This document shows, piece by piece, positions 1 through 64,000 of a DNA stretch of 64,000 nucleotides. The notes under the pieces were generated by a model. It saw only the letters and a list, made by a program, of their open reading frames with translations. It had not been told where the DNA came from and searched no databases. The number at the start of each line of letters is the position of its first letter. Positions within the stretch are counted from its first letter, which is position 1. The stretch is taken from NCBI GenBank assembly GCA_023334545.1, contig JAADVB010000005.1, forward strand, positions 112,279 to 176,278. Direction: 5' to 3'. The position numbers were made by a program, and so were the translations under genes. This stretch comes from Salisapilia sapeloensis CBS 127946. Its lineage: Eukaryota; Protista; Oomycota.

Positions 1-2840
1 GTCCTTCTGCATCTACGAGCAAATTGCCATTATGCCGATCCTTCACCTGTAGCAAGTAGCAGACGATCGAGTATCCCGCGAGACTACTCACAAAGTTCGC
101 TCGAGCGCGTTTAAAGCCAGAGGATCCACGTGGACCAAAGCGTCTCGTGAAGAAATCTAACAGACTCGTGTACTCGAGATCATTGCGTTTCAGCGAGTCG
201 ATGGAAATCGTATCCGAGATAGCTTCTACTAGTCCTGCAGTCGCTGATGTTGCGATCACATCGTAGGGACGTAAGAAGACCGAGAGCTTGGCTTCATCAA
301 AGAGTTTCGAGAACTGTCGAATCAACTGAGACGCAAGTTGCTCCTGTCTCAAATCGTCATTCGCTTTGACGATGACAGGCAAGAGTCTCCATCCCGGGAG
401 ATCACCAAAGGGAGAAGTCGCTTGGATACGTCGCTCCTTCTCTGCCCAGCGCTCTTTGAAGATGACAGCTGGAGGTTGATCTTTACGACGAACCATGTCC
501 ATGGACGGAGAGAAGACACTGGATGCATCTTCATCTTCCGCTAGTTTCGAATCCCTTTCGGATAAAGACAGAAGGAATCGATCCGTGCTGTCGTATCGAG
601 CTAGTCCTCTCGGAGACGACGCTTTCGAATCTGCTGATCGAGGCGACAGTTCATCACCATCCGACACTTGTGCCCACGTCATGTCGTTCGTCAAGTCATT
701 CGAGTCCTGCGGCATATCCTGACTCCATACGTTGCCACTATCCTGTGCATACGAGTTGTTCGATTGGAATGTATGTGGTGTCTCGGACGTCGCTCGTCTC
801 GGGAATGGTTCGATAGATGCACCTGCGCCTATCTCGAGTCTCGACATGGCAGACGATGATCTTGAATTCGTTGCCGAATGGCTTTGCGATCGACCCATCG
901 TCGGCTGGGACAATGGTGGTGCATCCTCTGTCTTCTGTTCAAAGTCATCCGTCCTCCTGCGTGGACGCTGTGGTACTATATCTTTATCCTGTTCTCCTAT
1001 CCACTGTCCTCCAGCAGTCATACCGACAGACGCACGTCGTACGAGGTTATCTAGAAAGCCATTCAATATCTCCGTTGACTGTGCCATGGACGAAGAGATC
1101 GTATGTGAAAGAGATCTCATGCGTGGAATACGTGCTGGTTGACTTTCACTCCAGAAACCAAGTGTCGAGTCGTCAGGTGTACCATTGTTAGTCGTAAAGG
1201 CACTGCTTATATGACCCTGACGAGGTGTCAGCATATCATGATGTCCTTCGCTTGTTTGTGAATGATCGAATAAAGATCCGAATTTAAAACGATTCTTCTT
1301 GTCTGCTGTAGCTTTTGACAAATGGTCCGGAGACTCATAGTCAATGACTTCAGCACATAGGAGAAAAGGGACACGCTCCCTCGTACTAAAGGTAAAGCTT
1401 TCACCGACGTGAATGTGTTTAATCGTATGACGAGAGTTACCCACAGGGATGTAGAGTGCATTGCTTGGAAGGTATTGACTCTGTAAGTCTTCCAACCACG
1501 CACGTAGCATGTCGTTACGACGATTGATACTGATGGAACGGAGGTTGGATGAAACGTTCGCGAGAGCGTTCAAGAAAGTCGTCTCCTGTTCAAACGGATT
1601 CCTTTCTTCCTCTTCACTTTCGCGACTCGAATGGCCACTTTCGAGCGACATACGAGCGTCTGCAAATGTGTTGTACTTTTCTTCCGTTGACGTTAACAGC
1701 GCTTCGGATTCTTGACTACTGCCAGAATGACGAGATGGACGACTTGTCTGTTGAGCTCTCTGCTTCTGTAGTCGATGTTGCAGCATCGTATTCGCTGCTT
1801 GTCGAGCGATACCACGTGCTGGATCTAGTCCTCGATCAGATACTTCTTCAATCAGCATATTGACTCGCTTTGAGTTCTCGTCACTCGCAAACGACTTGTT
1901 GTCGAGACAGTAGGACTGCAAGTACCACAACATCTTGTGCGCAAACACATGCGACCTATACACCTCGTTAGATATTAGTCAAAGTGTGTCAAGTAGAGCT
2001 TACGTACGTGCTGCATTTCTCCAAGAGAAGGATACCGAGCTGCGGACTTTGCATAAATGCTCCGAGTAGTAGGAAACTACACATCTGAGGAAGATAGAAC
2101 TCGAATTCAGACGGATGCTGTTCATATGCGATAGTCAGTCCTTCCACAGCGCCTAATTCATTCTATTAGACAAGTCGATCTATGTTTATACACTAGAAGA
2201 GCATACCGTCTCGATGAGCGTATAAACGCACGAGCGCTTCGAACGTCGGGTCTGTCTTTCGTCGTTGAAACTGCTTGACGAGACGCGTCCACTTTTGCTG
2301 CCATCGTTCTCTTCGAGATAAACCACCTTCCTCCTCTAGCTCTTCTTCCGTCGGAACGGCTAGTTTTTCATTTAAAACGTCTTGGAGCAACGAATCGTCT
2401 GCTAATCTAGCTCGACTCTTGTTGAGCCGGAGGAAGTAGACCAACTGGATGGAGCAACTAAGCACCGCGAGCGTCGAGAGTAACAAGAGGTACTGCAGTC
2501 CCCACTTTTGCTGTCGTAAGAGTGCAAAGCTGTCTTTTTCCTGCCAATACACCAAGACTGGGGAGATGCTAAAAACTGTCAAGGTCAATTGAAATAGCAC
2601 AACGAGGAGGAGGAAACGGCGCGTCGCCGGCGCACGCTTCCCCGCTCGACGCACAGCGAGGAACCAGATGAGACGAGCAACGGACAGGACAACGACTGCA
2701 CACAAGGACTGGTGAAAGTGTCGAGCGCTTTGCAGATCATGCTCGACGAACGCATAGTCGCGATACAAGGCTGGCAGACCAAAGTACACGACGGGTATTA
2801 AGAGCTCTGAGAAGACGGCGGAGAGGCCGAACGCTCCCAT
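1..2840 (-). CDS. Phosphatidylinositol 4-kinase (PI4K beta/PIK1-like) with N-terminal multi-TM region; multi-exon, 3' end runs off the window
   Basis: Minus-strand translation gives FEFYLPQM (helical domain), FTFSTRERVPFLLCAEV and the catalytic VKDRHNGNLL at about 15-45. The hydrophobic ORF 2193-2840 splices in frame through a 54-nt GT-AG intron (2153-2206). The 5' end may extend further. Confidence 0.85.
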
Positions 2841-3100
2841 ACTAAGCTTTAATATCTAGATGAACCTACGACTTGGAGATAAATAGGGACGGCGTGAAGG
2901 ACAGCAAGGTGGGCGTGGTAGAGAAATAGATCGCTTGCCTTGCTTTCGACGTTGCAAAACACCCGTGATCGACAAAAATAGCATCATATCACAACAAAAG
3001 ATATAGAAATGAACACCGCATTACGAGACATCAACGCACTTCGGCGCTTCAACACCCGACCAGCCACTTGCCATGGCAACAAGACATGTATTTACCAAGT

Positions 3101-3834
3101 CTATCGAGGACCGTACTTCCCTCCGCCACGGCCTCCACCTCGACCGCCGCCACGGCCGCCTTGCCATCCACCTGTAGGAGGCTTGGGCTTCCCAGCTAGC
3201 TCTACCTTGATCGTCTGCTCTCGGAACTCGGAGCCTAATGTCATACAAAAGTTAGTACAAGTACCAGTGGTATTGTATGGAGAGAAGTACCATTGAAAAA
3301 CTGTGGCGCGGTGCGTGCAGCATTCGCGTCTTCATACGTGATCACAGCGTCTCCTTTGACCGCACCACTATCGTCCGTGTAAATCTTGATCTTGAATGGC
3401 CATTGATCCTTAAATCCTCGCTTCTGCTTTTCACGAGCAATGACGCCGAGTGCACCAAACGTTTCTTGGAGTTCATCCACTGTGACGTCTGTGGGTAGAC
3501 CAGAGATGTAGATCCTGGACCAGGTCGGATCCTTTTCAGCCTCTTTTTTCGGATCCCAATCATCCGACGTCTCCGGCTGCTGTTCCCGTGGAGGATTGTC
3601 TTCGCGCGGCTTTCGCACTGGAGATTGCCTCCGACCATCATCCCGATCCCTTCTGCTGCGATCGCGATCACGATCACGGTCCCGATCGCGAGACCGTTCT
3701 CGAGGTCGAGGCCGTTCCCGAGCTTCTGGAGATCGGTCGCGACTGTGACGCCGATCTCGCGACCTGTCAGACCTACCAGACCTACCACGGTCACGGCTGC
3801 GACTGCGTGGACGATCCCGACTACGTTCGCTCAT
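3101..3834 (-). CDS. FET-family (TAF15/FUS/EWS-like) RRM protein with RS/RD-rich N-terminus and RGG tail
   Basis: IYISGLP...KIKIYTD...KGDAVITYEDANAA is a FET-type RRM. After one intron the frame continues TIKVELA...GGRGGGRGGGRGGGKYGPR*. Confidence 0.85.
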
Positions 3835-4138
3835 TCACAACAGTAGCTTGTAGTACACTTCCCAACCTTGTTGGCTGTGCGCTATGTACATGACATTTTC
3901 CTATTTCTATCCATTTCATATATACTCGGTACATGTACATATAAATAAATTGCAAGCTGTCCGGCGTATTGTTATCGAGACAAATTGACACAAATTACTT
4001 GTGGACGAATGAAAGACCTAGAGTCAGCGCGTTTTACGACATAAACCGGAAGGCGAGTCCATAAAAAGCGAAGGAAGAGGAAGAAACGCCTCGTGCCTCC
4101 CCACCACCTCCTTTCGATCCTTTTAGACGGAGCTCAAG

Positions 4139-5513
4139 ATGACAAGCGAGACGGATGAAAAGACACGAAAGCCAGAAGGTATGCACTTGTCTTCACTCTT
4201 CTTACGGCTGTATATGCTGATCTATATGGCTTGCAGACACACCGTTTAAGCAGCAAAAGCTCAAGGCGTGGCAACCCATTCTAACGCCAAATTGGGTCAT
4301 TGGCACCTTTGCTGTCGTCGGTCTTATCTTTATACCCATTGGCGTCATTCTCCACTTTGAATCAGAAGGGGTATATTTCATGTGCATGCATATCATTCTA
4401 TCTGTATACTTAGGTGCATTTTGGATCTAGGTGGTCGAGTACTCGATCCAATACGATGGAAATGGAATGAAAGATGCGAACTCGAGTAATATTGAAAATC
4501 TCGGGAGTGGATGCTACTTGGATGAGGAAGATGATGGAGATACGTTTAACGTGACGAAGAGAGGGTGTCTCGTGAACTTTAAGATCGACAAGGACATGGT
4601 GGCTCCAGTCTACGTCTACTACCAACTTGACAACTTTTATCAGAACCACCGTCGATACGTCCAATCTCGGAGTGACTCGCAGCTGCGTGGCAAGTATGTC
4701 GAGGACCCAACGAACTGTGATCCGATGAAAGAGACGCCAGACAAAGTCTACAAGTACAACAGCACAGGCGATCGTATCGATGATGATAAGAAAAGTTACC
4801 GTCTCAACCCATGTGGACTCATCGCCAACAGCCTTTTCAATGGTACAAAACTTTTCTATCAAGTAACGACACGAGTGCTAACGACTTGAGGTATAGATAT
4901 CTTTTGGGTGAACAGTCTGACGCTTCCGAATGGCAACATCTACTACCAAGAGAACGAGTACGATGGGGATGACTTGGTCAACGTCATGGATCAGACTGGC
5001 ATTGCATGGAAAACGGATGTAGACACGAAGTTTAAGAACTTGCCGGAAGATGAACGCAACGAGGAGGAAGAGCTGTACTTGTGGGAGAATGAAAAGTATC
5101 GGTACATCGTCCCGAAGTACGAAGGACAGGAGCCGATTGCGAACGTGACGGCATGGACGAAACCGGCACCATCCTTTGGTGTCCAGAACGAGCACTTTAT
5201 TGTATGGATGCGGACGGCTGGGCTTCCAAGCTTCCGTAAGTTATACGGTCGCATCGATCAGGACTTGGATGCTGGCACGGAACTTCAGTTCCTCGTCTCA
5301 AGCAACTTTGTCGTGTCGACGTTTGAAGGCAAAAAGTCGCTCGTGATATCGACGACGTCGTGGTTTGGCGGTCGAAACCCGTTCTTAGGCATTGCCTACA
5401 TTGTCGTGGGTGCATTGTGTATGGTTCTCGCCATCCTCTTCTTTGCCAAGCATAAACTCAGTCCTCGGAAGCTCGGTGATACTAGTTACTTGGTCTGGAA
5501 GAACAACCATTAA
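4139..5513 (+). CDS. CDC50: CDC50/LEM3 family P4-ATPase flippase beta subunit (3 introns)
   Basis: FKQQKLKAWQPILTP, VYVYYQLDNFYQNHRRYVQSRSD, PCGLIANSLFN, EHFIVWMRTAGLPSFRKLYG, WFGGRNPFLGIAY. Confidence 0.95.
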
Positions 5514-5699
5514 ACTCTCTTTCTCTACTTTTTCTTTCTTTTCGACTTGTAGTATGTCCTATTGGAGATTCCTATGGAAGAAGAATGGAAATTACATTTG
5601 TACATGCTTCCAGTTAGTCTTTCTCTTACTTTGTATCATGTGTCTGGAGGATCTCATCGACGTGACGGTTCATGAACTTTATCAGAGAATTCCTCAGAC

Positions 5700-6981
5700 A
5701 TGGCGACGGACTACGCTTTGGTCGATCGAATTGGCAATGGGTCTTTCGGAGAAGTTTGGAAAGCGACGAGGATCGTGGATGGAGAGACTGTCGCGATTAA
5801 AAAGCTACGAGTACCGGATGATGAACGTTTGAAGACACTCCCAGCGGCTATCTTCCAAGAGATCGAGGCCATGCGCCAGTTGGAACACCCCAGTGTACGA
5901 CTAGAGCTTTATTTTGTCCATATCCACCTCTTAGAGCTACTTCTAGATCGTCAGGTTAGAAGGCATACACGCTGAAGACTCTTACGTGTGTCTGGTGATG
6001 GAGTACCTGCCATTGGACTTGCACACGGTAAGACTAGTCGACGCATACATATCGGAGACTTATCTGATGAAGCGTACTGGTGGGCTGTAGGTCATACACC
6101 GAAGCAAAGTCAGGTTTGATGAAAATGAGATTCGATGCATTATGAAAATGCTTTTGGAAGCTGTCGCCTGCTGCCATCACCACTCAATCATGCACCGGGT
6201 ACGGGCATACCGCTCAGGCAGAAAATTCGACCAGCTATAACTTTCTTCTACGTAGGATATAAAGCCTGGGAACCTACTGCTTCACTTGGATGGAACGATG
6301 AAGCTGAGTGACTTTGGCCTTGCTACAGTCTACGTCGGCTCCGACGTCACTTACAATCACCAAGTTGCGACGAGGTGGTATCGGGCTCCCGAACTCTTGT
6401 TTGCAAGTAGGTGCTATGACCCAAAGGTGGACATTTGGTCCGTCGGCGCCATCTTCGCCGAGTTACTTAACCATGCTCCCCTCTTTGCTGGTCTCAGTGA
6501 CATCGATCAACTCAATCGTATCTTTCAAGTATTAGGGAGCATCGAAGACCAATGGCCAGTACGTTTTAAAGACTACAAGCCCAGCTGCCATCTTACACAT
6601 TGTGATCCTAGGAAGTAGTTCATCTGCCAGATTACCACAAAGTAAGCTTCCCAGAATATCGATCCATCCCATTCACAGACGTGCTCCCAGACGCGAGTAA
6701 AGATGCACTCGATCTTTTATCACGACTCCTAGCGCTAGATCCAAATCAACGTCTTTCCGCTAGCCAGGTATAGCTCCATCTCATCCTCTTTCTCCACATT
6801 TGTCTTAATGGAAACTTTGTAGGCACTACAGCATCCTTACTTGTCCTCAACGACACCCAAACGTCTTCTCTCCTTCCCTAGCGACCTTTCTATTGTATCA
6901 CCTGAAAGCAGCAACCACTCTATTGATGAACAAGAGTGGTCTCACCTCTTCTTTAACAACCCACTCCAAGCAACAGATTGA
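5700..6981 (+). CDS. Cyclin-dependent kinase, CDK20/CCRK-like (multi-exon)
   Basis: IGNGSFGEV, VAIKK, DIKPGN, DFG, HQVATRWYRAPELLF (CDK20-like activation segment), LLALDPNQR. Confidence 0.85.
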
Positions 6982-7028
6982 GACATTTAAATGCAAAAAA
7001 ACTTTGTAATTCTCCATTTACCATACCT

Positions 7029-9596
7029 CTACCTCCCATTCATCTGCGTCGCTTCTTCCATACGTTGTAACCACACATCACGTCCGACGCTCGCAGGTGC
7101 TCGAAAACGTAGCATTTCACCTGCTTCTGGCGGAACTAGCTTCATCTTCATTTCGTCCGTCCGACTCTTTTCGACCCGATAACCAGTTAATTGAATTGGA
7201 CGAGCCGCCGGTTTCTCCCGCTCTTCAAAAGCACTCTTCGATCGATAGCACTTGAGCGTCCCATGGTCCAGGACGAAATAATACTGCCGCCATCGCTTCG
7301 TCATGAGGAACGCTCGACCTTCGTACCTTTCCAAGTACCCTTGGAAGACTCGATTACGATCCACCACACGTTCCCTCGTATCTTTCGTCTGCCTCATCGC
7401 CTGCACCGTACTCGCGTTGAACGTATTTCGTTCCTGCATCGCTTGCTCCATACGCCGATGGATCTCTTCGATCTGTACCTGGACTTCATTGAATTTCTCA
7501 GAGTAAGTCGCTCGGAGCTGTGCTAGAGCCTCTTGCTGCTGCTCTGCATACACTCCGTCCCTCTTACTCATCGCTTTCATGTCATTCTTCTTCCCTTCCA
7601 AAGTCTCTTCCAGCTCATGGACCTTATCTTCTTTCATCTCCATAACATAAGCGAATCGATCGTACTCCTTTTCACTCAAACTTTCCAATCGCTTCCTCAC
7701 TGGTCCATCAAAGAACTCGAGCAAGAGTCGAGATGACATCGGACCTTTGGCTATGAAATGGTATTGAGACACCATAGCCTCGAGATTATTCTTGTACGTC
7801 AAGAGTTCAAAAGGAACTCTAGTTAATGGCGCCACTGGCTCCTTTGAGTTCGTATCGATTTGAATGACTGACATGCCGCGACTCACACGCGAGTGAGCGT
7901 TCTCTTGCTTCGACAGTTTGTCCGTCTCGGTCTTGGCGACTACGACGGAATGCAAATATCGGAGAAGTTCACCACAAAAGAAAGCTGACGCGGTCTTATT
8001 CGCAACTTCAAAACGCTCTTGTACATGCTTAATGCGCTTCATCAAGTTCTTTTTACCGATGGAAAAGTCCAAGCGAGACGCGAGTTCAGCTAACGGCATG
8101 CGAGTGCAGTTTAAACCAGTCACAAAGGAAGACAGAGGTTTGTTCATCTCGCCCACGGCTTCGTCATGCAACGCATCGAGCTTGTTTGTATCAAATGGCA
8201 TCTTCTCGCTTTTCATATCACTAAATGCGTCTGGTACAGTGTACTCTTTTATCGGTGCATTCACTTGCTGCAATACAAGGTTCAAGTCGGTTGGAGCCGT
8301 GTCTTCCTCTACTTCCGATGGCATGTCCTCTGGCGTTCCATTTAAGACAGTCTTTTGATTTGCTGATGGAAAGGTAGAGAAACGACTTTGGAAAGCCTTC
8401 TCAGCTCTCGTCTTGAGGTATTTGAAGATGCCAGTGTTCAGTGGTGTGTTATTGAGCGATGTGTCGCTTGTGATAGATGACGTGGAACTGGTGGGTGATG
8501 GCATCGGCTCTGTCTTCTTGACCAAGTTACCAAACTCGTCGAATGCAGAGAATTTAGACTGTCTCGCATCGGATGTCTGACCTGTTTTCTCTAGTTTGCG
8601 TTCTGTCATGTCCACGAGGTACTGGGCATCCACTTCCATACGTTCGTACACTTCGATACGAGCATGCATCACGTTACAATATCTAGCATATGCTTCTTGT
8701 AATAGAGCTTTCCAACACTGCATCTGTACTTGTTCCACTAGTAGTTGTAAATTCCACTTTTCCTCGTCTTGGGAGATACAAGTCGCTAGTGCATGGCACA
8801 AAGAGGCAAACATGGACCCATTCATAAAGCGTCCGTAAAAAGCTTTCGTGTCAATATGTTCCTGTACGTGCCCAAGGACTTTGGAAGACGTCCATGGGAG
8901 TTGAGCTGATTCTGAAAACCCAGCACAAGGACGTAGACTAGAGGATTTGACGATGATACAGTCTCGAGTCGGCAGCCACTCTCCGACCATCATCTGTGCT
9001 TCCAACGCTTTCAACTCTTCCTCTGGCGTATATGCCGAATCGATGTTCTCCAAAACACTTTCAAAGTACTTGGTAGGCGATTCCGATCCATTCATGTGCT
9101 TGATCTTTAGGTCGATCGCAGCCCATGTGAGTTTCGGCATGAGTGCCTTGAGTAGATGCATTTCCTGGTCATTTTCTGGATTCTTGACAGGCTGAATAGC
9201 CTCTAGAAAGTGGGAGATGCAAGACAAAGCTTGGAAATGCCGCGTTTCCATCGGACTACCACTCACAACGATGACATGAGAGCTAAGCGCGAGGAGGAGA
9301 CTTCCCCAAAAAGGTTCCGTCTGAAGGTCTACGTTTCGAAGGGTACAGACGAATGCAAAAGAGCCTTGACGCTGGACTTGGATGGGTGAACTAGATATGT
9401 AAAGACCGCGTTCGTCTACCAAATCCGTATCGGTCGAAGCAAAGCAGTCTCCTCCACCATCTAGGACACCAACTAACGCAAATTTCTCCCGGCTGTATTT
9501 ATCGCTCTCTAGTATCTCTCGAGCATTATCATGCAGGCGAATGGAGTGAAAATCATCGTCCGTGCATGTGCACAGCGGAACAAAAGCTTCCTCCAT
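7029..9596 (-). CDS. Guanylate-binding-protein (GBP)-like protein with degenerate GTPase motifs, coiled coil and C-terminal PH domain
   Basis: GBP-like blocks LLLALSSHVIV, PKLTWAAIDL, TKYFESVL, RDCII, KAFYGRFMNG, YHFIAKGP. PH domain FQGYLERY...WRQYYFVLDHGTLKCY...DVWLQRMEEA. Confidence 0.65.
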   Translation of the reverse strand: MEEAFVPLCTCTDDDFHSIRLHDNAREILESDKYSREKFALVGVLDGGGDCFASTDTDLVDERGLYISSSPIQVQRQGSFAFVCTLRNVDLQTEPFWGSLLLALSSHVIVVSGSPMETRHFQALSCISHFLEAIQPVKNPENDQEMHLLKALMPKLTWAAIDLKIKHMNGSESPTKYFESVLENIDSAYTPEEELKALEAQMMVGEWLPTRDCIIVKSSSLRPCAGFSESAQLPWTSSKVLGHVQEHIDTKAFYGRFMNGSMFASLCHALATCISQDEEKWNLQLLVEQVQMQCWKALLQEAYARYCNVMHARIEVYERMEVDAQYLVDMTERKLEKTGQTSDARQSKFSAFDEFGNLVKKTEPMPSPTSSTSSITSDTSLNNTPLNTGIFKYLKTRAEKAFQSRFSTFPSANQKTVLNGTPEDMPSEVEEDTAPTDLNLVLQQVNAPIKEYTVPDAFSDMKSEKMPFDTNKLDALHDEAVGEMNKPLSSFVTGLNCTRMPLAELASRLDFSIGKKNLMKRIKHVQERFEVANKTASAFFCGELLRYLHSVVVAKTETDKLSKQENAHSRVSRGMSVIQIDTNSKEPVAPLTRVPFELLTYKNNLEAMVSQYHFIAKGPMSSRLLLEFFDGPVRKRLESLSEKEYDRFAYVMEMKEDKVHELEETLEGKKNDMKAMSKRDGVYAEQQQEALAQLRATYSEKFNEVQVQIEEIHRRMEQAMQERNTFNASTVQAMRQTKDTRERVVDRNRVFQGYLERYEGRAFLMTKRWRQYYFVLDHGTLKCYRSKSAFEEREKPAARPIQLTGYRVEKSRTDEMKMKLVPPEAGEMLRFRAPASVGRDVWLQRMEEATQMNGR

Positions 9597-9675
9597 GCTT
9601 GTCGTGAATTGTGTTTTACACTTGAACAAAGTATTCGGTGAACCTATCTAAGAAATTATATTTTATGCCTTTTCT

Positions 9676-12600
9676 TTAATCTTTCTTAAGATGTCGATTC
9701 CGCTGCGGACCATGTAGTCGTGCTTCGATGCGACCCAGGAGGTTCTCAGCTGAGGCTCGATGACGCATTTCGGCATGTGATGTCGCCACCGTGTCTATCT
9801 GCCATGTATGTGGCTGGTAGTCGTATTTCTCGGTCCTGGAGTTGAACTCGCCAGCTCGTTCGCCTGCTACCGTCCAGAGCGACACACTACCAAATTCGAG
9901 CACAGCAGCTAGTAGTGTCGACTCTAACTCATGCTCTTGGTCGAATCGTACAACTTGCAGCTCTCGCACACGGAAACTCGAGTGTACTCTCCAGTAACTC
10001 ACTCTTGTGATGAGCTGAGGAGGTAGGAAATCTAGCGGTGCGATACTCTCTGAATCATTCATTGCACCCGTTCGTAGCTTTTCCAAACGATCCACGAGTT
10101 TGTGCATGTCGTAGACAGCAATTCCACTTTGGTTATCGCCTAAGCAAAGCAACTTTTTGTCGTTTGCCTCGCCACAAATCCATGCGACGGACGTTATGAT
10201 ACATTGTACTGCCATTCCTTTGTCTTTCGTTTGATCATGTTCCGTCAAAAACACTTTCTTTGCTTTTTCATCTACCTCTCTAGCATCTTTCCAACCGCCA
10301 ACAGCTCGTTTGCGACTGCTATGTGGAAATTCAAACACGATCTCGTATGGATACTTGGTCAATGGTGGTACGGCCGTAGAGCTCCAGATTGATACACAAG
10401 AGCTGCCATCGCCAACGCAGACAAAGTATGGGAATGGATCTAAATACGTCAAAGATTTGACGCCAGACTCTTCATCGTTGCGAAAGCGATTCGATAGAGA
10501 AGTCAGTCGGTTCCGCGCGAGTAAAGCGCCATTCCGGAGGTTCCATACATGAACCATATTCGTTTCCGATGATGTAGTAATCATCATCTGCCGATCACAT
10601 TGCGCTGCAAGACATGAAACTGGAAGCCTATTCGTAGCTGTGGAACGCGCAGCCAAAGGATACGTCTTGTCCGATTCTTGCATACAGTCTTTGAGAATGT
10701 TTAAAAGCGTGACGAAATCAATGCATGCACCAAGACTGTCCTTTTTGTTGGTCGGCACAAGTGTCGAAGCGGAATTCGCTATCGAAGGCTTTTTGGACAG
10801 CATTTCGCGCAGCAATTTTGGTAATTTGTGCATACCGACGGCACCGCAATGGTCTCGATCTGCGCTTTGGAAGATAGTACGAAGTCGTGCAACCTCCGGG
10901 TTTCCAAAGTACCGTTCTAGATGCTGTGGTACTTCGTACAATGAAACTCCTTCTGCGTCTTTAGAGTCTATGTGAGGTTTGTTTGGGCTTTTTATTGAGC
11001 TTGGAGCAGTCGTACGAGTTTGGTTCAGTCGTAAGATGACAGAGAAGTCAAGAGCGTTTGTGATTAAGATGCATCCAGCATCATCGCTCGATACAAGTCG
11101 ATCACCTTTCTTCAGCGCCTGAATAGCAGTCACTTCATTCGCTTCATGCACGTTTGGCTGGGAGGATAAAATAGAACCTGTCGGGATTGCTACCCGGCCA
11201 AGAGACCCGTTCGCGGTACCCACACAGCACTCGAACCCTGTCTCTCGCTCTGCAGCACACGTCAAAGGTCCATTAATAGACACTATCGTTGAGTTGGTAA
11301 GTACTCCTGTGCCAGCATCCCAGCACTTCAGTTTCCATGGCGTTATCACCACAAACAAGTGTTGTTTGCGGTTATAAAAGAGATGCAAGACGGACGGTAT
11401 CTCTTCAGTTTCCATATGTATAGTTGAGCCTCTGGTCTGCTGATGACGACCAGACATGCCGTTTGTTCCAATTTCGTGCTTATCTAGGAAATATACGGAC
11501 GAGTGACCAATAGCTAGTCTCTCCGTAGATGTCATATACGTCATTGATCGCATAGACCTGCCACCAGTAACTGCTCGATTGCCATTTATGCGCTCATAAT
11601 GCTCACGGCGGACGGTCTGGACGGCAGCAAACTTCCGAAGATCCCAGATCTTGACCGTTCCTTTTTCATCTGCAGTCACGACAACATCGTCGGAGGAACT
11701 GAGCGTTTCAATACCAATGATAGGCGCGTCGTGCCCAGCTAGAAACCCAACGTTCTGCTCTAACCTTGGATTCCATACTTCAACTCGTTGATCTAACCCA
11801 CCACTCACGAGATACCCGCTGCTTTGACAGTAAGCTAGCTGCGTCACGACTTTGCCTCGCCCACGCAGTGTCTTCGTCAAGCGGTTACTATTCAGGTCGA
11901 TCATGTAGATATTGCCATCCATACTGGCATTTGCTAGCTGTGTAATGGGATCTAACACGAGCATTTTTGTCGTCACTGCACTTCCTTTGCTGAAAAAGGT
12001 GTTTAAACAAGTCAAGGTCTCGGTATTCCACGTGTGTACTTGACCCGTGGAACTGGAAGAGTACAAGATTGGAAAACAAGTATCATTGTGAGCAGCTAGT
12101 GTTCGTTGGGGAGATTCGGTTGGAATCTGTTGCTCAATCTCGAGCTGTTCCACATCGTAAAAAGTTAAGACTGGGGAAGTAGATGCAGTCACAAATGCTC
12201 GATGATTGGAAGAATAGGCGACGTCCAGTACAAAGTGACTAGAACGCGATATATATCGTTAGCATGGTAAGTTCGATGATAGATTGGTGCTTAATACCTT
12301 GAGTGCAGTGATGTATGGGATTCAAGCTTGCAGCTAGCTGGGTTCATAACTTGGAAGCCTCTTGCTTTCTCGCTGAAGATAACCATCTTGTCTGGTTCAT
12401 GAAAGTATTTCTACAAGAACATACATATCAAGCAAAGATTTTGTCATAAGCGCGATCAAAGTACCATGTTCAATAGCTCTGTCGTCAATTTACATACTGG
12501 AGGAGCAGAGTCCGGTACAAACTATTTGCATACAAAATTTATTATTTGAGCACGCCAAGTATCGTTGTATCGCTGGTACCTTGGGAGTAGATTGGACATC

Positions 12601-13528
12601 CGACGCTAGTTTGAGCAGTTAGTAAACGTACATGAGTGGTGTTGCAAAGATTGGTTCTACCTTGAGATTGAGCAAGAAAGTCACTGAAACGATCCCAGGA
12701 AAGAGTGCCCTTCGTATTGATCTCTGCTTGATGAAATAGACATTGCAGCCGACTCACCAAGATCACCTGCAGGTACATGTGCTTTAAATAAACGGCATTG
12801 AAAGCTAGTATTATGTCACGTACACGATCACTCTGTTGTATCTTCTCTTTTGGAAGTGCGCCTAAGAACTCTGCTACAAATTGCTCTTCATCCATCATAC
12901 CATACTCTTCGAAAGCTTGCTGAAGACTCCTTAAGCCATCCATATCTGTTCAAATCTAAGATACATCTCCATCTATTCATCAATTCCAAATGTACCTAGC
13001 CAAGAGAGGACCGTTTCCAACGAGATTTTCTCACGTGCGTCCGACTTGTCTGAAAGTTGATTTCCTCCAGTGCATTGGGAACCACAGTCTAGGACATTCT
13101 TCACGACGCGTTGTTTCCGTTGCTGACGACCGCATTTCTGGCGTGGAGAGTGCTCAATTGCATGCTCCATTGCAAAGTCCATGACATCATTAGATGACTC
13201 CGATTGAGGCAAGGCAAGTTTGCTAAGATCTCGCAGTATTGGCAACCCTTGAATTTGAGGAAAGTAACTCGTGGTTTTGGCCAGCACCTTTTCGGCGTTT
13301 AAACCACTCCTCTTCATAGGCACACTCGGGACGATGTCGAAAGTAGCGATAGGTTTTTTCGTTGACTTCCATTTCCACTGAATCTGTGTCCAGATGAGCA
13401 AAAGATGACAAGAAACAAATCAAACATCAAACCTGCTTCAATTGGTGTATCTTTCTTGAGTCATTCAAAAAACCCTTGGACTTGTCTCCTGGCGTTGATG
13501 CCAATGGCCGCTGAGGCAATTTGCTCAT
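9676..13528 (-). CDS. WD40-repeat plus EF-hand protein (WDR49/EFCAB8-like, probable ciliary); multi-exon
   Basis: WD repeats LVSGGLDQRVEVWN, GHDAPI...ADEKGTVKIWDLR. EF-like motifs LFHQAEINTKGTLSWDRF and IFQSADRDHCGAVG. ORFs 12973-13401, 12542-12943 and 9676-12192 appear to be linked by short introns; the 13401-12973 to 12943 junction was checked in frame. Confidence 0.7.
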
Positions 13529-13649
13529 CTTTCACTTGTTGATGAGGAAAATGAGGGAGTAATATCTCAAACATAAAGTAAAAATAGAATACTGATATCG
13601 TTTGCAACCGCTTCTCATGTTGCTTGCGCTTGCTTTAGTTTATACAAGT

Positions 13650-14696
13650 CTAGACTTCCGGTTCTAGTGTCTGATGATCCGTTTTTTCTAAGATATCTGC
13701 TGCTTGCATCTTCCAATCGCGGTCTACTTTAAACTCCAGCTCGACTTCTTTAAACGCAGCAACGTAGTTGCATTGAGTGTAGCGTAGTCTACAAAAGATA
13801 GCATAACCTTGTTAGGAGAGATAAAGAAAGGGTTGGAAGACATAAATACTTTTGAAAAAGGTTGATAGAGGCAGTGTTGACCTCGTTGATCTTGCAGTAA
13901 AATCTCGACACGCTAAGACGACTCGTAGCTGTATTTGTGGACATATTAGACTCCAAGTATCTTCCAATCCTTAAAGTATATAGACATACCATAAGCCATC
14001 ATCAACTCAAGAGCTTCTTTAGCAAAGCCATGTCGACGGTATTTTTCCTCTGCGATCATGATTTCAATCTCGCAGTTCGACGCATCTTCATCGTCGTTAA
14101 AGAATAGATTCACATCACCAGCCATACCTAGTGTGTTATGGATGGTAAGCATACTGTAGGAGAGAATTGTATCCACTAGCAAGCAGTCAAGAGAATAGAA
14201 ATACTTTCGATGGCGTCTGCATCAATGTACCGCTTCCTTCCTTCCGTTGTCAATCCTTCTTTCGCCAACACGATGAATGTGCATTCTAAGCATGCAATAG
14301 CGAAACAGTCATGCCATCGAACATCCTGTCAAGAATCAAACGTAATCATACTTCTCGAGTCTTCTCGCCAAGAAGCCTGCATTTCTAGCTCTTCCTCAAC
14401 ACTTAAAGGCTCTGACGCAGTCATCTCTATACCATCACACTATACCATCAACATGGATGCACTGTACACCACTGCAATGCCAAAGCAGACCTTGTAGCCA
14501 CGGGTCTTTCATCCATTCATGGTACTTGGCCACCAGCTCTTTGGTGTATGGCACTAGCACCACTTTTTCACCAACCTACATACCCGTACATAAGCACAAT
14601 CAGCTTTTAACTCATGTACGTTCAAGAATGCAATATCAATAGCACACAGAAAGGTATACAATGACGTACAAGAGCTAAATCGACGTTCTGACGCAT
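13650..14696 (-). CDS. NAT9: GNAT N-acetyltransferase 9-like (multi-exon)
   Basis: GEKVVLVPY..LVAKYHEWMKD, MTASEPLSVEEELEMQASW, MAGDVNLF, EIEIMIAE..YRRHGFAKEAL, FYCKINEVNTASINLF. Confidence 0.9.
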
Positions 14697-14983
14697 ATTG
14701 ACAAGCAAAATGACTTGGGATTGGAATAAATGTCTATCATATCACATGGTGAAATTACCTATTTACTCTGCTTTTATTGGATCAAACGTCAGTATTGTAT
14801 TTACACCGGTATATCACGGATATGAACGACATGATGTCAAGCCCTCCGCCTACATCTTCTTTAGCGGATGTAGTATCGGTTCTAGTAAAATCGAAATGGA
14901 TAGAGGTACTTGCATAAACTTTTTGTTTCTTATGCATTACTTTTGTACGAGCATGAGTACGCAGTGATTCTAACGAGAGCTGG

Positions 14984-17153
14984 ATGAAGCAGATTACAAC
15001 TTTGGAAGCATTGTCAATCACCAATAAGGAGATCCACTCGACTATTAACCGTTTGAAGCTAAAGAAACACTGCATTCGAGCCACTGGCTTTTCATCTACA
15101 GTGCGACTAAGGTATGCAATCATATCCATTGCGTACAAGTCGTACTCCCTGTCATCGATATCCATAGACGATGGCTACAGATACTTCAAGTGGAAGACTT
15201 GATCTCTACTATCACACCTGAAGAGCAAGCACGTCAAGAAGAGGTAGTTTCATTTTTACTGAGATTTCAATATTGATCCCAAATGCATTGAATCACATTT
15301 ATGCTTTGTAGATCGATACAATCCTCTCGATGTCGACCCAATGTCCCCTCGATTCCGTCGGCGTCCAAGGTCCATAGTGCTACTTCGACTATACATATTC
15401 TTCATACCGTAGCTTATTAGCTCTATAATAGGCGAAATCGCTCGAGATGTGGATAGAACATTCTCAACCTTGGATTTCTTTTCAGCTGACGGTAAGACAC
15501 GATCTGCACCTGATCAAATGAAGGTGGTGACCCATGTTTGAATAGGGCACGGTAGGATCATGCTGTCAAACGTTTTAAAAGCTGTCCTCATCCATTCACC
15601 AGAAGTTGGATACTGCCAAGTACATTTCCCTCTCTCCATTCACACCTGATCCATGTAACCCATTCGCTGCGTAGGGAATGAACTACGTTGCAGCAGTGCT
15701 TCTCCTTCTCTTTTACGAGTCAGATGAGCCACAGATGATCGGACAGACACTTCAAGAAAGCGTGTACTACATCCTCCTTGGCTTGATTTACCGTCGAGAC
15801 ATGAAAACGATGTGGGCGAACAAAATGACTGCCCTCTCCTCTTGTCTCTACATCTACCAAGCACTACTGGAGCAACACTTTCCTTCTCTCCTACGCCATT
15901 TTAAACAAATTGGCATGCACTCGAGCATCCTATCGACTCAAGTACATGCTTCATAGCAATGCCATAGTTTCCGTAGTATTAATATTTGTGTCTTGTAGTG
16001 GTTCGTGACGCTCTTCACTCGAACTCTTCCACCGGATACTATTGCTCACATCTACGACGTCTTTATAACGGAAGGATGGAAGGCTATCTACCGCATTACA
16101 TTAGCTCTAACAGAGCATGTCAACCCAACGCTTATTGAGATGGATCTAGAGCAGTGTAGTATCTACATCCGTCAACACCCTCGTCTACATCTTGACACGA
16201 TCCCACCCACTAAACTCCTCTCCTCCGCATATACTTATAAAATTACGAACAAGCAATTGGAAGCGTTGCACGAGGCTCGGCACTTGGACTATGTCCGTCT
16301 TCGATTGCACCAGTCACCTATCAGTCCAGACGACAGTTTCCATTTCCCATCAATCGATGAAGATACAGAACAGGAAGAAGCTTATGTCACATTACGACAG
16401 GAACTTGAGGAATTAGATGCGAATATGACAACAGACATCACTGCTTTACGTATGAAATGGGAGAAACTGGACAAGGCTAGTGGTATACAAAGTCGTCAAT
16501 TCCATCAACTCACGTACAAAGTAACTGAATGTACGTTCCGTCTGGAAGAGCTATTGGAGCATCATGCACGTCTAAAATCTCAATTCGATGCTTACTGTAC
16601 GTACGCCGTAGCACAAGCTTCTTCACCTACGAACACCACTACACGTCCGAAATCCTTTTCCTTTCCATCTATTCAAAAGACAATCAAGTCACCACTAGCT
16701 CTCTTACCAACAACCAGACTGCATCATCTCCAAGCCCGATTACACGGGTACTTTGAGAAGCTTCCGATGCAAGCAATTCTATCTTCTCGCTCGACGTCGA
16801 ATGCCTCTGACAACCAGCGTCAATGGGTCTTGGATGACGATGGGAATATTGAGGATGAGATGCTCAAGCTACAGTATCTCGATGAACTCGTGCCACATTT
16901 GGCATCCGACCTACGCGTCCTACAGCAGAAACGATCGAAGAATGCGTTGCAGCTCCGAAAGGTCCAGAAGAAGTTTATCAAGCTACGTCACGATCATCAG
17001 TTTGCTCAAGTACGAGTCGAAGAGACTCGACAGTTCCAAACTCGATTGGAAGACCAGATACGTACGTTGATGGAGATGCATCAAGAGGAAAAGAAGAGAA
17101 AGATGGAACAATTGATGACGGATTTAAAAATGGAAAAAGAGAATGAAGGGTAG
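14984..17153 (+). CDS. TBC-domain Rab GTPase-activating protein with C-terminal coiled coil (multi-exon; start approximate)
   Basis: IARDVDRTF (R finger), VGYCQGMNYVAAVLL (Q finger), QWFVTLF, IYDVFITEGWKAIYRITLAL. Confidence 0.9.
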
Positions 17154-17171
17154 ATTGACGTCTGCTACAGC

Positions 17172-18010
17172 TTAGACAGCAACGTGCGTGGGAGGGTTGG
17201 ACGCCTGGCCTTCTTCCATTGCGCCAGCATCATTCGTCACAGGCTTGTTGTAACGTAACTCGGGCATCTCTTCCAAGTCGTTCGCATCCGCATTCGTGTT
17301 CGATTTCGTCATCTCCTGCTTGTACGCCGGGTGCTAAACAACGACGTTAATTCTGAGGGTATACTAGCGTAGCAAAAGAATGTACTCGGTAGATAAGGAA
17401 GAAGTTAAAGGCAGCAAGAAGGAGGAGGAAGACACCAAGGATCGCGCCAATCCATCCTTGGGAAAAGGCTAGGAAAGCAATCGAGAAGATGTACGCGGCT
17501 TTCCCAAAGGCAGTGAACATGAAACCAAAGTTCGCTTTCACTTTCTCCGCCTGACTCGGGAATCGCTCGTGGTTCTCGATGAAGACTAGACCACCGGCCA
17601 TCATGCTTTATTCAGACAAATACATGTTAGTATGGCGTACATATGCAAGTAGAGAATGGTAGGCGTACATGATGTAAATGATGACGAGGAAATGGGAGTA
17701 GCTCGGGGCCAAGAAGAGGCGCACGACACATGTCGCAATGAGCAGGAGCGCCGCCACGAGGTTGGCGAGACGCATGTACCCATTGATGCGCGTAATGTCC
17801 GTGTCAGAGATGCGTTTGGTCAAGTCGTCCGCAGTTTCCTTGAGGATCTTCTGTGCCGATTGTCCTGCGGGAGGACCAGTTTGCTTTGATTCACCTGTAG
17901 ACGTGGCTAGCACAAAATCCACTACATTAGCTCGGCACACGTGCGCTAAAGCCGTCAACGGAAGGTATGGAAAGGAGCATACCATCATTCGTTGTGGAGG
18001 TGGATTCCAT
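17172..18010 (-). CDS. COPI-associated / TVP15-like Golgi membrane protein (multi-exon)
   Basis: Multi-TM protein with NFGFMFTAFGKAAYIFSIAFL. The exons join into MESTSTTNDATSTGE...THVAV*. Confidence 0.7.
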
Positions 18011-18265
18011 CATGGTTGAGGTAGCAAGTTAAGAGATAAGAAGGCGAAAAGAAGAGATGGAGGAAGTACACACTTTCCCGTGCGAGTATCGTTTTTCTTT
18101 TGAGCCAAGTACTAAAAATAGTTGGAAAGCAGATGGCTATTCTAGAACATATGATTGGGTGAATTAGGTTGTTTGAGTCACAAGTGGCGTGTCGCTCGAT
18201 GGACTGTAAAATGAAGACAAAAGGTAAGGATTAGTGCGTGGACATCAGATCGACCGACATTCTAA

Positions 18266-19445
18266 ATGAGCGTGGACGAAGCTGCTCGGAAGAGCGCAGC
18301 GGCGAGCGTCGGCGCGGTCATTACCTCTCTCGTCGTACGTGACTTTTAGAATGCATAAACTAGTTTTTTGTTTGGTATTAATGGTATACTGTCTCGACAG
18401 GTTACTCGTACGAATCTGGACGATTAAAATGCTCATTGGTAGTCGGATACTCATGTCTTTCTTGTACTATATTAGCGCTAGAAGTCGTCAAGACTCGACT
18501 ACAGGTGCAAGCGCCGGAAGTGCTGCACGTGACACCAGTCGTTCAAAAGGTTTTATCCTCCAAACGCATGCTACCAAGCTCCACTAACGTTGGTTCTAGT
18601 CTTCTCATTATTGTTTTTACAATGGACTTATGGATACGATGCTTCCGAAACAGGAGCTGCTGCAGCGATGTAAATGTACAAAAGGAGAATTATGTCCAGC
18701 ACCTCCGAATCGAAATGGGCTGCTCCCGGCGATGATTCGAATCGTACAGAAAGAAGGGCCGACTGCGTTGTATGCAGGTCTACCACCGACATTGCTCATC
18801 TCCATCCCTTCCACAGCCATGTACTTTACGTCCTACGAAATGATACTACAGCGATGGAAGCGTCTCTTCCCAGAGCAGCACCATGGCATTTTAGCCATGG
18901 CATCTGGAAGCATGGCGCGTAGCATCACGGCAGCACTGTTTTCCCCACTCGAGTTAATTCGGGTTCAGATGCAAGCGATAGAGCATAACTCGGAAGGGTT
19001 CATTACACATTTCCGCCGTGCAGTTGCCGGTAACCCTCGGCACCTCTTCGCAGGCCTCGGACCGACGCTTGCACGAGATATTCCGTTTTCTGCGGTCTAT
19101 TGGTACGGCATTGAAGAGTCAAAAGTCATCCTGAATGACCGGTTGGAGATGCAGAATGAGAACCGGAAACGTGTGCTGATCGCCTTTTTAGCCGGTATCA
19201 CGAGCGGCTCTGTTGCTACCATCCTCACGCACCCATTCGATGTCGTGAAGACACGGGCGCAATCCCAGAAGTACGCGAGGGATGGCGAGTCTCGAATGGG
19301 TATGATGGATGCATTACGTCAGATCCATCGATCGGAAGGGTCGAGCGCGTTAACGGCAGGCGTAGCACCGCGCGTACTGAAGACGGCAACATCATGTGCG
19401 ATTATGATCTCCACATATGAAGCCACCAAGATCTTATTACAATAG
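18266..19445 (+). CDS. Mitochondrial carrier SLC25A39/40 (MTM1)-like
   Basis: PX[DE]XX[KR] signatures LEVVKTRLQ, PLELIRVQMQ, PFDVVKTRAQ; IPSTAMYFTSYE; RDIPFSAVYW. Confidence 0.9.
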
Positions 19446-19794
19446 AAGAAGAGTTGGTTCCATGGACGTTATGAACCTAAGCTGTAATTTCGTGTAGAGT
19501 CACCATCATAGTCCTGTCTTCTCCCGCATGTACGATCGTAGGCGACAGATGCAGTTACAGAAGCAACCTTCGCTCAATGGGTGACACTTCGCCTCGCCAC
19601 CCCACATCGACCTTCTCCATACCGGCTGGTGCACCACTAGCCACGTCAGTCGACAGTTAACTTGTGGCTAATGCGGCCCAACCCTGAAGGGATTCGAGTC
19701 GGAATCGAAGCCCCTTCGATGTCCTGACCTATCTAGAAAAATATACCACGCTTACGCAACTTGTCCATTCCATTTCTTCCTGTCAAAACTCAAT

Positions 19795-21012
19795 ATGCCT
19801 CGTTGGTCCCTCCACAGCCGACGCAGTCAAGATCTGCTGACGAAGGAGATACAGGCAAACGATGAGGAAGCGGAGACACTTGATTCTGAACCAGAGGATA
19901 GTACTCCGATGTCGCCGGCAAATCCACTTGGACCCATTCGGACAGCACTAGCTAAAGTTCGTCTACAAAATCTGACGAAACGACCGCATGTACCACCCAT
20001 CTCTATCCGATCCTTTTACAATCGACTCCAGACGTCTGATGTCGTTGTCGTCGACTGTCGTGGCGATGAAGAGTACGCTGGAGCACACCTGCCACGATCT
20101 CTACATTGTCCACCACCACCGGTACTCACATCGTTGCGTCGACCACGGACTGTCGATGACATTATTGCAACTACAGGAAGCGAGGCTTTACGTCGACGTT
20201 TCCAACAGCGAGATTTGCTAGAAGTCGTGGTCATTGGATCCAACTGGTCTTCATGCCCACTGCTCTATCGCATGGACTTTGGCTATAAATTCGCTCGTAT
20301 GCTCCTAGAGGAAAGTCGAGTCTTTGCTGTCAAGTTCCTTGCCCAAGGTTTCCACAAATTTAGGCACAAGTATGCATTTCTATCCACGTCGCTTCCATTG
20401 GAAAACGTACAGAAGGAGTCTCGTCTACTAGCACGACGGAACTCTGTCGCCCAGCCTTTGCCGAATGAAATCATAGAGAACTTCTTGTACTTGGGCAATT
20501 TCTGGCAAGCGAATAATCGACAGACAATTCAGGATTTAGGAATTACGCACATCATAAACGTAGGTGCCACCGGTCCAGACTTTGACGCAGATCGCATTCA
20601 CGTCGATGGAGTGCAGTATCTTGATATTCATGTCGCTGACAAAGAGCATGCTGACTTGAGCTCGACGATAGCGCAGGATGTCATACAATACATCTTAGGT
20701 GTCCAGAACGACAAGAAGAGGAATGGAAAAGTACTTGTGCATTGCGTCCAAGGAGTGTCTCGATCCGCAACGCTGGTCATTTGGTTCGTCATGACGCAAA
20801 TGCAGTGTTCACTCCTCGCTGCATACCACCACGTGCATCGTGCTCGTCCGTTAATCTTTCCAAATCGAGGTTTCTTGCAACAACTGTTAAAGGAAGAGAA
20901 AGAGTTGTATGGAGAGACGAGCATCAATGAAGATGAACTAGACATGCTGCAGAATGGACTATTAGAACCAACGGACCGAAATGGATCAACGCTTAGATCG
21001 TCGATGGAATGA
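19795..21012 (+). CDS. Dual-specificity (MAPK-type) phosphatase with rhodanese domain
   Basis: Rhodanese VVVDCRGDEEYAGAHL; PNEIIENFLYLG; catalytic VLVHCVQGVSRSA; PNRGFLQQL. Confidence 0.9.
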   Translation: MPRWSLHSRRSQDLLTKEIQANDEEAETLDSEPEDSTPMSPANPLGPIRTALAKVRLQNLTKRPHVPPISIRSFYNRLQTSDVVVVDCRGDEEYAGAHLPRSLHCPPPPVLTSLRRPRTVDDIIATTGSEALRRRFQQRDLLEVVVIGSNWSSCPLLYRMDFGYKFARMLLEESRVFAVKFLAQGFHKFRHKYAFLSTSLPLENVQKESRLLARRNSVAQPLPNEIIENFLYLGNFWQANNRQTIQDLGITHIINVGATGPDFDADRIHVDGVQYLDIHVADKEHADLSSTIAQDVIQYILGVQNDKKRNGKVLVHCVQGVSRSATLVIWFVMTQMQCSLLAAYHHVHRARPLIFPNRGFLQQLLKEEKELYGETSINEDELDMLQNGLLEPTDRNGSTLRSSME

Positions 21013-21134
21013 CATAATATACTTTCGTATTTGAATGAAGTTATTTATACCTCCTACACAGCCTGTGGTCATTCCCTTCATCAGCATGAAGCAAGGCAGC
21101 GGGAGCGTAGATGTTGAAGTTTGATCGAAGTCGA

Positions 21135-21787
21135 TCATCGGACATGATGGTAGAATTCACCACTATCGTACTTGCCATTGCAAAAGGAACCTTCCCACAC
21201 AACACCTTCTTTATCTGTATACTTTCCTTCTCCATGCATTCTATCATTTAAACAAAGTGAAGTGAAGCTTGGATGAGCGCAGCACTATGAAATGTACCGA
21301 TTATGGATCCAACCGCCTTCATAAACTGCTCCATCCGGCCATTGATACTTTCCTTGGCCATGCATTAAATTGTCCTGAAAGCCACCCTATATGCACGTCA
21401 TATCCGTCAGATTACCAGCCGAGTATCTAGTCGTAAAATGCCTTACCTCGTATATGGCTCCAGTAGCAAACTTGTAAATGCCTTGACCATGCATCTTATC
21501 ATTCTCCCATTCCCCATCATAACTTTCGTGTCCATAATTACATTTGCCATGTCCCTGTCTTCCGATCGGTAGCTCGTTTGCGATGGAGAAATCACCAACT
21601 TTTAATTCTTAGACATCAGTTCGATTTACAAAGCTAATCCTAAGATTTCGTTACCATAAGTCGACCCATCGAGGAATGCAAATGATCCATGTGCCACTAC
21701 GGGCTTTTGGTTTTCTTGCTCTTGAGCTAAAGCATCCTCAGCGGCTTTATTGTCTTTCGCATTTGTTTTTCCTTTTGGTGGTGCCAT
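21135..21787 (-). CDS. Small MORN-repeat protein (MORN2-like); multi-exon
   Basis: YDGEWENDKMHGQGIYKFATGAIY, GKYQWPDGAVYEG, GKYTDKEGVVWEGSF. Confidence 0.8.
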
Positions 21788-21915
21788 TGCAAGTAGGTAG
21801 GCAGTGGTTACGAAAGTATTGATGCTTGAAATACGAGAAAGAGGCGCAAACATGAAACTCCTTTTGCTCTACACAAACATAAACTCTTCATTCAACAAAG
21901 ACATCTAAGCCCACA

Positions 21916-23325
21916 ATGGAAGATTTTTTACACTACTACGAAATGGAAAGCCTCGACCATGGTATCACGGCAAGAAAAGATATCATTCGGGAAATCCAAA
22001 GTCGATTTCCAGATATCGCAGAAGAGTCGTGGCCCGACAATAAAGCGCCAACGTGGTCGTTGCAACTAGAAGGAAACTCACGACATCGCTTTACTAATCG
22101 TATACGGAACATCCATGTCGTCGCACTGGCAGGATCACTTATTAAAAGCCGATTGCCTGGTTTACAAGTTCTAAATTTGAGTTTCAACCATCTCGGAGAA
22201 AAGATTGAGGTATCAGAGGACGAAAGCAAGGAGAATGAAGAGGAACAACGCAGGTTTGCTCTGAATGCCATTCCATCTATTTCTAGACTACTCCAGGTAC
22301 TGGTGATTTTTTCGTTCGATACCAACGATAGCTCACTTTGTTTATGTAGGATACATCTGGATATGCTTGCGCATTGGAAAAGCTAGACTTGAGCGGTAAT
22401 TGGTTTGGAGGAGTAAGCTGCAAACTCTTGTGCGACGTCTTGGCACATAACAAGACACTCAAAAGTTTAAATTTACGTGGTAACCCACTTGGAGAAGACG
22501 GAGGGCATGCGGTTGCCGCGCTTTTATCTTCGGACGAATCGAAACTCGAAGTGCTAGACATTGGAAACACTCAGCTTGAAACAGCTAACATTATCGCTAT
22601 TGCGACTGCCTTGCGAGCTAACACAACGCTCCGGGATCTGAATCTAGATAATCCCATTATTCGATCAAAAGAGGTATACTATCCTCTTACAAACTTTTAT
22701 TGACATTGTCTAATCAACTCTTTTGCTACGGAAGGAGGAAATGATACAACATATCGGACGAATGCTTCGTGTGAATGAAACGCTGCAACGTCTAAGTCTC
22801 GCGAAACATGGTTTGACGGATGATGGTGTCAAAGTATTGGCGGACCGCTTGCTCGATAATGAAACACTACAAGGCCTCGGGCTACGTGCCAATCGTTTCG
22901 GAGCTACCGGTGCAGAAGCATTAGCATCTCTCTTGCTTGAGCACAGCTCTCTTGTTGAATTCGACTGCAGTGCGAATCGCTTAGGCGACGAGGGTGCCTG
23001 TGCCTTTGGTCACTTGTTGGAAATGACAACTCGTCCACTCTTAACACTCTCCCTATGTTCGACCTACCTCACGGACAAAGGACTTGCCATCCTAGCGGAA
23101 AGTTTCCATCTAACTTCCAAAGTCGTGCCAGTGCGCAATCTCTTGCTATGGGATAACGACTTTGGTCCGGATTCATCATCCCTCTTCTACTCTCTCCAGA
23201 CGACCTACTTTGCCGACAAGGACATCCGCACAGACTTTCAAGCATATTGCAACAATGATAACATCATCCAGATAGCTCATCAAGACCTCGATCGCGCCCA
23301 GACGTTCGAATCCCCCAAGAGGTAG
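21916..23325 (+). CDS. RNI-like leucine-rich-repeat protein (LRRC34-like)
   Basis: Repeats LNLSFNHLG, LDLSGNWFG, LNLRGNPLGEDGG, LDIGNTQL, LGLRANRFG, FDCSANRLGDEGA; two short introns. Confidence 0.8.
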
Positions 23326-23465
23326 AGTATCCCCGGCACGTCTCTTCAAGATAAATTGACACATAATGTGGACCACATTTGTATTTGCCACGTGCCCCAA
23401 CTCCATCCATTTGATCTTTCGACCTCTCCTCCCCATTCCTACTCTACCTATTGTACGTTAGCAAT

Positions 23466-24961
23466 ATGAGTGAAGAAACGAATACGACACCAGAAGTCAT
23501 TGAACGCTTGCCCAAGCCGGATAAGAAAGCCCATGATGCTGAAATTACCAAACTTGATGGTGAAATTAAAAAACTCCAGGCTCGATCGGTATGGGCCTCT
23601 TGTACTTTACTATTGTAATTCCTTTGATACTTACTTTTATACTCTAGGATGTTCTACGAAAGGAGATGGACGCGTTGAAGGAAGGTCGTGGTGGCTACGG
23701 TGAACAGATCCAAGCTGCCAAGGCCGAGTACGCTACTCTACGTGCTGAGAAGGAGTCTAAAATCCAAGCTCGTAACGAAGCTACTGCTCGTCTACGTAAG
23801 GCGCAGGACGACAAGGACGCTTCGATCAAGTCGCAAAAGTCTCAGCGCGCCGGTCTTCGATTCCGTACGGCTGAAGAGTACGATGACGAGATCAAGCAGC
23901 TTCGTCTGCAGCAAGAGACCCGTTCGATGTCTCTAAGCGAGGAAAAGCGTCTGATCAAGGAAATCGAGACGCTCCAGACGCAGCGTGAAGCCGTGTCCAA
24001 GCTCAGTGGCAACGACGACGTCGTTGGTAAGCACCAGGACACGATCAAAGTGTTAAAGCAGGAGAAGGAGGAGAAGAACAAGGCTATTGACGTTGTGCAG
24101 GAGAAGATGAACGAGAAGAAGAAGGCTCTCGATGAACTCTACAAGCTCAATGACGAAGAGAAGAAGCAGGACAAGTTCCCGGAACTTGCCAAGGAGCGCA
24201 AGGAGCTCAAGACGCAGCTAGACGAAAAGTTTAACGCCATTCGCGAGCAGCGGAAGGCGTTCAAGGAAGCGAATGACAAGTACTATGAGAACGTTCGTGC
24301 CGTGCGTAAGAAGAAGGAAGAGGAGCGTAAGAAGCAGGAGGAGGAGCGTAAGAAGGAGTATGAAGAGAAGCTCGCCGAGTACGAGAAGGAGATGGCCAAG
24401 ATCCATCCATATCAGGATGAAATGGACTTGTGTGACGCTCTGATCAAGTACCTCGAGTCCAACTACATGAAGGACGCGGGTAAGAACGTGGAAAAGAAAG
24501 AGGAAGCTCCTGTCGAGCTCGATGGCATGAAGCCTCTGCAGCGCAAGACGGAGGACTTTATGAACTTTGGTGGTGGCAAGAAGAAGAAGGGCAAGAAGAA
24601 CACCAAGAAGGAGAACGGCAAGCTGTCTCTCCCGATGGCGCAGCTCGACGCCTTCAGCTCCATCGGTCTCCTGCCGCCGACGACGGTTGGAGCGGTCGCA
24701 GACACTGTCCAGGCCATCAAGGACAAGAAGGAGTGGTTCGACAAGCAGACGACGCGTGTGGACGGTAAGAAGGTGGATGAGGCTGAAAGCAAGTCGGAGA
24801 AGCCGAAGAAGAAGAGCAACAAGAAGTTTGCGTCGAATGAAGAGGCGTTCCCGACGCTCGGAGGTGCTGACTCGAGCGTTCCGTCCGGCCCGACGTCGTG
24901 GGGTCCTGGTGTCGCTCCGATTGCGAGTGAAGTGATGCCGACGGAGCCGGAAGAAGAGTAG
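23466..24961 (+). CDS. Coiled-coil BFR1 / proton-pump-interactor-like protein
   Basis: N-terminal LPKPDKKAHDAEITKLDGEI, SMSLSEEKRLIKEI, long K/E coiled coil, C-terminal EEAFPTL; one intron; strong GC3 bias. Confidence 0.65.
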
Positions 24962-25063
24962 GCAGACTGGATGGTGTGGACGAGGTACTCGATAAATTAG
25001 AAAGCCAAGAACGTCCGAGTTCCAGTCCATGTTTGTCGTTTGGTGATTGTTTGTATTTGGGAC

Positions 25064-25942
25064 TTAACCATGCTGCTGCACAGGTCCATTGCCATGGTAC
25101 TTGAGGGACGTCACCCAGTTGCTACGACGACCGGTCGGGTGACGGAATTGACGGCAGCTCTTCTTGCCTTCACGCTTGATCAAGTTCTCGACCTTTTCCG
25201 ACAAAAAGTTGTGCGAGTAAGCCTTCTGGCCTTCAAAGTCACCCGTCGGCGCAGGCTCTTCGACATCAATCTTCCAGTCTAATAACGCCCAAGTTACCAC
25301 ATCATCACGAGGTTACCGTATTGAAGACTCTACCTTGCTTTTGAGCGAAAGCGATGGCGTCTTCCTTGGTGTCAAACTTGAGCAATTGGCCGTGGTACGG
25401 ATCCGCCGTGGACGCCCAGCCCATCAACGGGTTCTTCCATGTACCTAGGTCGAGTTAGTATGACATGCATCATGAGATCGTAAGAAATAAATTCATACGA
25501 GGAGCGTTGAAACGGATTTCCCAGTGGCGAGTGTTGTATGTGCCACTCTGCATCTGGTGACGAGCAGGCTTCTTGATGTGCACTTCCTGACCGGCAGACC
25601 ACATGGACGTACCGGAAACGAGAGAAACCTCCCGAGGGTACGGCACATTCACGTCACCAACGGTGGGAGCAGCCTCCTCCGTAGCATGGTACGGCAAGAC
25701 TAGTACTATAGTAAGTATTTCGTATGAATCAAGAAGAACGGGAAGCGTATACTCGTGCGGTCCTTATCTTCGAGCGCTTGCTCCCTCAGAGCCGCCATGA
25801 GCTGCTCCTCCTTTTGCTTCGCCGCTTCATCCGAAGCGTCGTCCGCGAAAGAACGGACCTGCTGGACGGAACGTTGAAGAGACGACGTACGGAGCTTGGA
25901 TGCCACCGACAGGGCGCCCTTGACTTCCTTTAACATGACCAT
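25064..25942 (-). CDS. NDUFS4: NADH:ubiquinone oxidoreductase subunit NDUFS4 (18 kDa); multi-exon
   Basis: [14 protein letters not shown]...[41 protein letters not shown]; presequence-like N-terminus. Confidence 0.9.
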
Positions 25943-26246
25943 TTTCCCTTTTTGGTGGTCTTTTCAGCCACAAACCCAACTTTCTATACAATGCCACCAG
26001 TAGATTATCTGTTCATCCCGTGTCAACCTGCATTTGTCTAGATGTAGTAGTATTCAAGGAGATATTTGATGCATATATGAACGACTAAAAGGTAGTGAGA
26101 ATTGTTGTCATGTGGTACCCGTTTTCTACAGTAGTATTGCACTATTTTATTCCAAGTTTCCTTTTATTGTAATTTAAACTAATGTAGGCTGCTAGAGTTC
26201 ACAGCTCCTTGCCGAGGCATGCAGATAGTGAAAAGTAGAGCGTTTG

Positions 26247-27107
26247 TCATTTTGTGGTTGGTACGACGGATGTATTCGGTACTCCTGGTGCTTTGCTAGC
26301 GGTTGGTCCAGCACTCGCTCCCATCGTGTTATGACTGGTCTTACTTCGAAGTTTGTCTCGAATGGTAAGCGAGTAGCAAAGGACCATGGAAATTCTCATG
26401 TACAGAGCTTGGACAAATTCCCAACTATCGCCCGTAACCTCATTAAGAATCATGAACGGATATTCGTGGGTCATGAATACCACATAGAAGAATATATCCA
26501 ACTTTCGAGTCTTTGCCATCGCACGCCATCCATTATTGGCAAGTGCCAAGTAGTAGAATCGGAAGAAGACGACAAATGATAGACTGACGATCTCCAAGAT
26601 GTTGTCAAGCTCGATGAGGAAACTCAGAGCATGTCCGTCATAAAGAGCTAGTTCGATAAAGTTAAAGATGATGACTCCCCAGCTTATAGCGACGAGCGCT
26701 TCTGCGACATAAGTGAGATATCTCAAAGATCGGACTTTGACTCGACGAAGTACATCATGTCCGAGAATAGTAATCTGGGTCAAGAAGGTGAGGGCCGAAC
26801 AAACTTCCGATACATCGTTCATGCTGGCAACAAAGTCATCATCTGGACTAGCGAGTGGAATCATGACAACGAAGCTGAGGAAGGCAGCACCTATTAAACA
26901 GGCAACCCTCCATTCATGCCGTCGCGAGAAATACATTGTCGTAAGATATTGAAACAACGAGTAGTTGACAATCATACTCAGCGGCTCGCCAAGGTACATA
27001 TCAAAAAAGTGCATCGACGAAGAAGCTTTGACATGGGACGCAAAGCCAGATGCCAAGACGGTGGAATTGGCGGCGTCCGTCGCGTTGACAATCATCACCC
27101 GTGTCAA
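26247..27107 (-). CDS. Orphan polytopic membrane protein, about 7 TM
   Basis: Intronless 286-aa ORF with about seven hydrophobic segments and N-terminal NAT/NST sequons. Confidence 0.75.
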   Translation of the reverse strand: MTRVMIVNATDAANSTVLASGFASHVKASSSMHFFDMYLGEPLSMIVNYSLFQYLTTMYFSRRHEWRVACLIGAAFLSFVVMIPLASPDDDFVASMNDVSEVCSALTFLTQITILGHDVLRRVKVRSLRYLTYVAEALVAISWGVIIFNFIELALYDGHALSFLIELDNILEIVSLSFVVFFRFYYLALANNGWRAMAKTRKLDIFFYVVFMTHEYPFMILNEVTGDSWEFVQALYMRISMVLCYSLTIRDKLRSKTSHNTMGASAGPTASKAPGVPNTSVVPTTK

Positions 27108-27408
27108 TCGTGTACCTGGGTGGACACCTAATGTAGAAGCTAAGTACGGAGAAACCTATCTTTATCGTCCACGAAATACGTTTCAAAACCTACACGAACA
27201 CAACCGCACTCGCCTCACCGTCTCCATTCAAAAATTTAGGGTCATCCTTCCTGGCTGTTGATCCTAAAATTCTCATCGGCGCGACGTAACACAAACTCTC
27301 TATAGATAGACACAAAGCATAGCAGCCAAAAGTAGAAACGGTCGACAGCTACCGTCCGATACGTCGTGCCTCTTCACCCTCCCTTCGTTCTTTCATATAA
27401 AAGCCACT

Positions 27409-28806
27409 ATGTCCATGCATATATTGCAAGCACACCAGTCGTTACGGCAGAGCCGTCGCGACGATATGAGCGATGATCGCTCAAGCATTTCACGCTCCAA
27501 CTATGCCAAACGCAAATACAAGAGCGAGTACGGCAGACCGAGCGAAGACACGCCGCTTATTGGTGGTCTGGAAGAAGACACGACGCGTAGCTTACCGGAC
27601 AAGAGTCCGGCTTCTCGGCCCCACAGTCTCGACGGTAGCAGCAGCAGTGGCGGACAATCTTTTCAAGTGGAGGATGCTTTCAGAACCACACCAACGCTAT
27701 ATGAGGACTTCTACGACATGTACGCGATGATTATGTCCAACTATCTGAACCTCTTCCTACTCTTCATCCCGCTGGCCATTTGGTCCTACCTCGCCTCCTG
27801 GAGTGATGGATACATCTTCACATTTAATTTCCTCGTCATGATTCCGCTCGCCAACATCCTTGGGGAATCCACGGAGGCACTCGCGTTCCACACGGGCGAG
27901 ACCATCGGCGGCCTAGTCAACGCGACATTTGGCAACGCCGTGGAAGTCGTCGTCTCGGTCCTGGCGCTGGGTCAAGGCGAGATCGCTGTTGTCCAGTCCT
28001 CTTTAATCGGTTCCGTTCTCTCCAACCTGCTCCTCGTCCTAGGCTGTAGCTTCCTCGCCGGAGGATTGTACCACAAAGAGAATTCCTTTAATGCTGTTGG
28101 TGCGAGTGCGAACTCTTCGCTACTCATGCTATCGAGCCTCGCGATGCTCCTTCCGTCCTACTTGTACTACTTTTCGAATCCCGACCAGGATGATGAAAGT
28201 CGTTTGGAAAGCACGTTAACACTCTCGCGTATCGCAGCAGCCTTCCTCTTGTTCATGTACATCCAACTCCTGTTCTTCCAGCTGCACACGCACCTGGAGC
28301 TCTTCCAATCTGATGGAGACGAGGATGAAGATGACCTCGGTCTCTCCCGCCGAGCTAGTATCATGCTCCTGCTCATCTCTACGCTCGCCGTCGCACTCTT
28401 CTCCGAATACCTCGTGAGCTCCATCGACGGCTTTGCAGATTCCCTTCACATCAGTAAATCCTTCATAGGCATTGTCCTCTTACCGATTGTCGGCAATGCC
28501 GTCGAGCACGTAACGGCCGTAAAAGTCGCTCTGAACAACAAGATGGAGCTGGCCATGGGCGTCGCTGTCGGGTCTGCGACGCAAGTGTCTCTCTTTGTCG
28601 TCCCGGTCGTCGTTCTAGCTGGCTGGGCGATGGGAAAGCCGATGATTCTCGCCTTCCCTCAATACGAGATTCTCATCTACCTCATGTCCATCATCATTGT
28701 CTACGCGATCATCGCAGACGGCAAGTCGAATTGGCTCGAAGGCTCGATGCTCGTGACAGCCTACCTCCTCGTCTCCGTCAGCCTCTTCTACGTCAACGTC
28801 GAGTAG
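27409..28806 (+). CDS. CAX: Ca2+/H+ antiporter (CAX/VCX1 family)
   Basis: Alpha-repeats GGLVNATFGNAVE and LPIVGNAVEH; SSLIGSVLSNLLLVLG; acidic central loop. Confidence 0.95.
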   Translation: MSMHILQAHQSLRQSRRDDMSDDRSSISRSNYAKRKYKSEYGRPSEDTPLIGGLEEDTTRSLPDKSPASRPHSLDGSSSSGGQSFQVEDAFRTTPTLYEDFYDMYAMIMSNYLNLFLLFIPLAIWSYLASWSDGYIFTFNFLVMIPLANILGESTEALAFHTGETIGGLVNATFGNAVEVVVSVLALGQGEIAVVQSSLIGSVLSNLLLVLGCSFLAGGLYHKENSFNAVGASANSSLLMLSSLAMLLPSYLYYFSNPDQDDESRLESTLTLSRIAAAFLLFMYIQLLFFQLHTHLELFQSDGDEDEDDLGLSRRASIMLLLISTLAVALFSEYLVSSIDGFADSLHISKSFIGIVLLPIVGNAVEHVTAVKVALNNKMELAMGVAVGSATQVSLFVVPVVVLAGWAMGKPMILAFPQYEILIYLMSIIIVYAIIADGKSNWLEGSMLVTAYLLVSVSLFYVNVE

Positions 28807-28955
28807 AGGCTGTCCACTGCAGTGGACGTAAGTAGCAATATACAGGTCATTTGCTTATCATGCACAACGTAGACAAGGATGTATACGAAGCATATCAAGT
28901 TCTAAAAGAAGACGACGTTCATTTTCACGGTCTATAACGGAACGGATGGACTAGT

Positions 28956-29468
28956 CTATGCTTGGCATTCAATGTCCTTGCCACATCCCTTGGCGGCGCA
29001 CTGACCACCCTTCTCGAGGTACTTCTGGTGATACTCTTCTGCCGGCCAAAAGACTTTGAAAGGTTCGATCTCCGTCACGATCTTGTCCTTATAATTCTTC
29101 TGTGCTTCGTCACGAGACTTTTCAGCAATTTCCTTTTGCTCTTCGTTGTGGTAGTAGATGCCAGTGCGGTAGTTGGTGCCAACGTCCTCTTGCTGCCGAT
29201 TGAGCTGTGTCGGGTCGTGGATAGACCAGAACGTGTCGAGTAACTGGGCGTAGGTCACTTCCTTCGGGTCATACTCGACACGGACGCTCTCGGCGTGTCC
29301 GGTCGTCTTTGCACGCACTTCCTGGTACGTTGGTTCATCCTTGTGGCCTTGGGCATACCCGACCGTAGTGTTGGTGACACCAGGTAGACGCTGGTAGGCA
29401 AGTTCGACGCCCCAGAAGCAACCAGCAGCAAAGGTGGCAATGTTCGTTGATGTGTTGTCGGAAGTCAT
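28956..29468 (-). CDS. msrA: Peptide methionine sulfoxide reductase A
   Basis: [15 protein letters not shown]...[21 protein letters not shown]. Confidence 0.97.
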
Positions 29469-29662
29469 TGATACAGAGTGACAAATTGAATATGAGCTTC
29501 CTGTGGATGGGAAGGCTGGATCAGATCAAGTAGCTCGCTACTATCCACTCGCCACGTACCTGTCACAAATATTTGCTTTAGTTTACATACAATTCGCAAG
29601 ATAATGTCTTGTTTATTTATGTTTAGTACACTAATTACGACAAATAAAAATCCTTATTCAAG

Positions 29663-31276
29663 ATGCGTCATCTTTCTCGCATGTGTGTGCTTTGCTTGCT
29701 GCTGGCATTGGTTTTGCAAGTTACGTTTGCTGCTATGTATACTGAAGATGATGACGATGAAGACGGAGAGGATGAGTTTGACTTTATGTCGATTAATGTG
29801 GGTATTTATGTTGGAATATGTATTCGCATGAGGATGTACTCGACTTTTGTTTACGTATCGACCGTTGTAGCTGGACTCGTTCGGGAATCATGAGCTGAAA
29901 CATGAAAATGACGTGTGTATCGGAGACCTGTGCGTTTCCGAGGATGAATCTGATATTCTCTCCGTCTCTGAGCGCAATCTTGTCACAACCACGCCACGGA
30001 TCAAGGATATCTTGCAGGTATCTTCCTCAAGTCCATGCCCGTGAAGACCGTAACGTAATGGCATTTAATAGGAATGTGACCGTCCAGCGTCTGATGTGAC
30101 CCGTCACTCGTTTGCAGGAGAGTCCTTGGGCTACGTGACACCATGGAATAACCGAGGCTACGACTATGCCAAGACCTTTCGATCGAAATTCACCTACATC
30201 TCTCCAGTCTGGTTGCAGATTCGAGAGACTGCAGATAAGCAACCGATCATCACAGGTGTCCAGGACATTGACATCGAGTGGATAAAGGATGTCAAATACG
30301 GTATCGATCGTCAGGATAGCAAAGATGGCGGACCGAAAATCGTGCCGAGAGTCGTGTACGAACGAAATACGCTCAAGGCAGCTGATGTGGACGTGATCGT
30401 CGACCAGCTCACGGACTTGATGGACGAACACGACTTAGATGGGATGGTCCTAGAGGTACGCATGACACGACTATTGTATCTTTTGTAAACACACATCTAA
30501 TAGGGACGGAGTAGATGCCAACTACTGAAGGCACGCTACCTTTTATCAAACACGTTGGCACCGTGTTCCAAGAGGTCAACAAGCTGTTTCTACTTGTACT
30601 GACCCAAGCATCCAAGGAGGTACCTTCACCATGATGTATACCTAATACCTTGAGAATGCATTCTAATGGAAAGCTACAAGGGCAAGTTACCAGTATCCCA
30701 TGACATCCTGTCCGAGCTATTACCCGTCGTTCATCGCTTCTCTATGAACGCGTACGACTATCAGTCACCAGGTCCAAACGCTCCATTGCCGTGGATCCAA
30801 AGTACCATCAGCCAATTCACATTGGAAGAAAAGCAAAAGGTCCTCATGGGCATCCCCTTCTACGGATACGACCAACGAGGTACCACTAGTACACCTACAT
30901 CTTCTATAGCGTTTATCTCATAAATATACAGACGCAATCACAGCTTCCAAGTACTTGGAAACTCTTCAGCAATCCACTTCTTCAAGACTGTCCTGGGACA
31001 ATACTGCCCATGTACCTCTACTCATCCAACTTCACCGTCCATCCAACTAACATCATCAATAGGAGTGCCATCACCAATACATTCCCAACGGACGCAACCG
31101 AAAGGTCTACTTTCCCTGTCTCCAATTCCTCCACGACCGTCTACACCTCTACCAGACCTCCAGCATCGCTGGTACTGCCATCTGGGAACTCGGTCAAGGT
31201 ACACACCTCCATCTATCTATATCTACCTCATCTCACTCTCTTCTTAGGTCTCGACTACTTTTACGATTTACTTTAA
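29663..31276 (+). CDS. CHID1: Chitinase domain-containing protein 1 (GH18-like, secreted); multi-exon
   Basis: Signal peptide, LGYVTPWNNRGYD, KFTYISPVWLQI, MNAYDY..PGPNAPLPW, VLMGIPFYG, AIWELGQGLDYFYDLL*. Confidence 0.9.
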
Positions 31277-31335
31277 ACCAAGTCAATGTATCAACTTGTT
31301 CCCATTATCCTTCCATTTACTCGAAACGTCTTCAT

Positions 31336-34300
31336 CTACTTGCCGACCAAATGCTGCGTTGATCCTTCAATCGTTTCCAAATGAGCACCGGGATGATACG
31401 GACTCATACGACGCGTCGCATCGGCAAACTCTTTCAAGAGCTTACGAACTTCCGTTAGACTCTCGACAGAGTACGATGACGCATGACGAGTCGTACCAGG
31501 CGTATTCGCGCCCGCGACGACCGTAAAGATCGACGCGTTATCCGCGAGACGGATTGGAACCTTTTGTAAACGACTGAACGCTACCTTATTGTCCTCATCC
31601 ACCGTCCTCGCGCCTTCGAGATCCTCTTCTTCGCTGCTTACACCGAGACTGCCACGACGACGGTGACCTCGCTGGCTCTTGCGATTGCGCAAGCTCCCGG
31701 GACTACGACTTAGCATACTCGACTGATGCGGATTATCCACACTCCTCGACCTCGTCAGCGGCACCGATTCCTCCAGCAGCTTCTTGCTCGCGACAGGAGA
31801 CTTACTCGCTCCTCGTGCACGATCCTTGCCGCCAGAGTCCGACCTCGCACGCGCTCTCGCAGCAACTCCCTTGCCCGACATAGATCTATTCCGCTTCGTC
31901 TGTCGCTCCTTGGACTCAGTGACAAGCGTATTGAGTGTATTAAAGACTTGTTCGTCAGCATCATCGTCACTGACGCACAGGACAAAGTCCACTTCGGTGC
32001 CGTGCTTCTTGGCAACTTGCTTCGGCAGCGATAAGTGCTTAAGGATACCTTCCAGCACTTTTCCTTTCGTGCATCCATCATGCTCGACACTGACATACAT
32101 GTTGCCTTGGCTGACTTCAAGAGCTGTTCCAAGTAGCTGCCGCTCGAGAATCAACTGCAGGTCCTTAGCCTGCCATGCACCAAAGTGCACATCAGCGTCG
32201 CCATAGTACCATGTAAGCGAACTCTCCTTGTCTTGGATGTACGAGCCTGGCGTACGGTCAGTGAATCCCAGCATCGTCGGGAGCACCAGGTCCTTCCAAG
32301 AGGAATCTTCTCCTTCAAACGAATCTCCAGACACACCACTCTCCGTCGGGGCGTGGATACTTGACTTGCGATGCGTATGAGGACTGCTTTCCGTTGCATT
32401 CTCCGTACTCGCAGTACTCGCACGTGTGGACGTGTGGTCGTAATGGAATTTGCTCATGGTTTTCCAGTGCTCTCGGTCGTTACTCAAGTCCATGCGGTAG
32501 AAAAATCCGTCTTCTGCAGCTACACCGATGCGCACGCCACTCAACCACGTCTCGAGGAACTTGCGTTCATGCGCAGAGACGACAAAAACTGTGTTGCATT
32601 CATCCTTGGACAACGTGTCGACGACAGCTTTAAAGTTCGGCCCGACGGCTGCGAGCGGTAGGAGAGAGTGTTGCGGCGTCAGCGTCTTGTCATAGTCCAG
32701 TACGATCACTCGGTTCTTCGCTTTGCGGTATGCCGCGACCACAGCTTTGTGGTTGAGCTTGGGTAGTGCCGTGGGGGAGTTCAAGTTCTTCTCACTTGCA
32801 TCATGCAGAGACTTTAAAAAGCTCTGACCCCAACTAGCAGCACTGTTCGTCGACACGTAGCGGTAGAGCTTTTGCTGACGGATCTCACGCTCGGCACGGA
32901 CCATACCGAGTGCCTGGTTCATGGAAGATGCCAGGTCTTCCGTGTTCCAAGGGTTCACCACGACGGCACCACTCAGACTCTGCGCACTACCGGCGAATTC
33001 ACTGAGGACGAGGACACCAGGTCCACCCTTCTCGCCTTCCCAGTCCGGAAGCGATTTGGAGGCAGATGCGACGCTAGGAGGCAGGGTCGAGTCGTCCGTT
33101 TGCTCGTCCTTGTAGCGGCGCGTAAAGTGTTGCTGGCACGCGACGAACTCGTGAGATACGAGGTTCATGCCGTCACGTGTAGACGTTACGAGACACACAT
33201 CTGCCAGGTTGTACAAGGCACACAGGTCTTCCATACTGGTCATGCGCTGGTGGATAAAGTGGATGGGCGCATAGTCGATGGAGCCAAAGGTACCGTTGAT
33301 ACGTCCGACGAGCTGATTGACATGGCCGATCAAGTGGTGGAAGCTCTGGGAACTCATCTCCAGCTGCTCTCCGCCCCAACTCACCAACGTCTCGCTCTGT
33401 CCGTCCTTCTTGTCATTACCACTCTCGTCTTCGTCCGTACCACGCGCTTCATCTGCAGAAGCAGATGAGAGACCGATTTGGATGAGCACGACGTTGTGTC
33501 GCCATTCCGGGTACTTGTTCAAGAGTTCTTCCATCGCTAAGAGTTTGTGCGGAATTCCCTTGATGTGGTCAAGACGATCGATGCCGAGGATGACACGCTT
33601 GCCACCAAACTTACCGTGTAAGTCAGCTACACGCGTTATGGTCGACGGATTGGACGCCAATGTTGCGAACGGATCGACGTTGATTCCAATAGGGAAAACG
33701 CCGAGGGAAGTCGAGTGGTCACGTCCGGCAACCGTAGTGCGAATGCCCTTGCGAGAAGAGTCGACACCGAGGAGGCGTTGGCAAGTTGCGATAAAGTGAC
33801 GTTCGAAGTCAAACGTCTGGAAACCCACAAGGTCTGCCTTGAGCACACCAGACAGAAGCTGCGCTCGGACAGGTAGTCGGCAGTAGACGTCTGACGTTGG
33901 GAATGGCGTGTGGAGGAACCAGCCGATGTGACTTTGCGGCAGACGTTGACGTAAGAGAGAAGGCAAGAGCATCAGGTGATAGTCATGCACCCAGATCGCG
34001 TCTCCTTCCTTATAAACTTCGGCAACAGCGTCAGCGAAGCTTTCGTTGGCTGACTCATATGCGCGCCAGTCTTGTTTGTTAAAGCGTTTGGTCGAATGGA
34101 AAGTAGATGAGTCACGAGCGGAGGAAGTCGTGAGGGCAATAGGCTCCGAGACGTAGTGGAAGAGAGACCAGATTACATCAGATGAAAAGCTACCGTGCTT
34201 GGTAGCAGTGTCCTCGCTTAAGAATACTGGAAGACAGTTGTGCTGGAGTAAGAGGCGACGGACGGCGTCTTGTTCGTTGGCAGGAACGTGCTGACCGACC

Positions 34301-34989
34301 CATCCAACCCAGAGGAACGGCGTGTCTTCACGGACGCCAGTAAGACACATGAGCTTGTCGAGACCGCCAGTGGTGCTCGAAGCAGACCATTTACCAGATG
34401 AGCTGTCACGTTTTAAAACGACCGGAAGAGTGTTGCAGACGACAATAAGATGCTGTCCATTGCTAAGGCCGGAAGATTGCTTAGTATAGTATTTTGCATC
34501 CTTGGAGCTTGTCTCTTCATCACTATCATATCCTTCTTCCGAACGAAGCTACACAGATACTTAGTACATAGCTCTTTTCATATATATTTCTTATAAAAAG
34601 TCGAATTAAAGTGTATCCTTAATAGCTAAAGACCCTGAAAGCCAGCAGTATTTATACCAAGCAGACTAGTCTCAAGCCATTAAAGATACATCTTCCGGAT
34701 CGAATAGATCCCAACACAAGTTGAAGCTATGGATCCAAAGATCGAATGTTAAATGTACATGCAACTGTACCTGTGAGAGTTGTTGCTGTAGTTCTTGGAT
34801 ATTCGCGAGAATCTCCTGTTCCTCCAGATTGAGTGCGTCGGAGCGTGCCGAATCATGCTCCGGTGCGCGTTGCGAAACAAAGAACTCGTGCGGTGGAGAC
34901 GCAGGTGGCGCGACAGTGTTCGTTAGTGCCGGGTTCACGGCCACTGCGCCTGGTTGCGTAGTGGAGGCCAACGTAGCTTGTTCAGCCAT
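31336..34989 (-). CDS. TPS: Trehalose-6-phosphate synthase/phosphatase fusion (GT20 + HAD)
   Basis: LIVVCNTLPV, WVHDYHLMLLP, GWFLHTPFP, DGMNLVSHEF, LVLSEFAGSA, VVNPWN; HAD part LDYDKTL, FTDRTPGSYIQDKE. The 5' exon at 34989-34771 is inferred. Confidence 0.92.
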
Positions 34990-35288
34990 GCGTATATGAG
35001 GTATGTTACCGTAGATGAAGGCGCTTCTGCAGCGTCGACTCGATTGGAAAATGACCTCTTGCTTCTACTTTGTTCCTTGCCAAACTTCCAGATCTCTCGG
35101 TGATATCAAATCTAGCCATTTTAACAACCGATCAAGATCTTTGACAATTTTTTAAAGTAAAAAGTTGTATGCTTACGAAATGGCTTCTTTTAGAATCCAT
35201 ACTAGATTCTATATATCTTTAGATAGTATGGCTAGTGAAGTGAAAAACTGCCACACCAAACCTTCTGAAGATACGGGAGTGTGGTTTT

Positions 35289-36197
35289 ATGAGACGTTAT
35301 CAGGAGAATAAGTATTGTGGACCAGGAAGTTTCGACGATTTGATCGGAATGGAGGAAGAGGACGAGAGCAAGGCGGCACCTGCGAGTCTCATTGACTCTC
35401 GGAGGCAACAAGCGTCTGTGGAGAACACACAAGAGTCGGCTCGGTACTTGTCTCGTAATCCAGACAGCTCCAATTCGTTTAGTCAAGCCTTTGCTGCACT
35501 TCGACAGACAGAATCGTATCAATCGGAGCCTATAGCTGCTCCAGCCAACGATGCAAACCCTCCATCTTCCTCATCTGGAGCAACGATCTTTGCCAATCGA
35601 GTCCAGACTGGCAATCCAGTCCTTCGCTCCGTGAAAAACGTCCAAGTACAGTTCCGAGACAACCTTATACCAGACTATGTCATGGGTGATGGCAGCCAAA
35701 CGTGCTGTGTGCTCTTCCTCAGCGTCCGTTACCACCTCTTACACACCGACTACCTCCAGCAACGAATCGACCGTATCCTCAAGGAAGACCAGACGACTTA
35801 TCGCACTCGTGTAGTCTTGTGCTTTGTCGATGTGGATGACAACGAAGGACCATTACAAGAAATCAATCGCGTTGCACTGCTCAATCGTTTCACACTGCTC
35901 CTGTCTTGGACATGGCTTGAAGCTGCCAGATATTTAGAGACACTTAAGGTATATGAGCATAAACCAGCAACACTCATCAAGGAGAAAGTCGACAATGAGT
36001 TTCTACCGACCGCGAACGACGTCCTAACTACCGTCCGCTCTGTCAACAAAACGGACGTCGTGACGTTACTTTCGACCTTCAACAATGTCCAGGGCGTCAT
36101 GAATGCATCTATGGAAGAGCTATCGTTATGTCCAGGCATTGGCGTTCGCAAAGTCCAGGACCTACTGCATACATTCCACGAACCATTCAGCAAGTAA
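35289..36197 (+). CDS. ERCC1: DNA excision repair protein ERCC1/Rad10
   Basis: QTGNPVLRSVKNV, PDYVMG, LFLSVRYHLLH, EAARYLETLK, HhH LSLCPGIGVRKV. Confidence 0.95.
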   Translation: MRRYQENKYCGPGSFDDLIGMEEEDESKAAPASLIDSRRQQASVENTQESARYLSRNPDSSNSFSQAFAALRQTESYQSEPIAAPANDANPPSSSSGATIFANRVQTGNPVLRSVKNVQVQFRDNLIPDYVMGDGSQTCCVLFLSVRYHLLHTDYLQQRIDRILKEDQTTYRTRVVLCFVDVDDNEGPLQEINRVALLNRFTLLLSWTWLEAARYLETLKVYEHKPATLIKEKVDNEFLPTANDVLTTVRSVNKTDVVTLLSTFNNVQGVMNASMEELSLCPGIGVRKVQDLLHTFHEPFSK

Positions 36198-36412
36198 AGA
36201 CGCCAAATCAATTTTTATTGCTGATTGTGCCACGCCGAGGCAATAACGCTTCTCGCTCTAACGCTCCTTCTTGGTCCTGCGACAAGCCACACCAGTCAAG
36301 CAATGTACTAACACTGTGGCAATGATTATTCATACGCAAGAGCCAAACAACATATACACATCCATTTCTCTCGTTTGTTCTTGGTTATCACCACAAAAGA
36401 AAGCAAAAGTCC

Positions 36413-37774
36413 TTACACGTTGGGCGTAGGTAGATCAGCGTCCAATTCAGCCTTGAAACCTGCGTCTTCCACTGCTTGCACCAGACTCTCCGGTGTCGCT
36501 TGTCCGGCCGCATACGCACAGCCGTCTTCAAAGTCGACGTACGCTCGCGTGACGCCAGGTGTGCTCTTCAGTGCATTCTCCACTGTCGTTCCGCAGTTGG
36601 CCATGCACATCATGCCTTCCACATGCAGACGGACGGTCGAAGGATCATGGAAGCGCCATGCACCGCGTTCTTTTGACACGTCCTTGTCGAGACTCTTGAA
36701 CAGGACGAAGCCTGCGCCAAAGCCGAGGATCAACGCGATGAAGAGACCAGACTCGTAGATCATGACCACGAGCATGGCAAAGTAGGCAACAGTCATTTGA
36801 ATCATATAGAGCAACGCCAACAGAGCTTTGCTCTGGTACTTGAACGCTTTGTTCGAACGTCGTTTCCGGCGTGCTTCCAATACCTTTTGACGCACTTGTT
36901 CTCGCATACGGACGAGGTATTCGTTGAAAAGGGCGATGAGGAAGCATCCAATGAAACCAAATACGTATTTGAGTTGGGAATCGAGGACCCAAGACTGGAA
37001 GAAGAGCATGACACAACTGCCATTGATCGTCGACTGGAAGCCATTGAACATGACGGAGCCAGCACCGGAGCAAAAGTCACTGTCAGTAGATTCCGTCGTC
37101 GTTGCTGCAGACGTGTCCTCCTTCGAATTGTCCTCCGTCGTAGACTCGGAGGTCTCTGGTTCAAATTGGAATTCAGACGCTTGCGTACTCAGTTTTGTAA
37201 TCTCTTCGGCATCCTTACACGGAGATCCTTCACATATAACTTCATCCACCAAGTATCGAGGTTCTTTTACGACATTGCTCAAGTACTTATCACGCGATTT
37301 ATCGGATCCAAAGTAGATCTTCTGACCTTTTTTCAGACAAATGGAAGAGTATTTGTCTTCCGATATGGGTTCACCTGACACGGGGCATTTGATCCCTTCG
37401 GAACATTTGCCACAACCGTCTTCACAGTCGTATTCTTCCGATCCTTTGTTCACGATAAACTCGGCCATGTTGGCAGCTACGTACGACGTGTCGGTCGATT
37501 TATGGTCATAGTCCGCGAAAGATCGAGGGGCCATGCCACAAGTGTAGATGCGTTGACCGTGGTCCATTTGCACATAGTTTTCGTTGTCATAGCCGGAACT
37601 CATGGTGTTCATGCCACATGCTGGACACCGATACTCGTCGCTCGGGGAAGTGGACCCCATGTCCATATCCATATCCATACTCATATCCATATCCATTTGC
37701 ATAACATGTATGCCGTGCATACCATGGGCCACGACGGACCCAGCGAATAACGCAGCGAGCACCAACGACCTCAT
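36413..37774 (-). CDS. Ctr-family copper transporter with signal peptide, His/Met-rich tract, two YHS/TRASH-like Cys modules and C-terminal HMA domain
   Basis: MxxxM (AMLVVMIY) and GxxxG (GFGAG) in TM2/TM3; pre-TM1 Met in SVMFNGF; HMA LHVEGMMCMANCGTTVENAL...VEDAGF. Confidence 0.9.
   Translation of the reverse strand: MRSLVLAALFAGSVVAHGMHGIHVMQMDMDMSMDMDMDMGSTSPSDEYRCPACGMNTMSSGYDNENYVQMDHGQRIYTCGMAPRSFADYDHKSTDTSYVAANMAEFIVNKGSEEYDCEDGCGKCSEGIKCPVSGEPISEDKYSSICLKKGQKIYFGSDKSRDKYLSNVVKEPRYLVDEVICEGSPCKDAEEITKLSTQASEFQFEPETSESTTEDNSKEDTSAATTTESTDSDFCSGAGSVMFNGFQSTINGSCVMLFFQSWVLDSQLKYVFGFIGCFLIALFNEYLVRMREQVRQKVLEARRKRRSNKAFKYQSKALLALLYMIQMTVAYFAMLVVMIYESGLFIALILGFGAGFVLFKSLDKDVSKERGAWRFHDPSTVRLHVEGMMCMANCGTTVENALKSTPGVTRAYVDFEDGCAYAAGQATPESLVQAVEDAGFKAELDADLPTPNV
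37658..37696 (-). repeat. Imperfect (ATGGAT)n coding microsatellite encoding MDMDMSMDMDMDM
   Basis: Direct reading: atggatatggatatgagtatggatatggatatggacatg on the minus strand. Confidence 0.9.
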
Positions 37775-37986
37775 CCCTACAAGGCAGATCAAGAAATGAC
37801 AGTTCCAAATCTCCATTAGCATCTGCCATCCGAGAAACGGCTATATGACCAAAAAAATACTTTTTATCTAATACAAGAGACTTGATAAAAAGTAGATATT
37901 TAAATGGATCCTGGGTTGTATGGTTGAATTGGAATGTTGACTGGGAATTATACACGATGTCACTATCATTTCTTCTCCGTCGCGAG
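37775..37986. promoter_or_regulatory. Bidirectional promoter between the two Ctr genes
   Basis: TCATTTCTT Inr-like motif on each strand (37791-37799 minus; 37966-37974 plus) and a central 11-bp perfect inverted repeat TACTTTTTATC-N15-GATAAAAAGTA (37858-37894). Confidence 0.65.
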
Positions 37987-38952
37987 ATGGCGGTCTTCCA
38001 TTCGAAATACTTATTTCTACTTGTCGCATGCTTCCTCCTTCTCGTCAATGGAGATGACGTTATTAAGAAAGCGACTTGTCCGATATGTGAGATGGACGTG
38101 AAGCCATACCTGAATGCATCTATCGTGGGCCACCAGCACGTCTACGCCTGTGAGATGGCGGGCCACTTGGACGGCTTGCAGAACAAACCAGAGGCCTATC
38201 TCGGTACTGTCGAGAAAATGAACCCTGCCGACGATGTCGTGTACAAGGATGCAAAGGAGATGGAATGCCCTGTTTGTGGCAAAGGCTTTGACGAGCTCCA
38301 GTACGCTGTGCATTGGAAACCGCTTGGCAATCAAAAGATCTACACTTGCTCCGAAGGACATGCTCACAAAGTCCTCGCAGATCCGGCTGCCTACGTAGCT
38401 GCGAGTGACGCTGGTGAAGGCTTCTGTAACGCTGGATCCAAGGACGCACCCAGAGGATCTGTCATGTTTAATGGTTTCCAGTTTGCTGTCGGCGACAGTG
38501 TCACGTGTGCTCTCCTCCTCTTTCAGCCATGGATCCTATCATCGACAGTCAAGTATGTTTTTGGCATCCTCGGGGTCGTCTTCCTTGCTTCCTGTATCGA
38601 AGGCACAGGATACCTTCGAGATGTTACTCAGCGCCATTTCTACCGAAAGTATAGTCGTATCACGACCTTTGCAGACTACACCGAGATGGTGTCACCTGTC
38701 GAAGACGGATCTGTTTTGAAAGAAATGCAGGTTCGCGTCGTCCAGCAACTACCGCTGTGGTGCAAACTGGTACTAGCGGCACTATACATGGTCAATCTAA
38801 CGATTGCATACTGGCTCATGCTTGTCATTATGACATACGAAGCGGCATTATTCATGGCAGTCATCGTCGGCCTCGGCCTCGGATTCTTCGTCTTTAAAGA
38901 CACGGATGGAGAGAAGATGAGTGGGAACATCGACCCTTGCTGCTCTACATAG
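37987..38952 (+). CDS. Ctr-family copper transporter paralog with signal peptide, two YHS/TRASH-like modules and C-terminal CC motif
   Basis: SVMFNGFQ, LMLVIMTY (MxxxM), GLGLG (GxxxG), terminal DPCCST*; ectodomain CPICEM..VYACE and CPVCG..KIYTCSEGH..DPAAY. Confidence 0.9.
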   Translation: MAVFHSKYLFLLVACFLLLVNGDDVIKKATCPICEMDVKPYLNASIVGHQHVYACEMAGHLDGLQNKPEAYLGTVEKMNPADDVVYKDAKEMECPVCGKGFDELQYAVHWKPLGNQKIYTCSEGHAHKVLADPAAYVAASDAGEGFCNAGSKDAPRGSVMFNGFQFAVGDSVTCALLLFQPWILSSTVKYVFGILGVVFLASCIEGTGYLRDVTQRHFYRKYSRITTFADYTEMVSPVEDGSVLKEMQVRVVQQLPLWCKLVLAALYMVNLTIAYWLMLVIMTYEAALFMAVIVGLGLGFFVFKDTDGEKMSGNIDPCCST

Positions 38953-39149
38953 TGCGTCTAAAGAAATATATGGGAGTTCAATTTTTCTTTTTCTTTTCTT
39001 TGAATAAGTACCATTGCTGTGCCATTGATCCGCAGGATGGACACAAACTTTTTTTCGACATTTTGGTCCTTTGGATCGGTCCTACCTCGTTCTACTCGCT
39101 TTCAAGAAGCTTTTACGATTGATTCTAGTGGCTGTGAATACACTTGATC

Positions 39150-40058
39150 ATGCTGTCTAGTATGTACGGAAGCTATGGCACGAACCAAGCGTTGGATGTG
39201 CCGAAAACTGTAGATTCGAACACTTTTTCCTATGCCGTGGAGGAAGGAGAGTCACTCAAGTCTATTGCATCCAAGTTCTCGACTACAAGGCAACGTCTAC
39301 GTGAACTCAATCCTCACATTGTGCTTCCACCCACAGAGACGCATAAAAATCGTAATCGTCGACTGGAAGCAGGCGACACCTTGGTCATCGACATCGTCGA
39401 CACATCTTCCTTGCCTCCTCCTCCTGACCACATAGACAATGGATGGGGTACGATACACACTGTCACGCCCCACGACACGCTTCCATCCATCGCCAAAAGA
39501 TACAACTTAACAGAACAAGAAATTCGACAAGATAATCGCCATTTCTTTCCCGTAGGGGAACGTGGTCGCCTCGTGCCTGGCGCTCAGCTTCACATTCGCG
39601 CGATCCACAAGTCGGATGATGAGACTGCAGACGCCATAGCTGTGCCAGGTGGGCGATTCACACCGACCGTCAAGTACACCAGTCACGTCGTCCAGCGTGG
39701 CGAAACGTTTGAAAGCATTTGTCAGCAGTATAACTTGACGTTCGCCAAGCTACTGGAGATCAATCGCGGGAGGTATCCGAGTGGTACGATTCAATCCAAC
39801 TTGGCCGTCGGAACGCCTCTCATCGTCCCTGACATCCACTATGTCAAACCAGAAGAAAGCAGGAGTCACGTCTCGGAAGTGAAGCTAACGAAAGAAATTT
39901 ATATCGTCGAGAGTGGTGACACACCCGAGAGTGTCATGGAAGCATTTAACATGACTTATGAAGAGCTACGAGAGTGGAATCGAGCCTACTTTCCAAAAGG
40001 TTATCGTGGACGTATATCTCCAGGTAACAAACTCGTTGTTCGAAGACGTGAAACGTAA
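39150..40058 (+). CDS. Four-LysM-domain protein, no signal peptide
   Basis: YAVEEGESLKSIASKF..LRELNP; HTVTPHDTLPSIAKRY..N; HVVQRGETFESICQQY..LLEIN; YIVESGDTPESV..LREWN. Confidence 0.88.
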   Translation: MLSSMYGSYGTNQALDVPKTVDSNTFSYAVEEGESLKSIASKFSTTRQRLRELNPHIVLPPTETHKNRNRRLEAGDTLVIDIVDTSSLPPPPDHIDNGWGTIHTVTPHDTLPSIAKRYNLTEQEIRQDNRHFFPVGERGRLVPGAQLHIRAIHKSDDETADAIAVPGGRFTPTVKYTSHVVQRGETFESICQQYNLTFAKLLEINRGRYPSGTIQSNLAVGTPLIVPDIHYVKPEESRSHVSEVKLTKEIYIVESGDTPESVMEAFNMTYEELREWNRAYFPKGYRGRISPGNKLVVRRRET

Positions 40059-40092
40059 TAAAAGTGGTAATGTTCTTGGTTAAATACGTCTT

Positions 40093-42273
40093 CTACACTT
40101 GCAATCCATCTTCATCTAGCTCTTCCAGTTCATCAAAAATATCATCCAGAGCTTCCAACCTTTTCTTAGCTTTATATTTGCGCCAAGTCCTTTGAAGACT
40201 GATGAAGAGAGATAGGAAGAAGACGCTCACGATTGCCAATAGACCTATATGACTACCAAGCCATTCAGTCATGTCGTCTAGAAGCTGGATTTCAGTCGCA
40301 AAGTCCTCCACTTTTTGTGGGATGTACAGGTCATGCATAAAGACAGAGGTCTGCTGTTTACTGTCATACGCTGCCTCTTGAACGACTGGCAAAGCATTCT
40401 CTTTCATGTGATTATCGAAGGAAGTGTCCTTCTTCAGTGGTTCCATCCCGCCTTGGAATTTTATCTCAAGTTCTGGACGATGGAGAATGTCACGCCATGC
40501 TGCAGCCATGACTTCCTGTTGTTCTGTGTTGGTGCGAAAGATGAAGTAATCAATCACACGCTGCTTTTCGTATCGAACTTCCTCTGTCTTTCGTCTGTAC
40601 CAACCTTGTAGATCCTTTATGGCAACGTCCGACGCCCAATACTCTTCCACCATACTCGACACTTTCTCCGCGTCCACTTCCTCTTTCTTCCACGCCATAG
40701 AAACAAGATCGTACATGTCTTGACACGTTTGATGCCAGTACGAAAGACTAGAGGAGAGGAGAGACAGCATAAAGGACCATACTTCCCGAAAGACAAGACT
40801 ACAAGACACAACAACGTCCTGTACACTTGCCATGACGAAAGATAGACAGCTCATCAACGTAGAGTATATGTCTACTTCAGCAAGACCTGCTACGATAGAC
40901 TGTATACTCAACACTATAGTGTCGTAAATGGTGCTAGCCCACTCGACTGCATCTTCAGGAAAGTCCCATGTGAGGACAGAAGCACTGAGGAAGGTATATA
41001 AGCGGACAGCTTCATCCCCGATGTACGCTAGACTGGTGTGGACGAATGGCGTGTAGATTGCAGCAATGATGACCAAGACACCAAACGCCATTGCTGATGC
41101 GATGCTGCATGCACTACGCCACCAACGAGAGTTCCATGATTGATACGCTTCTACTGCCATCATCTCCTGAAGTGCATCCAAACGTACGATTTCATCTGAC
41201 GTTTCAAGCGTCTCTTCAATATCTTCCAATGCTCTCGAGATATCCTGTCTAACCTCATCGTCGTCTTCATTTTCTTGAATGAGGTCACTAGAGTCTAGTG
41301 GATCATCATCTACTGCATATGACGTTTCGTCCGTAGAGCAATTGTCATCCTCCACAGTCTCCATCTCTTCCATCCGTGGTTCAGACGAATGCTCAGATGG
41401 TATCTCTTCCACCTCTTCTCTCCACTCTTGAACTGATGCTTCTTCATCCTCATTGCTATTATCCTCTTGTCCGTCTTCTTCCTCTTGTTCCGTGGTCTGT
41501 TCTACGTCTTCTACTTTCTCGCATTCACTATCGCTTGTGTGTTCCACTGGTGATTCAAAAGAGTACTCTGGGAGTATCTCTTCCTCTTCTTCTTCCTGAT
41601 CCATCCATTCTTGCATTGGTGATTCGTCATTTTCGTTGCTATTCCCGTTCTCTTCGTATCGTTCTTTGGGCTTATTTAGGTCTTGAGCTTCTTCATCTCG
41701 ACTGCGATTTGTCTGGTCTTCCTTTTGATTATTCATTTTCGCTGTCGAATGGAGACTATAGTCGATTGCGAGATCACTAAGCGTCAATCGACCTCCTTCT
41801 GCACTACTTTCGCCATGTACTGACTTGCCAACTTCACTTGCTACTAGTCTCGGAGGTTTTTCGACCCTACGACTACGTTGCAGCCTCTTGAATTCATCAA
41901 AGCGAGGCCGACGTTGAGTCTGTTTCTCCACTGGCGGAGGTGGTGGTGGCAACTCGTTCGTCCTTTTGTGTGCTGGTGATGGCCTTCGACGAGGTGCAGA
42001 GTGATATGCAGACGTCCTTGATGGCGATGGGATCTTACTCTGTCTATCCGATGACGTCGGCCTCCCATGTGCATTTTGCTGGACGGCCATGGCCTTCATC
42101 GTCGGTGGACGCATATTCGCACGTCGTTGCTCGAGCTGCTTTAACTGCGCCAACCGTCGTTCTTTATCAGACTTAGTTGTCCTCGGATCCTCGAGTTCCT
42201 GTCGGAGTTTCGAAATACGCTGTTGCTCTCGCTCTTGTCGCCAATGAAAGAGCTGCTGCTCCTTGTCGGACAT
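40093..42273 (-). CDS. Hypothetical membrane protein: basic/coiled N-terminus, long acidic tract, several TM segments
   Basis: Intronless ORF of about 726 aa; hydrophobic segments AMAFGVLVIIAAIY and IGLLAIVSVFFLSLFISL. Confidence 0.7.
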   Translation of the reverse strand: MSDKEQQLFHWRQEREQQRISKLRQELEDPRTTKSDKERRLAQLKQLEQRRANMRPPTMKAMAVQQNAHGRPTSSDRQSKIPSPSRTSAYHSAPRRRPSPAHKRTNELPPPPPPVEKQTQRRPRFDEFKRLQRSRRVEKPPRLVASEVGKSVHGESSAEGGRLTLSDLAIDYSLHSTAKMNNQKEDQTNRSRDEEAQDLNKPKERYEENGNSNENDESPMQEWMDQEEEEEEILPEYSFESPVEHTSDSECEKVEDVEQTTEQEEEDGQEDNSNEDEEASVQEWREEVEEIPSEHSSEPRMEEMETVEDDNCSTDETSYAVDDDPLDSSDLIQENEDDDEVRQDISRALEDIEETLETSDEIVRLDALQEMMAVEAYQSWNSRWWRSACSIASAMAFGVLVIIAAIYTPFVHTSLAYIGDEAVRLYTFLSASVLTWDFPEDAVEWASTIYDTIVLSIQSIVAGLAEVDIYSTLMSCLSFVMASVQDVVVSCSLVFREVWSFMLSLLSSSLSYWHQTCQDMYDLVSMAWKKEEVDAEKVSSMVEEYWASDVAIKDLQGWYRRKTEEVRYEKQRVIDYFIFRTNTEQQEVMAAAWRDILHRPELEIKFQGGMEPLKKDTSFDNHMKENALPVVQEAAYDSKQQTSVFMHDLYIPQKVEDFATEIQLLDDMTEWLGSHIGLLAIVSVFFLSLFISLQRTWRKYKAKKRLEALDDIFDELEELDEDGLQV

Positions 42274-42699
42274 GATCACACCGGATGCACGAAACGAGTA
42301 CAAAAGGCGCGAAAAGACGAATTCATAGGCTTTTTGTATACAACTGCAAGGTCAAGTCCACCACCTGATAGTGTCCATTGTCTATAAAGTAGAATCCACA
42401 TGTCTTATTAGTAGAATGGAACAGAGCTACTTATATCAGCGACATCAAGAGCGGATGATGACTGTGTAGACTTATGTAATAGTCAATGTGCTCTATACAT
42501 GACATATTGATGGCATTTCAAGTGCATTGTGGCTTGAAACAGTGAAAAAGATGTGACTTGGAGAGTAAGCACGTGATGGCATCCACTACGAGTGCCAAAG
42601 ATACGCACAGCGGTGTACAGACTTCACTGACACCATCGTCTGCGTTTCCTATGTTTCCAGTCGCTACTTTGCACATTCGCAAACATCCTCGAGGGAGCA

Positions 42700-45594
42700 A
42701 TGACAGACGAAGATCATGTCCAGCGGCATTCGACGCGAGGACTGTCGTACATTGGTGAAGGACTGCTCGACGTCTCGGGTCGTGACGCCATTGATAAGTA
42801 CGGATCCTTGGATGAATCCAACGCTGCATCTTCTAGCAAGCTATCGTCGTTCTTAGCGACGGAAGAACCGACTGCATCGACGAATCCACCGGAAGAGAAG
42901 GAAGACGATCATGAGAAACGGAATAAACTACTGGATTTCCTCGCGAATGACGTTGGAGAAAAGTATCTCGATGGCGTGTATCACGAGGAAGACCGGAAAG
43001 ATGGAGAAGACTTGGAGGATGATACGTCTTCCCATGAAGAGTTGCCACCGAGTCGTCAGTCACGTGCGAATTCCAGACTAATGGCCTTCTTGGCGCATGA
43101 AAAAGGAGAAATGCTGCATCAAGGAGAGAACTTGAGCGACAGTGAGTCGCATCGAAACTCCTTTTCATCATCCACTTCGTCTTTCCGAAGCAGACCGCAC
43201 GGGTCCTTCGATGCAGGTGATCAACCACTCGACTCGTCTGCAGAGCAACTCGGTTTATTCGTCCAACGAGAAGCTGACAGGAAGAAACTACGACGACAAC
43301 AAAAGGAACTCGCTCGACAGAAAGTCATGAAGTTTCTCGCGGAAGAAGAAGCCGAGGATCAAAAACATGCGAATGAAACGAGAGTCAAGGCTGTGGATGA
43401 AGCTTCTATCCAGCGAGAGATGGTCGTGGATCGCTACGGCACCTCTAAACTCCTCGATTTTCTCGATACGACTGAAGGTCAAAAGCAAAAGCAGATTAAA
43501 CAAGTCGTCGGTGTTACTTCCCGACGCTACTCTCCGCCATCCTCTCTTGACCATACGTCTGCCTCGGACTCGGAAGACAACTCGTCTTCGGATAAAGAGA
43601 CGCCAATCAAGAAGCAAGACATCTTCAAACGCGCTGGATCGAAGCTTTCTCGATTTCTACATCGATCCGATAGCGTCGGCAGAGTGGAGATTCCGAAACG
43701 TGCCTCCCAATCACCTGAAGCTACCAAGTCCCCTGTGTCTGCCTCTGCTAGTTCCTATCTGCTAGACAAATCCAAGTCCTCTCCTCTTACTACTACGCCA
43801 AAACCTTCTCCTGCATCCCCACCAAAGCCTTCGACATCATCGAAAGAAGTCGTTGGTAAGACACAGTCCCTCGTATCGACATTGCGACAGATCGCCGATA
43901 CATGTGAACAGTCCGAATTAAACGACGTGACCATCGCCCGAGTCTCCACGCTTCTCACGTCTATCTCTCAAGTCCTCAAGGACGATAGCACGCACCCCAC
44001 GACCTCTGTCGTTCCTATCCGACGTAGCTACTCGAATGCGTCTAGGACTTCATGGGTCAAGTCGGATGCTCAGAAGCAAGCGTTTGATGATCGCTGCAGT
44101 GTCGAGGCTCAAGGACAAGTCTCTCAGCCGAAAGCAAACACATCTACTCCGGTAGAACCCGAGGCAGAGCACACACCTCGTAACGTATCGTCGAGCGTCT
44201 TGGACTCGTTCGCACAATTCGAGACAGCTCAGGACTTGAATGAGACATTAGCGGCCTTCCAGACGCTACTGCAAGACGCAGATGCAGTCGATATCGATCC
44301 GTCTAAGCCATGGCAAACGTACGACCGCATCCGCTCGGCCGTATACGACAAGCTAGGCTTCCGCCAGCGACAGCTCTTTAAACTTCTCGACACGAAACTC
44401 AAGCAGGATGTGTATGCAAAGCGACCTGCTGCAGGCAAGAAGGTGCTTGTCGTCGGCGCTGGACCCGTCGGGCTACGTGCTGCCGTCGAGCTATCTATGC
44501 TTGGCGCTCAAGTGACGGTGCTGGAGAAACGAAAGCACTTTAGTCGTGAGAATATTCTGCATCTCTGGCCGTGGGTCGTCCAGGATCTCACGAGTCTCGG
44601 CGCGAAAGTCTTCTTCCCATCCTTCTGTCACTCGACTGCGTACTTCCACGTCGGTACTCGACAGTTGCAATGCATTCTCCTCAAGGTCGGACTGATCATG
44701 GGCCTCGAGATGCATCCGCATACACAATTTGAAAGTCTAACGTCTCCCCTCTCCTCTCTAAGTGGCGAGAAACCATTCTACTCTGTTCAGACGTCACCTC
44801 AGATCCCATGGACAGAGTTCCATGCTGTCATTGGAGCTAGTGGCAAGCAAGATAAGTTGTCGCAACAAGCTGACATGAGACGCTTCGTGTACAGTCGGAA
44901 GGAAGCGATTGGTATCGTGTGCTACTTTCCGAATCTCGGGACGAAGGAAGAGAAGAGTGTACCAGAGTTCTCTTGGACGGTGCAGTTTAAGAAACAAGTG
45001 TTTGACGAGATGAAAGCGCAAGGGTTGGAACTCGAGAACGTTGTGTATTATCGAGGTGAAATGCATTACATTGTCATGACGCCAAAGCGACAGAGTCTAT
45101 TGGATGCTGGTGTCTTGCGTCAGAACTATCCGAACGTCTCGGACTTGGTGACGGATGCTAATACCGACAAGGAACGACTGGCAGCATATGCGCAAAAGGT
45201 ACTGGATTTTGCCCAGATCAAACGACAGAGTGACATGCAAAAGGTCAAGATGTTTGACTTTTCCACTCGCACTCGAGTCGATCGAGCTGCAAGTGTCTTG
45301 ACGTCGAACGGCAAGAAGCTGTATGTCGGTATGATTGGAGACGCATTGATCGAACCTTTTTGGCCGGAAGGTTTGGGCTCTTGCAGAGGATTCTTAGCTG
45401 CGCTCGATACGGCGTGGATGGTCGCGCAGGCTGGACGGAAACCGGATCAGCAGATTCTAGCCGATCGAGAGCTCGCGTATCGTATCATCCAGCACATCTC
45501 TGGTTTCCGACGAGACGATTTGCAGAAGAACGTTCGCAAGTACAATGTCGATCCAAGGACTCGATATACAGTCAAGTTCCCGACTTTGTATTAA
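42700..45594 (+). CDS. MICAL-type flavoprotein monooxygenase (MO domain only, long disordered N-terminus)
   Basis: VLVVGAGPVGLRAAVEL, LEKRKHFSRENILHLWP, RQLQCILLKVGL, LENVVYYRG-EMHYIVMT, GDALIEPFWPEGLG..RGFLAALDTAW, YNVDPRTRY all align by eye with the MICAL MO domain. Confidence 0.92.
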   Translation: MTDEDHVQRHSTRGLSYIGEGLLDVSGRDAIDKYGSLDESNAASSSKLSSFLATEEPTASTNPPEEKEDDHEKRNKLLDFLANDVGEKYLDGVYHEEDRKDGEDLEDDTSSHEELPPSRQSRANSRLMAFLAHEKGEMLHQGENLSDSESHRNSFSSSTSSFRSRPHGSFDAGDQPLDSSAEQLGLFVQREADRKKLRRQQKELARQKVMKFLAEEEAEDQKHANETRVKAVDEASIQREMVVDRYGTSKLLDFLDTTEGQKQKQIKQVVGVTSRRYSPPSSLDHTSASDSEDNSSSDKETPIKKQDIFKRAGSKLSRFLHRSDSVGRVEIPKRASQSPEATKSPVSASASSYLLDKSKSSPLTTTPKPSPASPPKPSTSSKEVVGKTQSLVSTLRQIADTCEQSELNDVTIARVSTLLTSISQVLKDDSTHPTTSVVPIRRSYSNASRTSWVKSDAQKQAFDDRCSVEAQGQVSQPKANTSTPVEPEAEHTPRNVSSSVLDSFAQFETAQDLNETLAAFQTLLQDADAVDIDPSKPWQTYDRIRSAVYDKLGFRQRQLFKLLDTKLKQDVYAKRPAAGKKVLVVGAGPVGLRAAVELSMLGAQVTVLEKRKHFSRENILHLWPWVVQDLTSLGAKVFFPSFCHSTAYFHVGTRQLQCILLKVGLIMGLEMHPHTQFESLTSPLSSLSGEKPFYSVQTSPQIPWTEFHAVIGASGKQDKLSQQADMRRFVYSRKEAIGIVCYFPNLGTKEEKSVPEFSWTVQFKKQVFDEMKAQGLELENVVYYRGEMHYIVMTPKRQSLLDAGVLRQNYPNVSDLVTDANTDKERLAAYAQKVLDFAQIKRQSDMQKVKMFDFSTRTRVDRAASVLTSNGKKLYVGMIGDALIEPFWPEGLGSCRGFLAALDTAWMVAQAGRKPDQQILADRELAYRIIQHISGFRRDDLQKNVRKYNVDPRTRYTVKFPTLY

Positions 45595-45970
45595 CTTCAC
45601 TTTGGATCTCCATTGGAAAGAGGTCGTAGGACGGAATATAAGTGCCTTGAACGTTCAGTTTATAAATTATCAATACGGTTTCTGGTGGATATTACTACCT
45701 TTTCTCAGTATCCTATCACTTAGCTCTCTTCTATACACGAAGGTAGCAATGTATGGTCATGAACACATGCGGAATAGAAAGGTAGATCGAGCCTCCTCGA
45801 TATACTATTACTATATCATGTATCCTAATGTTGATTGGAGAATAATTGAAAGAGAAAGTGGTGATTGGCAGATAAGGATGCCACGTTCGGAACGACTTTG
45901 AAGTGCCAGATACAGACTGAACGACTGCTGACGGCACCTGGCGTTCCATACTTGCTTCCTGCCGCTACGA

Positions 45971-48201
45971 ATGATGGAAGACACCTTCCAGCGTATACGT
46001 GTATACGCCGAACCTCTGCTGCTCGATCGTCGGTCTACAGAGATCGTCGTCGCCGTCGCTGCAGTCCTCACACTTTTCCTACTCGTTCGCAAATTCCTCT
46101 TTTACCTCACTTGGCGCAGTTTCCGGGATACGGCATACACCGTCGGGCATCATCAATGGCGACCTGGAAAAATCGCTGGGTATGTTCTCTAGTACGACAT
46201 TCATAGCAAAAGTATAAATCATCATGTCTTGCTGCTTGTAGACCGCAATGGTGTAATCTGTGTGAATCAGTCGTCTACGGCATACGTAGCTACGTCGTTA
46301 CGTGTGATATATGCGGCAAGTTTGCGCATGCTCAATGTGCGGCGTCATCGCTCAAGTATGCTGGCAGTGCCAATATCCCAGCATCATGTGCCTGCAAGAC
46401 AGCAGCGATCACAACGCCTTCGTTGCCAAGTGAAGAGCAGAGCCACGTGTGGATTAAAGGCAATATCGATCCGATGGACTCGTGTGCGCTATGTGGTCTC
46501 TTCTGTGGTAGCATCCTCGCACTCTCCGGTCTCAAGTGCGCTTGGTGCCATGTCCGCGTGCATGAGGCTTGTTTCCTCTCGCATGAGCACAAACGTCAGG
46601 CCAAGCACGACGATCCGAACCACCGTCCGAGCCAGCGATACGCCTGGCTGGACCACTGTGACTTTGGTCCTCACGCCAATCTAATTCTTCCTCCTTCCTC
46701 CATCATCCTCCGTCCTTCTCCTCCTCTATCATCGAAACTGCAGCCAGCTCTCTCGTCTGTCAAGTCTGTCGCGAAAAAAGCTGTGCATACTGTCGCTTCC
46801 ATCCGTCTCCGTCGTATTAGCTCATCAGAGCTGATCGAAGACTCGACGGAAGATGTCACGACTGTCGAGACAGAAGTTGAAAAGATCGATTCGCACGATC
46901 GTCCGTTTGATATTGAGTTACCATCCTCCAATCTAACGCCTCTACTCGTCTTTATTAACAGTAAAAGTGGTGGAAAGATGGGACTGCACGTTCTTCGACA
47001 GCTCCGGCAATGGCTCAATCCACTCCAGATCTATGATCTTGCACACCAGGACCCGAAAGTCACTCTCGACCACTTCCGTCACGTCCCTCGCTTGCGTCTT
47101 CTCGTATGTGGCGGCGATGGAACGATCGGATGGGTCCTCGGTGCTCTAGATGAGCTCAACTTACCTCGTCAACCGCCTATCGCTGTCCTTCCTCTCGGTA
47201 CAGGGAACGACCTCGCTCGTACATTAGGCTGGGGAAGTGGTTATCCTGCTCGTGGCATCAGCTCTTTACTGTCTGAAGTAGAGGAAGCTTATGTGAGTCT
47301 TCTAGATCGTTGGCAGACGATGATTGGTGGCGTGAAAGGCAGCGTACTAAATAACTACTTGGGTGTCGGAGTCGATGCGCAAGTGGCCCTTGAATTCCAT
47401 GAAAGACGCCAACGATCTCCTTCGCTCTTTATGAGTCAGTTTGTGAATAAACTGTGGTACAGTCAGTACGGCGCGAAACATTTTCTCGTGCGCAAGTGTG
47501 CGAATCTCGCACGAAAGATGGATTTAATTTGTGATGGAGACCGGATTGAGTTACCGGAAGGCACGGAAGGTGTGATTGTATTGAATATTAATAGCTATGG
47601 AGGTGGAAGTAAACTCTGGCATGATGCATCGGAATCGGATAATGATTCCGAGTCTTCTGATGATGATCTGGAAGACTCGAATGACGAGACTGAGGACGGG
47701 AGTGACTTGAGTGACAATGAAAAACCCCAGAGCCCGCTTCCACGTCGACGTGGTAGCAGTCGGGTCCCGACGCTCGGAGCGTCGTCTCCTCACGACGGAC
47801 TCTTGGACGTCGTGGCTGTCTACGGCACACTCCACTTGGGTCAGATGCAGGTCGGACTGTCCAGAGCAGTGCGTCTATGTCAAGCCAAGAGCGTCAAGTT
47901 GGTACTGCAAGAGACGCTGCCGATGCAAGTGGATGGAGAACCGTGGCAGCAGTCTCCAACGACAGTCGAAGTCTCCTACTTGAACCAAGCGTTCATGCTC
48001 AGTCGAGCAGTTAAAGAGCGAGATCTCGTGACGAGAGAAGTGGGCGAAGTACTTGACTGGGCAGAGCATTCCAAGGTGATTTCAGCTAGTCAACGTGATA
48101 TCTTGCTGGCAGAAATGACGCGACGTGTGGCACGAGGTCAACCAAGACGCACGACAGCGCATCGACAATCGCTTCGAGCTCTGTCGTGGTCGGATTCATA
48201 A
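45971..48201 (+). CDS. Diacylglycerol kinase, DGK-epsilon-like (N-terminal TM, two C1 domains)
   Basis: TM IVVAVAAVLTLFLL; C1 HQW..WCNLC..CDIC..AHAQC and HVW..CALC..CAWC..VHEAC; FINSKSGG, CGGDGTIGWV, LPLGTGNDLAR, QVDGEPW; one intron. Confidence 0.92.
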
Positions 48202-48251
48202 TTTCTTTTCCTTTGATACAGTAGATACGAATGCAAGTTCGATAGATGTAT

Positions 48252-49499
48252 TTAGTTTGCCTGAGATAAAAGTACTGCTTCCATGAACTTGTCGACGTTG
48301 CCATCCAGCACTTGTTTAGTGTCCGGCATCGTCACCTTGGTCCGATGGTCTTTCACTTGTTTATAAGGATGCAAGACGTACGATCGAATCTGACTGCCCC
48401 ACGCATTCTCACCCAAACCTTGCGTGAACTCCTGACGAGCTTGTGCTTGCTTCTCGAGCTCTTGTTGATACAACTTAGCACGTAGCATGTCCATGGCCTC
48501 AGCCTTGTTCCGATGTTGAGACCGCTCGCTTTGACTCTGAGTGACGATGCCGGACGGGATATGGGTGATGCGAACGGCACTGTCCGTTGTGTTCACGTGC
48601 TGTCCACCAGCACCAGAAGAGCGGAACGTGTCGATACGCAAGTCGGAAGTGGAAATTTCGATCTCGTCCTTCCCTCCACTTGCTGGGACGAGCGGATAGA
48701 CTCGTACTTGGGCAAATGACGTGTGACGGCGACCTGCACTATCGAAAGGGGAGACTCGAACGAGACGATGAACGCCGGCCTCTGTCTTGGCCCAGCCGTA
48801 GGCGTAGGCTCCATCTAAACGCAGCGTGACGGCACGAAAGCCTGCTTCGTCACCTGGAGACGAATCTACTGTCTGGACACGATAGGAACGAGATTCGCCC
48901 CATCGAGCATACATACGAGAGAGCATGGCGACCCAGTCACAGCTTTCCGTACCTCCTGCACCTGCCTGGAGCTCTATAAAGCAAGAGACGAGATCACTCG
49001 GACGAGAAAGTAAGAGTTCTACACGCAACTGCTGTGCTTCATGGGATAAACGGGTCATGGAATCAAGTGTGTCCTGCTTTACGCTACTGTCATCTTCTTC
49101 TTTCGCGAGCTCGAAAAGCTCATTGGTGTCGTTAAAGCGTGCTTCTAGCTCTTGTACGCGCTGCGCTCGAGATTCGAGTGCGCCGAGCCGTTGGAGGACA
49201 GAAGAGGCATTGGATGGGTCATCCCATAAATCTGGCTTTGTGGCTTCAGCACGAAGCTCCTCCAATACTTTTGCATTGTCCTCGTCTGCTGTGCTACCAT
49301 TGACAACGTCTTGGATCAAATGCAGCTCTCGACGAGCTGTGTCAGAAGTCGATATGAACTCTGCATCAATATCTGTTGCTTTGGAGCTGAAAAAAGATAT
49401 CGCCGTAGGTGCAAGACGGTTACGATGTGAAACGAAGGCAGTTCCACGCGTACAAGTCTGCTGGTAGCGACGGAAAGTCGTGCCAATAGCCCGCAGCAT
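48252..49499 (-). CDS. prfB: Organellar (mitochondrial) peptide chain release factor 2
   Basis: SPF anticodon motif in HRLVRVSPFD, GAGGQHVNTTDSAVR, WGSQIRSYVLHPY; R/S/T-rich presequence; no internal frameshift. Confidence 0.93.
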   Translation of the reverse strand: MLRAIGTTFRRYQQTCTRGTAFVSHRNRLAPTAISFFSSKATDIDAEFISTSDTARRELHLIQDVVNGSTADEDNAKVLEELRAEATKPDLWDDPSNASSVLQRLGALESRAQRVQELEARFNDTNELFELAKEEDDSSVKQDTLDSMTRLSHEAQQLRVELLLSRPSDLVSCFIELQAGAGGTESCDWVAMLSRMYARWGESRSYRVQTVDSSPGDEAGFRAVTLRLDGAYAYGWAKTEAGVHRLVRVSPFDSAGRRHTSFAQVRVYPLVPASGGKDEIEISTSDLRIDTFRSSGAGGQHVNTTDSAVRITHIPSGIVTQSQSERSQHRNKAEAMDMLRAKLYQQELEKQAQARQEFTQGLGENAWGSQIRSYVLHPYKQVKDHRTKVTMPDTKQVLDGNVDKFMEAVLLSQAN

Positions 49500-49740
49500 C
49501 CTTGGCGCCTACTCGTTTAAACTTGTTGCGAAACTGTTTATAACGTTTTTAACACATCGCATCTGGTGTATCTCCCATGTTGAAGTTAGATGGAAGATAT
49601 CGTGACCTTTCGACTCGATATGACGAGACGGAAGAGACGGTTGGATGGTGATGGGATGGAAGATATGGACTACACATCGCATAATAGGTCAATAGCACGT
49701 CTTTCTACCTTCTAGTTCATTTGTTCTTTCGTCTTAAACA

Positions 49741-52300
49741 ATGCGAGTGGCACTTGTTTTGTGCCTATCCACCGCTATCTTCGTCTCTAAGACTACCCAC
49801 GCGGCTTTCTACAGTATGCTATGTTTACTATCTTCTATGTATCGATGCACAACTAACCGAGAAATGTTTGATGAATATTATAGGCTGTTTAGCACCATGT
49901 GAAGCCATGCTGCTTCCTCGAGACATGGACAACATGCAGCAGTGCTACTGTCCAGGTGAAGCCCAAGGCGAAAATACCCACGACAGCCATATATCCAGGC
50001 ACTACATATGCCCAGGAGGATCTAGCGCAAATTCATTGAATCCAAAAAGCTTCTCGGACTGCGACTGTCTCCCAGGATACACTCGTTTTGACTCGATGAG
50101 GCTTTGTAATCCGTCGGACACGTTCACATGCACCAGTCCTTACATACCCAAAGAAGGTTTAAATGGACATCCAACGTCACTTGACGACTGTGCCTGCGAA
50201 CCACCATACGTCAAGACAAATGATACGAATATTTGTGAGCTGCATATGTGTCCTAGAGCTGGCAACTACAAAGTCAAGGCAAATGTGGACATAGTAAAGT
50301 CTCTTGTAGATTGTGATTGCATCCCTCCTTTCATCAAACATGCTCAAACAGGAGAGTGCTTGCTACCACAAGGCTTGCGTTGTCCACTTCATGCTCACTC
50401 AAAGCATTTAAATGGCAAGATCCAAACCATCAATGACTGTGAATGTGAAAGTGGGTACATCATGTCCGACGACGGCTCTTGTCATGTGGAAACTTCGACG
50501 TATGATTGTCCTTCAAACGCATATAAGAAAGAAAGCCTTGGTCGGGACGCTGAACCTCGCAGCTTTGAAGAGTGTGAGTGTTCAGCTGGGTACATTCGAA
50601 ACGATAGAGCGGAAGTATGTGAAGATAGCTCAACGAGTTCGTCTCCATCCTACACCTGTCCTCCTCATTCATCCGCACACAACGCAAAGAGCACACCAAC
50701 ATCATTTGGTGACTGTGATTGTGTACGAGGTTACTATCGCAATGAAGATGAGAAAAGTTGTGACGCATGGCCACTTGGCAATGATGTCTGTCCACCCTAC
50801 AGCCTCTTGAGTCAATGGCCAGTAGAGGGTGACTCCAGTTGCAAATGTGTCTTTGGACAGCAGGAAGATAACGAAGCTTCGTGTCAGTCACATCCATCTA
50901 TCAATACGGATGACAAGACGTGGGAAGAAGGATGTCCAGCACACGCAATGGCAGTCAACTGGCCAGTGGTCTCGTCACAAGACTGCTTTTGTGCATTTGG
51001 CTATGAGGACAGTCATCATGCTAAACACATTCAAGCAAACGATACCTCTGCTTCTGGTGAAAGCAAGGTACTTAAATGCGTTCAATCGGATACCATCAAT
51101 GTAGAAGAACGTAAAGAGAGGTGTCAACTACCTATGCAGTTCGATACAACTGATGGCGCTTGTCGCCTTCGTATGGAAGAGGTACAACCAATGAAAAGCA
51201 ATAGCAGTGGAAGCATCATCCATCGAGGCATCGAGTACGACTACATTCTTGCAGATGAGAACAGGATGATCATTCAAGGTGACATTGCCATCGGTGATGT
51301 CGTCGTGCGTACTCTAGAAGATGGCTCCACTGTCTCCAAACAAGTGCTTCACGGCTACTTCAACGATCACATTGATCATCGATGGGAAGAAGGTCGAATG
51401 TGTTTCCAGATCGAAGACTCTGCACATTCCTTCCAGCAGACGATCGTAAAGGCTATCGACCACATTGCATTAACCACAGGTTTCTCATTCTTCCGCTGTC
51501 CGAAGGATACTTGCGAGTCAGAAGCCTTTTGCTCCAAGGGCTTCGTCAGTTTCCATCAGACACCATCATCTTGCTACTCTTACATAGGTCGCGTCGGTGG
51601 AAAGCAACCGATTGGCGTATCTGCAGACTGTGGAGAAGGTAACCTGATGCATGTCATCTTGCATGCTATCGGCCTACATCATCCACACAACCGAGACGAT
51701 CGAGATGACCATATTCATGTTGCCTGGGAGTGTCTTCCAATGGATAAACGAAGCAACTTTATCAAAGACGAAGGTACAAGGCATGCAGAAAACAATATGG
51801 CATACGACTACTACAGCATCATGCACGCTCCTTCCGACGCGTTTATCCCTCGACAACATGCAAAGATTGTAGATAACACGAGTGAAGCTTCCATTCCAGA
51901 CTGGTGCGAGAGCTTGATACCGACACTACATGATCGCAATCAACGGCATCTTGTCATGGAAGTCATGGGACAACGCAGTTTCCTATCTCTAGGCGATATC
52001 CACGCTGTGTACGACTTGTACCCGTTCCTTCGTCAGCACAAGTCCCACACGACGAATGTCCACGTCAGCTCGATTCATAAACCAGTGGAAGTTCATCCGT
52101 TCTGGAGTCGGACACCCCACCTCCACATATCCGACTCTTCCGTTATGAAGAAGACAGCAACCTTCCTCGGATCCATGGCTACGCTCGCAGGATTCGCCGG
52201 TCTCATCCTCTTCGCCAGTATCTACGTTCGTCGCAACCATAATACTACACCTCGTCATCCGGTCTTTGGAGAAGCTCTCCTCCCAGCTCGTCATTACTAA
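49741..52300 (+). CDS. Type I membrane astacin (M12A)-like protein with 8 Cys-rich repeats; catalytic Glu absent
   Basis: Signal peptide MRVALVLCLSTAIF (intron 49814-49883); repeats C-P-x(n)-DC-x-C-x-x-G-Y; QGDI prodomain motif; SCYSYIGRVGGKQ; HVILHAIGLHHPHNRDDRD; YDYYSIMH; C-terminal TM. Confidence 0.85.
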
Positions 52301-52429
52301 ACACTTGGTATACTTTCGATAAGCAGAATCCACTTCCTTTATTCCTTTGTTCATGCTTTGATCGTTTCGACCCTGTTATCTACTCTACGAGGTCACTTGA
52401 TCTACCACATCAAATCAAGGACGCATGAC

Positions 52430-53158
52430 TTAGGCAATGAATGCAGATAGCTTTTCATTGACAAAGACCTCTCCTTTCGAAATAAGGTACTCTGCCAGTG
52501 CCTTTTGCTTGGACGCATCCACGTGCTCTACGAGCTGAAGGATTAAGTCAGAGTTGATCTCCTTCTTTTCAGCAGCCTCCCTCGCAATCTTCTCCGCTAC
52601 GTCCAAGTCGCCGTTCTTGACAGCGTTCATGACTCGGAAACGATACATTTTGGTGGTCATGGGCACCTCGGCCTTGGTCATCAGTTCTACCACTTTCTCT
52701 ACATTCGCTTGCTCTCCCTGTTCGTCATAGTACTCTGCTAGTCGGACGAAACTTCCTGGGTTGACATACTTTTTCAAGTGCTCTGCCTGCTCCAGATATG
52801 CCAATGCAACTTCGGGCGATTCGAGCTTGAGGCAGCCACTGAGGAACGTGCCGACAGCAAAGGTGGATGGGAACGCCATCTTGTGATCGGCAAGCAAGAA
52901 AGCCTGCTGGACTGGTTCCAATTCATCAGCAGATTTCATTTCGCGAGAAACGTACTCGAGCTTCTGACGAGTAAAGTAGAGCGATGCAGTGGGAATGGAG
53001 AGACGAGCGCCAATCGTGTTCAGCTGCTTCGTCACGTCTTTCACCGATCCTTCAATACGAGGGTATTCGACATTGCCACTGAAAGCACGTGCAGTGAGCT
53101 TGGTATGGCTCGTCGCGACCTTGGTCAGCGCTCGCATCGCCGTCGTCCGCTGCATCAT
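52430..53158 (-). CDS. Probable mitochondrial helical-repeat (PPR-like) protein
   Basis: Presequence MMQRTTAMRALTKVATS; helical pairs ending in MTKAEVPMTTKMYRFRV. Confidence 0.55.
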   Translation of the reverse strand: MMQRTTAMRALTKVATSHTKLTARAFSGNVEYPRIEGSVKDVTKQLNTIGARLSIPTASLYFTRQKLEYVSREMKSADELEPVQQAFLLADHKMAFPSTFAVGTFLSGCLKLESPEVALAYLEQAEHLKKYVNPGSFVRLAEYYDEQGEQANVEKVVELMTKAEVPMTTKMYRFRVMNAVKNGDLDVAEKIAREAAEKKEINSDLILQLVEHVDASKQKALAEYLISKGEVFVNEKLSAFIA

Positions 53159-53309
53159 TCGTATCACGTTTAATTGTCCACCGGTTAGATTTCTCACAAA
53201 GGGAACACTATTTACACTTTACGATTGTATGTATTACGCCACTCATTTGTCGGACCAGGACAAGAGAAAAGAAAAAAGAAAAAAGAAAAGCAAATTTCTT
53301 AGGTCATGT

Positions 53310-54059
53310 TCACTGCTGCAGAATCTTGTTGGTCGTCTCGTTCGGCGTGATACCGGCCTCCTGCATCGCAGCTGCTACCTGATCGATCTGTTCTTGCATC
53401 CCTTGGCTCTTGAGCTTAAAGAGCAAGTTGTTGCACGTCACGCGCTGGAGTTTCCGAGCGGCAGCAGCCGTCTGCAAGAGCTCCACGGCTTTCGTCAAAT
53501 CCTCTTGCGTGATCGCCGAACGGATCAAAATGTCAAAAGTACGCTCCGAAGACTTGACACGGTACTTGTGCTGCGCAAGTTCATGCAGTTGGAACACCTT
53601 TTCATGCTCACCGTTCGTCATGAATTTGTGTAAAAGCTTGTTCATGGTCGACGGTTCGAGGAAAAGACCAATGCGGTAGTTGTTTTCCAACACTTCGAGC
53701 ACCAAGTCAGGCTGGTCGAGTTCCAATGCCTTTTTCACGAGCAACCCAGCAGCGTTCGAGTCCGGGTCCACTCGCTTCTGCTCATAGATCTTCATGATCG
53801 TCTTGCTCTGTGCCAATTCCTCCGACGTCTTAACCGATTTCAAGTACGATGACAGCTTGGTGCGTTTAATGAACGCTCCGTTCGCAGCCGACCGCTCAAT
53901 GTTCTGCACGAGTTCCTGCGCGGACAAGGCAGGCACAGGAGACCCGCTGTCCGGAGAAGACGCAGGCACATTCAGTGCACGGGACCCCTGAGAGACAACA
54001 CGTCGAGCGCCCTGTCGGCCATAGCCGGATAAGGCACTACGAACAGCTAACATGCGCAT
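53310..54059 (-). CDS. Probable mitochondrial PPR-like protein, mS27/MRPS27-like
   Basis: Presequence; LEVLENNYRIGLFLEPSTMNKLL resembles the MRPS27 repeat; PPR-like ERTFDILIR, VTCNNLL, EAGITPNETT. Confidence 0.6.
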   Translation of the reverse strand: MRMLAVRSALSGYGRQGARRVVSQGSRALNVPASSPDSGSPVPALSAQELVQNIERSAANGAFIKRTKLSSYLKSVKTSEELAQSKTIMKIYEQKRVDPDSNAAGLLVKKALELDQPDLVLEVLENNYRIGLFLEPSTMNKLLHKFMTNGEHEKVFQLHELAQHKYRVKSSERTFDILIRSAITQEDLTKAVELLQTAAAARKLQRVTCNNLLFKLKSQGMQEQIDQVAAAMQEAGITPNETTNKILQQ

Positions 54060-54184
54060 AATTACTTTGTTCTCGTTTGCTGCTCTGGACCAGAGAAATG
54101 CGTGCATACAAAACCCAAGTGATTTGGCACGTCAGTTAACAACCGTTAACTGCTGCGATACGGATCACAATTTGAACTTGAGGC

Positions 54185-54803
54185 ATGTTAGGAAGGATTC
54201 GATCGATCTCGCGTCTACCTGGTGTACGCAATATGCACATTGAACGCAAATTGGAGGAGCTTGGGTACACCCTTCCCTCTGTCTCGGAGCCCAAGGGAAA
54301 CTATCGGACGTGCGTCCGTACTGGAAACTACCTCTTTACCGGTACTTTACATATGACGTGGATGAGCACAGCTTACAGTTAGTGATACGTGTATGTGGTA
54401 GCTGGACACTTGCCGCAGCCTGCGGATGGCGACTTGATTGTCGGCAAGGTTGGGCAGGATCTTACGCAAGAGCAAGGGTACGCTGCTGCGCACCACATTG
54501 CCTTGAGCCTCGTCGCTACCCTCAAGCGTGCGTTTATGATCATATTTACATACGACACAGTCTTACATGAATGTAGATGAGTTGGGCGACTTGGACAAGG
54601 TCAAGAAAGTTGTGAAGATTGTCGGCTTCGTGAACTGTGTCGACGGCTTCACGGCTCAGCCTTCGGTGATCAACGGTGCATCGGACACGCTTGGCAAGGT
54701 CTTTGGCGACAAGGGTGTCCACGCTCGTTCGGCCGTTGGCACGAACGCGTTACCTCTGAACGTTCCGTGTGAAGTCGAAGCGATCATTGAGATCGAAGAC
54801 TAA
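54185..54803 (+). CDS. Rid/YjgF/UK114 family protein with presequence-like N-terminus (2 introns)
   Basis: IERKLEELGYTLP...GNY, AGHLP, GKVG, VKIVGFVN, VINGASD, HARSAVG...LPLNVPCEVE. Confidence 0.9.
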
Positions 54804-54885
54804 GCCTTTTGAATCGATACAAACGGATGTCGATTCCATAACCAATACAGTCGCGTTGAGCACTGGCATTTCTACTTGTGTCTAT

Positions 54886-55750
54886 TTACATGTCTACAGG
54901 CTCTACACCTACTTTTCTCCAATATGCATCGCCATAATTGACGAAAATCTGCTCATGTGGTGCGATATTTTCTAAGGCAAACTACATTCGTGCGTTAGGA
55001 CATTGCGTACGGACTGTATCGATTATAACGTACACAAAAGACACGGAGGAGTCCGTCGTAGAGCATCGGCCGGAAGACCGCATTTGCTGTCGATCGGTGG
55101 TTGATACATCGGATGGCATTGCCATACTCGGATGCACTAATGTACAGATCTCCTGCTTCATACACACTTGGGTACCTCATACCGTACGCATCAAAGCCTT
55201 GGTCACTCGATTCATGCACTGTCAAGAGTCCTGCATATTCGCCTATCAATTCTCCCTCGAGTATTTCATTCGTTGCGAAGAGCCCCAACGCATTCGTCTC
55301 CACATGTTCTAATCCAGGTACATGGCCCACAGCTACCTTGGATGATAGAGGAACTTGTCCTGATGGACATAATTGCGTGTCTAGGCAGTCAAAGCCATGA
55401 ACTTGGGTGTCCGTGAAACCCCAGAAAGCGTAATTGCGAAGCAATGTGGAGCGTTGGAAAACGAGTTTATTCACCCACGTACATCGCATCAATTCTTCTA
55501 GCTCATCCACTCTAATAAAGCTCATTAATACGTTGCAGGATATATCTGAAGTTGACAAGTACGTAATAAGCAGGAGATCAGAGCACTTGGTCAGGTACTG
55601 GAATCGGAGTCTGCCGATCTCTTGAAACTGTGGACACTCCTCATATGTGTGCATAATTGTTGTAGACAAAATCGTTCGGTCATAGGCAAAGCATTCATCC
55701 CGATCAAGGCATCGATAGCCTGAGCACAGCACTGCCTCCTCTTCCTTCAT
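54886..55750 (-). CDS. SET-domain protein
   Basis: LGLFATNEILEGELIGEYAG, GNAIRCINH; after an intron EQIFVNYGDAYW. Confidence 0.88.
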
Positions 55751-55833
55751 GACCAGTCACGTGTCTTCGATGTTGAAGTTGGAGAGGACATCGTACCCTT
55801 TCTGTACCATTGGATAACACGAACGCGAGACAA

Positions 55834-56098
55834 ATGCAGCAGCAAGCGACAGTGGCTCTCAAGCCTATTCTGATGAAGCTACTACCAGTATGCTTTGTCA
55901 CAGGAGCTGCCATGGAAGCCTTTATGGTCAAGACTGGATTCTGTACGGTTTTTAGCTGATAAAAATGTAGGATAGAGGTAGATTGAACTAAATATGGAGA
56001 ATGTAGATGAGATTGTGACGAATGCAGAAGGTGTACGTCGACAGGAACGGTTTGAAGAAGAGCAGAGGAAGCTGCAAGAGGATAAAAGTCAAGAATAA
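55834..56098 (+). CDS. 66-aa SMIM4/UQCC5 (UPF0640)-like single-TM microprotein, absent from the ORF track
   Basis: Exons 55834-55942 + 56007-56098 give MQQQATVALKPILMKLLPVCFVTGAAMEAFMVKTGFYEIVTNAEGVRRQERFEEEQRKLQEDKSQE*. Confidence 0.7.
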
Positions 56099-56236
56099 AC
56101 CGTCTTTACGACCTGTTGTCGTCTATAGATGGCATTTTCATCTCCCAAATTGAACGTTGCAAAGCGGTAGAGTTCGTATTCACCATCAATACGTCGTCTA
56201 CGCAAAGAAAAACGAAAAGAGTCCGACTAGTAGAGT

Positions 56237-57322
56237 CTACTTGCGACGTAGTTCGAATTGCAAACGAGGTGTACGTCGTCCATTTCCGTTCTTATGCCAT
56301 TTCCAGCCAGAACTCGTGGAAATCTGCACCACTTTCGCTTCATTCACCATCTCGACTGCTTGGATAGCACTCGACATTCCATCCTCGGATGCATGGACGT
56401 GTACCGTATCCATACGGTGGACAGTGAATTTGGAGGAAATGATAGTAGCGTAGATTCCAGCCGGCTTGAACGTATGGATAAGGACCAAATCGTCTCGTAG
56501 CTTGGCCAGCTTAGGACCAGCTCTCAATTGCTTTCTCTCGGGTAGATCCTTTTCCTTGATAAAGCTGTCCAATGCATCTTTCACGTGTGTCCAATCCGAT
56601 AGGACGTCTACAATTTCCGCTTTGGTAGCGTCTTTCGGCAACCAAGGAACGGGATTGACGAGATACAAGTGGTCAAGTGTAGAAGCGACTTGATCAACTA
56701 CATTTGAATCCGATGTCATCACCACGCGTACTTTATACTCGCTGAATACGGCGTGGAGATGAGGTACCAAGTTGTTATCGACGTCATCGATTAAAATGAG
56801 CCTTTCAAAGATACCGGAATAGTTGTTATCCAGCCATTCTCTAGTGATCACTTCTGTACTACGAGGTCGGAATGCAAACGCGACGAAACGAAAGTAGTGA
56901 CCAAAAGGTCGGAGGATGTCTTCCACACTCGGAACTGGTTGGATCTCCGACAAGGCGTTAGACTCATAGTACTTGGCAACTTGATCTTGAACAGACTGGT
57001 TGTTCGCATCGCTGGAAGTGTACTCGAGACGGCGGTTCGTAAAGGACGTAGGCTCGAGTTTCTAGCATGGAAAGATAAGACTTGATGCTAATATATTGTC
57101 TACGAATGCGATGTATACAGGTTCATTAGGGTATTCTGTCCCATGCCATTGAATGAAACCTGCGACTGATTCAGCTAGCGTGTGGTCGACCTCGATAGCC
57201 AGTACAGGACGGTCGAGCTCCTTCTCCATCTTGCTCTTGAAGATTTGAGCTATTCCAGATCTTGTCTTTTTAAAATCGATACAATACAGTGTGTTCCTCA
57301 ATAGTACTACAATATTGTCCAT
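56237..57322 (-). CDS. Hypothetical protein (two exons, putative intron 57062-57118)
   Basis: ORF 57062-57322 joins in frame (PNEP|KLEPTSF) to the open frame containing ORF 56237-56953. Confidence 0.55.
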
Positions 57323-57423
57323 CTAGAATACAAACACAATATAACTCAGACATAGTATTGACAGTACGATAAATTACGAGACACGACACAAAGTGGGCCT
57401 AGGAATAGAGTGAGGGAGGACAC

Positions 57424-58753
57424 ATGCAGCTTCTGAACGTGAGCGCCCTTGTTACGGGCTACGAGACGGTTGATGACCACACTGAATTCGTCATACAGGT
57501 TCGATAGCACGACCTAAACTTCCAAATGACTATAACGGAAGCATCAACGACGAAAAGACGCATGGCTCACTTTTCATACGCTTTCGACTACCTAGGTCTC
57601 CTGCAATGGCTGGTTATGGCTCATCTCTCGTCGATTCAGTGACTTCGACCAGCTTCATTCAAGACTTACACGTCAGTTTGGTAACCTCATTGAAGCCCGA
57701 TTGCCTGAAAAACAATGGTTTGGCAGGTATGACCGATCCACATCACGATTCTTATTCTCTATTAAGAAGGAATTCAATGACGACGATTACGTTGATAATA
57801 CAATCTATGGATGGAAAGGTGTGGTCTTGCAGGTCGAGTATCTGTATGAGATGGTGTGGATGTTCGGAGCACTGTGCTGTAATCGAAAAAGGAGTCTTGC
57901 TCTCGTACGAACAAGGCGAGGAATGCCAAGTACTTGATCTTATCTTAGGTCTCCCATCCACTTCCGTCTCCAGTCAACTCCCCCACTACTCTATATCCTC
58001 TGAGAATTCCCACTTCATTGGACACTTTAGCTAACGCTCATTCGACGTAGATTCGATCCAAACTTTCTCATGAAACGACAGAGTGGACTGCAAGAGTACA
58101 TGGAAAGTCTTTTACAAGTCCCAGGTATCTTGGACGACCCATCTCTTCGTCACTTCCTCGAAATCGAAAGGCAGCTCGAGCTACACGGTGATCCGAGCGT
58201 CGTCGCAAGTGCTAATGGTCGTCCCAGTGGCTTCACGAATGAACAGGACCGGCTTAATGGCATCGTAGACACGACTGGACAAGCTTTTATTGACATTAGT
58301 GAAGTCCCAGCGCCTCTTGAGCCCGAACAAGCTCGTCAGAAACAGTATCAGATCGCATCTGTTGCCCACTCTTCCTTTGCGGAGCAGAAACTTGTCGAGC
58401 ACGTCGCCAATGCACTTACCGTCTTGTCTTTACCTTGCCCAGCGATTGAGAAAGCGTCAAATGAATCCATCGTCGCGAGGCTGGCGCCAGAGATGGATCC
58501 GACCGAGACGGCAGGTGGCAGTTTGTATGAACAAGACCAGGAGCTACTATGGCAAGCGTTGGAAAAAGCAGATCCAACGTTACGAGTCGCGATTGTACCG
58601 CCATCGCTGGAACTGTGTGCTGTTATGGTGGACCAGGAACAGAATGGAGTGGCGCCAGGTCGAGCGCTTTCGAATGGAGGCAGTGGCATGGACGCAATGG
58701 GAAATGACGATCGATCGTCGCTGCCACGTAGCAATGGCGACTCGATCGGATAA
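57424..58753 (+). CDS. PX-domain protein (3 exons)
   Basis: HTEFVIQ|VSCNGWLWLISRRFSDFDQLH..LPEKQWFGR|FDPNFLMKRQSGLQEYM..L; introns 57499-57595 and 57727-58050. Confidence 0.85.
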
Positions 58754-59386
58754 ATACAACGACTCGAATGTTTTTCTTTACTGTGGAATTTTACATGTAA
58801 GCTGGAGACTATGGTCGGTGCTCTTTTGATGCTAAAATAGATGATTAGCCCTGTGGACGATGGCAGATAGCCACAGAAGTAGGTTCGGTAACAGTGTTTA
58901 TTTCTATCATTGAACTTCCAACTAGGTTATTATATCCGAGTTTGTCGATCATGATGATCGTAACTTCTCAGGTTGCATATCAGTAAGTGTTGTAGCCCTT
59001 AGGAGAGTGCAGATGTCTATATAAGACGGCATTTTTCGCTGCTATTTTGATATCAACAGTACTCTAACTCTTCAAGGTGTCAAACAGGAGCAAGAATCGA
59101 AGTTTACTAATAATGGTGATGCTAGTGACCGAAAGTTTCATCGTAGACCATGTATGAGCTGGGTGGAAAGCTTTCGAATTGTTGACGGGAAGAAATTTTC
59201 ATGCTGGGTTTACGTTGTATCATGTTTCTAAGCCATTTGACTGTAAAGTATGCAAGTCATAGAAATGGAATTTCGCTTTCTAATTGCAAAGTTGCGGGAA
59301 GCAACATGACAAGTTAATATCGATGCAATCTTGTTGATAATGGTAGTAGATTGAGTTTCTCAATAAGTTGCCCACAAGCGAAGCAA

Positions 59387-62300
59387 TCATGAAAATGTAT
59401 GATATTCCACTTGAGTCGTCCACCACGTATAGAACGCTTTCCACTCGACATACCCTGTCTTCTCCGGATCGAGTTGCTTCATAGCCTCTATTAAACGCCT
59501 GGCACTCCAACCACTGCCAAGATTCTGTGCTAAAACAATAAAATCAGAATACTGTAATCGATCGCCGCAGCTTTCGTCGATATTCCTGGACTTCTTGGAA
59601 ATACCTGCATAGGCATGAAATGTTTCCCATAACCTCTCTCGCTTGGCTAACGTCGTCAATTCCTTCACGACAGCAAGCGATAGTCGATGACTGATCTTAC
59701 TCAAGTCGTAACGTTCTTGAATCTTTTGCCGTTCGCTTAGTCCCAACCCGGCATACTCTTGTTCTACCCAGTAGGGGACCACTGCATCTTCATGAACCAT
59801 TGATGGTTTTGCAACAGCAGGAATAGATATTGAATCCGACACTATCTTTGCCGCTTTGACTGATGCAATGGTAGCATCAGCAGTAGAGATTACATCGACT
59901 ATGCCTGTTGGCTTGACTGTTTTGACCTTATGTAGTGTCTGTGTGAGTAAAGGTGAAGGCGGTGTAGGCTCAACTGTAATACTATGCTCGGTGAAAGCAG
60001 AAATCCTTTTTTCCTTTTCATCAATGGCATTCGTCTTGATAGGAGCTCGCTCTCTTAGTTCAGCTGCATATAAAGAAGACGCTGCTTGACCGTAGGCAAT
60101 TCGCCGTTGACGGAGGTAGTTTGGTGAGCAAGTTGCTCTATTAAAAGATGATTGTGTTCTCTGCTTCCTTGCAGGAGAAACAGGAGATGATCCACTGCGT
60201 GCTTTACGTGGTGGCGAAGGAGTAGTATTCGAGGTCTTGTTGGCACTGGATGCTTTCAAATTATGCTTCGAAGTAGCAGCTCGCTTATGACGCATTTCAT
60301 TAAGTCGTAGTTTTTGCAAACTATTTTCCACATACGCTTCTTCGCAATCCTGTAACCTCATACGAACACTTTCACAATGAGCGTTTTTATCGTGCATTTG
60401 CTTCCGTCTCATTATCTCTTCGACCATAACCTTTCGCTGAAGTCTCTCTTCCTCGTCTCTTAGTTTTTGTTCTAGCGCATTGCGCTGGTTTTCTATTTCC
60501 ATGTGCCATCTACAATGGCATCAGAGATAACATTTGGTCATGGTAGTATGTTCAAATATAAACTCACCGATTATTCCTTTGCTTCGATTTACTTCGATGC
60601 GCGCATTTCGAAATATACTCCTGACGAAGGCGTTTATGAGACTCTTCATCTAACTCTTCCTCTGTCGGCATGGACAAGTTATTGGAACGTACTTTGCATA
60701 TTGAAGCTTGCCTTGCTTTTTTCACTTCACAGTTTAACTTATGAATCAAGTCTTCTGTTCCGACAATGTTTTTCTCTTCAGTATTGACGGCAAGCTCCAA
60801 TAGTGAGGTGACCAAATCTCCTTTTGTGATGTCAGGCAAGTGGTCTTGGATATGATCTAAGGTTGTAAATTCTAAAGAAGTTGTATCTATATTGCTTGCT
60901 TGGGTTGATCCCAACACTTGAATGCTGCTAGAGTTTTCAATGCATGGAGTGTGCCATTTTTTGCAGGTTTTATTCCATTCGATCAAGAAAGAGCACCAGT
61001 TTGATGCATAAATATTTCGTGGAGGCAAGTTAAGAATACTAAGCCATGGCTTGGTAACAATTTCCTTAGTTGAAAGATGAGTCCACTCCTCCACATTGCA
61101 ATCAGAGTAAAGTCCTTGACGAATCTGTGTAACTTGAGCTTTTAACTCTCGAGGTAATGATTCATGGGCTAATATGGCGCTTACGAACGTAGCTTCCCAT
61201 GCATTCATTTCCAAATTGCTCAATCTTGACTCGCTGCTACTAGTGGGTCTCCACTGCAGTGTTGAATATAGTTCATGTAAGTTTTTCAGCGTTTTGACAC
61301 CAAACGCATGAACTAGCTTGCTTTGTAACAATTTAGTGCATGCCCAAAGTTTAATTTCTGGCCAAGTCACCATAGCATCTAAGTTCGAACTGCCTCCATT
61401 ATCAATGCGGGAATTGTCAATAGAAGTCCTTTGATCGGGTAAAGGCGGCTTGTTTGATGTCGACCCAAACATTGATCCCTCATAGCAAAAGAGATCCTTA
61501 TTCAAAAACCTAGACAAAGATTCGTCTTTCTGTAGGTTTGATACGAACTCGTGCAGTGAAGTTACCGTTTCTCCTCTTTCATTTTTCTCTAAGATGCAAC
61601 TATCGTAGTGCTCTTGAACATCCTGCATGACTTTAACAGAAGCTTTGTCTTGTATAGGATGGAAAACGTTATCCAGGACACTTTCTACATTAATTTTAAG
61701 TTTACGATGAAGCTGTACAAGGTAGAAGCCGATTAAGCAATTCTTCGGGTCTGCTCGTAACGACCCATTTGCGATATCCGTGCCTCCAAGTGATGGATAT
61801 GTCCAGCAAGCGGACAAAGGTTCATTTTGTTTATTTGAGAAGCAAAATGAACATACTTCTTCATAGATAGACTTGTAATGTGACCTGATAAACGACTGCA
61901 GTACGTCATTCTTCCTGTTTATCGTATTGTATTCATCTTCTTTAGCGACTGTATCGCGGTAACGTTGCGGCATTGCAAAAATATGGATCCATCCTACGGA
62001 CGCTCCATCGCTATGTTTGACTATCTCCTGTTGGTTCTGTTCATGTAGGTATGCGCATCGGCATATAAGTTGAGCAGCTTTTATGCGAACCATAACGTTG
62101 CCACTGTACAGATCTTGTAAGACGACTTTAATAAGAGGCTGATGGTGAGAGGCTTTCGACCAATCTGGTGTTGAAAATAATGCTCGCCCGACCTCTTTCT
62201 GTCCTTCTTTTGACACCTGACAACGTCTAGCTAGTTCTCTGTAAGCAGGTAGTCGATCCTCTTCGATGCCTGATGAAATTTGACGGCAGATTTCAACTGG

Positions 62301-62438
62301 TGTGGAGTCGCCATTGAAATACGCTGCGAGAGATTTTTGCTCATGACTAAAACCTTGGAGTTTGGAACTCATGATGTGTTTGATGCTTCGTAGCCAAAAA
62401 TAAACCACTGCAAGTATCTTCTTTCCTGAAGTATCCAT
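59387..62438 (-). CDS. Large hypothetical protein: ARM-like segment, coiled coil, C-terminal EF-hand pair
   Basis: ORFs 60564-62438 and 59387-60502 join in frame through a GTGAGT..TAG intron (60510-60567); EF-like LDPEKTGYVEWKAF. Confidence 0.7.
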
Positions 62439-63010
62439 AGAAAGCTATCTGCGACAACGGTTTGTCAAATAGCTACGTTCTATTTCAGACTTGCCATCTT
62501 ATCGGATAGTATGCAATTATTCTAATCAACAGCATTTAGATGACCTACGTACGAAGGGAAACGTTTCATTAAGGCTCTCTTTCACACCAAAATATTGCGT
62601 ACAAGTCAGGTTTTCATTGCTATCGAAGCGGGCGGGTTAGACTTAAGATGATATGCAATTCATTTCTTACCTCAAGCACCCATCACGGCACTGTCAATGC
62701 ATTACACGTCGTGTAATCACTCAAGAACAGTCGGTCCATCTGTACTACCATGGCAGCACCGCACACAACTTTTGTCAATCTGACCTCGGCTTCAGACGAG
62801 CAATAAAACCAATTCTTTCTCTAATATCAAGCATGCAGATCTATATGCTTGTCATTTACCAATTAACCAAGATAAAGAGATAAAAACTTATCCCGACCAT
62901 GCATTACAGAGCTATCCGAGTGTACCAATCAAAAATATCAAAATGTCAATTCACACGTCCAGCATATTACGTGATCAGCAGGTCTATCCCATCGAAGCGC
63001 ATCAGCTCAC

Positions 63011-63024
63011 TCACTTTCGAATTT
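63011..63024 (+). promoter_or_regulatory. Oomycete-type Inr + FPR core promoter element
   Basis: TCACTTTCGAATTT starts 50 nt upstream of the ATG at 63061 and matches YCAYTYY followed by AWTTT. Confidence 0.6.
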
Positions 63025-63060
63025 GACACTCGCCTCGACAATCCGAAGTAGTTTATCAAG

Positions 63061-63663
63061 ATGCCTCGAGTCGCCGTTATCTACTACTCCATGTATGGCC
63101 ACGTTGCCAAATTAGCGGAAGCTGCCAAAAAAGGAGCCGACACCGTTGGAGGTATCACGACGAACATCTACCAAATGGCCGAGACGCTACCGGAAGACGT
63201 GCTTAATAAGATGGGCGCTCCTGCCAAGAAGGACTACCCAATTGCCACTCCAGACACGCTCAATGAAGCGGACGGTATCCTCTTCGGTATGCCCACGCGC
63301 TTTGGCTCGACACCTGCTCAGGTGCGAGCACTCTTTGATCAGTGCGGTGCTCTATGGGCCACTGGTGCCCTTACTGGCAAGCCCGCTGGCATCTTCTTCA
63401 GCACGGGAAGCCAGAATGGTGGTCAGGAAACAACTGCGTTGACGACGGTCCCGTTCTTGGCGCATCAAGGCATGATGTTCGTGCCGCTCGGTATGCGCGA
63501 TGGAAACTTGTCTAACATGACTGAAATCCACGGCGGCAGTCCTTACGGAGCAGGAACTATTGCCGGCTCGGATGGCTCTCGTCAACCGTCTGACATTGAG
63601 ATCAGTCTGGCAACGACACAAGGTAAGAGCTTTGCGGAGATTACCAAGAAGCTGGTACAGTAG
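63061..63663 (+). CDS. wrbA: Flavodoxin-like NAD(P)H:quinone oxidoreductase (WrbA/Pst2 family)
   Basis: IYYSMYGHV, GMPTRFG, STGSQNGGQETT, GGSPYGAGTIAGSDGSRQPS. Confidence 0.96.
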   Translation: MPRVAVIYYSMYGHVAKLAEAAKKGADTVGGITTNIYQMAETLPEDVLNKMGAPAKKDYPIATPDTLNEADGILFGMPTRFGSTPAQVRALFDQCGALWATGALTGKPAGIFFSTGSQNGGQETTALTTVPFLAHQGMMFVPLGMRDGNLSNMTEIHGGSPYGAGTIAGSDGSRQPSDIEISLATTQGKSFAEITKKLVQ

Positions 63664-63810
63664 AAGGACACAGCAAAGCATCGGAGGGAGATGTAGATAC
63701 GCATAAACTTCCTAATACTTTTAGAATGAACCCGATTGTTCCTTTATCAGCAAGCTTTGTCGCATTGGGATTCATGATGATACTCGATAACTGACAGGCC
63801 TTAACGTGCA

Positions 63811-64000
63811 TTAACGGATGGAGGGTCCAGCAGCAAATCTACCGGACAATATAAGGCAAGTATCCCCATTGCACGCTTGCGTAGAACACCGCAATCGATA
63901 CGAAAGACTCTGGTAGATCTGATTCATGGCGTGTTGAACGTCCGTTGCAGTCGTTTCCACTCGCTTTGTTCGCATGTGGAAACCTGATTCCACGATCCAG
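63811..64000 (-). CDS. Possible 3' end of a gene continuing beyond the window
   Basis: The frame is open from the window edge to the stop at 63811; TKRVETTATDVQHAM weakly recalls a histone-fold end. Confidence 0.3.
   Translation of the reverse strand, partial: WIVESGFHMRTKRVETTATDVQHAMNQIYQSLSYRLRCSTQACNGDTCLILSGRFAAGPSIR

What the first reader, a model, noticed from the sequence alone, without database searches (positions are those of the whole stretch)
36413..38952. Head-to-head pair of elaborated Ctr copper importers: candidate self-contained copper-capture module
Seen: two intronless paralogs on opposite strands, 212 bp apart. They share GSVMFNGFQ..C..L.FQ.W.L.S..KY.FG, the Ctr MxxxM and GxxxG motifs, signal peptides and duplicated Cys ectodomain modules. 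Their tails differ: an HMA domain in one, a CC motif in the other. Established: Ctr proteins are trimers, and S. pombe Ctr4/Ctr5 form an obligate heteromer. Inference: these are co-regulated subunits of a heterotrimeric importer that combines extracellular capture (Mets plus YHS-like modules), a pore, a C-terminal Cys gate and a built-in chaperone. I know no description of this combined architecture, but I could not search for one.
Basis: partly seen in the sequence, partly recalled or inferred. Interest (0 to 1): 0.85.

Follow-up and report, generated by a model that had tools for sequence, protein, structure and literature searches.

The report
Conserved back-to-back copper importer gene pair
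An oomycete (water mould) keeps two related copper-uptake channel genes back to back on a shared 212-base promoter region, one carrying a built-in copper-chaperone-like domain. The pairing has survived throughout oomycete evolution, but whether the two proteins assemble into one channel is untested.

Summary
Gene A (36413-37774, minus strand, 453 aa) and gene B (37987-38952, plus strand, 321 aa) are intronless, divergent Ctr-family genes 212 bp apart.

- **Domains.** Both pass Pfam Ctr. A also passes Pfam HMA, and its model superposes on solved HMA domains.
- **Transcription.** RNA contigs show two separate transcripts that start within about 10 nt of the proposed ATGs. The spacer is left uncovered.
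- **Ectodomains.** They are homologous two-module Cys domains (hhalign 93.9%) with weak but consistent TRASH/YHS-type matches.
- **A's HMA.** It carries an unusual CX3C motif in place of CxxC in nearly every full-length relative listed.
- **B's tail.** It ends in a near-invariant DPCCS[T/S].

New here: A and B form separate clades (100/100) that each span Saprolegniales, Albugo and Peronosporales. The divergent pair is present in 10 of 11 loci examined, despite changed flanks, an inversion and two independent duplications of the whole pair. That indicates selection on the pair as a unit.

Co-regulation is likely. The heterotrimer idea is plausible (about 40%) but untested.

The architecture is not undescribed. 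Strenkert et al. 2023 (bioRxiv) already note C-terminal HMA domains and this unannotated N-terminal domain, citing an Albugo CTR, in a 'protist cluster' of CTRs. Earlier first-stage notes of this scan touch sub-parts of this same stretch.

Verdict: a new variant of a known kind, of moderate interest.

The parts
36413..37774 (-). Gene A: Ctr copper transporter with an N-terminal Cys ectodomain and a C-terminal HMA domain (453 aa, intronless).
   Evidence: ORF. Pfam Ctr and HMA. RNA contigs end at 37729-37777 with no joints. Orthologues 49-60% identical in Peronosporales, Pythiales and Albugo, and 39-43% in Saprolegniales.
37721..37774 (-). A residues 1-18: signal-peptide-like hydrophobic N-terminus.
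   Evidence: Hydropathy segment 4-22. No dedicated predictor was run.
37655..37726 (-). A residues 17-40: His/Met-rich stretch HGMHGIHVMQMDMDMSMDMDMDMG (Mets-type motif), with low model confidence.
   Evidence: Sequence. pLDDT below 50 for residues 1-44. Length varies among orthologues.
37160..37642 (-). A residues 45-205: two-module Cys ectodomain. Module 1 is CPxCxM...GQRIYTCxM; module 2 is CxxxCxxC...(D/C)PVSG...GQKIYFxS; a C..C.D segment follows. The fold is TRASH/YHS-like.
   Evidence: Invariant Cys, Met, Gly and Gln columns. AF2 pLDDT 92.7. Foldseek matches to eL24/Rlp24 and to YHS/TRASH-named AFDB clusters. Sub-threshold Pfam YHS in relatives.
37079..37159 (-). A residues 206-232: Ser/Thr/Glu-rich low-confidence linker between the ectodomain and the membrane part.
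   Evidence: pLDDT below 50 for 213-262. The region is variable in alignment A1.
36692..37078 (-). A residues 233-361: Ctr core. It holds FCSGxGSVMFNGFQ, TM1, TM2 with MLVVM (MxxxM, 36761-36775) and TM3 with GFGAG (GxxxG, 36710-36724).
   Evidence: Pfam Ctr. Three long helices 268-370. Invariant M334, M338, G351 and G353. phmmer hit to salmon Ctr1 6m97, E 3.9e-7.
36440..36637 (-). A residues 380-445: cytosolic HMA domain with GMMCMANCG. This is a CX3C metal motif (36593-36607) in place of the canonical CxxC.
   Evidence: Pfam HMA. Beta-alpha-beta-beta-alpha-beta secondary structure at 381-444. Foldseek TM 0.82-0.89 and rmsd 1.0-1.2 A to HMA7, MerP, PacS and TTHA1718. A one-residue insertion appears in alignments to solved HMAs. 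The motif is conserved in nearly every full-length A relative.
37775..37986 (.). 212-bp spacer between the divergent start codons (38% G+C): the presumed bidirectional promoter.
   Evidence: Essentially uncovered by RNA contigs, while both flanking genes are covered. The same divergent layout is seen in 10 of 11 oomycete loci. No GTAC or GCTG cores.
37987..38952 (+). Gene B: Ctr copper transporter with an N-terminal two-module Cys ectodomain and a short CC tail (321 aa, intronless here).
   Evidence: ORF. Pfam Ctr E 4.3e-20. RNA contigs span 37976/37983-38985 without joints. Orthologues 36-59% identical.
37987..38052 (+). B residues 1-22: signal-peptide-like N-terminus.
   Evidence: Hydropathy. 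No dedicated predictor was run.
38053..38436 (+). B residues 23-150: two TRASH-like modules. Module 1 is CPxCxM-x-GxQxxYxCEMAGH; module 2 is CPVC-x-GxQKIYxCSxxHA. The pattern is C-x2-C-x20-23-C-x3-4-H.
   Evidence: Invariant columns in alignment A3. Profile-profile match to the A ectodomain, 93.9%, E 1.6e-7.
38422..38898 (+). B residues 146-304: Ctr core with MLVIM (38818-38832) and GLGLG (38869-38883). The TM1-TM2 cytosolic loop is longer than in A.
   Evidence: Pfam Ctr 176-303. BLASTP against A. Motif positions.
38899..38949 (+). B residues 305-321: acidic cytosolic tail ending in DPCCST (38932-38949).
   Evidence: The ending G[SN].DPCCS[TS] is present in 61 of the 63 B-family hits listed; the two exceptions look like truncated models.

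Best explanation
**What it is.** This is an ancient gene pair for Cu(I) uptake, conserved across oomycetes. Two paralogous Ctr-family channel subunits are transcribed divergently from a shared promoter region of about 200 bp.

**Common ancestry.** Both descend from one ancestral gene that already encoded a signal peptide, a two-module TRASH/YHS-like Cys/Met/His ectodomain and the three-helix Ctr pore.

**How the two copies differ.**
- A carries a His/Met-rich N-terminal stretch, a remodelled second module and a tethered cytosolic HMA domain with a CX3C site.
- B carries a short acidic tail ending in DPCCST.

**Proposed mechanism.** Steps 1 to 3 are inferred from family knowledge.
1. Extracellular Cu(I) is collected by the Met/His stretch and the Cys/Met/His modules.
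2. It passes through the MxxxM selectivity rings of a Ctr trimer.
3. It is received on the cytosolic side by thiolates. In B these are the CC tail, analogous to the HCH or Cys tails of other Ctr proteins. In A they are the tethered HMA, analogous to a soluble Atx1/CopZ-type chaperone.

**Selection on the pair.** The pair is maintained as a unit, so shared regulation is very likely. Balanced dosage is also likely.

**Assembly.** I judge mixed A/B trimers about as likely (about 40%) as separate A3 and B3 trimers working in one pathway or in two membranes (about 40%). I cannot decide between them here.

**Shown here:** the gene models and their transcription, the domains and motifs, the homology of the ectodomains, the age of the duplication, and conservation of the divergent arrangement.

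**Inferred:** copper as the substrate, the membrane topology, the hand-off route, copper-dependent regulation, and assembly.
For: - **Family membership.** Pfam Ctr in both and HMA in A, above the curated cut-offs. MxxxM and GxxxG are invariant. The model has three helices followed by an HMA fold. There is a sequence match to solved Ctr1 and to many solved HMA domains.
- **Ectodomains.** High-confidence model. A and B ectodomains are homologous. TRASH/eL24 and YHS-type matches; eL24 is a single TRASH domain and YHS is its expansion (PMC4626032).
- **Transcription.** Two separate transcripts, an uncovered spacer and no introns. Contig depths for A were 108/372/120/83 and for B 189/802/216/141 in runs X1-X4, against 82/37/45/57 for the LysM neighbour.
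- **Age of the duplication.** The A and B clades are each supported 100/100, and each contains Saprolegniales, Albugo and Peronosporales/Pythiales.
- **Conserved arrangement.** The divergent A/B layout is seen in P. infestans, Pythium oligandrum, S. diclina (two pairs), P. sojae second pair, Aphanomyces stellatus, Achlya (two pairs), Albugo candida and Lagenidium.
- **Unit behaviour.** Flanks differ between orders. They are swapped between Saprolegnia and Achlya, which means the pair was inverted as a unit.
- **Co-duplication.** The sub-duplications are mirrored in both clades.
- **Conserved tails.** CX3C in A and DPCCS[T/S] in B.
Against: - No experiment or condition-resolved data show copper transport, copper regulation or localisation for any oomycete member.
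- In Peronosporales and Pythiales the whole neighbourhood (LysM, B, A, Rad10, TPS) is syntenic, so conservation there is not specific to the pair.
- The expression co-variation rests on two samples and on assembler depth. A's contig is also merged with the convergent Rad10 gene.
- The extracellular Cys residues may be disulfide-bonded rather than metal ligands.
- The CX3C spacing is non-canonical for HMA, so metal binding is unproven.
- A candidate shared 7-mer in the spacers did not hold up in an independent set.
Confidence: 0.75

Rival explanations
1. **Obligate or preferred heterotrimer.** A and B co-assemble into mixed trimers. B's CC tails form the pore-exit site and pass Cu(I) to the HMA tethered on A. 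Neither works well alone, as with S. pombe Ctr4/Ctr5.
For: - The pair is retained as a divergent unit since before the oomycete crown split, including after two independent duplications in which both daughter loci kept both genes. This pattern is expected under dosage balance of complex subunits.
- The features are complementary: a Mets stretch and HMA only in A, and the CC tail only in B.
- TM2-TM3 is the most similar part of the two proteins.
- Ctr heteromers exist in fission yeast (PMC2915924). The rice COPT paper PMC3103425 also turned up in the heteromer search but was not read.
- The B:A depth ratio was 1.7-2.2 in all four runs (a weak measure).
Against: - Assembly was not tested; no multimer prediction was available.
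- Both proteins keep all the motifs a homotrimer needs.
- Lagenidium has two full A copies and a partial third beside one B. Achlya has a third B with no adjacent A.
- Most characterised Ctr paralogue sets work as separate homotrimers (my own knowledge of yeast Ctr1/Ctr3; for Chlamydomonas CTR1/CTR2 see the abstract of the preprint).
Confidence: 0.4
2. **Two independent homotrimeric importers that merely share a promoter.** For example, they could have different affinities or sit in different membranes (plasma membrane and vacuole or endosome). They would be co-induced when copper is scarce.
For: - Both have complete pore motifs.
- Copy numbers are not always 1:1.
- Precedent: separate homotrimers in budding yeast (my own knowledge), and distinct roles for Chlamydomonas CTR1 and CTR2 (preprint abstract).
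- Fission yeast co-regulates the plasma-membrane and vacuolar Ctr genes through one factor (my own knowledge).
Against: - Co-regulation alone does not require physical adjacency. It does not easily explain why both genes were retained in both daughter loci after two independent pair duplications.
- The tails are reciprocally specialised.
Confidence: 0.4
3. **A is not primarily an importer.** It would be a copper sensor or 'transceptor', or a regulator of B. Its HMA would report cytosolic copper and gate or down-regulate the channel.
For: - The HMA domain is non-canonical (CX3C) but strictly conserved, together with an invariant WR in its linker.
- Human CTR2 is a precedent for a Ctr paralogue that modulates CTR1 rather than importing copper (my own knowledge).
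Against: - A keeps the invariant MxxxM, GxxxG and pre-TM1 Met.
- It also has the richest extracellular capture region, which fits transport.
Confidence: 0.08
4. **The adjacency is a historical accident.** It would be a tandem inverted duplication that has simply not been broken, with no selection on the arrangement.
For: - The two genes are paralogues, so they were born adjacent.
- Synteny in Peronosporales is generally high.
Against: - Flanking genes differ completely between Saprolegniales, the Phytophthora second pair and the Peronosporales first pair, yet the pair and its orientation persist.
- The pair was inverted as a unit between Saprolegnia and Achlya.
- The layout holds in 10 of 11 loci.
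Confidence: 0.07

Closest known systems
'Protist-cluster' CTR proteins described by Strenkert et al. 2023 (bioRxiv 10.1101/2023.10.19.563170). This covers the Albugo candida CTR with an unannotated N-terminal domain, the stand-alone relative Cre05.g236039, and CTRs with C-terminal HMA domains.
   Same: - The same protein family and the same add-on domains. The oomycete orthologues of A and B, including the Albugo ones, are direct homologues.
- Stand-alone secreted copies of the ectodomain also exist in oomycetes.
- The module is fused to Ctr in Fonticula, Syssomonas and Diphylleia.
   Different: - That paper mentions the fusions in passing, in a supplementary figure, and calls the N-terminal domain unannotated.
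- In the passages I read it does not describe the following: the A/B paralogue split, the conserved divergent gene pair, the TRASH/YHS-type fold of the domain, the CX3C variant, or the DPCCST tail.
S. pombe Ctr4/Ctr5 heteromeric copper transporter (PMC2915924).
   Same: Two Ctr-family subunits with different extracellular and cytosolic metal motifs that are needed together. This is the functional model for a mixed trimer.
   Different: - Co-assembly is not shown for A and B.
- Ctr4 and Ctr5 have no TRASH-like ectodomain and no HMA domain.
- From my own knowledge, the fission-yeast genes are not adjacent.
Chlamydomonas CTRA-CTR transporters CTR1/CTR2 and the soluble CTR3 (same preprint).
   Same: - Ctr pores with large Cys-rich ectodomains built from repeated modules.
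- A secreted paralogue consisting of the ectodomain alone.
   Different: - The authors state that the CTRA domain is unrelated to the Albugo-type domain.
- CTR1 and CTR2 have distinct roles by reverse genetics and carry no HMA domain.
TRASH/YHS metal-binding modules (ribosomal eL24, YHS domains of Cu-ATPases and of the M. phlei adenylyl cyclase; PMC4626032).
   Same: - A small module with the ligand pattern (C/D)-x2-C...C-x3-(C/H).
- The best solved-structure matches of the model are eL24/Rlp24.
- YHS/TRASH-named AFDB clusters match, and there are sub-threshold Pfam YHS hits in relatives.
   Different: - The matches are statistically weak: Foldseek E 0.25-1, and Pfam below the gathering score.
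- The location is extracellular.
- A's second module has lost two of the canonical ligand positions (Ser/Thr and Ala/Gly in place of Cys).
- The fourth ligand is His or Met.
Soluble Atx1/CopZ-type copper chaperones and the N-terminal HMA domains of Cu-ATPases.
   Same: - A ferredoxin-like beta-alpha-beta-beta-alpha-beta fold.
- A GMxC...C site at the beta1-alpha1 junction.
- TM 0.82-0.89 to solved examples and E 2.5e-11 to T. thermophilus TTHA1718.
   Different: - Here the domain is tethered to the C-terminus of a Ctr channel.
- There is one extra residue between the two Cys (C-M-x-N-C), conserved in nearly every A relative listed and in one metagenomic protist Ctr-HMA protein.

Membership tests
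Ctr/COPT/SLC31 copper transporter family (Pfam PF04145) | Profile match above the curated threshold. | tested here: met
   A scores 52.3 bits and B 73.2 bits against a cut-off of 25.3. phmmer hit to the salmon Ctr1 crystal construct 6m97, E 3.9e-7.
Ctr/COPT/SLC31 copper transporter family (Pfam PF04145) | Three transmembrane helices, with the N-terminus outside and the C-terminus inside. | tested here: inconclusive
   Three long helices at 268-370 in the A model, and hydropathy peaks in both proteins. Orientation is inferred from the signal peptide and from family knowledge; it was not tested.
Ctr/COPT/SLC31 copper transporter family (Pfam PF04145) | MxxxM in TM2 and GxxxG in TM3. | tested here: met
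   A has MLVVM 334-338 and GFGAG 351-355. B has MLVIM 278-282 and GLGLG 295-299. M334, M338, G351 and G353 are invariant in 38 A-type sequences.
Ctr/COPT/SLC31 copper transporter family (Pfam PF04145) | Trimeric assembly and Cu(I) transport. | not testable with these tools
   No multimer prediction or functional assay was available.
HMA domain (Pfam PF00403) | Profile match and a beta-alpha-beta-beta-alpha-beta ferredoxin-like fold. | tested here: met
   29.9 bits against a cut-off of 24.8. Secondary-structure order in the model. Foldseek TM 0.82-0.89 and rmsd 1.0-1.2 A to HMA7, MerP, PacS, TTHA1718 and CopZ.
HMA domain (Pfam PF00403) | Canonical MxCxxC metal-binding motif. | tested here: not met
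   The motif is GMMCMANC, with three residues between the Cys. Alignments to solved HMA domains place a one-residue gap in the targets. The CX3C form is conserved across nearly all A relatives. The fold is HMA, but the site is a variant whose metal binding is untested.
TRASH / YHS metal-binding domain (Pfam clan TRASH, PF04945 YHS) | Profile match above threshold. | tested here: not met
   No YHS hit at E<=1 for the window's A or B. Among relatives, 16 of 42 give sub-threshold hits (best E 0.0015; 16.7 bits against a cut-off of 30.3 in P0068).
TRASH / YHS metal-binding domain (Pfam clan TRASH, PF04945 YHS) | TRASH-type fold (as in eL24). | tested here: inconclusive
   The best solved-structure matches are eL24/Rlp24 over about 40 residues (probability up to 0.95, but E 0.25-1). 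AFDB clusters named YHS or TRASH match at E 1e-3 to 0.3, including one with TM 0.52/0.57.
TRASH / YHS metal-binding domain (Pfam clan TRASH, PF04945 YHS) | Ligand pattern (C/D)-x2-C-x19-22-C-x3-C. | tested here: inconclusive
   B modules: C-x2-C-x20-C-x4-H and C-x2-C-x23-C-x3-H. A module 1: C-x2-C-x25-C-x-M. A module 2 keeps only the first position ((D/C)PVSG...YFxS). The pattern is close but not canonical.
Heteromeric Ctr complex of the Ctr4/Ctr5 type | Physical co-assembly and mutual dependence of two Ctr paralogues. | not testable with these tools
   Only indirect support: the conserved divergent pairing, co-duplication and complementary tails. Counter-examples in copy number.

The most novel reading that the evidence does not exclude
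A and B form an obligate mixed Ctr trimer with a built-in relay. Extracellular TRASH-like modules and a Mets stretch capture Cu(I). The B subunits' invariant CC tails receive it at the pore exit and pass it to a CX3C HMA chaperone domain tethered on the A subunit. The head-to-head gene arrangement has been kept across crown oomycete evolution to hold the subunits in fixed stoichiometry. This would be the first Ctr channel with an integrated chaperone, and a genomically hard-wired heteromer.
Probability: 0.3. Interest if true: 0.7.

Novelty: new variant of a known kind. Interest (0 to 1): 0.5.

Why it matters
- **Copper as a control agent.** From general knowledge, copper salts are the oldest agents used against oomycete diseases of crops, and one search lists studies of copper sulfate against the fish pathogen Saprolegnia. 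I found no paper on how oomycetes take up copper. This pair is the obvious candidate entry route, and it is conserved from Saprolegnia to Phytophthora.
- **A question in copper cell biology.** A channel with a permanently tethered chaperone-type domain gives a natural system for asking how Cu(I) leaves the Ctr pore and reaches its first cytosolic acceptor.
- **A testable prediction.** The conserved divergent arrangement, duplicated as a unit at least twice, predicts subunit co-dependence or dosage balance.
- **Domain annotation.** The ectodomain gives a fold assignment (TRASH/YHS-like tandem modules) to a domain that the literature calls unannotated. That domain also occurs as a stand-alone secreted protein in oomycetes and, per Strenkert et al., as a copper-regulon target in Chlamydomonas.

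Tried and rejected
1. **Known copper-response elements in the spacer.** There is no GTAC core (CRR1/SPL7 type) and no GCTG core (Mac1/Cuf1/Ace1 type) in the window's 212 bp.
2. **De novo shared motif.** GTCAACA occurs in 6 of the first 7 spacers, and 6 of 300 shuffles reach that. It occurs in only 1 of 4 independent spacers fetched afterwards. I rejected it as a conserved element; at best it is lineage-restricted.
3. **Profile search of the ectodomain against PDB sequences.** This gave only C2H2 zinc-finger look-alikes at E 0.003-0.05. I regard these as pattern mimicry (Y-x-C-x2-C...G-x-K-x-Y-x-C), not homology.
4. **Literature on the oomycete genes.** I looked for PITG_13717/13718, PHYSODRAFT_285994 and SDRG_09832, and checked one of the two Saprolegnia copper-sulfate transcriptome papers (PMC9498376). 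Nothing was found.
5. **Literature on a CXXXC HMA variant.** Nothing in the library.
6. **A first tree.** It missed nearly all B sequences because of a coverage filter and included a very long branch (P0082). I discarded it and rebuilt it with per-family extraction.
7. **Other copies in the window.** None beyond A and B.
8. **A prenylation reading of the ...CCST end.** I considered it and set it aside. It is not a canonical CaaX box, and the protein is an integral membrane protein whose family uses C-terminal Cys/His for copper. It was not tested.

Full report
**1. What is in the sequence**

ORF listing shows a 469-codon ORF at 36413-37822 on the minus strand. It also shows an ORF at 37882-38952 on the plus strand.

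They are 212 bp apart and divergent.

Contigs of four runs were laid on 35200-40100. The tool lists the runs as 'RNA?', and they come from two samples of one study.
- One contig covers A and merges with the convergent Rad10/ERCC1-like gene downstream. It ends at 37729-37777.
- A separate contig covers B from 37976/37983 (38044 in one run) to 38914-38985.
- There are no joints and no base differences.
- The spacer is essentially uncovered.

So these behave as RNA libraries.

**2. Domains**

Pfam places both proteins in the Ctr family, well above the curated cut-off. It also finds an HMA domain at A residues 383-441.

A and B are paralogues: 33% identity over the Ctr core, E 6e-27. The pore signatures are present and invariant in 38 A-type sequences:
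- A: MLVVM 334-338 and GFGAG 351-355.
- B: MLVIM 278-282 and GLGLG 295-299.

An AlphaFold2 model of full-length A gives these parts:

| Residues | Feature |
|---|---|
| 45-205 | Confident ectodomain |
| 213-262 | Low-confidence Ser/Thr-rich linker |
| 268-370 | Three long helices |
| 381-444 | Beta-alpha-beta-beta-alpha-beta domain |

The last domain superposes on solved HMA domains (HMA7, MerP, PacS, TTHA1718, CopZ) at TM 0.82-0.89 and rmsd 1.0-1.2 A.

Sequence alignments to solved HMA domains all need a one-residue gap in the target between the two cysteines. The site is GM-M-C-M-A-N-C, a CX3C rather than the canonical CxxC.

This variant, GM[STMK]C[MKLA]xNCG, is found in nearly every A relative with a complete C-terminus. 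The same motif occurs in one metagenomic protist protein that has a different Cys/Met ectodomain, a Ctr core and an HMA domain (P0082).

B has no HMA. Its 17-residue acidic tail ends in DPCCST. The ending G[SN].DPCCS[TS] is present in 61 of the 63 listed B-type hits; the two exceptions look like truncated models.

**3. The ectodomains**

*Conserved residues in A.* Alignment of A-type proteins shows invariant Cys, Met, Gly and Gln positions arranged in two modules:
- Module 1: C-P-x-C-x-M ... G-Q-R-I-Y-T-C-x-M.
- Module 2: C-x3-C-x2-C ... (D/C)-P-V-S-G ... G-Q-K-I-Y-F-x-S, followed by C ... C-x-D.

*Conserved residues in B.* B has two modules:
- C-P-x-C-x-M ... G-x-Q-x-x-Y-x-C-E-M-A-G-H.
- C-P-V-C ... 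G-x-Q-K-I-Y-x-C-S-x-x-H-A.

*Homology.* A profile-profile comparison shows the two ectodomains are homologous over about 100 columns (93.9%, E 1.6e-7). The ancestral gene therefore already had the ectodomain.

*Fold.* The A ectodomain models with high confidence (pLDDT 92.7, pTM 0.88).
- Against solved structures the best matches are ribosomal eL24 and Rlp24 over about 40 residues. Probability reaches 0.95, but E is 0.25-1.
- eL24 is a single TRASH domain, and YHS is regarded as an expansion of TRASH (PMC4626032).
- Against AlphaFold DB clusters, the hits after the oomycete relatives are a Fonticula alba 'copper transport protein', a 'YHS domain-containing' fragment (TM 0.52/0.57) and a run of weak YHS/TRASH-named entries.
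- Pfam YHS is not detected in the window's protein. It appears below threshold in 16 of 42 relatives (best E 0.0015).

I therefore accept 'TRASH/YHS-like' as the best fold description, but not as demonstrated family membership. In A's second module two of the canonical ligand positions are Ser/Thr and Ala/Gly, so that module is probably not a classical metal site.

*Taxonomic spread.* The family is small. A profile search of 1.84 billion representative proteins finds 52 hits at E<=0.001. The module is fused to Ctr cores in Fonticula, Syssomonas and Diphylleia. It also occurs as stand-alone proteins. These include an oomycete family of about 250-300 aa with a C-terminal hydrophobic tail that looks like a GPI-anchor signal (not tested).

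**4. The pair as an evolutionary unit**

This is the new part.

*Locus tags.* The hit lists already show neighbouring locus tags in many species.

*Loci examined.* I fetched 11 loci, and ten hold a divergent A/B pair:
- P. infestans, Pythium oligandrum and S. diclina pair 1.
- The P. sojae second pair, Aphanomyces stellatus and Achlya pair 1.
- Albugo candida, Lagenidium giganteum and Achlya pair 2.
- S. diclina pair 2, where the unannotated 443-aa divergent neighbour is A-like by tblastn.

The exception is a long-branch third B in Achlya.

*Flanking genes.* In Peronosporales, Pythiales and Albugo the neighbourhood is partly syntenic with the window (LysM, B, A, Rad10, TPS), so conservation there is not specific to the pair. 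The Saprolegniales pairs and the Phytophthora second pair have entirely different flanks. Between Saprolegnia and Achlya the flanks are swapped, which means the pair was inverted as a unit.

*Tree.* A maximum-likelihood tree of the Ctr cores (52 sequences, unrooted) separates A from B at 100/100. Each side contains Saprolegniales, Albugo and Peronosporales/Pythiales. The duplication therefore predates the split of these orders.

*Mirrored sub-duplications.* Two A and two B sub-clades occur in Saprolegniales, and two each in Phytophthora. The physical partners fall in corresponding sub-clades:

| A gene | B partner |
|---|---|
| SDRG_09832 | SDRG_09831 |
| Achlya 07431 | B on the same contig |
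| Achlya 03231 | B on the same contig |
| Aphanomyces stellatus 18290 | 18291 |
| PHYSODRAFT_313872 | PHYSODRAFT_329750 |

The pair was therefore duplicated as a unit at least twice, and both genes were kept each time.

*Copy number exceptions.* Lagenidium has two full A copies and a partial third beside a single B, merged into one 1150-aa gene model.

**5. Regulation**

The spacer is AT-rich (38% G+C). It lacks GTAC and GCTG cores.

A shared 7-mer, GTCAACA, looked promising in the first seven spacers but failed in an independent set.

Contig depths:

| Contig | X1 | X2 | X3 | X4 |
|---|---|---|---|---|
| A (merged with Rad10) | 108 | 372 | 120 | 83 |
| B | 189 | 802 | 216 | 141 |
| LysM neighbour | 82 | 37 | 45 | 57 |

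A and B both rise three- to five-fold in the second sample (run X2) while the LysM neighbour falls. This fits co-regulation. It rests on two samples and on assembler depth, which the tool itself warns is a poor measure.

Copper responsiveness could not be examined.

**6. How it most likely works**

From family knowledge, Ctr proteins are trimeric Cu(I) channels. They have extracellular Met/His/Cys capture motifs, MxxxM rings in the pore and Cys/His tails at the cytosolic exit. HMA domains are Cu(I) chaperone or acceptor modules.

On that basis the pair encodes the oomycete high-affinity copper entry system. A provides a tethered acceptor domain and B a thiolate tail.

The conserved divergent arrangement and the co-duplication argue for shared regulation and probably for dosage balance.

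Two assembly models remain open:
- The two proteins form mixed trimers, as in the Ctr4/Ctr5 precedent (PMC2915924).
- They form separate trimers in one pathway or in different membranes.

I rate each at about 40%. Minor alternatives are a sensor or regulator role for A, and accidental adjacency.

**7. Comparison with what is known**

Strenkert et al. 2023 (bioRxiv 10.1101/2023.10.19.563170) report a 'protist cluster' of CTRs. In it they note:
- C-terminal HMA domains.
- An unannotated N-terminal domain, illustrated by an Albugo candida CTR.
- The same domain as a stand-alone secreted protein; the Chlamydomonas one, Cre05.g236039, is a CRR1 target.

Public databases already label the orthologues 'Copper transport protein' with Ctr and HMA domains. 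So the domain architecture is documented, if only in passing.

I found no description of the following: the A/B split, its age, the conserved head-to-head pair and its unit-wise duplication, the homology and fold type of the two ectodomains, the CX3C HMA variant, or the invariant DPCCST tail. I also found no experimental paper on any oomycete member in the searchable library.

First-stage notes of this scan already cover sub-parts of this same stretch: the HMA CX3C, the Cys modules, the spacer and the Mets microsatellite. These are other readings of the same DNA, not independent evidence.

**8. Verdict**

This is a new variant of a known kind, with moderate interest (0.5). That would rise to about 0.7 if the mixed-trimer relay were shown.

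Noticed in passing
Proteins P0065-P0080 (oomycete homologues of A residues about 40-205); alignment A1.: There is an oomycete family of stand-alone secreted copies of the A-type ectodomain (about 250-300 aa). Each has its own Met/Asp/Ser-rich N-terminal stretch and a C-terminal hydrophobic tail that looks like a GPI-anchor signal. In Peronospora destructor and P. oleae the gene lies on the same contig as the A/B pair.
   Followed up: partly
L008:1-4336 (Lagenidium giganteum) and protein P0149.: Two full A copies and a partial third lie head-to-tail next to a single B. They are merged into one 1150-aa gene model (ecto-Ctr-HMA, partial Ctr-HMA, ecto-Ctr-HMA).
   Followed up: partly
L003, L007, L008 (B genes) compared with window 37987-38952.: In Pythium oligandrum, Albugo candida and Lagenidium the B coding sequence is split into three tblastn pieces at the same two positions (after about residue 68 and about residue 137 of the window's B). 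This implies two introns. The window's B is colinear with its RNA, so the introns were lost in this lineage or gained in the others.
   Followed up: partly
Window 35289-36197 (+) and 36413-37774 (-).: The Rad10/ERCC1-like gene and gene A are convergent, with only 215 bp between their stop codons. In all four runs one RNA contig spans both, so their 3' ends probably overlap or abut.
   Followed up: no
Window 37655-37726.: A's Met-rich stretch MDMDMSMDMDMDM is encoded by a near-perfect ATGGAC-type hexanucleotide repeat. The length and composition of this stretch vary widely among orthologues, so it may be prone to slippage.
   Followed up: no
L001:8833-10483 (P. infestans).: In P. infestans an Nramp metal transporter gene sits two genes from the Ctr pair, between Rad10 and TPS. 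It is absent at that position in the window and in Pythium oligandrum.
   Followed up: no
Protein P0082 (JGI metagenome, 467 aa).: An unidentified eukaryote encodes a Ctr with a different ectodomain, rich in CxxMxxM...C-type motifs. Its C-terminal HMA carries the very same GMMCMANCGTTV CX3C site. The CX3C HMA-Ctr fusion therefore extends beyond the named oomycetes in these hit lists and is combined with another kind of ectodomain.
   Followed up: partly
Window 37373-37387 (A residues 130-134).: The window's A has CPVSG where about 90% of relatives have DPVSG. The first ligand position of the YHS-like module is Cys here and Asp elsewhere; both residues are known at that position in TRASH/YHS domains.
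   Followed up: no
Spacers of L001-L003, L005, L006, L008 and window 37935-37941.: The 7-mer GTCAACA (often GTCAACAAT) occurs in 7 of 11 A/B spacers. It is not statistically secure after an independent test.
   Followed up: yes

Follow-up and report, generated by a model that had tools for sequence, protein, structure and literature searches.

The route by which Cu(I) travels from the pore of a Ctr importer to its chaperones is debated, with tail docking, the membrane, and glutathione as the contending options. The locus described here lies in a 64,000-nucleotide stretch of DNA from the oomycete Salisapilia sapeloensis (the window), and encodes a Ctr protein that continues into a C-terminal HMA domain. 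The question raised by this arrangement is what role a chaperone-type fold might play when it is covalently joined to a copper importer. Natural Ctr-HMA fusions offer a simple system for testing direct Cu(I) hand-off. Also, oomycetes are classical targets of copper fungicides, which lends practical interest to their copper-uptake machinery.

Gene, transcript, and protein architecture

The open reading frame that holds the fusion (36413..37822, minus strand) comprises 469 aa in a single frame, with no internal stop in the ORF list. Its first 16 codons are probably untranslated, since RNA contigs end by 37777 and orthologues lack this extension. The features of the gene are as follows:

36413..37774 (-), Ctr-HMA coding sequence, 453 aa, intronless
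37774-37772 (-), likely start ATG, with orthologues beginning at an equivalent MRSL...; stop codon at 36413-36415
37775..37822 (-), in-frame 5' extension of 16 codons from ATG 37822
37721..37774 (-), signal peptide MRSLVLAALFAGSVVAHG, read from the sequence; the hydrophobic N-terminus is kept in orthologues
37655..37720 (-), extracellular His/Met-rich stretch MHGIHVMQMDMDMSMDMDMDM, read from the sequence
37160..37642 (-), Cys-rich folded ectodomain, residues 45-205 (AF2 pLDDT 89-98)
36689..37075 (-), Ctr core with three TM helices, residues 234-362 (PF04145; AF2)
36761..36775 (-), MxxxM selectivity motif in TM2, M334-L-V-V-M338 (alignment)
36710..36724 (-), GxxxG packing motif in TM3, G351-F-G-A-G355 (alignment)
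36638..36688 (-), cytosolic TM3-HMA linker with the motif (E)RGxWRF(T)DPS (alignment; model)
36437..36637 (-), HMA domain, residues 380-446 (Pfam, PDB matches, AF2, Foldseek)
36590..36616 (-), CX3C metal loop, G387-M-M-C390-M-A-N393-C394-G395 (alignment)

The encoded parts follow one another as signal peptide, Met/His stretch, Cys-rich ectodomain, Ctr core, 17-residue linker, and C-terminal HMA, and the frame is continuous from TM3 (...GFGAGFVLFKSL) through the linker into VRLHVEGMMCMANCGTTVENALK...AGFKAEL. A preliminary description of this DNA had placed the HMA segment at 36413-36640, which correctly covers the interval from ORF residue 395 to the stop codon. It had also proposed a check for transcripts that stop short of the HMA, and none were found. 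The gene is transcribed as one unit: transcriptome contigs from 4 runs span 36100 to 37729-37777 with zero splice joints and traverse the HMA. These contigs leave the promoter gap at 37778-37975 bare, as expected if they originate from RNA.

The signal-peptide region is modeled by AF2 as a helix at residues 2-10 with low pLDDT. The His/Met-rich stretch that follows occupies the position where Mets motifs are usually found in Ctr ectodomains. The folded ectodomain carries the conserved elements CPxCxM, CGM, CxxxCxxC, and DPVSG...GQKIYFxS, its Cys residues are conserved in orthologue alignments, and its relatives also occur as stand-alone oomycete proteins of 250-300 aa. An assignment of this module to the YHS/TRASH type was dropped, as no Pfam family matched it at E values up to 10.

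The Ctr core matches PF04145 with an E value of 1.4e-13 (52.1 bits against a curated cut-off of 25.3), and its AF2 helices cover residues 267-304, 309-339, and 342-359. Among 53 aligned oomycete sequences, M334, L335, and M338 of the selectivity motif and G351 of the packing motif are invariant, and G353 and G355 are nearly so. In the linker, which forms short helices at 364-368 and 373-376 in the AF2 model, W373 is nearly invariant and R374 invariant in the same 53 sequences. The basic loop between TM1 and TM2 (RMREQVRQKVLEARRKRRSNK) indicates the cytosolic face. Together with the signal peptide, the Met/His stretch, and the Cys-rich ectodomain, this sequence and AF2 evidence fits a predicted N-out/C-in topology in which the HMA would face the cytosol.

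The HMA matches PF00403 at residues 399-457 of the 469-aa ORF (E 8e-7; 29.8 bits, with the cut-off at 24.8). DSSP applied to the AF2 model yields the ferredoxin-like order beta-alpha-beta-beta-alpha-beta (strands 381-386, 408-414, 419-424, and 441-444; helices 393-403 and 428-437), with pLDDT of about 82-97 across the domain. Foldseek superimposes the domain on 3dxs, 4a48, 2roe, and 1osd with an rmsd of 0.8-1.1 A over 65-69 columns, and target TM values against solved HMA domains are 0.83-0.91. The best single-domain match in a PDB search with a 75-aa segment is TTHA1718 of T. thermophilus (2roe, E 2.9e-12), and further matches include ATP7A/B, CopA, PacS, CopZ, and MerP. Thus, the claim that a complete HMA is fused to a complete Ctr protein is borne out, with both Pfam matches above their cut-offs and the fold confirmed. 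Scanned in all six frames with the oomycete HMA profile, the window yielded no further HMA gene.

A second Ctr gene lies head-to-head with the fusion:

37987..38952 (+), paralogous Ctr protein without an HMA (PF04145, E 5.2e-20)

This paralogue has a related ectodomain module, shares 33% identity with the Ctr-HMA protein across the Ctr core, and ends in a classical ...DPCCST tail. Its RNA contigs are separate and start at 37976-38044.

The CX3C loop and its counterparts in copper ATPases

The metal loop departs from the canonical GMxCxxC spacing, since GMMCMANCG places its Cys residues four positions apart rather than three. The preliminary reading of this C-M-A-N-C loop as CX3C holds across the aligned oomycete orthologues: a GMxCxx(N/S)CG loop is present in 53/53 aligned oomycete sequences, where G387, M388, C390, C394, and G395 are invariant and N393, at which helix alpha-1 starts in the AF2 model, is nearly invariant. 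The spacing represents a true insertion relative to CxxC, because HMMER alignments to the five best-matching solved structures, none of which has a CX3C loop, open a one-residue target gap between the two Cys residues. TTHA1718, which is CopZ-like, scores 70 bits against the CX3C profile, is 48% identical by Foldseek, and is just as compact, adding no residues between beta-3 and alpha-2. However, it is a soluble bacterial protein whose loop, GMTCNHC, lacks one residue relative to that of the window HMA.

The preliminary description had pointed to loops of the form GMMCxxNC in stramenopile Cu-ATPase repeats, and a loop census with per-repeat comparisons verified this. Loops of the GMMCQKNCG type occur in the N-terminal repeats of Cu-ATPases from Phytophthora, Chattonella, Hondaea, and Platysulcus. 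Among the best 150 representatives, 199 CX3C loops were found, in which the residue preceding the second Cys is N (156) or S (39) in nearly all cases and the residue following it is mostly G (158) or A (36). In all 50 of the 50 proteins that hold both loop types, the CX3C repeats are N-terminal to the classical CxxC repeats, such that the order in these pumps is strict, with CX3C outermost and CxxC adjoining the pump. By contrast, all solved classical ATPase repeats that were compared have CxxC.

We delineate the CX3C subclass by the loop GM(M/S/T)C-x-x-(N/S)-C-(G/A) together with gap-free alignment of the whole domain. The window HMA fits this definition, and its loop is free of gaps in a 25-sequence alignment. 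Stramenopile CX3C repeats (from the HMA5-like protein P0111 of P. ramorum, Chattonella, Hondaea, and Platysulcus) align to it without gaps at 44-55% identity and share a GMMC(M/Q)xNCG loop. Within P0111, the two CX3C repeats are 52% (repeat 2, 61 bits) and 48% (repeat 1, 55 bits) identical to the window HMA, compared to 31% (repeat 3, 28 bits) and 26% (repeat 4, 31 bits) for the CxxC repeats. Similarly, the oomycete Ctr-HMA profile gives a median of 62.6 bits for Cu-ATPase CX3C repeats versus 29.6 bits for CxxC repeats. These scores were computed per domain because multi-repeat proteins, with their summed scores, flooded the search of representatives, whose E-value ranking is uninformative regarding the nearest single domain.

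Atx1-type chaperones carry a Lys in the loop ahead of the last strand, where ATPase repeats carry a Phe. The window HMA has A-G-F-K-A-E at this location, with the G invariant and the F nearly so, and the same G-F precedes the last strand of the equally folded P1B Cu-ATPase repeats (ATP7A/B, Ccc2, plant HMA5/HMA7). Furthermore, the domain forms the C-terminal end of a membrane protein of 453 aa and is not a free-standing soluble chaperone. The earlier label of Atx1-like therefore does not suit this domain, which has a Phe in place of that Lys. Judged by its sequence, it is of the Cu-ATPase-repeat type and belongs to the CX3C subclass, as indicated by the G-F pattern, the gap-free alignment to CX3C repeats, and identities of 48-52% versus 26-31%. 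It differs from the ATPase repeats in being attached to an importer, at the C-terminus and in single copy, whereas those repeats reside on an exporter.

Capture of the domain from a Cu-ATPase, as had been suggested, is plausible. An IQ-TREE quick tree of 149 HMA domains over 71 columns sets the pump-proximal CxxC repeats apart (SH-aLRT 93) but leaves Ctr-HMA and CX3C ATPase repeats as a polytomy, and no donor or direction can be named for that reason.

A motif-based literature search returned no relevant paper on the CX3C loop, which is a widespread variant of a much-studied metal site and is undescribed in the literature searched. The loop type matches the outer Cu-ATPase repeats of the same lineage, and the fusion itself is already present in databases.

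Possible roles of the attached domain

The most likely role, in which we have moderate confidence, is acceptance of Cu(I) by a tethered domain where the metal exits the pore. The gene product is a Cu(I) importer of the Ctr family, which presumably forms trimers in the plasma membrane and in which a complete HMA about 20 residues below TM3 takes the place of the usual short Cys/His tail. Cys390 and Cys394 of the HMA might capture Cu(I) as it leaves the pore, making the domain a first acceptor built into the importer, from which the metal would move on by HMA-HMA ligand exchange. Downstream, it could pass to a soluble chaperone or to those Cu-ATPase repeats that share the CX3C loop. In yeast and humans, the counterpart task is carried out by the Ctr1 tail with free Atx1/ATOX1/CCS. 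The tails of Ctr1 (HCH in human, Cys-rich in yeast) share the cytosolic position after TM3 and presumably the same Cu(I)-receiving task, but they are short unstructured motifs, whereas the window protein covalently joins an importer to a folded 65-residue HMA of chaperone type. The cytosolic metal-binding domain of Ctr1 is described as contacting the Ccs chaperone directly (PMC6647829).

Support for an acceptor role comes from the presence of both domains in one ORF, the recurrence of this arrangement in 62 homologues, and metal-loop residues that are invariant or nearly so, together with the uninterrupted transcript, the confirmed fold, and the closer match to CX3C than to CxxC repeats of ATPases. 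Moreover, sequence and alignment reveal no conserved Cys/His motif in the tail of the fusion besides the HMA loop, while the paralogue keeps its CC tail. An anciently conserved fusion of Ctr with a chaperone-type fold is also 'Rosetta-stone' evidence for direct protein hand-off. Points against an acceptor role are that the five best-matching solved structures all have a different loop and that a word-indexed search for small stand-alone CX3C HMA proteins came back empty, which is a weak negative.

A possible, though less favored, explanation is that the HMA serves as a sensor or autoinhibitory gate, which would bind Cu(I) only at elevated cytosolic copper and then dock at the pore exit or reshape the trimer, and thereby stop import. 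Such a function is compatible with an acceptor role, and the two are not exclusive. The HMA domains of P1B-ATPases are largely regulatory, which favors gating over acceptance, and parallels exist both with these N-terminal repeats and with the copper-dependent down-regulation of yeast Ctr1 via its C-terminus. The distal repeats of ATP7A/B are regulatory, and the window HMA is of the same class as distal ATPase repeats. The short TM3-HMA linker with its conserved WRF/DPS motif suggests a fixed docking geometry, and the adjacent paralogue without an HMA could provide unregulated uptake. However, sequence features do not tell sensing from relay, and strict conservation of the loop is expected of a relay just as much. 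The AF2 model is that of a monomer (pTM 0.46), and placement of the HMA beneath the trimer is outside its scope.

More speculatively, and in our estimation rather doubtfully, the CX3C HMAs of stramenopiles and some other protists might form a separate Cu(I) relay that leads preferentially from the importer to the distal CX3C repeats of the ATPase. If so, the metal might be handed over directly at contact sites or via CX3C carriers such as the two-domain CX3C proteins of 140-150 aa found in Telonema. The classical Atx1 route would then be served by the proximal CxxC repeats, and the additional residue in the loop would confer an affinity or a partner code of its own.

It is unlikely that the domain acts simply as a local buffer or protective sink, in which the three HMAs of a trimer would hold exiting Cu(I) until glutathione or small ligands collect it, with no protein partner involved. 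HMA domains are known to bind Cu(I) tightly, and a word-indexed search with a 78-aa query yielded no candidates for a small stand-alone CX3C HMA that might be a dedicated partner (a weak negative that covers proteins of 43-136 aa only). Yet a single site per subunit has a tiny capacity, and a CX3C loop held in common with ATPase repeats suggests partner matching. Still less probable is a domain that has kept the fold without a Cu(I) site and instead binds another metal, acts as a redox dithiol/disulfide, or mediates protein interactions, as do the degenerate HMA decoys of plants. Although the loop spacing departs from the canonical CxxC, the domain is always joined to Cu(I)-specific machinery (Ctr proteins with MxxxM; ATPases with CPC and DKTGT), and the GM ahead of the first Cys and both Cys residues are invariant, unlike in degenerate decoys. 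Finally, an annotation or assembly artefact, in which separate genes for a Ctr protein and a small HMA chaperone merely look joined, is effectively refuted by the one ORF without a stop or frame change, by the same junction in 62 homologues from independent assemblies, and by the transcript contigs of 4 runs that are unbroken across it.

Occurrence of the fusion and related systems

The 62 oomycete homologues with the same architecture are 48-70% identical to the window protein, and in the weakest of these (Bremia lactucae P0061) the alignment covers no more than 54% of the query. Novelty of the fusion, which the preliminary description had implied, has to be given up: more than 60 public proteins are annotated with it (UniProt/NCBI oomycete 'Copper transport protein' entries), and a C-terminal HMA on CTRs of a 'protist cluster' was mentioned in a 2023 preprint (bioRxiv 10.1101/2023.10.19.563170). 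The preprint likewise reads CTR-HMA fusions as copper acceptors, but lists the fusion only, with the CX3C loop and the match to ATPase repeats absent there. Oomycete and protist entries such as P. infestans PITG_13718 have the same order of ectodomain, Ctr, and HMA at 50-69% identity, and in P. infestans the gene neighbourhood is shared as well. The window protein is a further orthologue of this known fusion, with nothing essential that is different.

Beyond the oomycetes, AFDB clusters include Ctr-HMA proteins (A0A7S4QLB2, R1CZ96, R1G1B4), and an ESM Atlas cluster of 76 members has Ctr in 100% and HMA in 86%, with Haptophyta the commonest group. The haptophyte and other fusions are known from these two cluster resources alone; word-indexed sequence searches gave only oomycete-like fusions, and a metagenome scan gave two loci that were uninformative.

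Like the window protein, Chlamydomonas CTRA-CTR and fungal CTR-BIM1 combine a Ctr core with an accessory copper-binding module. The CTRA module is N-terminal to CTR, and a role in acquiring copper before transport has been proposed for it (bioRxiv 10.1101/2023.10.19.563170). BIM1 extends the C-terminus and takes part in copper acquisition, whereas the window HMA would be on the cytosolic, or delivery, side.

The pairing of Ctr and Ctr-HMA genes is also found in P. infestans (PITG_13717/13718) and on one metagenome contig, and the neighbourhood shared with P. infestans comprises LysM, Ctr, Ctr-HMA, and Rad10.

Gene model and architecture of the Ctr-HMA protein

The Ctr-HMA gene, which encodes a Ctr copper importer with a C-terminal HMA domain, lies between two genes on the opposite strand (window coordinates):

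35289-36197, plus strand: ERCC1/Rad10 gene, convergent (PF03834, E 1.3e-35)
36413-37822, minus strand: longest ORF, a single open frame of 469 codons
37775-37822, minus strand: upstream in-frame stretch from ATG 37822, outside all RNA contigs
37987-38952, plus strand: partner Ctr gene with a DPCCST tail, head-to-head with the Ctr-HMA gene (36413-37774, minus strand) and about 210 bp apart

Evidence for transcription comes from contigs of small, transcriptome-like assemblies (four runs, all from one study), which span 36100 to 37729-37777 with no joints, indels, or substitutions. Positions 37778-37975 have no contig coverage in these runs, and the contigs of the neighboring gene start at 37976-38044. 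An uncovered promoter gap between divergent genes is expected of RNA and not of DNA, and the Ctr-HMA message is thus intron-free through the HMA domain. These contigs show no sign of transcripts that stop short of this domain; minor shorter isoforms might still exist. None of them reaches the first ATG at 37822. ATG 37774 opens MRSLVLAALFAGSVVAHG, a signal peptide, and is probably the true start of a 453-residue protein with a very short 5' leader. Since ATG 37822 lies beyond all contigs and orthologues start at the position equivalent to ATG 37774, the 453-residue numbering is used below unless noted. At the other end, the RNA contigs continue unbroken from the ERCC1/Rad10 gene across the 215-bp gap between stop codons (36198-36412) into the Ctr-HMA gene, so the 3' ends of these convergent genes probably overlap or abut.

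The protein can be divided as follows:

Residues 1-18: signal peptide
Residues ~19-40: His/Met-rich stretch
Residues 45-205 (37160-37642, minus strand): Cys-rich ectodomain, predicted model pLDDT 89-98
Between ectodomain and Ctr core: Ser/Thr/Glu-rich linker, low model confidence
Residues 267-304, 309-339, 342-359: Ctr core helices in the predicted model
Between TM3 and HMA: 17-residue linker with a conserved RGxWRF(T)DPS motif (W373, R374)
Residues 380-446: HMA domain in the predicted model

Pfam detects Ctr (E 1.4e-13) and then HMA (E 8e-7; residues 399-457 of the 469-residue ORF), both above curated cut-offs, and finds no family for the ectodomain at E values up to 10. Within the Ctr core, MxxxM (M334-M338) and GxxxG (G351-G355) are invariant or nearly so among 53 sequences. 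An N-out/C-in topology is established for Ctr proteins, and the signal peptide, ectodomain, three helices, and strongly basic TM1-TM2 loop all match it, which suggests that the HMA domain faces the cytosol. Its model comprises strands 381-386, 408-414, 419-424, and 441-444 and helices 393-403 and 428-437, and agrees with the solved HMA domains 3dxs, 4a48, 2roe, and 1osd to within 0.8-1.1 A (Foldseek). Other than the HMA loop, the cytosolic tail has no conserved Cys/His motif.

A search of 5.8 billion proteins returned 62 homologues (E <= 1e-42), all from oomycetes or metagenome/Logan contigs. The named genera among them are Phytophthora, Plasmopara, Peronospora, Hyaloperonospora, Bremia, Pythium, Globisporangium, Albugo, Saprolegnia, Achlya, Aphanomyces, and Thraustotheca, and the homologues are 48-70% identical to the window protein across Ctr and HMA. 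These matches point to an oomycete source for the window protein, which is itself absent from the collection. Nearly all homologues carry both Pfam domains, and the few Ctr-only entries are either divergent sequences (Saprolegniales) or gene models with visible truncation. Overall, the fusion noted in the preliminary description is borne out by the single ORF, both Pfam domains, conservation, and expression. A 1150-residue Lagenidium giganteum entry (DAZ98371.1) has two HMA domains, each scoring 103 bits and bearing a GMKCMKNC loop, along with several Ctr stretches; this gene model probably runs two or three tandem Ctr-HMA genes together, or else reflects a real tandem duplication.

The neighborhood of the Ctr-HMA gene is old as well. 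The pair and its neighbors LysM, Rad10, and TPS are syntenic with Phytophthora infestans PITG_13717/13718, where the order LysM, Ctr (316 aa), Ctr-HMA (PITG_13718), Rad10, Nramp, and TPS mirrors the window, and the head-to-head pair also occurs on a metagenome contig. The partner Ctr has one related ectodomain module, a core 33% identical to that of Ctr-HMA, no HMA domain, and a classical DPCCST tail. Thus, one locus offers a natural contrast between the two kinds of tail.

The CX3C metal loop and its counterparts on copper pumps

The metal loop reads G387-M-M-C390-M-A-N393-C394-G395, and G-M-x-C-x-x-(N/S)-C-G is present in 53 of 53 aligned sequences, with G387, M388, C390, C394, and G395 invariant and N393 nearly so. 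In the model, Cys390 lies in the beta1-alpha1 loop, Asn393 begins helix alpha-1, and Cys394 occupies its first turn. The segment originally singled out, 36413-36640, was given with exact coordinates and sequence (residue 395 of the 469-residue ORF to the stop). Searched alone against PDB sequences, it matches only HMA domains, with Thermus thermophilus TTHA1718 (2roe, E 2.9e-12) as the best single domain, followed by ATP7A/B, CopA, PacS, CopZ, and MerP. Among the alignments listed, HMMER places a one-residue target gap between the cysteines, indicating that the CX3C spacing is a genuine insertion relative to the classical CxxC and not an alignment artefact; the residues past the second cysteine, C-G-T-T-V-E-N-A-L, align with the first helix of classical domains. 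The five best PDB alignments to a CX3C-domain profile show the same gap and include only CxxC domains, with no solved CX3C structure among them; TTHA1718 is again the best single domain (70 bits).

With the HMA domain alone as the query, exhaustive HMMER searching across 1.84 billion representatives gave 2851 matches. Because repeat scores sum, the best 150 are mostly multi-repeat proteins, and each of their repeats was re-extracted with the oomycete Ctr-HMA profile before its loop was read. These best 150 contain 199 CX3C and 333 CxxC repeats, with median scores against this profile of 62.6 and 29.6 bits, respectively. CX3C loops typically read GMMCQKNCG. Of the 199, 156 have N and 39 have S just ahead of the second cysteine, and 158 have G and 36 have A just after it. 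Where both types occur in one protein, CX3C repeats are always N-terminal to all CxxC repeats (50 of 50), including all 14 that carry the DKTGT and CPC motifs of P1B pumps; another 33 proteins or fragments are CX3C-only. For example, the loops of a Phytophthora ramorum 'Copper-transporting ATPase HMA5' are, in order, GMMCMKNC, GMMCQKNC, GMSCAAC, and GMSCAAC. CX3C repeats are also present in the stramenopiles Chattonella subsalsa, Platysulcus tardus, Hondaea fermentalgiana, and Chrysoparadoxa australica, in the metamonad Paratrimastix pyriformis, and in two-repeat proteins (140-151 aa) of Telonema subtile. The earlier suggestion of GMMCxxNC loops in stramenopile Cu-ATPases was therefore correct, with examples from P. 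ramorum, Chattonella, Hondaea, and Platysulcus.

Among the repeats of the P. ramorum pump, the window HMA has 52% identity to repeat 2 and 48% to repeat 1, versus 31% to repeat 3 and 26% to repeat 4. It aligns without gaps to 17 CX3C repeats, which come from eight proteins. Its last strand is preceded by G-F, as in ATPase repeats; Atx1-type chaperones carry Lys at that position. The domain is better termed ATPase-repeat-like than Atx1-like. In a tree of 149 HMA domains, pump-proximal CxxC repeats split off (SH-aLRT 93), and the Ctr-HMA domains and CX3C repeats fall in a polytomy. Capture of the domain from an ATPase is plausible.

Candidate roles for the tethered domain

The architecture, fold, conservation, transcription, and subclass of the Ctr-HMA protein are established. 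Sequence alone cannot separate the readings of its function that follow. The most likely reading, held at about an even chance, is that the HMA domain, which would be suspended by its short conserved linker beneath the pore of a Ctr trimer, would take Cu(I) through Cys390 and Cys394 as a tethered first acceptor and relay it by HMA-HMA exchange. Two points favor this reading: the domain stands in for the Cys/His tail, which fills this role in the Ctr1 proteins of yeast and humans, and its loop is of the type seen in repeats on exporters of the same lineage. The main rival, a copper sensor or gate, is tentative and is compatible with an acceptor role; the HMA repeats of pumps are largely regulatory. 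Less likely are a passive copper buffer, a non-copper role, and an artefactual fusion.

The Ctr-HMA architecture is already on record in databases and one preprint. That preprint (10.1101/2023.10.19.563170, on Chlamydomonas CTRA-CTR) states that CTRs of a 'protist cluster' bear C-terminal HMA domains, and cites a proposal that CTR passes copper straight to small HMA proteins. The literature searched contains no other paper on the fusion, and none on oomycete Ctr function or a CX3C HMA loop. Thus, neither the CX3C variant, nor its resemblance to ATPase repeats, nor the distal-CX3C/proximal-CxxC order appears to have been described there. The present analysis adds the delineation of this subclass and its strict position on Cu-ATPases, which provides a testable partner-matching hypothesis.

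Related modules beyond oomycetes

Among AlphaFold DB clusters, Foldseek aligns both Ctr and HMA to A0A7S4QLB2 (883 aa), R1CZ96 (664 aa), and R1G1B4 (222 aa), and aligns the ectodomain and Ctr, without HMA, to A0A058ZFN4. In the ESM Atlas, Ctr and HMA occur together in two clusters: an oomycete cluster with 81 members, and another of 76 members in which Haptophyta is the commonest phylum. The Cys-rich ectodomain also forms stand-alone oomycete proteins of 250-300 aa, one of which carries the JGI name 'YHS domain-containing protein'. The Albugo candida CTR has been used to exemplify an unannotated N-terminal domain that is a stand-alone protein elsewhere, and the module was linked to Chlamydomonas Cre05.g236039, a CRR1 target (10.1101/2023.10.19.563170). 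Finally, 107 hypothetical Nucleocytoviricota proteins of ~170 aa in the ESM Atlas form a cluster that resembles the Ctr part (language-model score 0.64), a weak hint that Ctr-like genes may be present in giant viruses.
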